NCBI GenBank assembly: GCA_013239625.1
Contig: MU053520.1
Coordinates: 276,934-340,933 of the forward strand
DNA: 64,000 bases
Reading direction: 5' to 3'
DNA from: Lama guanicoe
Lineage: Eukaryota
The stretch's first letter is position 1; each line of letters begins with the position of its first letter. The position numbers and the translations under genes are program-made. Below the pieces are notes generated by a model. That model was not told the DNA's origin and made no database searches. It saw nothing but the letters and a program-made list of their open reading frames with translations. Shown here piece after piece: positions 1-64,000 of the stretch.

Positions 1-322
1 TAGCTCTATTGGAAGTCAGTTGTGAGACTTTCCCCAATCAGCCTCCTGTTCGTTACATTCTATGTTAGCCTAGTCATTATTCTCCAAAGACAAAAATAAC
101 AGAAATCAGGGGGAAAGAAAAAAGCCCATTGCAGGTTCTTCTTTTGCATCCTATTTTGATAAAGGTACAGAATCAACAAGCATTGGTAATTATACCCCTT
201 GCATAAGCTAAAGCACATTAAAAAAGGAAATATAAAAACCTAGTCCTTCATTCTCAAGGAATAAAGGGTACAGGTGGAGTAGTGATACAAACATTGCATA
301 ACTAATCATATATTTATTTCTG

Positions 323-703
323 TTTTTTGAGGTAGAGTCAGTTTACAATGTTGTGTCAATTTCTGATGTACAGCACAATGTCATACATGGATAGACATAT
401 ATTCATTTTCATATTCTTTTACACCATAAGCTACTATAATACATTAAATATATTTTCCTGTGCTTACAGTATAAACGTGTTTATCTATTTTATATATACC
501 AGTCAGTCTCTGCAAATCTTGAAATCCCAGTTTATCCCTTCCCACCCTCCTCCCTCCTGGCAACCACTATTTGGTATACTATATCTGTGAGTCTGTTTCT
601 GTTTTATACATAAATTCATTTGTGTTTTTTTTTAGATTCCATATATGAGTGACAACATATTTTATGGCTGAGTAAATATTCCATTGCATAAATATACCAC
701 AAC
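323..703 (-). mobile_element. 5'-truncated LINE-1 3' end with 16-bp TSD
   Basis: Matches the L1 3' end seen at 7759-8430 and 39625-40330; flanked by CATATATTTATTTCTG (307-322) and CATATTTTTATTTCTG (704-719); internal deletion near 660. Confidence 0.85.
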
Positions 704-1149
704 CATATTTTTATTTCTGACTTAATATTGCAGTCATCACCCTTACTCAGGGCTACAGTGCTTCTTTCAACCTCACCACAATGAGAAGCCCTGGACCTAA
801 CCCTGGCACAGCATATTCTAATTTAGGGCATGCAGGAAGCATTTAGCTCTGTTAGAATTCTTGTTTAGTATAAATTGCAAATTTGGTTCTATGATGTATA
901 GGAAAAGAGTCAGGAGTATGGGTCAAGGTCTAGTCTTGCAGACACAAGAAGGAACATAGCTTTGATAGGCAGCATGTTTCCACACAGAGCTGGGTCTTCT
1001 TAAGTGCTTGTAGATGAGGTTATTTTTATCACATATATAGGCCATTCAAGCCAGAATGGTACACATCTATAATTCACCATAAATTAAACAATTGGATTCA
1101 AGGTCTTAATGCAAACAATTAAATCTTACTCTCCAGAGGAGGGAGGTAT

Positions 1150-1370
1150 AGCACATGGACTTCAGTACTTACTCTATTGAGGTTGCTTCTCAGGCCTTAT
1201 AATATTTCATTTGATCTTCATAACAGGGCCATGAGGTACCTATGATTGTGCTTCCTTTAGAAACAAGAAAATTAATTCTGAGAGGTTAAACAAAGAATCC
1301 AAGCCCATGCAGTCAGACTGTGTAGGGCAGAGCTGTATTTGAATACAGGTTTCCGTGGTTCAAATAAGTA
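1150..1370 (-). mobile_element. MIR SINE remnant
   Basis: Core-like 'tttgatcttcataacag...gaaacaagaaaattaattctgagaggttaa...tttgaatacagg'. Confidence 0.6.
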
Positions 1371-1612
1371 AGTAGGTAGTGTTATCTATATCACATATTA
1401 TGAGAAAGTAAATTCTTTATTGAACTATTTTCAGAATGCCAGTGAAAGAGAATGAAGACCAATGAAACACTCTTCAAATAGCGGGAACTTACTTGAACTG
1501 ACTAATCCTTAAATAACTTCCCACTTATTTCCCTTTTACTGGAACAACACTCTCAGTTAATTGTATCAATTGTTTCAATGACACATATTTTTGCATTTCA
1601 TTCAAAGGTGAA

Positions 1613-1652
1613 ATTAAAGTTCATGTGTCCTCATTAAAGTTCATGTGTCCTT
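1613..1652. repeat. 20-bp tandem duplication
   Basis: ATTAAAGTTCATGTGTCCTC followed by ATTAAAGTTCATGTGTCCTT. Confidence 0.95.
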
Positions 1653-2504
1653 ATTCCTTACTTACTTTTAGTGCTTTTCCTTTGGACAATGGGGATTTAG
1701 TCTGCAGCTGACCATATTTTCCTACTACATCGTGGTTTCCATCAGTTCCTCTGTGGTAGACACAGAGACAAACCATCCTGATCCTCTTTTAAGGAAGGAC
1801 TTTCTGCCCAGCTGCATGGACTGAAGTAAGTGATGGGTCTTGAAGTCCTAATGGAATGCCCAGCTATAGCTGTCAGTGTGGTACCTTATGAGCTAGAGAC
1901 CAAAGGTAGTTGAACCTGGCTCAGAGAACATCATCATGGGGAATTTCTCATTGTCTCTGCAGATACCAGTGGAGATAGAAGCAGGCTATTGAAGACCAGA
2001 CAGCACCAGAATCCCAAAGATCAGGTACCATATTTTATGGAAGCCTTCTTATAACTGAGAAAGCGTATCAAGGGAGCAGGAAAAAAAAAGAAAGAAAAGC
2101 TTAAATTTGTTGAGTTTAAATCCAAATTGATGGTAAACCATCACACTGAACTATTTACCAGGTAATGATAAGATTGTTTTCCTATCATACAAATCGGGGA
2201 CTCAGTTAAATAAAAAAATAGTTTGACTTTTCTACATTTATACATATATTTACAAAATATTAATATATAAAAATTAAATTTTTACACTTTGGATTTGAGG
2301 CTTATGAAACTTATAACCACTGCATTTGATTTTCTACGGTCTTCCTTGTTTTTAGTTTAAGAGAAATAAAAATAAATCTGACAGTGAAAGAGAGAAAAGT
2401 TTGTGCCGAAGAAGAGATGGGGAAGAAGCTATAAAAGACACCAAAGAGGAGACTCTGAAGTAAACATAGGGGAAGAAAGCATTTTCTTTTCCCAAAATAC
2501 TTAC

Positions 2505-2625
2505 CTTAAAGGGGCGAGACAGATGAATTCCTGTTTTAGGCTGTGTCAGAAGGCAAAGTTTCCCCAGCTGAAATATCCGACATGCCGCTACTGCATGGCA
2601 GTTTACGTTCATTACTGCTGCCTGT
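2505..2625 (-). other. Candidate first exon of an unidentified minus-strand host transcript
   Basis: Non-repetitive, locally GC/CpG-enriched; perfect donor AAG|GTAAGT (exon ends 2505); ATG at 2612 gives 36 codons MNVNCHAVAACRIFQLGKLCLLTQPKTGIHLSRPFK in phase 0, though the exon may be untranslated. Confidence 0.45.
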
Positions 2626-2639
2626 CCCCGGAGCTCCTT

Positions 2640-2850
2640 GATGTTCTTATAAGCTATTTGTTGTCCTCAAGTATGTCATCATGTGTTAAGTTATATGTTT
2701 TGAAAGATGGGGTACCAGGTTAGCTGAAAAGGTATTACTAAGTTAAAAATAGAGGAGGAGAAGAGGGGAGAGGAAAGGGTCTAAGAAGAGAGAGAGCAAT
2801 GAAAGGAGAAAGTGAAAGAAGTAGGGAGGTGCGGGGATAGAGGATAAAAA
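2640..2850 (-). promoter_or_regulatory. Candidate core promoter (TATA-like TTATAAG plus purine/pyrimidine tract)
   Basis: CTTATAAG at 2646-2653, just upstream of the candidate exon; GA-rich tract 2750-2845; apparently repeat-free sequence continues to about 4100. Confidence 0.35.
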
Positions 2851-5360
2851 GTTGAAAATTCCTAGGGCTGCTAATTTGGGAAAGTTATTTCCAAGAGAAA
2901 TAGAAAATTGGACAATTGTCCTGTGTAAATGCTCTGTTTTGGTGCTGTTTTGTTTTGTTTTGTTTTATCAAATCCTTTCTTCTCATCTTCTCCCCTAATA
3001 GTGAGGTGTTCCACACTGTCAGTTCAAAAGTGCTTCTGAGACATAGCTTGGTAAGAATCAATACAGTCTAGTCAGTCCAATTTCAAGTCACTGAATAGCA
3101 CCTGTTCTCTTTGTAATAAAGTAAGTCATCTTTTTCTGAATGAGCTGAGTCTGAAAGCTTGGGAGGAGACAGGAAGCACTAATGCACTGCAGTGTTTAAA
3201 CAAATCAATGCACCACTGTACCTTGAAAACCACCAAGCAAACAATTGATACCCAGCAGGCCCTGCACTTAAGGCAGCTCCAGGCAGCTACCAGGCCTGCT
3301 ATTTATTTCCATTTCTTGATACCTTTGGAACATCATTAACCACAGGGAAGCATTAGGAGGACAAGTGAGCCAGATTCACATCTGTTTAAGTAACTGTGAG
3401 AACTAATCTTTTCAGAACATTAGAATGCTGCTTAGAATTTCACTTCTGCTGATGGTATTACCCTGACCAGATTGACTGTAAACATTGTTATCAAAGGCGT
3501 TGCTTCAGCTCTGTCTGTCTCTATGGGAAAATTTTTATTTTTATTTTTCCTTAAAAAGAACTAGCAGGGGCTGACTTTTTATTCCAAATTCAGGGCATGC
3601 TTTTCAAGTCATTTATCCTTCTTCTCATGAAAAATGCGATGCCACTAAAACAAACCTTACAAGACAGACCACAAAATGACAGACAAATAGCATCTTAATA
3701 CGTTTTTATACAGGCACTTAAATGTGTTTTTTTTCCCTTTCTCCTTCTCAAAAAGATAAATGTTTTGGGTAAATAATCAACCAAGGTTTTTATTTTCTCT
3801 TTTGCTTTCAGAGTGTGTTGTCAAGCTTGGTAAATTTTTTAGCAGCTGTCAGAGTAAATTTATTACCAATGATGTCTACATTCTTATATAATCCAGAAGG
3901 GAAAGTCCTGGTGATGGGTCTTATTTCAGTTTTTGGAAACCAGATGTCTAGCATGATTAGGATGCAAAAAGAGAGTCAGTTATATGAAATCTCCAACTGC
4001 CATCTCTTATGCAGTAATGAATAAAAGCAGATTGTCCTAAATTGTATCACTTGTAACTTTCCTTCACTTGCATAACCAAGAACTACAGATGGAGAGGGAA
4101 TTACTGATACATGTTTTTGAAAATTAAAAATACAGTGAATTTATTTTAGGAAAAAATAAGGCAAATTAAGATGTTGCTATAGTGCATAATTTAAAATATA
4201 TATCCAGACATGAAAAAGAGCAAAATTCCTAAAGTTAATAGAACAAAAAATATAGATAAGTTAAAGGAAATAAGAAATTGTCATAATTTATAAAGATAAT
4301 ACTAATATCTGCTTCCTTTGGAGCCTAGGGAGGACTCCACTGGCATCATTGAAGGTGACAGTGTAAGAAATACTCAAAATATAGATGGAATGAACACTAA
4401 AATGCTTCATGACCCAAACTGCTTGGGACTCAAACAATTTCGTGCATATAAAATTAAGCATAGCATGGAATGTATATCACACAATCATATATTTATAGAT
4501 AGCCATTGTGGTTTTGTGTGTAACTGCTGCAAAGCTATATCACAAATGAATAGATAAATCACTTATGGAAATATCCAGTCCGGATATATTCATAAAGATT
4601 TATGTTTATTAAATGCATGCATTGGAAACAATACCCAAAATGTATCTGGAATATCCTAGACACTTATAAAATCACAAAATAATTTTTATTCAAAAGGCCA
4701 AGCCCAGAGTCAACATGGAAGCAGACAATCTTCAAGGTCAAGGATACCTTGGGAATTATTGCTGTAAAAATCTCACATACTTACTATGTGGCCAAACTGA
4801 GATACAAACCCATGTTGATCTGACTCTAAAATATTTGCTCTATATTGTTGCTGTCTGGTATCAAAATGCTGGGAAGCATAGATCATTTAAAGTATTGATG
4901 AGTTAAGTATGTAAAGTGCTTACATAAGTTGGAAACCCTTAATAAATACAAGGTTTTACTAGCTATTATTAGCAGCCATTATTCGGGTGGTTTACAACTA
5001 GGTAATTGATAAATATCTATTAAATTAATTTGAAATTTAAAAAAACATTGTAGAGACCTCATCACTATCTTTTCCCTTTAGTAACTTTTCAAGCTCATTT
5101 TATCAAAGGATGTCTTGTATGTTGATATTAGAAAAACAGGTTTGAAGGTAACAGAGGTTATATGAAGATATATATTAATCAGGATAGTCCAGACTATGCT
5201 TGGATTCATACAAATTTTTTCTGATCACATAAAGTTTAATAGGTGTATGTAGATTTCCTCCATCTTATTTATTTAGTATTTTTAGCTCACGACACTTAAT
5301 ATCATTGCTTCAGGAGAATGAAGGGCTGAAAGTGTACACAGAATGATTTAAAAGGTCAAG

Positions 5361-5812
5361 CATAAGTGAAGTAAGCCAGAAAGAGAAAGAAAAATACCAT
5401 ATGAGATCACTCATATGTGTAATCAAAAAGAAAAAAAATAAGAAGACAAATGAACTCAAATATAAAACAAAAACAGACTCATAGACATAGAATACAAACT
5501 TGTGGTTGCCAGGGGGATGAGGGGTGGGAAGGGAGACACTGGGAGTTCAAAATTTGTAGATACTTACAGGTATATATAGAATAGATAAGCAAGTTTATAC
5601 TTTATAGCACAGGGAAATACATACAAAATCTTGTGACAGCTCACGGTGAAAAAGAATGTGACAATGAATATATGTATGTTCATGTATGACTGAAAAATTG
5701 TGCTCTCCACTGGAAATTGATATAACATTGTAAACTGACTATAATTCAATAAAATAAAATTAAAAAAATATCCAGTAAAAAAATAAATTAGAAAAAAAAT
5801 TTAAAAATAAAA
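5361..5812 (+). mobile_element. 5'-truncated LINE-1 3' end with A-rich tail, inside an older MaLR-like LTR
   Basis: 'taagtgaagtaagccagaaagagaaag...ttcaataaaataaaattaaaaaaa' is the reverse complement of the other L1 3' ends in the window. Confidence 0.85.
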
Positions 5813-6525
5813 TACCAAGCCTAGAAAAAGGCTTACATTGTTTCCACCAGCATGCCCTGGGCCAGAATCTACTCACACGATCAAAATGACCATATGAACC
5901 ACAGATCATTTGAAGTATCACATGAATATTTAATGAGTTCTAACAATTTATGCTACACTATTATCAAGGATAATCCTAACCTGAAATCAGTAAAGCAATT
6001 TCTCCTCCTCTGTTCATAGAGGAAGAAGCAAGCATTGGTACAAGAAGATATTCTGACTTCTGGAGGAATAATTGAATTAGTAAACTATTTTGAGAAATAT
6101 GACTATTTTCAATTTTTATGCTGGATGGCAAAAATAATCACATATTGGTTGTATCTAAAATGTGCACCATTTTACAAACAAATGCTGAATTTCTGATCCA
6201 AATAGCCTGGTTCTGCTGCTGATGTATATTTTATTTAGGTAATATCTGCTTGTCAAGAAGAAAAGCTGTCAGTCTTACAAGTTTTACAAGAAGTTGTCTT
6301 CTCTAGACTTCAGTTTTATTATTACAGTACAGTGGTTCACACCACCTAAATTTAAATCATGCATTTAGTCATTATCAAGGACGTAAGCTGGGACAAGCAA
6401 GTCACTTCTATAAAATCCTTCATCAGTAAAACCCTTTGTATGGTTGTTGTGAAAATTAAATAGAAGAAATTGTACAAAACACTTTGGGGTTGGCCATCAA
6501 AAAAATATTATGTTAGTATTGAATC

Positions 6526-7011
6526 TGATGGGAAGTTTGCCCTTACTGCACTGAGCTTAGTATCTGACAATGACCTTGGATGAATAGGCCATGAAGCCCA
6601 TGGCCAAGGTCACAGCAACATACTTGTAGTATAAGGTAAATAATGATTGTATGCATGTGCCAGTTACGTAAGTCTTAAAACAAAGAAAGTAAAAGTATGC
6701 ATGCACTAGTGGTATTATGTAAACCTCATGAACAAAGAAATGAACACTGTGCATGTGTGGGTAGAAAATAGATAAAAGCCAGACAAGTGCAACACGCTGG
6801 GGCGCTATCTTGTTAAACTAGAAGAAAGTGCTGGTCGCCAACGCCGCTGCTGCCGACCACACTCGCCACCTGCTTGTACTGCAGTAAAGTGCTATGTTGC
6901 TTCATGTCGGCTCCTTGTGCAGTCTGTTTCACGGTATGGCAGCTCCTTGCACATTTTTCCGTTTGGGTCACTCACCTCCTCGAATCCCACTTCAGCCCCC
7001 CTTGGCTGACA
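6526..7011 (+). mobile_element. Solo LTR, probably ERVL class
   Basis: TG...CA ends; 5-bp TSD GAATC (6521-6525) / GTATC (7012-7016); TATA-like GATAAAAG near 6771; AGTAAA polyA-like signal near 6883; CpGs retained. Confidence 0.65.
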
Positions 7012-7329
7012 GTATCTCACAAACACTATTCCACTCTAGCTATTTTGTTCCCAAATCAGCTCATTAAAATATTTTGTATTATTTAAATGGCAAGACTAGG
7101 GTTATGTTACAGTCCCAACTAAAAAGATGCAGTGCTGTAGCTCTAAGTTTCATTTACATGCACTTTTTAGATGGCTTTAGGTAGTCCAATGTTTATTACC
7201 TATAATAAGAACAGTATGTTCAGTTCACCAACAGAAAATCTGATATTTTAATTTCCTGCCTACACTACCTGTGAGTTACTCTGGTACTTTTTACAGTTTT
7301 TCTCCCCCTCTCTGTGGTTTTATTCTTTA

Positions 7330-7744
7330 TTCACTCTGGTAATTATCATAGCCCAGAGCAAAACTTAATTTATTGATGTATACTTTACCTACAAAAAAAA
7401 GTATATATTTAAAGTGTAAAATTTTATTCACTTTGACAAAGTCACAAAACACAACCTCAATCAAGATACTAAACATTTCCATCACCCGCAAATACTTTCT
7501 CTGGCTCCCTTGCTGCACATCATACCCTAATTCCAACCCTAGCCAGCAACTAATCTTCTTTCGTTTATTATAAATTGGTTCGTACTTTTCAGACATTTAT
7601 ATAAATGAAAACAAACAACATGGACTATTTTCATGTCTGGCTTCTTTCATTCCATATAATACTTTTGATATTTGTTCATGTAATTACATGTGTTTTAATT
7701 AATTAATTTTATTGCTGAGTAGCATGCATATAATATTTTCTGGA
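7330..7744 (-). mobile_element. Ancient L1 (L1M-type) 3' region, left part; continues at 10827-11170
   Basis: 'aacatttccatcaccc...tgtctggcttctttcatt...ttattgctgagtag' motifs; interrupted by the younger element at 7759-10812. Confidence 0.65.
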
Positions 7745-7758
7745 CCCATTTATTTATT

Positions 7759-10700
7759 TCTTTTGAACTTTAACATTTTTTATTGAGTATAGTCATTTTA
7801 CAATGTTGTGTCAAATTCCAGTGTAGAGCACAATTTTTCAGCTATACATGAACTTATACATATTCATTGTCACATTTTTTTCTCTGAGCTACCACATGAT
7901 CCTGAATATATTTCCCTGTGCTATACAGTACAATCTTGTTTATCTACTCTGCATTTTTAAATTCCCAGTCTGTTCCTTCCCATATCCCCCCCAGCAACCA
8001 CAAGCTTGTACTCTATGTCTATGGGTCTGTTTCTGTTTTGTATTTATCTTTTTTATTTTATTTTTTAGATTCCACATATGAGTGATCTCATATGGTACTT
8101 TTCTTTCTCTTTCTGGCTTACTTCACTTCGAATGACATTCTCCAGGAGCATCATGTTGCTGCAAATGGCATTATGTTGTCGGGTTTTATGGCTGATAGTA
8201 TTTCATTGTATACATATACCACTTCTTTTTATCCAGTCATCTGTTGATGGACATTCAGGCTGTTTCCATGTCTTGGCTATTGTAAATACTGCTGCTATGA
8301 ATATTGGGGTGCAGGTATCATTTTGAAGTAGGGTTCCTTCTGGATATATGCCCAGGAGTGGGATTCCTGGGTCATATGGTAAGTCTATCCCTAGTCTTTT
8401 GAGGAATCTCCATACTGTTTTCCACAGTGGCTTCCCTTGTTTCCCTCTCCCACTCTTAATGATTTAGATGTCTTCTTTTACAATTTTGTGTTTATTCTTT
8501 TTGTAATTCATGGCAGTTATCACCTTTCCAGTTATGAGTTTCTCATTTTTGTAGCATCCTGCTTCTTTTCTATTTAGAGTAGACCTGTCAATATTTCTTT
8601 TAGCATGGGTTTAGTGTTGCTAAACTCTTTTAGTTTTTGCTTGTCTGTGAAGTTCTTTATCTCTCCTTCTCTTCTAAGGGATAGCCTTGCTGGATAGAGT
8701 ATCCTAGGCTGCATCTTTTTTTTCATTCAAGACTTTGAATATATCTTGCCACTCCCTTCTGGCCTGTAGTGTTTGTGTAGAGAAATCAGCTGAGAGCCTT
8801 ATGGGGGTTCCCTTGTAACTCACTCTTTGTTTTTCTCTTGCTGCCTTTAGGATCATTTCTTTATTCTTGACTCTGGCCATCTTGATGATGATATGTCTGG
8901 GTGTGGGTCTGTTTGGGTTCTTCCTGTGTGGGACCCTCTGAGCCTCCTGTGCTTGGATATCTGATTCTTTTAGGTTTGGGAAGTTTTCAGTCATGATTTC
9001 TTCAAATACCTTTTCAATCCCCTTTGTTCTTTCTTCCCCTTCTGGAATCCCTATTATGTGTAGAATGGCATGCTTTATATTATCCCATAGGTCTCTTATA
9101 TTGTTTTCATTGTTTTCTATTTGTTTTTCTCTCAGCTGTTCTGATTGGGTGCTTTCTGTTGTCCTATCTTCTAGGTCACTTATTCATTCCTCTGCATTAT
9201 CTAGCCTGCTTTGTACAGCCTTTAGGTCAGCTCTCATCTCAGCAAATGAGTTTACTAATTCTACTTAGTTCTTTATAAATTCCATTTCATTTTTGACATA
9301 TTTTATATCTCTAAAAACTATTGCTTTTAGTTCCTTTGGTACTTTGGTCATTCCTTTTTTGAAATCTTGATCTAATAGGCTATCATTGTTTATTTCCTTG
9401 ATCATGCTTTCAGGGGATTTCTCTTGATCTTTTAATTGGGAGTGGTTCCTCTGCTTCTTCATATTGCTCATATCTCTGTGGCACTGTGGCTTAAGGAGTA
9501 TCAGTTATCTAGTTCTCCTGGAGATGGTGTGCTCTTAATGATTTTATTGAGAGGTCTTTGTGTCTTTGCCCTGTTTCATGAACTCAGCTTGCTGTTTCCA
9601 GAGGCCCTCAGTTGGCGCCCTCATCTGTGCTGCTCTCAGTGGCTGTCAGTTAGCAGATCGTGTCCCCTCCAAATGCTGTGTCAAGTGCTGAGCTCTTACC
9701 CGGTGGGTGGGCGGGTCACTCCCCCTCCTGATGCAGCAGTCAGATGCTGCACTTGGGCAAGGCAGATGGGCTGATCTCGCCCCCTCCCAGCACCATGGTC
9801 AAGTGCTGAGTCCTGCCAGGAGGGCAGGTGACTGCCTGCCCTCTCCTGGTGCCAGTCGCTTGGCTGCTCTGTGCAGCTGCCCACTGCACCTTGGGTTGGC
9901 ACCCTGAAGGTGGGCTCAGGGGAAGACCACAGAACTACCCAGCCCCTGCTATGTGCCAAATCTCAGCTCCTTGTTTGTCTTGGAGGCACAAGTTCTCTGA
10001 GGTGCCAGGGTAGAAATATCCTATCTGCTTCAGGCTGTAAACAAGTCTCAGTCCTGCCCAGGAGGTGGTGGAGCCCCTGGATGCAGATTCAGGGCTCGCC
10101 CCCCCCCACTCCTGGGCACTGCACACAGGAGGAGATGGTGGCTGTGGCTGCGCCCCACCTCTCTTCTTGTGAGAAGCCCCAGTAATGAAGGCGCAGGTCT
10201 GAGGAGACAAAGGGTACAGCACCCCTCCCCCCAGGGCACATCAGCCATTTTGCTTTGCTTTTTTCACAATTTATGGTGGACCGAGGTTGTTCTGCTCCAT
10301 ATCTCCTTGCAGTCACATTGTGCAGCACCTTGCAGTCCCCTGGGGCTGCCTCAGTGCAGCCGCCCCAGTCTTCCACCTGGCTCAGGCAGCCTGTACCGGC
10401 CCCAGCTGCTGGCTCACGTCTCAAGCTGGGTGTCATGGGGACTCTTTGTGCCTGTTTAACTCAGTTCTGTTATTCAAGAGGTGCTCAGGGCAGATCTGAG
10501 CCTCAGAGTCTCCCCCTCCATCCCACCAGCCTCTCCATTGGAGAGGGGAGACTCAGCAAATGAGCACCAGTCCTCATTTGCTGTTCCCTGCCCGGGGGAT
10601 TGGTCCCATGCTGCTTTGCTTTTTCTTCTTTCTGTTTTCCTTTTTTACTACCAGATTCTTGACATCTTTGTCTTTTGAAGAGGGTGATGTTCTGTCAGAG

Positions 10701-10812
10701 TTCAGCAGGTGCTCTGGTTAGCTGAGTAGGTCCGTAGATGTGAGTTTTGGTGTATTTGTGGGAGAGGGTGAACTACAAGTGTCCTTCTACTCCACCATCT
10801 TGCTTTTCTCCC
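7759..10812 (-). mobile_element. L1 derivative: full 5'UTR + ORF1 + 3' end, with most of ORF2 missing
   Basis: 5' start GGGAGAAAAGCAAGATGGTGGAG (YY1-like); GC-rich 5'UTR 9472-10812; ORF1 8574-9471; junction at 8431-8432; ORF2 C-terminus and 3'UTR 7759-8430; TSD CCCATTTATTTATT (7745-7758) / CCCATTTACTTATT (10813-10826). Confidence 0.9.
8574..9471 (-). pseudogene. L1 ORF1p, disrupted
   Basis: MSNMKKQRNHSQLKDQEKSPE...ENFPNL...RPTPRHIIIKM...PIRLSADFS...ARREW...YPARLS...LKEILTGLL*; premature stop at 9265-9267 and a frameshift in the A-run near 8720. Confidence 0.9.
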
Positions 10813-13800
10813 CCCATTTACTTATTGATAGGCATTTGTGTTGTTTGCAGTTGGGGGTTATTACAAATTAGGCTGTCATGACATTTTTTGTATGAGTCTT
10901 TATCTAGACTTATATTGTCATTTCTCTTAGATTAGTACTGGTCAAACAGTCAGTATATGTTGACTTTTTAAGAAATTACCAAACCATTTTCCAAAGTTGT
11001 TGTACCAATTTACATTCCTGTCATCTATGTGTGAGAATTTCAATTGCTCTGTATCTTTTTTAACACTTAGTATATTCTTTCTTTATTATGTTATCTATTT
11101 GAATAACTATGCCATGATAGTTTATTGTGTTTTTTTTCCTTGATGGCTAATAGTGTTGAATATTTTATATATATTATGCAACATATTATTTAATTAACAG
11201 TTGTTATAGAAAATAAAATTTAGTTCCATGATCCCCTAGGGATGTATACATTTCCTCTTGATTTATCACATTTACTTTAAACTTAGCATAAACAATAAAA
11301 TTCTAATTTTTATGTATTAAAATAGCATTGTTTGGATTTTATTTAAATGAATGTTACAGTAATGCAGAGATCTTCAGTTCATAATAAAAAATGTTCCAAA
11401 AAGTACTGAGCTATGATGTATTTTAGAAATTACCTTACAATGTGACTTTTCACGGATAGTTCAAAGTTGAAACCTGTGTATTATTTATATATAAACACTT
11501 TGTTATCTAAATCATGGTCTTTGGAATAACAGCATTGAAGTTTCCTGTGAAATATTTGGGGTACAGGAGGTCAGTGCTCTCTCCCTAACTCCAACTACTT
11601 GTACAGATTCTGCAGATTTATAACATTCTCAGAAAAGTAATATCCGTGTTAAAAACTGAGAAGCACTGTGGTCAGTTACTTGATCCTCTCTTCAGAATGT
11701 GAAGAAAGTCATCTCATTTAACTGTTGCTTCCTAAGCTTCAGTGATTAAGGAAAAAACACAACTAAGACTTCAATTCTCTATCCTATGTGGTGGGTGCTT
11801 TTACTTCTTTTCTATGTATTCAGGCAAAGCCAAACACAGAGGTTACTGTGAGCAGTGCATTTTCCATTAATTTTATCCAGAAGCAGCTAGCTTCCCTTGT
11901 CTCAGCCTAACTGAAGCTTCGTACTTACACTTTGATGATTTAGCCATATCACTTACAAACTTTACAACCAGATTCCTCCCCAGAGACCACTTCAAATTCT
12001 AGTTAATTTTATTTCAATTCTGAATCCAAAGTTTTAATATATATTTACTACAGCTGTCCTAGGTCCTCCTTCTCCATGTTCCCACCACCTGTGTGATGTA
12101 GCATGCCACTATTAAACTTTTTTATTAAAATTCCCTTATTTGGGTCTCTGGCTTCATTACCTCATAGTCCTTTATGTTAGTTACACTGCTAAGCAGGGAT
12201 TTCATGTCTACTTCATTCCATATTGCATTACCTCCTTATATATTGTTATTTGTGCTCTATCTTCAAAATTTCTCACCTCTGTCTTGCCCTCTCAGCAACT
12301 CTTGCTAATTTGTGGTATGTTCCTTCTTCCAGGTTATTAACATATAAAACAGAAAAAAAAATGGCCTTATGATTGATCCTTGTGGTTCTCTATTTCCTAG
12401 TTTTCCAACTCCTATGTGGTTTCCACATCTAAATGCTCTTTTATAATCCAATTCTCTTTCTACTTAAGTATGATATAAGAGGGGGTTAAACTCTTAGTTT
12501 TAACTATAAAAGCATGAGGTAACCAGTAATTTTGAGTTGAATGAAGTACAACCCATAAAAGATTTCATTTGGTTATTGTACTGGAGAAGAAGGACATCTA
12601 GCTAACACAGCTGAGAAGGTGGCTGGGATAGGATAAAAAACTGTGAACTGACCTGGCTCTACTACTAGTTCTGAAAAGCTTCCATAAAGCATACCAGAAC
12701 ATTCTAAAATGACCAGAGTAAATCACTACTGAGGAAGTCAGAATGATAGATTAGGTTCCTGTTTTAAAAAAAAATTAGCCCTTATGCTACTATTTCTAAA
12801 CCAATGACCAAGTTTAATCTAGCTAATCACAAAGTTCCATTGGATGCCTTTTACCCTATAGCAAATGGTGCATGTAAGAGCAGTGCTAGCAGGAAACAAC
12901 ATATATGACTCTGCCACCAGAGTAAGCATACAGTGGTGCTGGAGAAAACTCCCAAATTGAGAGAATGCATTATCTAGAATTCAGGGACCAAGCTGAAGTC
13001 AGTTACTGAAGCCAGAAAAATCAGATTTAAAACTTGATTCCAGTTCTTCTTGAAGATCCCCTACTCTACCAATAAACTTCAACATTAGAATTGTTAACTT
13101 AAATAGACTGTCAATTACTTCTCCAGCAACAGAGTTTATGCAAGATCAGCAAAGACTTGAAGTTCAGGGTCTGAAACCATGTGTAAGTCCCCATACAGCA
13201 AAGGAAAGAGAACTTTTTCAGAGAGGGGAAAAGAAAGTTGGGAAGGCTGTAGTAAGGAGAACCCATGACTTTTCATTGGCTGAGTTGTTGCTGATTGTTG
13301 TAAAGCTTCAGCAACTGGAATACTAAAGAAAGGGCAGCACCAGTCAATTACAGTACAAAATTTGCTTCCAGTGGAAATGGATGTTAGAAATGTACGAAGG
13401 TTAGAAACAACAGGGTGTCAAGGGGTAACAGTACAGTTTATGCTCAGAGATCCTGGACAAACCTTCATCCCTGGCCCTTAGTTTTTATCACCATTAAAAT
13501 TAGAGTATTACAAAGATTAGTAAAAGGGGATAATAATGTCTTGGGCTTTGTAATATTCTATTATGGGCTTTATGCCTTAAAGTGCCTCTATTTATAGGAT
13601 ACTGATGAATTCTGAAGACTGGAAGAATATATTTAAATCTTCATAAAGAATGCACTTATTTCCCATTAGAAGGGTGGCAGTTGATTCAGTAGGGACAAAT
13701 AATCATTTTTCCCCCCAGAATCAGTTCTAGAACCATCAGAGATGAAGAAAATAAACTATCTTGAAGGGTCACTTAATTCACCTTGTTGGTTACTTTGATA

Positions 13801-13859
13801 ACTACTCTCAAATGATAGAATTATTTTTCCATTTTGGGAGAAAGAAATGTTGGCATGGT

Positions 13860-15420
13860 ATTTTAAGCAATTTTGTCCTAATAAGTGGATAGAGGGTGAG
13901 GAGCTAAGGAGAAAAAGGGTGTGTATGTCTCAAAGGGCTTAAACAAAACATAATAACTTCAGAGACAGGAATATCTTGACATACATTAGGATTTCCCACT
14001 ATTTTAGCTATTTTGGTATTTTGAGACAGTGGTTGTTTTATCGTGCTAGGGTTGAGTACTGAAAATATGTCTCCAGGTTCATTTAGAGCTGGGAAAGATC
14101 TATACTCAATCTGGAGAAATGTTTTTCCATGCTGATTAACAAGGAGAATTGAAAAGAGACCCTGTAGTTCCTCAGAGCCTGGTTACTGAGAATTGGGAGG
14201 ACATTGGAAAGATTGGTCTGAGAGCAGAAAGTGACTGAAGCTCTTTAATTTGTAACAATCTCTTTTCCACTCTCCAGGCTCTTTGCAGAAACTACAAGGG
14301 TTTTTTGGTTTTATTCAGGGTTCTTTATTTTCTGGATTTGATGATTAAGGCTTTTAGTAGTCTTTCTTTTAGATGGATCATTTCAAGTAAAAGAGAGCTA
14401 TTTTGTCAGGTTAACTAAATCTGGAGTGGGCAGATTTCCATTCCATACTGTCCCTTTTTACTAGAAGAGAAAGGTCCTGTTTCAGTCCATTGATAGAGAG
14501 TTAAAATTTCCTAGGTGGCATCAACTCTGAAGAAAGAGCAGAATTTTCTTTAAAAATAATCTGAGATTGATTGTCATAGATTCATCAGATTTTTGTGTGC
14601 AAGCTTGAATTTTGTTCCAATCAACAGACTTTGGAAAAGTCCTAGAAGTTGCTGAGTGAATTTACTAAAGAGTGCTCAAGCCTAACACTATAAAAAAAAA
14701 TTAGAAGGCTCGTTTCCCAGATTTAATTCTGGATACATTTCAGTATTTTCCCAATTAGTGATTTTCATCCAATGCTGGGTCTGGCATTCAAAGACAACTA
14801 TATAAACTAGCTGATAGACGCCAGAGAAACCAAGTTGACATGTTTGAATGACTACATTAAGCTCCTCAGCAAATTGGTAAGGATCTTCAGTTACTTTGGG
14901 AAGGTCTGGGAAGATCTTCCACTATGTCTCATGGTTCAGGCTTAGTCCAGAGAATATAAGAAATTAAGTTTTTGCCTCTGGATCCTCAGAAGGCTTCATT
15001 TTAAAGGGACACATTCTGATAAGTTTAGAAGAAAGGGAGGTGAGAAGAATTTCAGAGAAAAGGTGAAGTTCATGAAGAGAATTAGAATGGGGAAACTAAA
15101 GCTATAGAAAGGGAGGGAAAAGATAGTACTGGATGTGCTTCCTGAGACAAAGGACCCAAGGAAGAGGAGTATGAGGCTTCAGAAACCACTGTATCATTTT
15201 TTAACTGTTTGTTTGTCTCAGTTTAATCTTAAACTTGCATTTTGCAGAGGGGTAATTTTAGGCTCCTGATAACATTTGGAAGTCTCAAAATACCAATTGA
15301 AATAGTCATTCCATTTAGTTCTGGAAATTTTAGAGCTATGGTTACCCAATTTGGATTAAGAAAATTAAGTTTGGAAATTACAAAATTCTTAATGGCCATT
15401 GATATTCTAAATTTACTTTG
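13860..15420 (-). pseudogene. ERV gag-protease remnants
   Basis: Hand translation: capsid-like FPKSVDWNKIQACTQKSDESM (~14575-14637); zinc knuckle CSFCKEPGEWKRDC (14255-14296, His replaced by Glu); protease-like ...SVLNP...IHLLGQN (~13870-14080); many stops and frameshifts. Confidence 0.8.
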
Positions 15421-15835
15421 GTCAGTTCAATCCATTTAGTTAGAAATCCACAAAAGGAAGGGTCATATTTTTTAAACATAAAATTGATCAGCATCCCTTT
15501 AGGGGGGAAGCCCTCAAAATGTTTAAATAACTGGGATGCTATTTCTCAGATGTTCTTCTCTAGTGTAAAATAATTTTTTTAAACAGTCTAAACAGCTTAA
15601 ATTCCCTGTAGCTCAGCTTCAACAGTTCTAGTATCAGACAGCTTGCAACTCAAACAGCCTGCAGGTTTAACACCATCCGGTTCTAAAGGAACAGCTTGAT
15701 CCTGGAGGAGCTGGGATGAAGGCTTCTTAGCCCAATTTCCATAGAACAGCCTCTGTCCCGTAGGAATGATCAGAAGCATGCATGGACAGTTTTCATGGAA
15801 TAGCTCCTGGCCCTTAGGAAACAGGCCAATGATTA

Positions 15836-15915
15836 ATTAGTTTCAGGAGAAACAGCCCCTGTTTCAAAGAAAAAGATTAGTTTCAGGAGAAACAGCCCCT
15901 GTTTCAAAGAAAAAG
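15836..15915. repeat. Perfect 40-bp tandem duplication
   Basis: ATTAGTTTCAGGAGAAACAGCCCCTGTTTCAAAGAAAAAG x2. Confidence 0.97.
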
Positions 15916-16213
15916 ATTAAAGGCTAACCAGTTCCGATAAAGCAGTCTGATTTCAAAATCAGACCAAAGTGTCAAACAAGTACTCACATAAAGAACAAGA
16001 CCTTAACCAGAAAGGATAAAATCTTTTAATAGATCCCAAATAAAGCCTGGAAAGCTTCAAAACACAAAGATGGCAGAATCTCAGATCCAAGAGAAGGATA
16101 TACCTTCAAATTCCAAGGTTGGCAAGAAAACTGGTGAGCAGCAATGGGCTCAGTGTGGGCACCATATCTGTTTGCTCACCAGTCCCACAGTCACCAGGGG
16201 TCTTCTCTGGAAT

Positions 16214-16228
16214 CTATACAGGCCAACA
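16214..16228 (-). other. Primer-binding site, tRNA-Ile-like
   Basis: TGTTGGCCTGTATAG, 3 nt from the LTR end, versus TGGTGGCCCGTACGG (recalled complement of the tRNA-Ile 3' end); 11/15 match, differences mostly at CpG. Confidence 0.6.
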
Positions 16229-17039
16229 AAATGTTGACCTAAAATAAATAGACTGCAAGTTATTTCATCAGCAAAAACTAGTTTATTTAGAATCAGCAAA
16301 AAATTGCAATTCCAAGTCCACAATCATGGCAAAACACACATAAATCCCTGCATTGTAAGGCAGGAAAAAGAAACAAACAAAATAAGCTTTTATAGAGAGG
16401 AAAAGTAGCTAGTTAGCGCTGTAGTAAATAAAAGGTTTATGGCTTCTCATTGGCTGAGTTGTCACCAAGAAAGATCTTTTTTCATCATGTTGGATTCTGC
16501 TATCATCTCAGGGCATGAGAGCTCCCTATTCTAGTCTCCCAGTTCTATTTAACTTCTGTTTATTAATATTTTATGGAATAAAATATTCCTATATATAATA
16601 TATAAAGAATTATAACCTATATTTCACATATTACATGCATTTTGTGAAAACATACATATTCTTTTATGAACTGAAGTATATGGAGAAAAACAGTAACCCT
16701 GATCAATTTAGGAGTCTTTTTGTTTTGTTTTAATGTTAAAACAATCTTAAAAAGAAGTGGGAAGAAGAGAAAGAGGAAAAGGACAATTTAAGGACTTCAA
16801 AATGGATTTACTGTTGGCAAACTAGTGTGTGTTGCCCTGAACAATATGTGAATAGGCAAAATCCATAGCATATATTCAATTTAAATGAAAGTACATTTAT
16901 TTCAAAGAAGAAAAATTTTAATAAAGACTGATTAGTTCATACAGAAGCACAAAATGTTGATAATTAAAATATATAGTATATAATATACATGAGAAAAAAT
17001 GTCTTGTAGGAATGAGCACAGATAGAAAAATATGATTTT

Positions 17040-17240
17040 TAATTTCAGCTCAGCCATTAGAAAGTCCTCTGATCTTGGGAAAGTTATCTTATTTTCTGAG
17101 CCTCAGTTTCTTCCTCTGAAAATGTGGAGGTGATATAATTGTATTTAAAAAAAAGGATCATTTGTATGTTAAAAGGAAATAGATGTGAAAAAACAATTAG
17201 CATAGTGCCTGACTCTAATACAAATTAGTAAATACCAACA
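17040..17240 (+). mobile_element. MIR SINE remnant
   Basis: 'gatcttgggaaagttatctt...tctgagcctcagtttcttcctctgaaaatg...ttagcatagtgcctgac'. Confidence 0.75.
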
Positions 17241-17519
17241 TGTTTGTTTTCGCTGTTAGCATATTTATCATTTTTATTATAGACTATAATATTTAGAACA
17301 GGAAGAAACTTTAAAAGCCATATAGTATAAATTTCTGATTTTATAGAGATGGATGTTGAGAATGGGTGGGGTAAAGTGAGCAGGTGGTAGAAAACAGCAC
17401 TGGAATTCAGCTCTTTGAATTATATAGTTTTCGTTCATAACACTACCTCCATCACAGCATGTGAAATGCATGTTGCAATAGTTCCATGATTCTTCACACA
17501 GGAAATGTAGGAAACCAGT

Positions 17520-17760
17520 GTTCATGACACACAAACTCTAGAAACAATCTCTCTGGATTCAAATGCCACCTCCATTTCTTACTAGCTGTAGGCCTGGGTA
17601 TAAGTCATTTAAATTATTTGTGTCTCTTATAGCATATCTCTAAAATAGGACTAATAATAGAAATTAACTCAATTGTTGTGAGAATTGAATAAATGCATTA
17701 TATCAAAAATTTGAGGCAAGATTCCACCATGTAATAAACATTCAAAATATTCATCATTAG
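17520..17760 (+). mobile_element. MIR SINE remnant
   Basis: 'ggattcaaatgccacctcc...cttactagctgt...aagtcatttaa...ttgttgtgagaattgaat'. Confidence 0.65.
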
Positions 17761-18607
17761 TTTTCTTAAAACCCATTGTTTGCAGAAACTTAGCTTTATC
17801 CATTTTTCTTGATTTTTCAATAAAACTTATTGAGTCTCAACTCTTTGTATGTTCCTATGCTTGAAAAGAAAATTCAAAGGAAAGATCTAAAAATAGCATA
17901 GATTTTATACTAAAGATTGTGTAATAAAGTTGGATAAGTGACTTGGAAAAAATTATTTAAGATCATTACAAAACATTGCACACTTATTTTCAGGATTGAT
18001 ATTTTGCAGATTGACATAATTTCAATTCATAGTAAAGCTAAAGTTTAGGAAACAGAATAAGGTATATAACCTTTCTCTTTAGGGAAATAATGAGTTTTCA
18101 GAAGCATTTGAAAGAGATACTAGGCATGGATGAATAGACAGCATTTCAGATGAAGATATGGTAGCCACAAAGGCATTTGGAGAGGAAAATGGAAGTTGTG
18201 AGGTTTCTGATATTTTTGCAGAGTTCTTCTGTTATGTACTTGATCAATAACTGCTCCAACACAGTCCAGGGAAATGACTTTTGAAATACTTGGCCATTTA
18301 TTAACACCATACTACACCTAGGTTTAGACATATTCGGTTTCTTCTTCATGGAAAGTGTAAGTCACCATTCCAAAACAGATGTTCAGTGGCATGAAATCTG
18401 ATTTATACTTTACAAATAGCCTACTCTAGACTAAAAGATATGTTTTCAGGTACCCAACTAGTCAGATTCATTAGCTTTAGACTTTAATAAAACCAATCTA
18501 AAGGGCTATATTTACTAGAACACATAATAAAACATAACCTTAAAATTTGGGAGATAAATGAGAGGAAGTTAGATAAACTTTAAAAAGACTCTATAAATTA
18601 AAATCTA

Positions 18608-21078
18608 TATTTTTATTTTATTTTATTTTATTTTATTTTATTTTTTTATTTTGTTATTTAATTGAGTTAAGAACACTTGACATGAGCTCTCCCCTATTAA
18701 TAATTTTTAAAGATGCATTACATTATTGTGACCATAGGTACAATGTTGTACCAACAAATATCTAGTGTTTACTCATCTCGCTTACCTAAAACTTTATGCT
18801 GTGATTAGCAACTCCCCTCCCCTATCCAGCTGCTAGCAACTACCTATCTACTTTCTGGTTCTTTGGAATTTGGCTATCTTAGATATCTTGTGTAAGTGGA
18901 ATCATGCAGTATTTGTATTTATGCCTATTTTGACTTATTTCACTTAGCATAATGTCCTTAATATTGATCCATGTTATCACAAATTGAAGAATATAATTCT
19001 TTTTAAGGGTTGAATAGTATTCCATTGTCTAAATATACCACTTTTTTTAATCCATTTATGTTGATAAACATTTAGATTGTTTCCACATCTTGGCTATTGT
19101 GAATAGTGCTGTAATAAACATGGTACTGCTAATGTCACTTCAATATTTAAATTTCAAATCTTTTGTATAAATGCCCAGAAGTGTAATTGTTGGATCACAT
19201 GGTATTTTTATTTTTAATTTTTGGAGAATTTTTATTCTTTTTTTTCCATGACAGCTGTATCATTTTGCATTCTCACCGACAGTGTACTACAAGGCTCAGA
19301 TTTATCTTATTTCTTGCTTTGTTCTTTTCATAAAAGCCATTCTAACTAATGTGAGGTGATATTGTGCTTTTGACTTGCAGTTATCTGGTGATTAGTAACA
19401 TTGAGCACCTTTGCATGTAACAGTTGGTCATTTGTATGTCTTCTTTTGAGAAATGTCTATTCAAGTCCTTAACTCATTTTTTTTTAAATTGGGTTTTTAG
19501 ATTTGTTACTATTGAGTTGCAGGAGTTCTTTGTATATTTTAGATATTAACTTTTTAACAGATACAAAACTTGCAAATATTTATTCTCACTACGTAGGTTG
19601 ATTTTTCACTGTGTTGATTGTTTATTTTGCTGTGCAGAGGTCTTTGTTTGATGTGGCAGCACTTGTTTATTGTTGTTGTTGTTGTTGTCTGTGCTTTCAG
19701 TGTCATATCAATGAAATCATTTCCAAGACTAACATCATGAAGCCCTTCTCCTATATGTTTTTCTAAGAGTTTCATGGGTCTTACTTTTAAGCCCTTAACA
19801 CATTTTGAGTTGATTTTGGTTTTACTTTTAAGTTCTTAATACATTTTGAGTTGACTTTTGTGTATGGTGTAAGGTAAGGGTCCAATTTCATTATTTTATA
19901 TGTGATATCCTGTTTTTCCAACATCATTGTTGAAAAGACTATCCTTTCCCTATTTTGTATTTTTGGCACCCTTGTTAAACAGTTAAACTTGTATACATAG
20001 ATTTTCTTTTGGCTTGTCTATTATGTTACATTGGCTTATATGTCTGTCTTTATGTCAGCAGAACACAATATTGATGATTATCCCTTCATAGTATATTTTA
20101 AAATCCATGGTATGATGCCTCCAGCTTTGTCCTTCTTTCTCAAGCTTGATTTAGCTATATGTGATCTTTTTCAGTTTTATATAAATTGTAGAATTATTTT
20201 TTTAATTCTGTAAAAATGCTGTTGAGATTTTGGTAAGGATTGCATAGAATCCATAGATCACTTTGGGTAGTATGGATATTTTAATAATATTAAATTTTCT
20301 GATCCATGAACACAGGGCTTCTTTCCATTTTTTATGTCTTCTTCAATTTCTTTCATCAATATTTTGTGATTTTCAGTACATAAGTCTTTCACTTCCTCAG
20401 TTAAATTTATTCCTCAGTATCTTAACTTGTTGGTTTCATTGTACATGAGATTTTTTATAATTTTCTTTTCTGATAGTTATTTTATTAGTGTCTAGAAATA
20501 CAACCGCTTTTTGTACTTTGATTTTGTATTCAGAAACATTACCAAATTTATTAATTATTTCTGAGTTTTTAATGAAATCTTTTGTCATTTGCAAACAGGA
20601 ACAATTTTCCAGTTTGGATGTCTTTTATTTATTTATTTTTTCTTTCCTGAATAGGAGTTCCAGTTATGCTGGATAGAAGTATTGAAATTAGACATCCTTG
20701 CCTTGTTTCTGATCTTAGATAAAAAGCTTTTAGTTTTTCACCATTAAGTATAATATTAGCTGTGGGTTTTTCTTTTATGGTCTGTATTATGTTGAGGAAA
20801 TTTCCTTCTAGTCCAGTGTGCTGAGATTTTTTCTCAGGAGAATTTATTGAATTTCATCATTTTTTCTGCATCACTTGACTTTTATGTAAATTTATTCTTT
20901 ATTCTGTTAATATTGTGTATCATATTAATTAATTTTATATGTTGAACCATCCTTGCATTCCTTTCATCCCAGGGATAAATCCCACTTGATCATGGTGTAT
21001 GAGCCTTTTAAGATACTGTTGGATTTAGTTTGCTAACATTTTATAGAAGATTTTGCATCTATGTTCATCAGGGATTTT
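18608..21078 (-). mobile_element. Older L1 (L1MA-like): ORF2 RT/C-terminal region, 3'UTR and (TTTTA)n tail
   Basis: ORF2 fragments such as MKLDPYLTPYTKVNSK and MKLLEKHIGEGLHDVSLGNDF; tail repeat 18608-18660. Confidence 0.9.
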
Positions 21079-22182
21079 GTGGCTTTTTTCCACTTTCTCT
21101 GTGCTGAGCTGGAGGGATGGAGCACTATGGTATCTTTCAGTCCAAATTACCAATAGCTGTTCCTCCCCAGGTTGCTAGACTGCAGTAGACCCATCAGAGC
21201 TCCAAGACTGGTGAGTCAAATGTCAGTTATTTCAGCTGCCCCAGAGAAGCTGAGGCATTGAACAGATGGATTAACTCCTTCCTTTCCTACAGGAAACTGA
21301 GAGCTGAGATGGTTCATCTGTTTGTTCCATGACAAGTAGGAGGGGAGAATCAATTAAATCTACCAATCCAAATAATCAAATCTGTTCTCTTCCAGGCAGC
21401 TAGACTCTGCTGGATCCATCAGAGCTCCAGGACTGGTAGAGCTGCCAGTTATTTGTGCAGCCATGGAGAAGTGGGGTGATGGATGCACATATCAACTCTT
21501 TTCCTCTCCAAGCAATGTCTGGGATTTTTAAATCTGCTTTCTCTATGCTAAGCAGGGGGAGGCTTCATAGATTCATCTACCATCCCCAGCCACATTGCTC
21601 TTTTCCTCTGGATGCCAGACTTGTCATAGTTCCAGTACTGGTGAGTCAGATTTTAATTGTTTCAGCTCCAGAGAAGATGGACCTCTGGACTTATGGATCA
21701 AATTGTTTCCTCCACATGAAGGAGCTGAGAGCTGAGATTTTTTCTCATCTGTTTATTATGTACTGAGCAAAGGTGAGGATCTATATGTACCAAGCCAAGG
21801 TGCTGTCTCTAGTTTCCAGTGGGAGGTTAGACTCGGTCAGGGATTCAAGACTGGCAAGACAGAAGCCTCTTCAGAAAAGTTGGGACACTGATCCACAAAC
21901 CAACTCTTGCCCTTCCATGGGTGAAGTTAGGAGCTAAGAGTTCTATTCTTAGTCATATGGCATTGTGCTGGGAGCAAAGAATCCAGTAAGAGAGTACCCT
22001 GAATCTCCCTACTGGCTTTGGAAAATCTGATTTTACATTCCCCCCAGGTGCAAAAGCCACTTGGTTATTTTCTGAATTTCTTACAAAGGGAATTTTCCCT
22101 TGATTTTTTGCTAAATTAGTGTGGTTGTGAAGGAAGAGGGTTTGGGGGCTTCTTACTCTCTGTCTTGCTGATACCACCCTCC
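21079..22182 (-). mobile_element. L1 5'UTR-like segment with about four diverged ~210-230-bp monomers
   Basis: Recurrent 'gctagact...cagagctccaagactggtgagtc' near 21173, 21400, 21614 and 21826; L1-like 5' start near 22180. Confidence 0.6.
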
Positions 22183-24927
22183 CATAGGTATTCTAGTAAT
22201 CTAAGGATATATGCATTTGAATTGGAATTTCTTAGTTATTAATTTTTTTTCCTTCATGTTTGTGCACATGCCTGTGCATACATGCAGTACATTTGTACAT
22301 GCATGGGTTTTACAGTAACATCAGCAATGATTGACACACAAAAAGCTTATGATTTACAGTCTTGTCATTTTACCCAGGGGTTACATAAAAGATATTCCCT
22401 TTGTACCCTGACTTTGTTTATTACCTCAACACCACTTTGAAGAATATTTCCTTACCTCCTCCAAATTTACACCCCATTTAAATCATATTCACATCAACAT
22501 TTTACACACATTTACTGAATATTTAACCAAAAATTCAGCCTGGGAGCTCTATGCCTCACTGTAAACTGAGAATAAATTACCCATGCAGTTCATGTGCATC
22601 ATGTGAACATTAAACAAAGCAAATCTATATACATTAAGCTAAGTATATTTTATATTATAATGTGGTATTTGATTTTGTTGGCCAGGAGATGAAGCATATA
22701 TTATAAGAGAAACTTCAATCAGAATTTTATTATTATACATCTACAGATGTCATTTCATAAAGTGAAAAATTTGTATCTTGAGTCTTGAAGGCCTGGCATT
22801 TAAAGCTAAAACCATCAAAGAGGGGGCTGAACTTTCATATGTTTTCTTCTTCCTCTCTATAATTTTGTAAGAAAAATAATATATGTGAAATGTGTTGATG
22901 AGGTACATGGTACTTTCCTAAAGCTTGTTAACAATTCTAATGTGATACTCTACTACTTTTTGTTAAGAAGGTTTTGTGTTTTGTAAGGTTCATAAATCTC
23001 AGCTACATCTGAATCAATATAAGCAAATCATTAGCATGAAGCATATTAATACACTAATTGTATTTCTTTATGTGTCTATCCTTTTATGAGACAATAGCTT
23101 AGTAACTTGAAAGTGTTCATGTTTTTCTACTTATAAAAATTATATATGCATCTTATAAAATGATTGAGGTAGAGGAATATGTGATGTAATATTTAATCTT
23201 TGCATTCCTCCTCAATTTTTAAAATAGGAATAGTAGTTTGTGTGAAATTCTAATTTGAAGTATATGGTTTCAAAGATTACAAGTTTGGAGAATATAATAA
23301 TATATAATGATGTATAGTGATCTTCATCAGAAGCAGTAAAGGTGATTGGTTGCCTCAGTTAACAATGGTAATTGCTGAAACAGAGATTATCATGTCCCAC
23401 CTCTGCTCCTGCTGGAGAAAGAAACCATGTTTTATCCTCTGCCACTAGGTCAGTTACATGGGCAAAGGCAGTAACCTGGTGGTAAATATTTGCACCTAAA
23501 ATAAGTAAATCTTTTGTTATTTTCTAATTTATTGATAGTTTGTACTCTTGGGCTGTCTACTAATATAGAATTTCTCATTGATATCTATCACATGTCCATT
23601 AACATGCGACTTAACACTTTGAGCATATTAAAATGCTATTGTGATGGCGTTAATAAACTTCTCCTATAGTTCAACACATATCTCCATGGTTTTCACATCC
23701 ATTCACAAGAAGCCAACTTAGTCTGACAGGGTGAGGGAGGAAACATACGAAGCATTCACCAGAGTGGAGTGTCAGTAGTAAATCACTTAGTAGAGTTTCC
23801 AGGATACAGAAGGGCTCAATAAATACCAGTTTCCTCTCTGTTTTCTTATTTTGTCCTTACATATTTGAAGATCTAGTCCTCAACATATAAGAATTATTCC
23901 ACTCATTTGAAGAAAAGACTAAAGCAGCTTATAAGGTAATAATGATGCCTGATGAATTTCAACCTAGTTGCCTGTTGCAGTGGTTTTCAGCCATGTCTTA
24001 TACTGATGGGTATACACTCAGGCCAAAAAGAGGACCAGAATAGATAAAAAACTCCCTTTCCCTTTTTGTTCTTTTGCCAATATTGTGTCAGAATCAAGGA
24101 AAATGTATGTGTGTATTAAATCATAAACTATAGAGCTGTAGAATGGGACTCTCAACAAGATGAAGTAAATAAAATATCTAGTTAATATACGGAATTATTT
24201 TCCTTAGATTTTTCTCCCTTTGATGTTCTCTATCTTTTTTTATTTTCTGGTATAGAAAGATGAGTCTGAGATTTTTTTCACATAGAAGAAAACCTGCCCT
24301 GAGAAGGTCTGGTATGAGAAGCTCTTCTATGGACATTAGGGATAAATTTCCTTTCTTCCTTAAATTCACCTTTCCTAGATGCTTCTTCTCACTCATGATG
24401 TGGAAAAAAATCTATCGAGAAAAGATTGGGGTGTTAACTTAAGGGGAAAAGGCAGTTGGGCTTGCTAAATTTACTCCCCACCCCCAAATGTGTTTAACTA
24501 TAAAGTTTAGCCTTGCCTCTTATCTATGCAAAGTGATTTCCAATAGTTTCATAATATCCAAACCAGTTTAGGCTAAGAAAAATTTTACATTTATATGGCA
24601 ATTGTACAAGTAACTCTTACATTATGCCAAGCATGGGTCTAAGGTAAATCATGGGCTTGGAGATTTTATCTAGGTCTCTGAAACAATATAATGGCACAGA
24701 AATTGTTCCTTAGAACAAAGTCTTCCTGTATGGACTGTTCTAGGGGTTGCCTCCCAGTTTGTAGATCACCAGGTGAGGGAGGACTGGTTGCAACATGTGC
24801 TTCTCCAGTGGTTGTATCGCCCATATCTGCAGTCAAGAGCTCACCCTGGATTTGATCCTTTTGCTCATACAAAATTCCTCCATGGCTTGACCAGTTCTAT
24901 TCCCTATTGAGCAGTTTGAAATACATT

Positions 24928-25378
24928 CTTTTTATCTTTTTTAAAAATTGTAGAATAGTTAATTTACAAAGTTATGTCAATTTATGGTGTACATAAATAA
25001 CTGTTTCAGTCATATAGATATACATACATTTATTCATTTTCCTATTATTTTTCATTATAGGTTACTACAAGATATTGAATATAGACCCCTGTGCTATACA
25101 GCAGGAACTTTTTACGTATCTATTTTATATATAGTAGTTAGTATTTGAAAATCTTGAACTCCCAATTTATCCCTTCCCTCCCTCTTTACTCACTGGTAAC
25201 CATAAGTTTGTTTTCTATGTCTGTGAGTCTGTTTCTGTTTTGTAATATAGTACATTTATGTCTTTTTTTTTTTCAATTCCACATATGAGTGAAAGCACAT
25301 GATATTTTTCTTTCTCTGGCTTACTTCATTTAGAATGATGATCTCCAGTTCCATCCATGCTGCTGCAAATGCCATTTT
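24928..25378 (-). mobile_element. 5'-truncated L1 3' end
   Basis: Homologous to 323-703 and 39625-40060. Confidence 0.85.
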
Positions 25379-25399
25379 TAAAAATTTACTTAAATTTAA

Positions 25400-26815
25400 T
25401 TTAATTAATTAAACTTAATTAAGAGTATAATTTAATCAGCTTCACAGACACATACAAATCATCTATCCCATACCACAATGAAGAATATAGTATTTCCATC
25501 ATTTTTACACCTTCTGACAGTTAGAACTATTCCTCCATTCTCAAAGCAACCACTGATCTGATTTCCAACTCCAAAGGTTTTGCCTGTTCTAAACTTTATG
25601 TAAATATTTTTGTGCATGAATTCTGCACTCAGCATGCTTTTGAGATTTATCTTTGCTATGTGTGTGTGTATAGATAATCATTTAATTTCCTTTTTATTAC
25701 TGACTATTCTGTTGTATGTTTAACATTCTCTTTTTGATGGACTCTAAGGTCACTTTCAATATTTGGTGCTCATAAATAAAGCTGCTGTGGACACTTCTTT
25801 ACAGAGTTTTGTGGACATGTATTCCTTTCTCTTGGATCAATCTCTAGGAATGGAGTACCTGGGCCATGGAGAAGATTCATGCATAACTTTTTAAAAAACT
25901 GCTAAACAGTTTCCAAAGTAGTTGTACCATTTTACACTGTCAGAGTTCTGGTTGTTCTATAATTTCTCCAACATTTGGTGTTGACATTCTTTTCTTTGTT
26001 GATGATGCATTCTTTTTCTTGACTATTCTAATGAATATACGGTTATTGTTATTTTAAGTTTCATTCTCCAAATTAGTAATGATTATGAATACTCTTTTCA
26101 TTAGTTTATTGTTATGTGTATACCTTATTTTTTGAAGTGCTTGTTCAAATTTTTGCTTGTTATTTTGTTTATTTTTCGGTCATTTTAAGTTGGAAGAGTT
26201 TTTATATATTATGGACACATGACTTTTGCCTAATGTATGTATTGATAATATTTTCTCCTAGTATATGACTGACTTATTTATTTTACAAAAATACTTTTTA
26301 ACTTAAAGTAACTTTATTAAGATATATTTAACACACAATGAATGAATTTTAGTTTTACAGTTATATGCATTTTGTAAATACATATACTCAAGACACCTGT
26401 ACTATAATCAACTATAAAATATTTATATTAGCCCAACAAGGCCCTTCATGCTCCTCTGTAGTCATTCATTTTCCCAATCCCAAACTCCAGGCAATCACTG
26501 ATCTACCTTCTTTCACTGTAGATATGTTTTGAAAAGTCTAGAATTTCATATAAATGGAATTGCAAGTTTTTTTTTATGTCTGGGTCCTTTTGTTCAGTAT
26601 ATGATAGTGCACACATCAGTTATTTCTTTTTCATTGCTAGATAATATTCTATTGCATGGATATATGATATATGACAATTTGGATATTTGGATATATAGAT
26701 TGTTTCCAACTTGGGACTATTATAAATAGAACTGCTATAAATATCCATATGTAATTCTTTTTTATGCACCTGTGCTTTTCCCTTGGATAAGTGAGGCACA
26801 ATATTTCTAGATCAT
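25400..26815 (-). mobile_element. Ancient L1 (L1ME/L1MC-type) fragments
   Basis: 'gcaaccactgatctg', 'gttgtaccattttacact', 'caggcaatcactgatcta', 'agaatttcatataaatggaat'. Confidence 0.65.
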
Positions 26816-29800
26816 AGTTATTAGGAAGTATTTGTCTGCTAATTTAAGTATCTGGACCATTTCTGGATCTGGTTCTATTGTCTATGTTCTCTCTTGGTTA
26901 CGTGTCACATTTTTTTTACTTTTTCTTATGTCTCCTAATCTTTGATGCAGTGTCAGTTATTGTGTATAAAAGAGCAGTAGAGGCTATGGTAAACAACATT
27001 TACATCCCAAAAGAATGTACCTCTTCTTCTGTCAAGCAATGAATAAGGGATCTAGTTCAATGTAGTCTATGATTGAACTGGGCTTGGGATATTGTTGCTG
27101 ATGGCAGATTCACCACAGGTTCCATATCAACCTAGAGTGGATCAGAGTTGTCACTTTAGCAGGGATTAGACTGTATCACCAGGATAGTTTATATCTGCTG
27201 TCCTGGTCTGATCTCAGACATCAGCCTACCCCACTCTCTAGTGCCTCATGGGCATCTCCTTCAGTTTCCTCCCCAATGCCAGCCACAGATGCCTGCTGTC
27301 TGGTACTCAGTGGAAGGGTCTAAGTGCTTGTTTAGGTTATCTTAGTTCTCTGTTTTTACCCTCAGATGTCAGCAGGCCCTTGGTGTCTGTGCTTCTGGAA
27401 ATCTCTCTCAGGTTTCCTTCTCATCTCCAAGTGGTAAGCAGCCACTGTCTGGTCTTCAGTGTGAGCCAGAGTGCTCATGGGGTTTCTCTTAGTACTCTTC
27501 TCATCTCTCAAGACTTCTGATAGCCCAACTCACTTATGCCCAAGCATAGCTAACAGCTGTTATTTAAAAAAGATAGTTTAAAAATTAATAATTACTTGAT
27601 TAGAACACATTAAAGTAAATTATGGTACATGGACTATAGAGATCAATCTCTAAAACAGAATGAAGAAGATCACTACTAGTATGGAAAAATTTGATATATT
27701 GTCAAATATTAAAGTCAGTTTGCTGAAAAATATGTATATAAGACATATGTACATTGTCTCTATCTGTGAAGCACATACTTCATGTACATATGTCTATATA
27801 TTTTATGCAATCACATGTATATTTATGTGTGTGTATAAATACACACACATATATATAATATATATGTGCATTATAATCATAAAATGTACAAAGAGAAAGG
27901 TCTAAATGAACAGGTAATGAACTGTCAACCTTGGTTGTCCTCGAGGGAAGTCCTTAGATTGGGTGTGGGCCAAGTGAAAGTACTTTGAATTTATATTATA
28001 TGTGCTCCAGTATTAGCAAAATTTTAACTATTAGAGTATGTTGATTAGGAACATAATTTTAAAAATGAATAAAACAATGATGAAAGACTACACATTTAAT
28101 GAATATAAATATAGCTAAATGGAGCACCAAGTAAGTTGCAAAAATTATAAGCAAAAACAGATTTGGCTTTTTATTCATAAAACTTAAGCTAAACTAGTTG
28201 GGCTGCTTGGAACAGATGGTGTAGTGGTAAAGGTAGGTGAAAATAGACGATTTTTAGCTCCCAATTTGCATCTGACTTTTCTGTCAAGGAGAATAATTAC
28301 CTTACTTGGGAGGTAAAACAAAGAGTTAGAATGAAGAGACTTAAGTTCAAGTTAAGAGAAAAAATAAACACATTGTTGGCATCAAAGGGCTTGTCAACTG
28401 TCCAGGGAACCAACTCAAGTTCAAGAGGCATTTTAAGGGCAGAATGAGAAGATTTCAAACATTTAACAAAGTAGAACAAAAGACACATAAAGCAGAACAA
28501 AAATACATAAAATATAGGGAAAGGCAGAATTGATAAGTATGGAAAAATGAACTTGAAAGTAAAATACATCAGAATCTAAAAATATATCATTATTTCTGGC
28601 TTTTAAAATTTAAATGTAAGTTGGTCAGTAGGAATCAACAGTAGTTCACTAAGGTAAGGATGGTAACCATCTACAAAGTTTACATATTTGCTCTAAAAAG
28701 CATGACATAGCTCACTTCATTGCAAGGGATATAGTCATTTAGTGATAACCGTTTCTTGATTCAAACGTGATAGATTTAAAATATAAAGGTCTACTTAATT
28801 CCAACAGAATTAAATAACTAAGAGTTGGATGCCACAATGTACCAGCTTGTGGGTTTAGCACTTTTAAAAGTATAGGGTGTAATAGGAAACACATGACTAA
28901 TCTTCACTGACTGTAGTCAAACTCAAATATTGGAGATAGTAAGACATTGAATAAGAATCTCAAAAATGAAATCGTAATTTCCTTTATAACAATCTTGAAA
29001 GGTTGAGAAGTTCTCCAAAATATGAATGATCTATGAAATATACACTTCATTTTATATTTAATTCTGCACTTAACATTAATAAAAGCTTTGAAGTCTAACC
29101 TAAGACTTCACTTAAATATTCCATTAGGAAGATGATTTCCATACCAATATAGTAGATGATAATATAAAAATTTCATATAGATTATCGAGCTACTACTTAG
29201 AGATAAATATGTCAGAAATATGACCTATCAAGAACAATCATTTCAATAATTACCTTTACTTTTTTCCTGGATTATAAGACAAAATTGTATTATTCATCCC
29301 TATAACACTCTATAAAAAATTGTACAGCTGCATCTGCTAATACTAGAGATCAAACTTCATTATTGTGAGCACTTGAGGATTTGTCTCTTGCATTTGAAAA
29401 AAAGCATCGGGATTTTAATTCAAAACCTCTGATTTTGTGTGTAAGTCCCTCATGAACCAACTGAATAATTTTGGGAAAATAATCATTTTTTTTTTCTGAG
29501 TCTTGTTGTACTGTTGTTGCTCTTTCAAGCATCAGGGAGATTAATGTATGCTAAAATTCTTACACATAATATAAACAGAATAAATTACAGATTTTCCTCT
29601 CCTTCCCCTCTTCCTTCCTTCCTTTCATCCTCTCACTATAAGTAAAGAAAAAAATAAATAAATGACTAATGTCATAGGCAGCCCCTAAGATGGCCTGCAG
29701 TGATTTCCACCTCCTGGTAAAAATCATCTGCAACACTTACAGTGACTATGGGTGTTCTGATCAAAGATGTCCATGGCCTTTATGAGCAATTAAATAAAAA

Positions 29801-31759
29801 TTTCCTGCTCGATACAGGATAGGGACATGGTGTAAGAGATTAGACAGCTGTATCTGCAGTGTGTTCTGACATGTCTTGGTGGAGTTATTATAGGAGTGGC
29901 TCTATGTAATTAAAGGAAGATCACAGCACATCAGCCTGAATATTCTTTGTGACACTATTATCAATCATAAGGGAATGATATCCCATCCTAGAGAAGGCTC
30001 ACTTCCATCCAAGATAAGATATATACTACTGTATACTAGACAGAAAGGAAGAAAGACTGAGCGAATGAGAGGTAGAAATTCGCCAAGAAGGTGCATGATG
30101 CAAAAGTTGTCGGAGAACATTGTGATAGGAAAAAAGCAGTTTGCAATAATGTAGGGAGTAAAAAAAGTGACAAGATCATAGCTATTAAATGTCTCTGAAA
30201 GGTTACAGTAGAATGAAGTAAACTTTCCTGGTGTGGGGAGCAAGAAATTTTACACTTATTTATGAAGCAGTCTTGGGGTAAAGGATGAAAGTCCAAACTC
30301 ACCTATTATGCTCAAGAAAATGTAAGTTAAGTTGTACGTTTATCAAGAGTCATTTGTATTTATTTCTGAATCTGTATATGTCAATTTTACTTAATAAGCA
30401 GTTTGATTCAGAGAAAAATTTTAGTGACAGATAAAACTGGTTTAAAACTTAGGCTTGTATATGCCCATGCTATGGAACCAAGTTTTCTCACCTCTATAAT
30501 AGATATATTATTGCATATTCTTAAGTGTTGCTAAAGTAATTAAATGAAATAAAATATGTCTGAATATCTAGCATGGCTTTTTATTTATAACAGATTGTCA
30601 ATGCTGATTGTATAAATCAGGACAGCAGCAAGAAACCCAGAATTCACTCAATGCAGAGTTTCATGAAGGGGCAATAATGAAAAATGTGTGCAGGGTTAAG
30701 GGATGGAGCACCACTGAGAGATCAGCAATAACTGGATGCCGTCATCATCTCTAGACTAGAAAGGGCCATAGGTTTACCAATGACACTGCTCTCAAGGACT
30801 GGACCTCAGGTGTCAGGCCTAGGTAACTGCCACCTCTCAGGACACCAGGAAGGGAACAGGCAAATAAATACCCTGGTCTCTCTCTCCTTTGCTCATTTGA
30901 ATTTTCTGCCACGTCTCCCATTAGCCTAATCCAACTTGCAGTTAGGTTGGAAAAGTGAGTCGACGAAGAGAGGTAAATGGAGACTATCCAGTCCAGCCCA
31001 CTTATCTGTACATTTTGTTCTAAAAGGGAATTTTGAAGCAAGATATGCCTAAGAATAAAGATAATAAGCTAATGAGAATACAGGATAAGACCTCGAACAC
31101 TGGTGTTGCTGTTAAGGGGAAGTTTATATTCGGCAGGTGGCAAGGTTATAGAAACAATACTAAAAAGCATTTGAGTTAATACAAGCAAATGGAAAACCTT
31201 GCAATCTTACATTGCCCAATCTCTTTCAGACATTTAATACTAGCTTAAAGGAGAATAGCTCAAATAGCCAGATACCTGCAGTGGATCTTTCCTTTGAATT
31301 CTTCTTTATTTTTAGTGGGTATTTAAAAGGGATGTCGTGCAAATGTGTGTGTATGTGCATATGTGTTGGGGGGAGAGGTTGGAGAATATGTTTAAGCTGC
31401 TATTTTAGTAAATCCCTATTAATTTCCTATACCTTTTTTGTTTATGACACTTAATGTTCTCTGATAAGAATTGGTGATAGTTTTGACTTAGAAAATATTG
31501 AGGTGGCTAAAAGTGCACAATTTTCACTTTAATAATGTTTTACTTCATGGCCACACGAAAAAAAAGCAGTGAGGCCCATGCATAGACGTAGATTTTGTTC
31601 TGTATAATTATGTGTCAAATTGTCCTCCTAACACTGAATGCTAGATAATCATGCTATTATCTCCAATGAAACCTTTTAATTTCTTTAGTGGAAATATGTC
31701 CCAAGTTAACATAAATATATATGTTTATGTCATATTCAGAGAAAAAGCAAAACACAAAA

Positions 31760-31990
31760 GAAATACTTTGGCTCCTTTCTATGTATTAGGAACTCTGCTG
31801 GTCAATGTACATGTTCTCATTTAACCTCCATGTATAATCTAAGGTTGTGTATTAGTCAGGCAATGTTAAGAATAATAAAGACAAGGGAGATTTAGTGATT
31901 TTTACAAAGTCACGAAGCTAGTATTGAATGAAGGTGAGAAGGACAGACATTTTGGTCTGATTTCAAAGTCCATGATCACTCAACCACATA
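31760..31990 (-). mobile_element. MIR SINE remnant
   Basis: 'tctcatttaacctcca...aaagtcacgaagctagta...gtctgatttcaaagtccatgatc'. Confidence 0.6.
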
Positions 31991-32211
31991 ATGCCTTCCA
32001 GACAGAAGGAAAGAAATAAACACTGCTAGCAAAAGTTAATCGATTCTTTTGGTGGCTGAAAATGATGAAATGAAGACAGCTCTTGTTTATATCAAGGGAT
32101 GTATAATCACAGACCTTGACACTAGGTAATATTTGCTGAATTAAAGAACTGTGAGGTATATCTTATCAATTGACATGAAGCTAATTTGTATACTGAAATG
32201 GAAACAATTAT

Positions 32212-32502
32212 TTTTTTTAATTTTTTATGGATTTATAATCATTTTACAATGTTGTATCAAATTCCAGTGTAAAGCACAATTTTTCAGTCATACATGAACA
32301 TATATACATTCATTGAGAAATTTTTTCACTGTGAGCTATCATAAGATCTTGTGTATATTTCCCTGTGCTCTACAGTATAATCTTGTTTATCTATTCTACA
32401 ATTTTGAAATCCTGTCTATCCCTTCCCACCTTCCACCCCCTTGGCAACCACAAGTTTGTATTCTATGTCTATGAGTCTATTTCTGTTTTGTATTTATGCT
32501 TT
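32212..32502 (-). mobile_element. Short L1 3'UTR insertion with TSD
   Basis: TSD GAAACAATTAT at 32201-32211 and 32503-32513; homologous to 39650-39940. Confidence 0.9.
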
Positions 32503-33138
32503 GAAACAATTATATTTTTACTAAATTCAAAATGTGAAATTCTACTAGATGCCTATAGCATCAATATAATATTGGCATAAATATATATTCATTAATGCCA
32601 CAGAGCTAGGGCTGACAGGAATTTCTTAAGCATCCATCATTATTTGGGGCCTAAGGAGGAAGACCCTCTTGTCTCCAAAATAGTTCCCACCCCATGTGGA
32701 TTGCTAAATATAATTTCAAAAACACAGATGTAGATCATTCCAACTAGAGTCAGAGAGCAGTACATCTCTTAGCCATTCTCCTAAGTGACAAAAGAGAAGG
32801 GTGTGCATTTTGAAGCACATGGCACATTTTGAAACAAATTTACAGTGAGGAGTAAAAATGGGGCTTCTACATATGCAAAACCAAAAACTGTGTAGGTATT
32901 AATAAGTGCCCTGTTGTGAGAAAGCAAAGCAATATGGGGAAACATACCACCAAGAACATAAAAGATGAACAGAATACTTGGGAGGAAGAGAATTCCTTGT
33001 AGGGTCATTAAAGTCCAGTATCATGGACACTTGTGTTAGAATGTCATCACAGACAGGAAATAGGAAGCAAAAGTTGACATCAGAGATCTACTTAATATGT
33101 ATGATGCGATGTATAATTATGCATGAAATATATATGTA

Positions 33139-33760
33139 TGTGGGTTCATCACCAGTCATGGGTTCTGGCCAGCAGAAGTCCCACCGAAATGGAATGAATT
33201 ACTCAAGACTCTGTGGACAAAGTCAAGAGAGCGAGAGGGAGTCGGGAGCCAACTCCCCAAACCTCTCAGTTGCTCCCACATTTGTTGTCTACAATCAAAG
33301 GAGAAATCACTGACCATTGTGTGATGGAATGCAGGAACTTAGGGAAAGACAGGGTGGGATTTAGATTGTAGGGTCTGGCTCAAGTCAGGAGGCCCTCTAG
33401 GTTTTAGCAAGTCATATTTGTGTTGACATCAGCGAGCCTTACAGCTTATCAGGGCAAAATGTCTGAGAAGTAGCTGCTTTAACATTTTTTCTTGGCTGTG
33501 CCTGTCTCAGGTTGCCCCCCTCTGGGGGTCTTACCCGTCATTGGCTAACCAGCCTTTTCACCTCTGAGTCTGCAGTTTTTTATAACTTGCTTATCATTCT
33601 AGCCCAAGACTCATTTATTTGGGGGCCTAAAGTTTACCTTTAAGGAAGTCATGGGGAGAGGGGAATAATATACATTCTTGTAGATATGTTAAAGCAGACC
33701 ACCAGCCCAGAAGCAGTTGGGGTCTGCTACAATTTGTTAACCCAATCATGGGCTCCCACA
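33139..33760 (-). mobile_element. Solo LTR, class II (ERVK/betaretrovirus-like)
   Basis: Inverted termini TGTGGG...CCCACA; exact 6-bp TSD TATGTA (33133-33138 / 33761-33766); minus-strand CCAATGACGGGTAAG motif; strand is less certain than the boundaries. Confidence 0.85.
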
Positions 33761-34789
33761 TATGTAAATTTCATGATACAGTTATTTAGAGCATTCTTAG
33801 AGTAATGGATATATACACACATTTTTCCCCCTCAGAGTAAGAATTCAGTAATCCTTAATAATTATGTTGCTTTTATAGATAGACCTATTCTTTGCTTTCG
33901 TCATCAATATAAAGAATTTAGACATTCAAAGTCATGTTTTAGGTAACCAGAAAGAATAAACATTTATGCAAATTAATCCCACACTGACAGTATAATGTAG
34001 ACTGATAATAGCAAGTAACATTTTTAACCTTTCTCAGAATGAAACCCTCAAATTCCTATGATTAATTTGTTTTTAATTATTTTTTTTTTCTTTTCGAAGC
34101 TATGGTCTTAAACACTCTCTATTCTAGCAACAAAAAAAGGCTTAACACAACTAGAAAAAAATGTATCTTACTTTTGTTACTCAGTAGTCAAGGAAGCCCT
34201 TATATGAAAATCCCACTTACACTGCCACAAGAGGTTAGCAAATATTTATGCATAAAATTCAATTAGGAAGAAAAAAATTCTTATAAAGCACACTTTATTT
34301 TAACAGTTATATTCCTTTCATTATTAAAAAAATTTATAAGTCTGTTTAAGAATTATTTTCCTTGATCCAAGAAGGGTTTTATTCTGGTCTACAATTTCAT
34401 AAACTACATAGCTTGTGTCCACTGCAGCCTGTAATCCTAATGACAACTCTTAGAACACATTTTGTGAGTAGTATTCCTTTGAACCTGCCTCTTTTTGTGT
34501 TTAATGGACTAATCTTATGAGCTAGTAAATTGTTAAATACAACTTATGTGGCCTATTGAATTTTATAAATTTTTTTTTATGTCAAATGGATTAAACAGCA
34601 ATGCACTTTACACAAAGTTGTCCTCAGCTTATTGATCACAAAACTTTTTACTGTAGATTTCTATTTTAATTTGAAGACAGTCACCTCTCAGTTGAGAACA
34701 AAGATGAATCTTCATTTTGATGGTCTATGAGACATCTTTCAGTAAAGGAACTGGATCAATTGGGCATTCTTATGGAGAGCAATAAGGTC

Positions 34790-36070
34790 TGACACTTAGC
34801 TCACTCCATAATTAAATGTCAGTTGTAGATGGGCCATACAACTAAGTGTAAAACACACATACACACATTAATATTCTAGAAGAAAGTATAAGAAAGTATC
34901 TTTAAAGCCTACAACACAAAAAATCACTGCATAAAATAATACCTAATAAATAATATCACATTAAAATTAGGACTTCTGTTTATCAAAACACACATTAAGA
35001 GAGTGGAAATCCAAGCCATAGAGTGAGTGGAGAAATCTGCATACTGTGTAAAGTGAAATATCTAGAACATGTAAATAACTTCTTCAATTTATTATTTTAT
35101 TAAAATGTGTAACAATACTAAAGAAGGGACATATTTTTGATACTTTACAGAAAATAATATTCAAAGACAGTAAAAATGAAATATGATCAGCAATATTACT
35201 TTTCAAGGAAAAAAATTAAAACAATAAGGGTAAAGTTACTGTTTTGGATAGGGTGCAAGGTAAGTCCTCGTGGCAACCACATTTATATAAGACAGAAAAT
35301 CTCACAACATAATGCCCAGCAAAAGAGTCCAAGAAAATCAAAGATTTTGTAGAAGATTTATATAAAACAAAAATTAGGAACACTGTTACATTAGAGTCAA
35401 AACAGTGTTTACCTTGAGGGAGGGTAGTCAAAGAGAAAGGGCACAGGGAGACTTCTGGCATGTTGGTAAGGTTCTGTTTTCGACCTGGCTGTTGCAGATA
35501 AATTTGTATTCATTTTATGAGTATTTATTGTGATTTTCCCCTATGATTTATGTATAATCCTGCATGTATGTTATTTAATAAAATATTCATTTTGAAGAAA
35601 GTGAATTGATATAATAAAATGATATTCTACCCCAAAAAAAAATCACATTTCCTTTTATCCATAAATTTCATTTTTACTACTCTATTCTTCAGAAATGCTT
35701 GCACATAGAAGTTAATATATCCCTGATATATATTCCCTGCTATATATTCAAGAATATCAATTGCAGCATCATTTAAAATAGTTAACATTGAAAATAACTC
35801 AAATGCTAATCATATTTAAATATTTAATTTTAATATATTTAGGCTACATATTAGATTATGTTATTATTAAGAGAACTAGGGTGGACCTAGTTGTACTGAG
35901 ATACACGTCTGTAAGACTAATGGACATTTTAGCTAAAAAGTTCAAGAACAATATGTAAATATTGATCTAGTTTGTTGAAAATATTTAGAACGGGGTATGT
36001 GTATGTGTATTTATACATTCACAGAGAAATGCTCACAAAAACTCCTATCTGCAGTAATTAATTCTAGGAA
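34790..36070 (+). mobile_element. Ancient L1 (L1ME-type) fragments
   Basis: 'attaaaattaggacttctgtttatcaaaacacac', 'gggcacagggagacttctgg', 'ttgcagcatcatttaaaatag'. Confidence 0.55.
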
Positions 36071-36364
36071 AGAGTGGAAGTATGGAGGATTTAAGAGGCA
36101 TCTTGTAATTCCATTTAGTTTGGCTCTTGAAACAAGGAAGTGTTTAGACATGGACAGTAGAAAAATTAAGACAAGCAAAAAAGAAGAACACTACTTATAC
36201 CTATTTTTTTATCTTGATTTATTTTTCTACCTACTTTAACAGCAGATTCACTCAGCAATCAGTTCTCAAATTTTCAAGATCTTCCTTGCTTTATTTTTTC
36301 TTCTGGTCTTTCATTCAGAATTCAAAGTCTCCTCTTCAGGGAAATCTTCCTTGTCTATCCCTTT

Positions 36365-37333
36365 TGTAAAAGAAAAAAAAATCAAATTTTCCATTCTATG
36401 TAAGTAAAAATTTTTTTCTCACTGTGCATTTCTTTCCTGTGTGTCTCCTTTACTACCCACAGAAAACACTTAACTCTGTTTCACCAATGGGTAGGGTTTT
36501 TCCCCACACCAAGCAGTTCTCCATGACACCAGCTGGGTGTTCTACAATTTAATTCAATTCTGACACTATCTGCTTGGACTTAATGTCACTTCCTACAGGT
36601 TAAGTACTTAGTTCCACAAGACTGCTCCCACCCTACCTCAGATGCCAATCTCAAGTACTGCATCTCCAGGTTACTTACAACTTGTGTTCTATTTGCTTAC
36701 AAATTGAAGTTCTCCATGATCCTCTTCTTACTTTCAATGAATTTACTAGAGTAGCTCACAGACCTCAGGGAAACACTTATGTTTACCAGTTTATTAAAGG
36801 ATGTGATAAAGGGCACAAATAAGCATCTACAAGAGATGCATAAGGAAAGGTATGTGAAAGAAATAGAGAGCTTTCATACCCTCTCCAGGATGCTACTCTC
36901 CAGGCGCCTCTACATGTTCACCAACCAGGAAGACACCTAAACCCTATACTTTTGGGATTTTCTGGAGGCTTCAGCTTGTAGACATAATCAGTCATTAACT
37001 ACATTTTCAGCCTTTCTCCCTTCTCAAGGGGATGGAGGGCAGGACTGAAAATTCTAAGCTTCTAATCATGGTTTGGCCTTTCCAGTTACCAGTCCTCATT
37101 TGGGAGTCATCCAGGAACCCACCTAGAGTCACCTCATTAGAACAAACACACTTCTATCTCCCAGCAAATTATAAGGATTTCAGGAACTTTATGTCAGGAA
37201 CAGAGGTCAAAAATCAACATCAGAACAAGAGATGCCCCCAGTGCTCTTATAACTTAGGAAATTACAAGGGTTTCAGAAACTCTGTGCCAGGAACTGAGAG
37301 CAGGGACTAAGACACATTATCTGTTATCTCACA
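36365..37333. mobile_element. Solo LTR, MER21-like
   Basis: TG...CA ends; 'ccagctgggtgttctacaatttaattcaattctgacactatc'; internal repeat 'aaatta(t/c)aagg..ttcag(g/a)aact.t.tg.caggaac' x2. Confidence 0.7.
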
Positions 37334-37470
37334 TCTTCCTAATGCCTCCCCTTATCCTTCCATTATATTACTATTCTCTTTACTTTTTCAAGGCATCAAT
37401 CTCTATCTAAAGTGATACTTCATATATCTTTCTTTAACTGTTGCAGGTGCCGCCACTGCATCATAGAAGG

Positions 37471-38125
37471 TGTTGACTGAAAAAAAAAAAGAAAGAAAAA
37501 CAAAAAGCAAAAAACAAAAAACAAAGTAAAAGTAGTTAGTTTCAGTTTTATCCAGGACCTTACTAAGACTATATCCTGGGAGACAACCTCTCAGATAGCC
37601 CTGAGGAACTCTTCCAAAGAAGTAAGGGAGGGTTCAGTATACATACAATATTTTTTGGCTGGGAGATGCATGTAATCAAACATTAAAAGAGTGCTACTAA
37701 TCACAAAGAACAAATATCTCAAGTTAATGGTTTTAGTTCTTTTTTCTTATTTCTTTTATTGTTATTTTTATTGAAGAATAGTTGATTTAAAATATTGTGT
37801 TAATTTCAGGTGTGTATATATATATAATACGCACACATACATATATAGTTTTCAGATTCTTTTGCATTATAAGTTATTACAAGATTTTAGAGGTAGTCTA
37901 CATACTGGAAGAAGCAAGAATCTATGGTCAGTGAAATCCTTCATTAGATATGTAGTTTAACTCTCTAAGGATCCTTATATCAGAAGAACAGAATGTTTCA
38001 TCCTTTTTTTGTTCACCCTGAATTCCTCTCAGGGTGCACTATGTTGGAGACTGCAATGGCTTGTGACTTAACTCTTTGTATAAGGGAATGATGTGTGACA
38101 CTCTGTTTTTGTATATTTGTTTACA
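37471..38125 (-). mobile_element. ERV1-type LTR interrupted by a short L1 tail (~37737-37888)
   Basis: Starts TGTTGA, ends TTTACA; 'cctgggagacaacctctcagatagccctgaggaact' motif. Confidence 0.6.
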
Positions 38126-39624
38126 AATGAATGTTCCATGCAAGTAGGTGGATGTTTTATCCCCACTGCAATAGCCATAGTGGCTGCATTTACAAACACT
38201 AAGCATTTAATAAATATATATGTGATGAATGAATGAATAAATGTAGGCTCAGTTTCTTCATCTATAAAATGAAGATATTTCTGAAATTTGATTTAGGGCA
38301 CTATCAAAAAGCTAACCAAGAAACTGGATTATTCATCACCACTAATACTGACTCAGTGGTAATGTAGTTCTGAAAAGCAAGGAAGATTATAACATGTTAT
38401 TGACCTGGACCACTTAAAACCATATTAAAGCAGAATTTTGTAATGTTTTCATTCATATTCTTTTCGTTGTTTGCTGTAAACCACATTGGGGAGGTAAAAC
38501 AATGTCATGTTCTTCCCAAATGAAAACAATAAAGCCCTCCAGTCCCAGTTATTGCTGGCAACATGCTTCTTTTCATATGTGAACAAGTGTAAATAACAAC
38601 TGAAAGTACTTCAGTTCAATTTGGTCTGTAATCCATGGATGTGACATTCTCCTACATCTATCCAGATATATTTTCTTGATGATATAATACCACATGTTTT
38701 AATGGCACCAAGATACAATTATAGTAACTGGATGAAATAGTAATCTTGGTATCTCTGACTAATTTACTTCAGTAGATATATTCCATTGTCCTAAAGCCAG
38801 ATGTTCATGCAGTCAAGGTGACCAGTGAAACTGCCTGATCTGTGACTGATAACCCTAGGAAAACCAAACAGCTTTGCTTTATATGTTTAGAAAAATGAGG
38901 TGCATATTTCCAATTCCCCTAATGCTTATTTACTTAAAGGTTTTATTAAGCCTGTGATAGTTTTAAAAAAAACTGTGTAGAAAAAATATAAAAATAAAAG
39001 GAAGGTCATTTGTTTTAGAAAAGAAAACAAAACTTTTTTTCTAATGATTACATCTGAGCAAGGAGAAGCACAAAGGTCTAAACTGGGAGAGGGTAGGAGG
39101 GTGGGAGGGTTGTAAAAGAAGCACTGAGAAAAAGCAGGTGTCTAAATTCATATGTAGAACATCCCCAGTAATGGAACCAATAAATGCTCACAGATTTTAT
39201 GCTGTTGTTTTGGTTTCAAAAATATTTAAAACTTCATCTTGTCACGTATTGAAAAGCAGGTAAATTTTGGCTGGCTAGAATAAAATGGTTTAAAACACAT
39301 GTAAATTAACCATGTGATTTGTTGAAGGGTGTAACAGCATATATAATCAAATTATTATCACAATCAACATCATCCATTTTCTTTTTCTTTTTTATTTCGC
39401 CTTAAGACATTGATTACAAAATAGTAACACTCCATTCCACCCACTCTTATCCTAAAATAACTATAAAGAATGATTTTGGGGGAAACATTTCTAATGAGAA
39501 TGTTAAGAACGACTGCTATGATCACTGAAAATAAAGTTTCAATCTTGTGGATTACAGGATCCTAGCACTTGGACTGTTTGTTGGTAATTTTGAATATTTT
39601 TTTCTGGGTATAATTTGATGTATG

Positions 39625-42052
39625 GGTTTTTATTTATTTTTTATTCTTAGTTGTTTAGCATTTTTTATTGAGTTACAATCATTTTACAACGTTGTGTCAA
39701 ATTCCAGTGTACAGCACAATTTTTCAGTTATACATGAACATATATATATATTCATCATCACAATTATTTCTCTGTGAGCTACCATAAGAACTTGTTTAAA
39801 TTTCCCTATGCTATACAGTGTAATCTTGTTTATCTGTTCTACATTTTGAAATCCCAGTCTGTCCCTTCCCACCGCCTGCTCCCTTGGAAATCACAAGTTT
39901 GTATTCTATTTCTATTGGTCTGTTTCTGTTTTGTACTTATTTTTTTTTCTTGATTCCACATATGAGCGATCCATATGGTATTTTTCTTTCTCTTTCTGGC
40001 TTACTTCTCTTAGAATGACATTCTCCAGGAGCATCCATGTTGCTACAAATGGCATTATGTTGTCAGTTTTTATGGCTGAATAGTATTCCATTGTATAAAT
40101 GTACTACTTCTTCTTTATCCAGTCATCTGTTGATGGACATTTAGTCTGTTTCCGTGTCTTGGCTACTGTAAATAGTGCTGCTATGAACATTGGGGTGCAG
40201 GCGTCATTTTGAAGTAGGGTCCCTTCTGACCCTTCTGGAGCCCAGGAGCGGGATTCCTGGGTCATATGGTAAGTCTATTTCTAGTCTTTTGAGGAATCTC
40301 CATACTGTTTCCCACAGTGGCTGTACCAACTTTCATTCCTACCAAAAGTGTAGGAGGGTTCCCTTTTCTCCACAGCCTCTCCAGCGTATGTCATTTGTGG
40401 ATTTTTGAATGATGGTCATTCTGACTGGTGTGAGGGGATACCTCATTGTAGTTTTGATTTGCATTTCTCGTGATATTGAGCATTTTTTCATGTGCCTATT
40501 GGTCATTTGTATGTCTTCCTTGGAGAACTGCTTGTTTAGGACTTCTGCCCATTTTGGACTGAGTTGTTTGCTTTTTTCTTATTAAGTCATATGAGCTGCA
40601 TATATATTCTGGAGATCAAGCCTTTGTTGGTTTCATTTGCAAAAATTTTCTCCCATTCCATAGGTTGTGTTTTTGTTTTACTTATGGTTTTCTTTGCTGT
40701 GCAGAAGCTTGTAAGTTTCATTAGGTTCCATTTGTTTATTCTTGCTTTTATTTCTATTGCTTGGGTAGACTGCCCTAGGAGAACATTTTTGAGATGTATG
40801 TCAGATAATGTTTTGCCTATGTTTTCTTCTAGGAGGTTTATTGTATTTTGTCTTATGTTTAAGTTTTTGATCCATTTTGAGTTTATTTTTGTGTATGGTG
40901 TAAGGGAGTGTTCTAGCTTCATTGATTTACATGCTGCTCTCCAATCTAGCTTCATTGCTTTACATGCTGCTGTCCAGTTTTCCCAGCACCATTTGCTGAA
41001 GAGACTGTCTTTATTCCACTGTATATTCTTGCCTCCTTTGTCGAAGATGAGTTGACCAAAAGTTTGTGGGTTCATTTCTGGGCTCTCTATTCTGTTCCAT
41101 TGGTCTATATGTCTGTTTTGGTACCAATACCATGCTGTCTTGATGACTAGCTCTATAGTATTGTCTGAAGTCTGGGGGAGTTATTCCTCCAGCCTCTTTC
41201 TTTTTCTTCAGTAATGCTTTCACAATCCTAGGTCTTTTTTAGTTCCATATAAATTTTATTATGATTTGTTATAGTTCTGTAAAATATGTCCTGGATAATT
41301 TGATAGGAATTTCATTAAATCTGTAGACTTCCTTGGGCAGTGTGACCATTTTAACAATACTGATTCTTCCAATTCAGGAGCATGGGATATCTTTCCATTT
41401 TTTAAAATCTTCTTTAATTTCCTTCATCAGTGGTTTATAGCTCTCCGTGAATAATTCTTTCACCTCCTTGGTTAGATTTATTCCTAGGTATTTTATTACT
41501 TTGGGTGCTATTTTAAAGGGGATTGTTTCTTTATTTTCTTTTCCTGTTGATTCATCATTAGTGTAAAGAAATGCAACTGATTTTTGAACATTAATCTTGT
41601 AACCTGCTACCCTGTTGAATTCTTCAATAAGCTCTAGTAGTTTTTATGTGGACCTTTTAGGGTTTTCTATATATAATAACATGTCATCAGCATATAGTGA
41701 CACTTTTACCTCTTCTTTTCCAATTTGGATCCCTTTTATTTCTCTCTCTTGTGTGATCACTGTGGCTAGGATTTCCAGGACTATGTTGAATAGGAGTGGT
41801 GATAGTGGGCAGCCTTGTCTTGTCCCAGATTTTAGTGGGAAGCTTTTGAGTTTTTCACCATTGAGTACTATGCTGGCTGTAGGGTTTGTCATATATAGCT
41901 TTTATTATGTTGAAATATGTTTCCTCTATATCCACTTTGGTGAGTGTTTTTATCATAAACGAGTGTTGAATTTTATCAAATGCTTTTTCTGCATCTATAG
42001 AGATGACCATGTGGTTTTTGTCCTTTCTGCCTTTCTCTTATTGATGTGATGT
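39625..42052 (-). mobile_element. Young 5'-truncated L1: ORF2 RT and C-terminus plus 3'UTR
   Basis: RT motifs [19 protein letters not shown] and [10 protein letters not shown] (41644-41892); [14 protein letters not shown]...CWENW; frameshifted. Confidence 0.95.
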
Positions 42053-42192
42053 AATTACATATTACCAAAGTGTAAGTCACAGTGTGTACAAAGAATGGCT
42101 CTTAGAGACTGCTGACATGGGAGGTGGTGGAGAGTATCTTAGTTTGGGTTCTCCTGAGAGAGATCTTGAAAAAAGAACTTAGGTGTAGATGG

Positions 42193-42746
42193 TGTCAGGG
42201 AAGAAGAAATTTCCTTTACCCTTTTAGGTTCTTCTGACTGGTCTAAAAACTAAATTGACATGAGAGAAATTAACAGAAGAAAATGAAAAGTTTAAAAACA
42301 TGTATATACATGACATGGAACCTGGAAAACTGAGTTATTCACCAGAATGGCCAAAGCCCTCACCTTAAGTTTCATCTCTAGCTTAAAAGAGGTTGCTAGG
42401 GTCGTGGTTTAGGAATTCAAAGGTGAGAAGACAATTTACTTGGAGATGGCAAAACAAATGTTTGGTTAAAAATGTTTGTTGGGCCATACAGAGACAAAGA
42501 CACAGAGTAGACTCTAATCTCCAGGCCCTGCAGAGTTCCCCTCTGTCCCATATTGCCCATGTTTGCAGATATTTCTAGTAATAGCCCTATTCCAGGAAGA
42601 GGCCCTTTATCTAAATTCTTTCAGGCAGTTAAAGGGGCAGTAACAAGAAACACTTTCTGAGTCTTCTGTTTCTTAAAAATAATCAGTTTAAATTGATCCT
42701 ATGTCAAAGAGACACAATTTAAGGTGTTAAATTTTGCTCCCTTACA
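42193..42746 (-). mobile_element. Solo LTR, ERV1 class, nested in an older LTR fragment
   Basis: TG...CA ends with exact 4-bp TSD ATGG (42189-42192 / 42747-42750). Confidence 0.75.
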
Positions 42747-42984
42747 ATGGTATATTGCATGCATGAGCTAGTGAGGAAAATGTGGGCAGAAAAAAATTAA
42801 GAAGGTATTATTAAAGATGCCACTGTAAGCAACAAGGTATTGATTCTCTTGGGATTTTCTGAGAAACCTATAAAATAACTCCCGAAATAATGTTCCTGAA
42901 GAATGTCTTGAGATTGAGAATTGTTCCTTTGGTCATTGACTCTGTTGCACTTCTTGGCATGAGAGAAACCTCTGGGTAGAAGTC

Positions 42985-43280
42985 ATATAAATGCACAACA
43001 ATGTGCCATGCAAATATGTGGGGGAATAGTTTTCCAGGCAGACAAAATAGCATGCAAAAATTTTTGGAAAGGGAACGTTCTTAGTGTGTTAAAGAATAGC
43101 AAGTCTGTTAACGTGACTGGAGCCCAGATGAGCAGAGCTGAGGGAAAGGCATAGAATAAGGTCTGCACTGTAGCCAGAGGCTTCAGGACATTGTGATCCA
43201 GTATAAGTACTTTAATTCTAAAGCAATGGGAAACTTTCAGAAGCTGAGAGCAGTTATATCATTATAGATTTTCATTTAAA
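42985..43280 (-). mobile_element. L2 LINE remnant
   Basis: 'ccatgcaaatatgtgggggaatagttttccaggcagac...tgactggagc...gcaatgggaaac'. Confidence 0.7.
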
Positions 43281-43683
43281 ATGTTAATGCAAATTGTTTA
43301 AACTAGAGTAGTGACTGCTGTAACAAGTTGGCCCCCAACATAACAGTTTATTTTTGGTTCCTCATTATTGGTAAGGTTATGGACATTGTCATCTTCAAAA
43401 TGTATTTTCCAAAACTGCTCTAGAGATCATTACCCAGCTTAAAGAAGGAGTAATAGCCTAGAAGTTCCCATTTGATAATATAGATTGATCAGGGATAAAA
43501 ATGTCTCCCTTCACTGCACAGACCAATGACTAGAACCCAATTACACTGGCATACCTAACTCCAAAGGAACTTAGGGAATGTGTCCAGTTATGTATTCAAG
43601 AAAATTGAACAATAATTATTTTATCATTTCTAGACATTCCTGAATGCTAACAAATCTAATGATTTATTGGATTTAACACATTT

Positions 43684-43813
43684 CTTTTGTGTTTTTCTGG
43701 GGGGGAGGTAACTAGCTGTATTTATTTATTTTTGAATGGAGGTACTGGGGATTGAACCCAGGACTTGGTGCATGCTAAGCATGCACTCTACCACTGAGCT
43801 ATACCCTCTTCCC
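43684..43813 (-). mobile_element. tRNA-Ala-derived SINE (camelid vic-1-like)
   Basis: Minus strand GGGAAGAGGGTATAGCTCAGTGGTAGAGTGCATGCTTAGCATGCACCAAGTCCTGGGTTCAATCCCCAGTACCTCCA with Pol III A/B boxes, then an AT-rich stretch, a C-run and an A-rich tail. Confidence 0.9.
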
Positions 43814-44214
43814 TTTAAATATTTGTGATTACACCACATTTTTCAAAGCAACTTAGAATATATATATATAAATATAAATGTGTAAATATAAATATAAATA
43901 ATATATATCTAATAGAATACATAATAGCCTTTGGAATAGAGATTAAAGTACTTAAGATATATATCTTAATCTTATTTCCTGTAAAAACACCAATAATTTT
44001 CCATTCTATTTTATTATTTTTATTTTTTCTATTTCACTTTTAAACTTCTAGTTATGACACACCATATTCATCTTATTTCCACTTGAAGATTACTTCCTCC
44101 AAGTCAAAAGTCAATGTGATAAACCATTTATCAACTGGGAATTAAGCCCTGAACTTAGAATAAAAATGTTGGGTTAAAATCCCGTTATTGTCAGTGTAAC
44201 AAACAGATAACGTA

Positions 44215-44362
44215 GGTTGGTTCTTAGACCAGTAGCATCAACGTCACCTGGGAGTTTTCTCTGGGAATACAGACATTCCTCTCAGATCTACTGAATCAAT
44301 ATCTGTATTTTTACAAAGTTCCCAGATGATTCATACACACATAAATATTTGAGAATCACTGG
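44215..44362. mobile_element. MER5A-like hAT MITE
   Basis: 'gaccagtagcatcaacgtcacctgggag...ctactgaatca...tttgagaatcactg'. Confidence 0.7.
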
Positions 44363-46143
44363 GTTAGGTAATACTGCATTAACAAACCACCTCAATTTCT
44401 TAGTAGTTTAAAAATATTTATTTCTTGTTAATGCTACCTGGCCATCATAAGTAAGCGTGGGGGTTTAGCTTATCATAGCCACTGAAGAACCAAGTGTTTA
44501 GAGTAGTCATTTTCTCAAACATTGCCAGTATCTCAGAAGGTATTTTCATCATCCTACCACACCATCAAATAAACAAATTATGGGTGTCATCCCTGCCTAC
44601 TAAATACAAAATACTTTCTCCCTTATTCATTACTAATAAACATTGAACTTAACTGATTATATTAAATTTGTTGTATATTTGTTCTGGCTTTCTTCTATTA
44701 TGATGAAGTCCACAGTGTCTTGTACATCTTTACATACTAAATGTTAAGTTCCTATAATTTCATTAATTTGTTGGGTTTTATTTTTGTAAGTTAAATAGCA
44801 CATTTAGATTCAAAGACACTTTTCCTTTTCTAGATTAGGAAATGTATCAATTGCTTTAAAAGAGAGCTTAGTGCTAGGAAATCCCTATTAAAACAAGTCA
44901 GCATCTGGGTGAGGTCAGGATGAGAAGACCTTGCCTGAATTCAGTGAGGTTGATTGATGAGATGAGCTTGACCCATGAACTTACCACCTTTGATAGCACT
45001 TTTTATCTACAGAAAATTGATAAAAAGTTGGAAGTATTGGTAGGTCCTGGCTGCAGTTCTGATTCTCCTGGGGAGTGAAAATAAAAAGGAAAAAAAGAAA
45101 AAAAAAGAAAAAATGTTTCCTTTTAATTTTCCCAAATGTAAAAGTCTTAAAGCTACCTTTGAATTTTAATTAAATGCTTTCTGCTGAGCAAATATTTTGC
45201 AAATTAGAGGTGATTTACAGTATTTAATCATATGCAGCCAACATTTGTCAGCTTTTAGGCTATCAAACCTAGATTACTTTTCCCCTATTTTTATTATGAA
45301 CCATCTATACAGACAAGGCATTTCTTTTCTAAGAGCTATGAAAAACCAGTTTGTTACATATATCATAAAAATATTGGTAATAGGTCACAAGGTATCTTTC
45401 CATATTAATCAATCAATCCTCACTATAAATCCATGGCTATCCTCATTTAATGGTTGAGGCAATTGAGGCACAAAGAGAATAAGTAATTTTTTAGCTTTGA
45501 AGTCCTAGGGGATTTATGGAGACAAACTTATTGTAAACAGGTCTCTTATCCTTTTTCATCTTGTTCATCTATACTTTCCTCAGATCTTAATTGTAAAAAA
45601 AAAAAAAATGAGATCACTAGGTAACATCTTACCTAATACCTGATTTCTATTCTACTGAATGTACATAATGCCTTGCCTAACATTTTGATTTCTTTCCTAG
45701 ATTAAAAGGAGTAAGAATGAAGACTTAGGTAGTTAAACAATAACTGACTCTACTCTCAGGCTTCCCCTTAGCAGGTTTGCAGGCAGACCATACAGGCAAG
45801 ACAGCATCCACATAAAGAGAAGAAGTCAGCAGGTCTACACACAATGGAAAAGAGACAAAGAATCTGACCTCCTACATCAATGATTAACTGAGATTATTTC
45901 CCCTTTCAAGCTGAATTACGTGCTCAATAGTTGATTGAAGATGTATGCAATTTTGGAAATATTTAATTGAGTATTTCATGTACTTTTATGTAAATGATGG
46001 AAGGAATTTCCATGAAGTTTAGATACAGAAATGAATAGCACAATGAAGGATTGAGATATAAATAAAGATAATGACAAAAGAAAACAATAAGTTTGGGAAG
46101 ATTTCAGTTTGCTGCAAATTATTGCTTTCAATAAGAGACCACA

Positions 46144-46603
46144 TTTGTTTTCTTCCTTGGAGAATTGCTTGTTTAGGTCTTCTGCCCATTTTTGGATTAA
46201 GTTGTTTGTTTTTTCCTTATTAAGTTGTATGAGCTGCTTATGTATTCTGGAGATTAAGCTTTTGTCGGTTTCATCCTTTGCAAAAATATTCTCCCATTCC
46301 GTAGGTTGTCATTTTGTTTTAGTTATGGTTTCCGTTGCTGTGCAGAAGCTTGTAAGTTTCATTAGGTTCCATTTGTTTATTCTTGCTTTTATTTCTATTG
46401 CTTGGGTAGACTGTTCTAGGAGAACATTTTTGAGATGTATGTCTGATAATGTTTTGCTCATGTTTTCTTCTAAGAGGTTTATTGTATCTTGTCTTATATT
46501 TAAGTCTTTGATCCATTTTGAGTTTATTTTTGTGTATGGTGTAAGGGAGTGTTCTAGCTTCATTGATTTACATGCTGCTGTCCAGTTTTCCCAACACCAT
46601 TTG
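46144..46603 (-). mobile_element. Internal L1 ORF2 fragment, truncated at both ends, with 15-bp TSD
   Basis: Near-identical to ~40505-40996; flanked by CAATAAGAGACCACA (46129-46143) and CAATAAGAGATCACA (46604-46618). Confidence 0.9.
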
Positions 46604-47620
46604 CAATAAGAGATCACAAAATTCCTGAATGAACCTCTTTAGTTTAAAAATGCAACCTTCACAATCTACTTTGTTTCATGGCATGCAAAACTTTAGTTAT
46701 ACCTAAGTTTGCTATATCTAAGTTTTTTTTTAATATTACAAAGATAACTATCTCCTAACCATCAAATTTTGAAAGCTGCGTTAACTGAAAGAAGCAAGAG
46801 AAAAATGTCATTTTCCTAGTCTCTATTCAGAAGTCTCTTATTTAGGAGCTTAGAAATTGAAAACCATTGGTTTACCCCAAAAGTCAGAATTCTACTTCTC
46901 AGTCTTTAATCTTATTCTCCAGTTATAAAAGAACAAAGAGAAATATGTCTACTTCTTTGGTCAATCTTATTTCATTCTTACTAGAAGTTGAACACATAGA
47001 AAAGAAACAAAATAAATTGTTAGCTGAATTTACTGACAGTTTGTTAATGCTGAGCAAAACAAACAAACAGAAGCACACTTGTATAATCTAGGAAGTAGTT
47101 AACAGATTAAAACAATAGTGAACATTCACTGAATATGATCAATATCTATTGTTGATAATTTTTTTGGCTTGGATAGAGTGTTAGTTTCAAGCAGTACTTC
47201 CAAGTTTATCTATGTTAGTATAATCTGGGACGTTAAAAATAATGTGATACACAATCTGTACCCCAGACCAATTAAATTAAAATCTTATGCAATTTCGGCA
47301 TCAATATGTTTTAAGCTCTCCAGGTGACTTCAATTTTGGGCCATATTTGAGATCCACTGTCTCAATTACAGTTTAATCTTAATCCTATAATAACTGGTAA
47401 CATTATTCTAAACATTCTACCAACAATTGTGTTATACCAGTTACTCTCAACTCTCCTTCTGTATTATAGAAACCTATTTGATAAATGAGGTTATAGAGAT
47501 TATTTATATAGAACATAAAATGATGTGTTTCTATAATAAAAAGACTAATTTAACTAGTTTCAGGCTCTATAACAATGATGATAGCAGAATTAAGCTTTCT
47601 TTCTAACTGCTTGCTGCTTA

Positions 47621-47999
47621 TAACAAAGATTCTCTTCTTGGCCAAACTCTCCTCAGGTTCCTGTATTATCTCTTCTCAACTAGGCCCTGACTTTTGAGCT
47701 TTTGTGTTCATCTCTGTTTTGTTCAATTTTAGCAAGAATCTAAGTCAGTTTAGTTAGAATCTTTCATCCTCCGTATCTAATCACCTTTGACATCTGATTG
47801 AGTTTTTCATCCTTTCCCCCTGCCATGTAATTTATGAAGAAATCATTTTTAGCATGAACCCTATTGTATCTGGAGTTCATTCCAATCTCTCTCTTCCACT
47901 GCAAAACCCCATTGTAGCACATTCTACTTTGATGCAATGGTCTTAAATAAAGTATGCCTTCCTATTCTTTAATGTGTCATGAATAGTTTTTCTTTAACA
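47621..47999 (+). mobile_element. Solo LTR, MER31-like (ERV1)
   Basis: Starts 'taacaaagattctcttcttggccaaact', AATAAA near 47946, ends 'tttaaca'; flanks CTTA/TTTA. Confidence 0.65.
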
Positions 48000-48884
48000 T
48001 TTATTGCAACTACATGTAAAACAGCAGCTACAAGTGCAGATCACAGTATGTGAATTATTCCTTTTTACAGAATTGCAAAATTCAGTTCAACTACAACAGA
48101 AACATTGACCTTATGCCAAATTTAGTAATCAGAAACTCATTGGGTGAGACTGATTCACAAGCATTTTTCACAAATCACCTTAGTGATTTTATGTTCACTA
48201 AACTTTCTGGCCCAGTGTTCCTATGGATTTATAGAAAGCAAAAGGAGCAAAATCAGCTTAAATAAAACTTAAATGAGACAAAGAATATTTATAACCAAAA
48301 ATATATCTTTTAAAAATAAATTTACTCATGTACTTATTTATTTTATTACAGGAATACTATACAAGTAAGGACAGATGAGTCCCACCCAGTGGAAGCTTCA
48401 AAAGACTGTCATTGTTTTACATTCTTCTCACCAGTGTTGGACAGCCAGCTATAATCTTGCATTTGTCCCTGGAATAAAACCAAGAAAGGGATCCCAGAAG
48501 TGATAATTCTGACAGTAAGAGATCATTTTCCATCTATAGTCTCTGACCAAAAAAATTGTACAGTTTCTTTGCTTAGGCTAGATTATAGTTCTGGGTAAAA
48601 TAATGATATAGTTGCATGTAGAATGAATTTGGGACACTAATTTATCTGTCAGGTCAAGCATGAGAAACATTTCTTTTCCAATAGCTATCAAGCAGAAAGA
48701 AGGTAGTAAAGTCAGTTATAAAATTGGTAGTTTCCATTAAAATATATCATCTCAAACAAGTACCAGTAAATTTAATGATATTCAATGTACAAAGAAGCTG
48801 ATAACTCAGAAAATCAATGTATTACTATGGTTTATGTTTTATGGAGATATTTTCCCAATATTTTGTAAGGTTATGAATCAAACC

Positions 48885-48965
48885 TGTGTGTATGTGTGCA
48901 TGCATGTGTTTATGTGTGTATGTGTGTGTGAGAGAGAGAGAGAGAGAAAGAAAGAGACAGATAGA
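48885..48965. repeat. Compound (TG)n/(AG)n microsatellite
   Basis: Read directly from the sequence. Confidence 0.9.
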
Positions 48966-49165
48966 CAAAGTTGGGGAAGGCAGTATGTGAGAAAATACAT
49001 ACGTAAAGCTATTGAAACAGGACATTTAGATGAGACGGTTTTGTGGCTACAAAAGATGTGAACTTCTCTAAAATAAGGACCATATATAGATCATCTTTGG
49101 TTTTTCTCCAAAATCTAATAAAGCATCTGGAACACTTAATGGTAAAGTATATCTATCAGACTTGA

Positions 49166-49214
49166 TATATCTATATCTATATCTATATCTATATCTATAT
49201 CTATATCTATATCT
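49166..49214. repeat. (TATATC)n microsatellite
   Basis: About eight units. Confidence 0.95.
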
Positions 49215-49859
49215 AAGTATATCTGTCTATAAAATTCAAGTAGCATTTATTCACATAGCATTTATTAAGTAAGAATATGGTAGGTATTATCATATAAAAT
49301 AATCTTGGTCTGAGATTGAGATTATTCTTTAATCTAGCCTTATAGAATTTAGTATAGTAATTTTATTAACCTAAAATCTATAATAGATGACTTGAATTCT
49401 TATGTGCATAATCCACACTTAGCTATACTACCAATTCCAAAAGCAATGCACTTTCCTCATCACTGTCATTAATATATGGCATTGAGTAAAGAAGAATAAA
49501 GAGTACTGAATTCAGTGGGGTTATTGTGGGAAGAAAACCTAAGAAAATGTCATTAATGTCCTAAACAAGGACAAATTTACTATATAGAAATCAAAATGAT
49601 TTGGCAGTTCCTTCCAAATTTTTGTCCTATAGGGAGTATTTATCCCTTTAATGTGAGTTCTATTAAGGAATACTTTGCTACCAACCAAAACCACATTTTG
49701 TCACAAATATTTGGATTTCACAAGCTCTAAATTAAAAAAAAAAGAAGAAGAAAATAAAGAAAAAGAAAAACACATTAAATATCAAAAGGTTCTGTAATCT
49801 AGGCAAGAAATACCTTCCAAACCAGACAACTAGCAGTTGACAAAAACTCCAGGGTTATT

Positions 49860-52800
49860 GAAGATTCTGGGAAGATGACAAAGTAGAAAATACCAGGAAT
49901 CTGTCTCCCTACCTAGATAACAATAGTACTGTCAGAATCTGTCTGATATAACTATCTTAGAAATCTGGAGTCTGTTGAAAGCTTACAACTTCTAGAGGAA
50001 GGCTTGGACAGTAAATTGCACTTAATTTCAGTCAATTTAAACTCATCACAGTAGCAGCTACCCATATCCTACCTCTTAGCACCATGGGAGTCACCTGTGC
50101 ATGTGTTCCTAGAACAGCTTGCATATAGCTTACATGAACTACGGTAGGCAAAAATGACCCTGTCCTTCAAATACTGAGAATCTGTGCTCTGGTCACTGAT
50201 TGTTACTTCCAATCTAAGAGGCAAAGACTAAGAGATGGGTAATCATTGTTGCACAGTTCTCCACTGCTGCAAGCCCCTCCCTCTCTGGCTAACATGGCAT
50301 CCAAGGAACTTAAAGGGCTGGCATTCTTTTATACCCTTTTTATTTTTCTCTTTTTATAATTTTTGGAAAAATATATTAAAAACTAGAATATTCAAAACCA
50401 ATTATATATACAAAGGAAGTTGGAAATTCATTGCACATGCACAGGAAAAGTCATGTGTTCAGAAAACTCATGAGAAGACCTTAGGTTTACAGCTCAGGCT
50501 GATCCTTGGCACGGAGACAGTCTACAACAACAACAGAAAAAATTTGGAAAAAAAAATAGTGAAGCCTAGGGAAGGGAAAGAATTTGATTTCTAGAGTTAC
50601 TACATTATTGGATTCAAAGTCCAGTTTTCAAAAAACATTACAGGAATACAAAGAAATAGGAAGTGTGACCATTCAAAGCAAAATTATAAACTAACAAAAA
50701 CTGTTTTTGAAAAACACTTGATGGTAGGTAAAGACTTTTAAAACATCTCTCTTAATGTTGTTTACAGAACTAAGGGAAGATGTGGAGAAAGTAAAAAAAC
50801 AGTATGAACAAAATATAAATATCAATAAAGAGATATAAAACCTAAAATAAACCAAAGAAAAAAATTATAGAGCTGAAATATACAGTGACTGATATAAAAA
50901 AATTTACCAGACCTACTCCAAGACAGATTTCAGCAAGAAAGGTAAAGAATCAATGAAATTAAAGACAGGACATTGGAAATAATGAAGTCTGAGATACAAA
51001 AAGAATAAGATTGAGGAAAAGTGAACAAAATCTAAGGGACTTGTGAGAGATCATCAAATGGACAAACATATGCATTGTGGGAGTCCCAGAAGAAATGAGA
51101 GCAAAAGGGACAGAGAGGATATTTAAAGATATAATGTCTGATAACCTCCCAAATTTGATGAAAACATGATTATAAACATCCAAAAAGTTCAACAAATTCC
51201 AATTAAGATGAACTTGAAGAGATCCACACTGAAACACATTATGATTAAACATTCAAAGGACAAAGACAAAGAAAAAATTTCTAAAGCACTAAGAGAAAAG
51301 TGACTCATCACATACACATGATTATCAATATTATGAGCCAATTTCTTATTAAAAACTTTGGAGGTCAGAAAGCCAAAGTATACAAAGTGATATAAGAACA
51401 AAAATCCCAGCAATTAAGAATCTTATATCTGGCAAAATTGTTCTTCAAAAGTGAGGGGGAAATTAAGACATTCCCAGATCACTAAGGGAATTCATTGCCA
51501 TTAGATTTGCCCTGCAAGAAATGCTAAGGGAAAATGCAGAAGCAGGTTAAAATAAAGGAACACTAGATATTAACTTGAAGTCATATGAATAAAGATTCCA
51601 GTAAAGGTAAATATATGGGCAAGTATGAAGCTAACTGTATTGCAACAATGGTTTATAAATCCATATTTTATTTTCTACATGATTAAAGAGTCTAATATAT
51701 TTTTTAATTATCAATTTAAATGGTATTGTTATTGTAACTTTGGTTTGTAACTCTACATTTTGTTTTCTACATATTTTATGAGACTAATACATTTAAAAGA
51801 ATTATTGGCCTATATTTTGGGCCACAATGTATAAAAATGTCATTTTGTGACATTTTACCTGAAAAGGATGGGATAGAACTGTAAAGGAGCAGACTTTGTG
51901 TATGTTTTTGAACTTAAGCTCTAATAATTCATTTCAGAGTATTATAACTTTAAAAGGTTAAATGTAATCCTCATGGTACCTAAAATGAAAAGTGAAAACT
52001 GCTACAGAACATACACAAAAGAAAATGAGAAAGAATTGTAAACATTTCACTCCAAAGGATCAAAAGAAGACAGTAATGCAGGAAATGAGAGACCTAAGAA
52101 AAACTGTAAGACATATGGAAAACAAATATCAAAATGAGAGAAATAAGTCCCTCCTTGTCAGTAAGATTAGTAGAATGGATTAAAAAAATACATGATTCAA
52201 CTATATGTAATCTACAAGAGATTCAAAGACACAAAGAGGTTGAAAGTGGAAGGATGAAAAAAATTCTATGCAAATAGTAAACAAAAGAAAGCATAGATGG
52301 CTACACTAATATCAGACAAATGAACTAAATTAGAAAAGGTCATACAAGACAAAGAAGGATATTATGTATTAATCAAGGTACGATAATATAGCAAGAAGAT
52401 ACAACATTTATAAACATCTAAACCCCTATTGAGATTACCAAAATATATAAAGCAAAAACTGATAGAATTAAAGTGAGACATAGAAAGTTGTATTAAAAAA
52501 AAATTTGGTGATTTCAATACACTACTCTCAATAATAGATAGAACAACCGGGCAGGAGATAAGTAAGGAGATAGAGAACTTAAACAACACAATAAACCAAC
52601 TAAATCTTAGAGTCTTATGCAGAACATTCTACTCAATAACAAAAAAAATATACATTCTTCCCAAGTACACACAGGACATTTTTCAAAATAGGCCATATGT
52701 TAGCTCACAAATTAAGTTTCAATAGATTTTAAAAGATGGATATCATACAAGACACTTTCTCTGACCACAATGAGATAAAGTAAGGAATCAATAATACGAA

Positions 52801-55648
52801 TACGACTAGAAAATTCACAATTTTTTATACTTACACAACTAACAGATCATAGAAAAAATTACAAAGGTTATTAGAAAATAAAGACCAGTGAAAATGAAAG
52901 CACAGCATAACAAAATTTATGAAATACAGTGAAAGCAGTACTAAGAGGGGAATTTGTAGCAATAAATGTTTACATTAAAAACTAGAACAATTGCAAATCA
53001 ATGACCTAAACTTAATGACTTAAGGAACTAGAAAAGAAGATGATTGGAACAGAAATCAGAAATCTCAAATCTCCTGACAAAGTCTTGGATCTGACGACTT
53101 CAATAGTGAATTTTACCAACCATTTATAAAAGAACTGACACAACCCTTATCAAAATTTTCCCAAAAATGAAAGAGAAAAAACATTTCCTAACTTATTCTT
53201 TGAAGGTATTATCCTGAAATCAAAGCCAGACAAAGATATTATAGGGAAAGAACACTACAGATCAATGTTCCTTGTGAATACTGATGTAAAAATCCTCAAG
53301 ATACTAGCAAATTTATTTAAGATGATTAAAATGATTATAAAACATATTAAAATATTGCATATTAAAAGGATTATATTAAACTTTAAAAGGATTGCATAAA
53401 GGACTATAAAACATAGCAAACTGATTTTTTTTTCTGAAATGCAGGACTGTTCAACATATGAGAAATGACCAATGTAATATACTACATTAATAGAATAAAA
53501 GAAGAAAAAAATGATAATCTCAACTGATGCAAAAAAAATGTTTTTAACAAAATTCAATATTTGTTTTTCATGGCTGGCTTCAAAACTCAACAAAGTAGGA
53601 ACAGAACAAAACTGTCTCAATATAATAAAATTCATATACGTAAAACCTTCAGTGAACATTATATTCAGTGGTGAAAGATAAAGTTTTCCCTCTAAGGTCA
53701 AGAACAAGGAAAGGATGACTGACTTTGTTACTTGTATTCAACATAGTATTTGAGTTCTAACCATAGCATTTTGGTAAGAAAAATAAATTAAAATCAACCA
53801 AATTGGAAGAGAAGAAGTAAAATGATTTCTGTTTGCAGATGATATAAGTAGGACACCCTAAATATTACACACACACAGAAAAATTATTAGAACTAATAAG
53901 TTAATTCAGCAAAGTAGCAAGATAAAAAGTCAATACACAAAAATTCATGGCATTTTGATATATTAACAATGAAGAGTTCAAAAAAAGAAATTAAGAAAAA
54001 ATTTTATTTACAGTAGCATGAAAAATGAATAAAATACTTAGGAAATAACTTTACCAAGAAAATGAAAGACTTGTGCAGTAAAAAACTACAAAACATTGCT
54101 GAAATTTTAGAAGATGTAAAAATGGACACATATTCCATGTGCATAGATTGGAGGAATTAATGCTGTCAATACTACACAAAGTGATCTAGGATTCAATGCA
54201 ATCCACATCAAAATCTCAATATATTTTAAAGAAATAAGAATTTTTTTCTGAAATACATATGGGATCTCAGGGGACCTCAAATAGACCAAAAGAATAGAAA
54301 AGAGAACCCAGAAATAAGCCTTAACTTACATGGTCACATGATTTTTGACAAGGAAGCCAAGGCCATTCAATGGATAAAGGACAATCTTTTCAACAAATGG
54401 TGCTGAAAAACCTGGACATCCACTTGCAGATGAGTAAACTTGGATCCCTCCTATACCATATACAAAAAATTAACTAAAAATGGATCAAAATTCTAAGTAT
54501 GAGACTTAAAACTGAAAAACTCTTAGAGAAAAATATAGGACATAAGTTCACAACATCATTTGGCAAAAGTTTCTTGAGTGTGGCACGATGAGCACCAACA
54601 ATGAAAGAAAACAATTTGAACTTTTGAAAATTAAAAACAAAAATTGTCCATCAAAGGACATTATCACTATTCAACAGAATGTCAAGTCAACCTACAATAT
54701 GAGATAAAAGACTTGCAAGCCATATATCTGGCAAAGGATTAGTATCCAAAATATATAAGCAACTACTAAAACTCAACAACAAATAAATACAGAGCCCCCT
54801 ACAAAAATGGGCAAAAGTCTTGAATGGCTATTTCTCCAAAGAAGATATACATTTGGCCAATAAGCACATGAAAAGATGCTCAACATCACTAAACATTAAG
54901 GAAATACAAGTCAAAACTACGATGAGATACTACCTCAAACCAATTAGGATGGCTACTATTAAAAAAAAAAAGGCAGAAAATACCAAGTGTTGGTGAGGAT
55001 ATGAAGAAATTGAAACATTTGTGTTATAATGTTAAGAATGTAAAATGATATACTCATTGTGGGAAATAGTACGGCAGTTCCTAAGAAAATTAAAATAGAA
55101 TTACCTTATGATTCAGTAATTCAATTTATGATTATATACTCAAAAGATTTGAAAATACAGACTCTGAGAGATATTTGTACACCCATGTTTATTGCAGCAT
55201 TATTCACCATAGCTAAATGTGGAGGCAACCTAAGTGTCTATCAGACAAAGGATGAATGAATAAGCAAAATATGGTAAAGGCATGCAGTGAAGTATTACTT
55301 AGTCTTACAAAGAAGTTTTGTCACATGCTACAACATGGTTGAATCTTGAGGATATTATGCTAAGTGAAATAAACCAGTTACAAAAAGACAATTACTGTAT
55401 GATTCCACTTAAAAGAGATACTTAGAGTAGCCAAAATCATGCAAAGTAGAATGGTGGTTACCAGAGGCTGGAAGGAAAGGAAGAATGAGAATGGGTAGAG
55501 TTTCAGTTTTATAAGATAAAAAGAGTTCTGAAGATGTATGGTAAAATTGGTATTATGACATTGTTAATGCTTTTAACACCACTGACTCTATGCTAAAATG
55601 GTTAAGATGGTAAAAATTTTTACATATTTTACCATAATTAAATTTAAA
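49860..55648 (+). mobile_element. Ancient near-full-length L1 (L1MB-like) with degenerate TSD
   Basis: 5' start 'gattctgggaagatgacaaagtag'; ORF1 remnants ~50650-51550; EN, RT and C-terminal ORF2 remnants ~52170-55410; TSD AAAAACTCCAGGGTTATT (49842-49859) / AAAACCTCCAAGTTTATT (55649-55666). Confidence 0.85.
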
Positions 55649-56269
55649 AAAACCTCCAAGTTTATTTTCACATGCTTCACTAATGTCTCTATTATGCATC
55701 TGTTTTCTATTCATCTTTTCCCAGTGATTCAATTGATAATGGAAACTTTCTATACTTTCCTAAACTTGTTCTATGTTCCCTTTCATGCCCCTCTACTACC
55801 TGAATTCAAGTCATTTATGTCATTGTAAACTAGAAGTCAATTACATAAAAATTATATTTTACATAATTGATATAACAACAATATTTTATAAAGATTTCCA
55901 AAATTGTGATAATACATATTAGTGTCTTTTTAAATATTATTTTTTAATATTATCAAAGAAGGTCAGAGAACATAATGTCAACTATTAATTTGTTTTTATT
56001 GTGCTCTTTCCATGGATATTTTTTAAAGCAGTTGCATTTTTTGATATTGTGAACAGCAATTCAAATAAATTTGCACTTTGAGTTATAATACTCATAATAC
56101 TATAATACTATAATACTCTAATTGTAAAACTTGGTCGGATCCATAATAGCAGATTAGACCTAAAGTTTAAGAATTAAGCAATATATCTCTCCTAAAATTA
56201 GCTTACTACTTTTATATTAAACAAAAGTGTCCAAGTGCTGCTCATCTCCACATCTTTATCTCAAACTGA

Positions 56270-56495
56270 GTAACATTAGTAATAGCTATTATTTATGGAG
56301 CTTTAATTATGTGTCAGAAACTATTAAAGTCTTCACATTCATTACTTAAAGTTCATGAAAAACCTGTAAGTAAAATGCCATTATCATCAAGAATTTTAGG
56401 ATAAGAAAACAAAAGCTTGAGCAGGTTTAGAAACATGTCCAAGGTTTTGGGTAGTAAGAGGGAAAACAGAGATACCAACCAAAGCTTTTCACTCA
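56270..56495 (-). mobile_element. MIR SINE remnant
   Basis: 'aatagctattatttatggagc...tatgtgtcag...ggataagaaaacaaaagctt...tccaagg'. Confidence 0.65.
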
Positions 56496-58692
56496 ATGAT
56501 TACATTCATTCAGACTAATTATGTTAGTAAATAAAACTAATCATTTTAACTTTTTCAATATCTACATTTGTGGTCTATTCCTCACTTTCCAAAAAAAAAA
56601 AAATAGAATGTACTCTTTGTACTAAATTAATTCTTGGTTTGATTTTATATTGCCATCTATATTTCTCCCTCCACTGAATTTCCTAAAGGAGTTAATCTTA
56701 GACTGCATAGATTTTTCTATGAGGAATAACTTTTTTGTAACTTAGAAACAATATAAACAAACAAATAAGTACATATTATAAAAAAGATAACTACTGAAAT
56801 ATTTGAAATGTTACACGATACTACTTCTAAAGGAAAGAACGCCTGCTTAGAATAGTTTGATGTTTGTGAATCCCTAAGGTCAGGTTTGGACATCATCTGT
56901 GGTATTAAGAATGAATAGCTGAGCATCCTGTTTCCAGGGGTTCTGAACCAATAGTCCTAAGACAAATGCAAAGTTTGAAAAAAAAATTTAAAACACATTT
57001 TGATCCATATTACTTATATTCTGAATTGAATAGAGAGGAATGTTGCTGGTTGCTATGGTATGTTTGAGGCAGGAAGTTTTGAGTTACTTCCTTGCTTTTT
57101 TGCTGATACTAAGTTTTAAATTAAAATATGACTGTTTTAGAGTCAGTTCTGAAAACCTGTGATTCTGGCTGAGGAATTTAACTAACTTTATTTAAAATAA
57201 AATGTTGCTTATAGGAACAAAATGTTATCTCTCTGAGCTGAAAATCAATGTTTGCTCATTGCCTAATGTACTGTGTGAAGAAAAGATGTGATTGGGAAGA
57301 GGAGTACAGTTATATACAATTGAAATCAGAATATTAGAGACAATATATTGAAAAAGTTTGGTTATTGTTCAAAATAGGTCAGTAAAATATGCCAAATTGC
57401 AATATGAGAATATATACAAAAACAAATTTACACTCTCACAGGTAGACTAGGAAAGTTGCCACAATCACATTAGTTAGGACTTTGGGAAGTTAAAAAGAAA
57501 CTGGAATCATATTATCTGTGAAATTCAAGAGAACTAAGGGAAGAAATAGAGAAGGAGGTCTTCAGAAACAATAGTGCTTTTTTCCCAGAAACTCTCAGGA
57601 ATAGATCAACCGAAATACCTTAGAGCAAAAGCCAGGGGTAGAGAAGAGAGGATTGTGAACAGTCAAACAGGGAATTATATTTAATCAGTTCTTAACTTTA
57701 CAGTTTTCTACATGTTAATATTTATTTAATAATTTGGAAGTGTCTTACAATCACGGAATGACACACTTTAATTAGCCACTATTTGTTTGTAGTTGCTCAT
57801 GAAAAATAATATATTTCATCACTGATGTTCTATGTTCCGTAAAATAACAATGAATGAAGGGACTGCCGCACATCTTAGAGCAGCTACTTCTAACATTTAC
57901 TTCCAGGCTAAAACTAAGAACACATTTGGGATTTTTGTTTCTTGTTTGTTTGTTTTATTTTCCTTTCTTTTAAAAAAACTGGCATAGCTCAAGGGATGAA
58001 TTTCAAGACTTGCCACTGTGGGCCGATAAGATGATAGTGTTTGGAAGTAATTTATATCTTTAATAAAGAGCAAAGCATATAGAAAGGGGTAGACTACATT
58101 GAAAAATTCTACTTCTTCCCAGATAAACTTCTATTTTCTTCTCCTTTTAAGAACTATCTTTCAGATACCTGCAGGAAAATGTAAAGATATATTTTGGTAC
58201 AGAAACCCTTTAAAATATTGTCACCTATGAACTCTGAATGAAATAATTTATTGAAAATATACTCTAGTTAAAACTAATTATAAAAATTTGGAAAAAAGTA
58301 ATATGTAGAAAAAATTACAGAGCAGAAAAACAGTAATACTATAGGTAGGTATAAATAATTATCCATATGGCAGCTATTAAGTGTTAGTGAACTTCTTAAG
58401 AAATAATCTGTAAAAAATTAAGGTAAATGTGAAATAATCTGAAAAATCACTTAAGAAGACGTTATAAAATAAAACTTTGGAAGATGAGTGAGCAACTGAA
58501 AATTTTCAAAGGATATTATGTTAATTGGAGGATAATTATTGATGATGGTATATTATTTTTGACACAGATAGAAAATATGATTGTACAAATTTTAAAACCT
58601 GTATAAATGTAAAAAAAAATTATTAGAAATAGGATGCATAACACTTGTAAGGCTAACAAACACTTCAGAACAATTATTGAAGAAAAAATGTC

Positions 58693-60650
58693 TCTATGCT
58701 ATTCTATTGATCCAAATGTTTGTTTCTGTGCCAGTACCACACTGTTCTAATTACTGTAGCTCTGTAGTATTATCTGAAGTCTGATGGGGGTTATTCCTCC
58801 AGCTTTGGTCTTTATTATTGCTTTAGTAATTCTAGGTCTTTCATCATTTCATATTTTTTTTAGAATTATTTATTCTAGTTCTGTGAAAAAAGTCCAGGGT
58901 AAATTGATAAGGATCACATTAAATCTGTAGAATGCAGTGGGTAGTATAGACATTTTAACAATATTATTTCTTCCAATCCAAGAGCATGGGATACCTTTAC
59001 ATTTCTTTAAATCATCTTTAATTTCCTTTATCTATGTTTTGTAGTTCTCTGCATATAAGTATTTCATCTCCCTGGTCAGGTTTATTCCTAAGTATTTTTT
59101 TTTTGGATGCAATTTTAAAAGGGATTGTTTCTTTACTTTCCCTTTCTGATATTTCATTGTTAGTGTAAAGAAATGTAACTGATTTTTCTGTATGTTAATT
59201 GTGTATACTTGCCAAATTCTTTTATCACTTCTAGTAGTTTTTGTGTGGAGCCCTTAGAGTTTTCTATATACATATTTATGATCACTTTATCTTTGATAGA
59301 TGAGGCAGTAATGTACAATGGAGAAAAACAGTCTCTTTAGCAAGTGGTATTGGGAAAACTGGACAGCATGTAAATCAGTGAAATTAGAACACTTCCTCAC
59401 ATCATACACAAAAATAAACTCAAAATGGCTTAAAGACTTAAACATAAGATAATATATGATAAACCTCTCAGGAGAAAACATAGGCATAACTTTTCTGACA
59501 CAAATAGCAGTATTCTACTCAGGCAATGGAAATAAGAGCAAAATTAAACAAATGAGATCTAATTAAACTTATAAGCTTTTCTACAGAAAAGAAAACCACA
59601 AACAAAACAAAATGACAACCTACAGAATGGGAGAAAATATTTGCAGAAATGTGAATGACAAGAGTTTAATTTCCAGAATATATAAATAGCTCATAAAACT
59701 TAATAACTTAAAAAACCAAACAACCCAATCCAAAAATGAACAAAAGACCTAAACAAGCAATTCTCCAATGAAGACACACAAATGGACAATAGGCATGTAA
59801 AAAAATACTCAATATCACTAATTATCAGAGAAATGCAAATAAAAACTACAGTGAGGTTTTACCTCACACCAGTTAAAATGGCCATGATTAAAAAGTCCAC
59901 AAACAAAAAATGCTGGAGAGGCTGTAGAGAAAATGGAGCCACCTACACTGTTGTTGGAAATGTTCATAATGGTGCAGCCATTATGAACAACAGTATGGAG
60001 ATTCCTCCAAAACTAAAAATAGACTTACCATATGATTCAGCATTCCCACTGCTGAGCATATACCCGGAGAGAACTCTAATTCAAAAAGATACATGCACTG
60101 TAATTTTCATAGCAGCACTATTTAAAATAGCCAAAATACGGAAGCAACCTAAATGTCAATCAACTGATGATTAGATAAAGAATTTGTGGTATATTTTTAC
60201 AATAGAATACTACTCAGCCATAAAAAGGAATAAAACAATGCCATATTCAGCAACATGGATGTACCTAGAGAATGTCATTCTAAGTGAAGTAAGCCAGAAA
60301 GAGAAAGAAAACTACCATACGATATCCTTCATATGTGAACTCTTAAAAAAAAAAGACACAAGTGAACTTATTTACAAAACAGAAACAGACTCACAGTCAT
60401 AGAAAGGGGGAAAGGGATGGGAAGGGATAAATTGAGATTCCAAGATTTGCAGAAACTAACTACTATATATAAAATAAACAACAAGTTTCTACTGTATAGC
60501 ACAGGGAATTGTATTCATCACCTTTTAGTAACTTGCAATGAGAAATAATATGAAAACAAATATATGTATGTTCATGTATGACTGAAACATTATGTTGTAC
60601 ACCAGAGATCAGCAAAACATTGTAAACTGACTATACTTCAATTAAAATAA
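58693..60650 (+). mobile_element. 5'-inverted L1 (antisense ~58693-59278, sense ~59283-60650)
   Basis: The antisense block corresponds to ~41085-41675 of the neighbouring L1; the sense block starts at the position matching ~41055 and runs to the tail; ORF2 C-terminal ORFs 59782-60402. Confidence 0.9.
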
Positions 60651-61100
60651 ACAGATGTCAATCCAACTTGGGGCAGAAAAGAAACAATAAAGCATCAGAA
60701 AAAGAAAACAATAAAATATTTAGATGGGACAAAATTATTCTTAATATCAATATATCTATAGCCAAGGTGGTTAAATTAGTGATTTTGCATGCTCCTTCCT
60801 TGCTACCAGAACAAAGGGAACTTTTAGCCCTCCTTACCCAAACTCACTCATCTCTTCTTCCAGTTGGATAAAGGGTGGTGGTGAGAACAGCACATATTTT
60901 CAACATCCTCACAACCCCCAGCAGGAGCTAGTGGGGGCAACCAGCATAATGCCAGCCTCAAATTCTCTTGGTGTTGGGTAGCTATACCTATGGTCAGGCT
61001 TCCTGAAACCTGAGCCAAAGTATATTTCTGCTGGACAAGGCCATCCTCATAATTCAGCTATAAAAATTTAGCAACAGGAAGGTAGCTTCCTCTGCTAGTA

Positions 61101-61716
61101 CAGCATTCTCAAACATGGTCTCAGAACTCCTTTAAAGTTTTAAAAAAATGAAGATCCTAAAGGGCCGTTTATGAAGGTTTTATCTTTTGACATTTTTCAT
61201 ATTAAAAATAAAACTGAGAACTATAAAAATACTTCTATAAATTTATTTTAAATAACAATAATAAGCCAACTACATTTTAACGTCAATGATTTATCTTAAT
61301 AAAAAAGTAACTTATTGGCCAAACCAAAAGAAAAAAGAAAAGAAACTTGAGAAGAATGGTGTTGTGTTTTAGAGTTTTACAAATGTTGTTTATATCTTAT
61401 TTGATAGAAAATAGCCCAATTTTTGTATCTGCTTCTTCATTTTGTCTATTAGATCTATTGTTTCATTGAAAGATATGGAAAAATTATTCCTCATTACAAA
61501 CATTGATGTAGAAAAAAATAATATTTTAATTGCCTTTTTGGATTGTTTTATGTATGCCTTCTAACCTCTGGAAAACTCCACTGTGTATTCATAAGGAAAA
61601 GAAATGTAAAAGTCAAATATTTTTTGTATTATTTTGAAAGTAGTTTTGGTTTTGTAGACCTATAGGAAGGGTCTCAAGGACTCCTGGAGTTCCAGGCTGA
61701 ACTTTGAGGACCATTG
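61101..61716. mobile_element. hAT/Charlie-like DNA transposon relic
   Basis: Degenerate terminal inverted repeats 'cagcattctcaaa' and 'tttgaggaccattg' around an AT-rich interior. Confidence 0.6.
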
Positions 61717-62281
61717 TCCCACAATGTCTCTGGCTGCACTCTCATCCAAGCACATCTTTCTGCAAGGGTCTTAGAAACTTGCAAACCTAACTTCTGCTGC
61801 CCTCTGCCTGTGAATTCTTATATTATAAAACACTTTACAGGATAGCTAGTTAGTATGAAAGAATTTAATTTCTTTAATAAAATTAGAAAATCTCACACTC
61901 AAAGGAAAAATTATGACACACTGCCAAACTATACAATGCAGGAAGTTTCTAGAAAGAACATAGACAAATATGTACCAGACAAGATCTCAAAAAAGTAAAA
62001 ACTAACGGTAATGTTAACACTGTGACCACAAAACAAAAAAAAAAACTAGCAATGGAAACAAAGTTTTAATATTATTAAAATTAAATACAAAATAATATAC
62101 ATGGTTATCAAAACTGATACCTCAATATATTTGTTAAAAATTATTACTTATTCCTGATAATTCTCCCTAAAATAGACATAGAAGTACCCTAACAAATTTG
62201 GTTCAAATGGTTTCTACCAGAAACCTAAAATAGATTTTATTTATTTTAAAGACAGTTCCCCTGATAGTATATATTTCTACC

Positions 62282-62605
62282 TGCTATGGACTGAGTGTAT
62301 CCTCCAAAAGTTAATGTTGAATACTAATCCTCAATGTGGTGCTTGGAGATGGGGTCTTTGTCGATGATCAGATCATGAAAGCACAGCCCTTATGAATGAG
62401 ATTGGTGTCTTTATAAAAAAGACCCCAAAGAAATCTCTCACACCTTCCACCATATGAAGATACAATGAGAAGTCAGCAGTTTGCAACCCAGAAGAAGGGT
62501 CTCACCAGAACCCAAACATGGTGGCATCCTGATCTTAGACTTTCAGCCTCCAAAACTGAAAACTGAAGTTCTGTAGTTTTAAACCACCCAGTCTAAGATA
62601 ATTTG
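62282..62605 (+). mobile_element. MaLR LTR (MLT1A/B-like)
   Basis: 'tgctatggactgagtgt...gcccttatgaatgagatt...ctgatcttagactttcagcctccaaaactg...taaaccacccagtcta'. Confidence 0.8.
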
Positions 62606-63099
62606 GAAGGCAAAAAGGACAAAACTCTACATCTGTGATCTGTTGAGCCTACGAGAGCCCAAAGCTCTCTTGTTTCACTACTTGCCCTTGTCCTCAACAA
62701 CATCATTGAGAAAACTATCAAAATAGTGATGTGGTAGAAACAACACAGGTTTAAAAAATCAGAGGGTCTGAATTCAAAACTCCAGTGGGCCACTTAAAAA
62801 TTCCATGACCCAAACATACCATTTAAACACTCTAGAATTCTCTCCCCTCACCAACGAAGTGAAAGAAATAAGGTATGTCTTACAAGGCTGAGGATAACTT
62901 ATATAACATTGATTTTCACAGAGTTTGACAAACAGGAAAATAAATATTTATTGATAAAACAAAATACCAAAACCCACTCTCTCCTAAATTTCATTCTGAG
63001 TTTATTTATAGACCTAATTATGGATGTTGACAAAAGGAAGAAGATAGGAGCATGAAGTCTAAACCAATGTCAGGTGGAAGAAGCTAATATTGCTGGGGA

Positions 63100-63500
63100 G
63101 TGGCAGGCAAAATTCTAAGCTGATTCCAAGAATTATGCCCCCTGATGTATAATCTCTTCTCCTGGAGTATGATAGGATAGTGGCTCCTTTGATTAGGTTG
63201 GCTTATATGACAAGTGTAATATGAAAGTCACTCCCAGATTATGTTGTTGTATAATATTCCTTGTTAGCAGCAGGTTGGATAGGGATTTTCCTGTTAGCTT
63301 GTAGTAGGCTGACAAAGTGTGAGAGGGTCAATTAGGAGCTGAGAGTGGCCTCTACAACTTAAGAGTGACCCCCAGCCAACAAGAAAACAGGGATATCAGC
63401 TGAACTACTGCAAGGAATTAAATCATGCCAGAAACTGGAATGAGGTGGGAAGAGGACCGAGGGCTTCAGCTGACAGCAGTAGTCTCCCCCCACACTTAGT
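63100..63500 (+). mobile_element. MaLR LTR (MLT1E/F-like), partial
   Basis: 'gtggcaggcaaaattctaag...ggagctgagagtggcc...caaggaattaaatcatgcca'. Confidence 0.65.
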
Positions 63501-63502
63501 TG

Positions 63503-63598
<96 letters not shown>

Positions 63599-63600
63599 TT
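63503..63600. repeat. (TTTC)n microsatellite derived from an L1 tail
   Basis: About 23 perfect units directly adjacent to an L1 3' terminus. Confidence 0.97.
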
Positions 63601-64000
63601 TGACATTTTAAAATTGAGTTATAATCATTTTACAATGTTGTGTCAAATTCCAGTATACAGCATGAACATAATTTTGGTCAACTAGTCTTTGACAAAAGAG
63701 GCAAGAATATACAATGGAGTAAAGACAGTCTCTTCAGCAAATGCTGTTGGGAAAACTGGACAGCAGCATGTAAATCAGTGAAGCTAGAACACTCCCTTAC
63801 ACCATACACAAAAATCAACTCAAAATGGATCAAAGATTTAAACATAAGACAAGATACAATAAGCTTCCTAGAAGAAAATATAGGCAATACATTATCTGGC
63901 ATACATCTCAAAAATGTTCTCCTAGGGCGGCCTACCCAAGCAATAGATATAAAAGCAAGAATAAACAAATGGGACCTAATGAAACTTACGTGCTTCTGCA
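63601..64000. mobile_element. Young L1 with inversion (short minus-strand 3' tip 63601-~63670, then plus-strand ORF2 running off the window)
   Basis: The tip matches the L1 3' terminus; from ~63673 the sequence is sense ORF2 (GQLVFDKRGKNIQW...CCWENW). Confidence 0.85.

What the first reader, a model, noticed from the sequence alone, without database searches (positions are those of the whole stretch)
7745..10826. ORF1-only 'half-L1' whose ORF2 was removed at an apparent splice junction
Seen: a single TSD-bounded insertion of ~3.05 kb with both native L1 termini, a ~1.3-kb 5'UTR, ORF1 and ~140 nt of inter-ORF spacer. It then jumps to the last ~120 codons of ORF2, losing the EN, RT and zinc-knuckle domains. 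In L1 sense the junction reads ...AACAAGGGAAG|CCACTGTGG. The intact copy at 40311-40330 reads ...TTGGTACAG|CCACTGTGG, so the downstream break is exactly after a CAG and the upstream side ends in the exon-consensus AAG. Known: spliced L1 RNAs can retrotranspose, and ORF1-only HAL1 families have arisen repeatedly in mammals. Inference: an L1 mRNA with ORF2 spliced out, mobilised in trans, and possibly a member of a non-autonomous camelid family.
Basis: partly seen in the sequence, partly recalled or inferred. Interest (0 to 1): 0.7.

Follow-up and report, generated by a model that had tools for sequence, protein, structure and literature searches.

The report
Dead camelid L1 missing its ORF2
This is a real but decayed LINE-1 jumping-gene copy that kept its promoter region, first gene and tail but lost the gene for its copying enzyme; the splice-like look of the join is probably chance, and I could not show that it belongs to a family.

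Summary
The anatomy is confirmed. One minus-strand camelid L1 insertion (7759-10812) has a 14-bp TSD with one mismatch, a 1.34-kb 5'UTR, a broken ORF1 and 143 nt of spacer. It then jumps (8431|8430) to the last 121 ORF2 codons and the 3'UTR. Removing it re-forms an older L1 ORF2 end, so it is a single insertion.

The splice reading is weaker than it looks. The junction AG could come from the ORF2 side, and about 4-5% of random joins give the same look. The acceptor has a poor pyrimidine tract. In aligned pig-type L1 spacers no GT follows the ungapped position (0 of 26 consensus hits shown, 0 of 6 loci); one pig type has AG|GT two bases away. No camelid parent L1 DNA, genome or read mapping was available, so GT and copy number are untested; searches for a second junction copy were blank but weak.

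Best reading: an old dead L1 with a non-splice internal loss of about 3.7 kb. Odds: one-off non-splice 0.5, HAL1-type family with a non-splice junction 0.3, splice origin 0.15. Ordinary unless the junction recurs.

The parts
10813..10826 (-). 5' target-site duplication copy (14 bp; target site a degenerate variant of the L1 endonuclease site)
   Evidence: empty site re-forms an older L1 ORF2 end
9472..10812 (-). L1 5'UTR, 55% GC, CpG-depleted (15 observed, 101 expected); starts at the native 5' end
   Evidence: short match to 5' ends of pig-type L1 loci at 10771-10745; similar start in pig consensuses
8574..9471 (-). ORF1, decayed: 2 premature stops, 1 frameshift, 2 single-codon gaps
   Evidence: Pfam Transposase_22 and Tnp_22_dsRBD; 82-86% to intact 300-aa P0122
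8431..8573 (-). First 143 nt of the inter-ORF spacer, homologous to pig-type L1 spacers up to the break
   Evidence: 25-27 of the last 40 nt identical, ungapped
8430..8432 (-). Junction; the AG at 8432-8431 can be assigned to either side
8065..8430 (-). Last 121 codons plus stop of ORF2, starting just after the CCHC knuckle; decayed
7759..8064 (-). L1 3'UTR, AATAAA at 7784-7779 and decayed A-rich tail
   Evidence: 85% to the copy at 39654-40320 over the whole 3' segment
7745..7758 (-). 3' target-site duplication copy
10805..11134 (-). Older L1 ORF2 C-terminal fragment that served as the insertion target; continues on the other side of the element

Best explanation
A full-length camelid L1 inserted by target-primed reverse transcription into an older L1 (shown: TSD, both ends, re-formed empty site). 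About 3.7 kb, from inside the spacer to just after the ORF2 zinc knuckle, was lost by a non-splice join at 0-2 nt of microhomology, either by a jump of the reverse transcriptase during insertion or by a later genomic deletion (inferred; size taken from pig L1 geometry). The copy then decayed neutrally (shown: broken ORF1, CpG loss) and is dead. It is most likely a one-off.
For: Both halves are of similar age and lineage (ORF1 82-86% aa to P0122; 3' part 85% nt to a neighbouring camelid copy). A splice-like look appears in 4.2-5.0% of 300000 random joins per run. No GT at the ungapped +1/+2 in 0 of 26 pig consensus spacer hits shown or 0 of 6 pig-type loci; in 18 of the 26 the base under the junction G region is part of an AAAT-type run, which fits the G coming from ORF2. 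Acceptor pyrimidine count is at or below the median of the 85 YAG sites in that ORF2 copy. A break within 0.7 kb of the 3' end is where L1 reverse transcription often stops (median 5' breakpoint 5.52 kb in tumours, passages). An ORF2-less RNA needs ORF2p in trans, against cis-preference.
Against: The break does fall at a CAG and removes ORF2 almost exactly while sparing ORF1, promoter and 3' end, which is the HAL1 design. If both AG sides are real, only 0.24% of random joins look like this. 8 of the 26 pig hits and locus L003 have AG|GTAAAT two bases from the projected point, so a donor can arise here. A member of a large family is more likely to be met in a random window than a one-off. The camelid parent was never seen.
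Confidence: 0.5

Rival explanations
1. One decayed member of a camelid HAL1-type family whose founder lost ORF2 by a non-splice deletion. The founder kept its promoter, made ORF1p in cis and borrowed ORF2p from full L1s.
For: Architecture matches HAL1. HAL1 families arose several times, including in pig and rat. Sampling favours multi-copy families.
Against: No second junction copy: 0 of the 120 listed proteins read spacer-then-ORF2 (only 3 were camelid-like, so weak); blank or chance-only results; no look-alike windows. HAL1 does not occur in the main text of the camelid TE survey, and Vpa-name searches gave only L1-2_Vpa. All are low-power negatives.
Confidence: 0.3
2. Retrocopy of an L1 mRNA spliced from a spacer donor to the ORF2 CAG acceptor, mobilised in trans, either once, recurrently (SpIRE-like) or as founder of a HAL1 family.
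For: Break compatible with CAG| and with an AAG exon end. Spliced L1 RNAs do retrotranspose (PMC5860796). One pig spacer type carries AG|GTAAAT two bases off, and most others carry a GTAAG donor-like core 10 nt upstream, so this spacer region is donor-prone.
Against: The conserved pig GTAAG core reads ACAAG in this copy and is not the break. Ungapped homologues give no GT. Weak acceptor. Chance look 4-5%. The SpIREs described in the passages read remove 5'UTR or 5'UTR/ORF1 sequence and keep ORF2.
Confidence: 0.15
3. Two separate L1 insertions fused by a deletion between them, or an assembly collapse.
For: Head and tail are both ordinary L1 parts.
Against: One TSD spans both ends and the flanks re-form one older L1 across the empty site.
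Confidence: 0.05

Closest known systems
HAL1 (half-L1) non-autonomous L1 derivatives, e.g. rat RNHAL1 and pig HAL1_SSc (Bao & Jurka 2010 not held; seen through passages of PMC5753468, PMC2241872, PMC4859970 and supplement 1 of PMC6501411)
   Same: L1 5'UTR plus ORF1, no functional ORF2, about 3 kb, A-rich end; pig HAL1_SSc is 3016 bp with part of its spacer retained.
   Different: HAL1s are multi-copy families; recurrence is not shown here. By eye, pig HAL1_SSc continues into an AT-rich 3' half with no ORF2 C-terminal remnant and has an L1A-type ORF1, so it is not the same element. This copy keeps 121 ORF2 codons and the native 3'UTR.
SpIREs (Larson et al. 2018, PMC5860796; passages and Discussion part 1 read)
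   Same: TSD-bounded L1 with an internal loss that ends at an AG.
   Different: SpIREs have a proven GT donor, recur at many loci, lose 5'UTR or 5'UTR/ORF1 and keep ORF2. Here the promoter and ORF1 are kept, ORF2 is lost, and the donor is unproven.
Ordinary internally deleted L1 copies (mentioned in PMC4982230 and as a class in PMC2912911, passages)
   Same: Single insertion, both ends native, short microhomology at the join, neutral decay.
   Different: The deletion here happens to spare ORF1 and to end at a CAG. The internal deletions counted in 10.1101/2024.08.27.596794 are short and tied to inversions, unlike this one.

Membership tests
HAL1 | Derived from L1; encodes ORF1 but no functional ORF2 | tested here: met
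   ORF1 is decayed in this copy
HAL1 | Inserted as the shortened unit (deletion older than the insertion) | tested here: inconclusive
   TSD bounds the unit but would also survive a later deletion; no orthologous locus could be read
HAL1 | Many dispersed copies with the same junction and different TSDs | tested here: inconclusive
   No second copy; no genome held; little camelid sequence in the collections
HAL1 | ORF1 under purifying selection across copies | not testable with these tools
   Only one copy in hand
SpIRE | Downstream break directly after an acceptor AG | tested here: met
   CAG in the copies at 40321 and 59977; placement ambiguous by 2 nt and pyrimidine tract poor
SpIRE | GT donor directly after the upstream break in the parent | tested here: inconclusive
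   Camelid parent not obtained; pig-type homologues give no GT ungapped (0 of 26 hits shown, 0 of 6 loci), one type has GT 2 nt off
SpIRE | Same junction in independent insertions | tested here: inconclusive
   As for HAL1 recurrence
SpIRE | Loss of 5'UTR or 5'UTR/ORF1 sequence with ORF2 retained (as described in PMC5860796) | tested here: not met
   5'UTR and ORF1 are full length, ORF2 is lost
L1 TPRT insertion | TSD, A-rich 3' end, endonuclease-like target | tested here: met
   tail decayed, target site degenerate

The most novel reading that the evidence does not exclude
A camelid HAL1 family founded by one splice from a spacer donor to an acceptor just after the ORF2 zinc knuckle. Unlike known SpIREs it would keep promoter and ORF1 and so go on amplifying, giving a splicing route to HAL1. 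The join is also in frame with a spacer ATG 27 codons upstream (8511; one stop lies between in this copy), so the source might have made a ~150-aa ORF2 C-terminal peptide.
Probability: 0.07. Interest if true: 0.6.

Novelty: new member of a known kind. Interest (0 to 1): 0.2.

Why it matters
As a one-off deleted L1 it matters little. If the junction recurs it is an apparently unnamed camelid HAL1 family, useful for repeat libraries. If the parent also has GT there, it would show that L1 splicing can found an amplifying parasite rather than a dead end. One BLAST of a camelid assembly decides both points.

Tried and rejected
Own genome: none held. Mapping of contigs or reads across the junction could not be obtained, which leaves copy number and the parent sequence open. 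Protein searches: junction frame, 5630 hits, best 120 read, none with a spacer-type N-terminus (46-149 aa only, and a predicted ~149-aa product sits at that limit); antisense junction frame, no candidate and one unrelated repeat protein; ORF1 against longer proteins gave one camelid-type ORF1p, P0122, and none of 120 with the ORF2 C-terminal motif. Locus searches: viral blank or unrelated; genome contigs gave 2 short non-camelid pieces, then blanks; metagenomes gave 10 loci, none camelid, 6 useful as pig-type spacers. DNA patterns: 6 and 1 prokaryote records, taken as chance matches and not read further, and 0 viral. Plasmids and phages blank. The older L1 at 51000-55400 has a different spacer by eye. 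A 7-nt word shared by the spacer end and ORF2 about 40 nt above the break suggested a two-step event, but 88 of 2347 ORF2 positions do the same: rejected as chance. Papers not held: Bao & Jurka 2010, Belancio 2006. Supplements of the camelid TE survey PMC8605555 could not be read and may hold a consensus. Repbase and Dfam were not available. No splice-site scoring model was available, so acceptor strength is a pyrimidine count only.

Full report
Observation. The stretch 7745-10826 is a minus-strand L1. A 14-bp duplication with one mismatch bounds it; 45 of 20000 shuffles of the two flank regions give a match that good. Cutting the element out and keeping one copy of the duplication lets a camelid-type ORF2 C-terminal protein align across the join (residues 21-150), whereas in the filled site the alignment stops at residue 134. 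So one insertion landed inside an older L1. The parts measure 1341 (5'UTR), 898 (ORF1), 143 (spacer), 366 (ORF2 end) and 306 nt (3'UTR and tail). The host is a camelid by the best named protein hits, Camelus dromedarius at 85-87%.

State of the copy. ORF1 matches the Pfam L1 ORF1 domains and the intact 300-aa P0122 at 82-86%, with two stops, a frameshift and two codon gaps. Identity is 70-78% in the first 150 residues and 86-94% after, as expected for an older subfamily with a drifted coiled coil plus neutral decay (inference). The 5'UTR has 15 CpG against 101 expected. The copy is dead and old. Fourteen DNA runs under five organism labels hold 0.52-0.60 of its sampled words, which suggests a shared locus but does not test the junction.

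The junction. It reads AAGGGAAG|CCACTG at 8431|8430. The two nearer L1 copies in the window that cross this point have CAG before the homologous base. The break lies four residues after the CCHC knuckle. With both taken as real, 0.24% of random joins match. When the AG may come from the ORF2 side, which cannot be excluded without the parent, 4.2-5.0% match (three runs of 300000 joins). The acceptor has 4 and 7 pyrimidines in 17 positions in the two copies; the 85 YAG sites of that ORF2 copy centre on 7-8. The AG is simply a Gln codon end and reads AA in several pig consensuses.

The donor. No camelid parent DNA could be found. The nearest stand-ins are pig-type L1s, whose spacer aligns to the copy up to the break (25-27 of the last 40 nt). 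Ungapped, none has GT after the break: 0 of 6 loci and 0 of the 26 spacer hits shown from supplement 1 of PMC6501411 (7 of 10 hits for one term, the other 3 not in spacers, and the first 19 of 31 for another; family headers were not shown). Eighteen of the 26 run AAAT at that point, which fits the final G coming from ORF2. Against my reading, 8 of the 26 and L003 have AG|GTAAAT two bases upstream, and most of the rest have a GTAAG core ten bases upstream, where this copy reads ACAAG. The region is donor-prone, and about a third of these 40 bases differ between pig and camel, so this lowers the splice model without refuting it.

Recurrence. Every search for a second junction copy was blank, but the collections hold very little camelid sequence: 3 of the 120 listed ORF2-end proteins and 1 of the 120 ORF1 proteins looked camelid. 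No genome was held and no read mapping was obtained. Family status is open. I give it about 0.35-0.4 in all, because HAL1 families are common in mammals and a family member is more likely to be met than a one-off.

Mechanism. Shown: TPRT insertion of an L1 with both native ends, loss of nearly all ORF2, neutral decay. Inferred: loss of about 3.7 kb (from pig spacer and ORF2 lengths) by a reverse-transcriptase jump or a later deletion at 0-2 nt of microhomology. A spliced ORF2-less RNA would need both a rare splice and ORF2p in trans (cis-preference), which sets a low prior. My odds are judgement, not computed: one-off non-splice 0.5, non-splice HAL1 family 0.3, splice origin 0.15 (about half of that as a family), fusion or artefact 0.05.

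Comparison. It is built like HAL1 but is not shown to be a member, since recurrence is untested. It is not pig HAL1_SSc, whose 3' half shows no ORF2 remnant by eye. It fails one SpIRE feature as described in PMC5860796 and is inconclusive on the donor. Ten paper searches listed no camelid HAL1 and no spacer-to-ORF2 splice; Repbase, Dfam and Bao & Jurka 2010 were not seen. Papers seen: passages of PMC5203782, PMC5753468, PMC6726744, PMC8605555, PMC13756887, PMC2241872, PMC4859970, PMC4982230, PMC2896524, PMC2912911 and 10.1101/2024.08.27.596794; passages and Discussion part 1 of PMC5860796; passages, supplement 1 part 1 and supplement searches of PMC6501411; outline only of 10.1101/2025.02.02.635956.

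Verdict. A real ORF1-retaining, ORF2-deleted camelid L1, most likely ordinary. Interest 0.2. It would merit about 0.6 if both the GT and the recurrence are found.

Noticed in passing
window 8511-8431 (-): A spacer ATG at 8511 is in frame with the ORF2 remnant across the junction (27 codons, one stop at 8466-8464 where pig-type spacers have a sense codon). Frame agreement has a 1-in-3 chance.
   Followed up: partly
loci L003, L008-L012; PMC6501411 supplement 1: Pig-type L1 spacers carry a conserved GTAAG donor-like core at the position 10 nt above this junction, and one type has gained AG|GTAAAT; pig L1s might splice from the spacer.
   Followed up: no
P0004 (UniRef A0A8C3H5B0): A protein labelled painted turtle is 89% identical to this camelid ORF2 end and reads like the camel proteins; probably contamination or mislabelling.
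   Followed up: no
P0122 and P0241: Unnamed NCBI contigs of 3831 and 1472 bp encode an intact camelid-type ORF1p and an ORF2 C-terminus; the 3.8-kb contig would probably show the parent spacer.
   Followed up: partly
window 40912-40976: 33-bp tandem duplication inside ORF2 of the 5'-truncated camelid L1 at 39632-42028.
   Followed up: no
L001, L002: Short mammalian L1 ORF1 contigs in Streptococcus mitis and Nocardia assemblies: host contamination.
   Followed up: no
window 51000-55400 (+): An older, long L1 remnant with ORF1, a roughly 600-nt spacer of another type and ORF2.
   Followed up: partly
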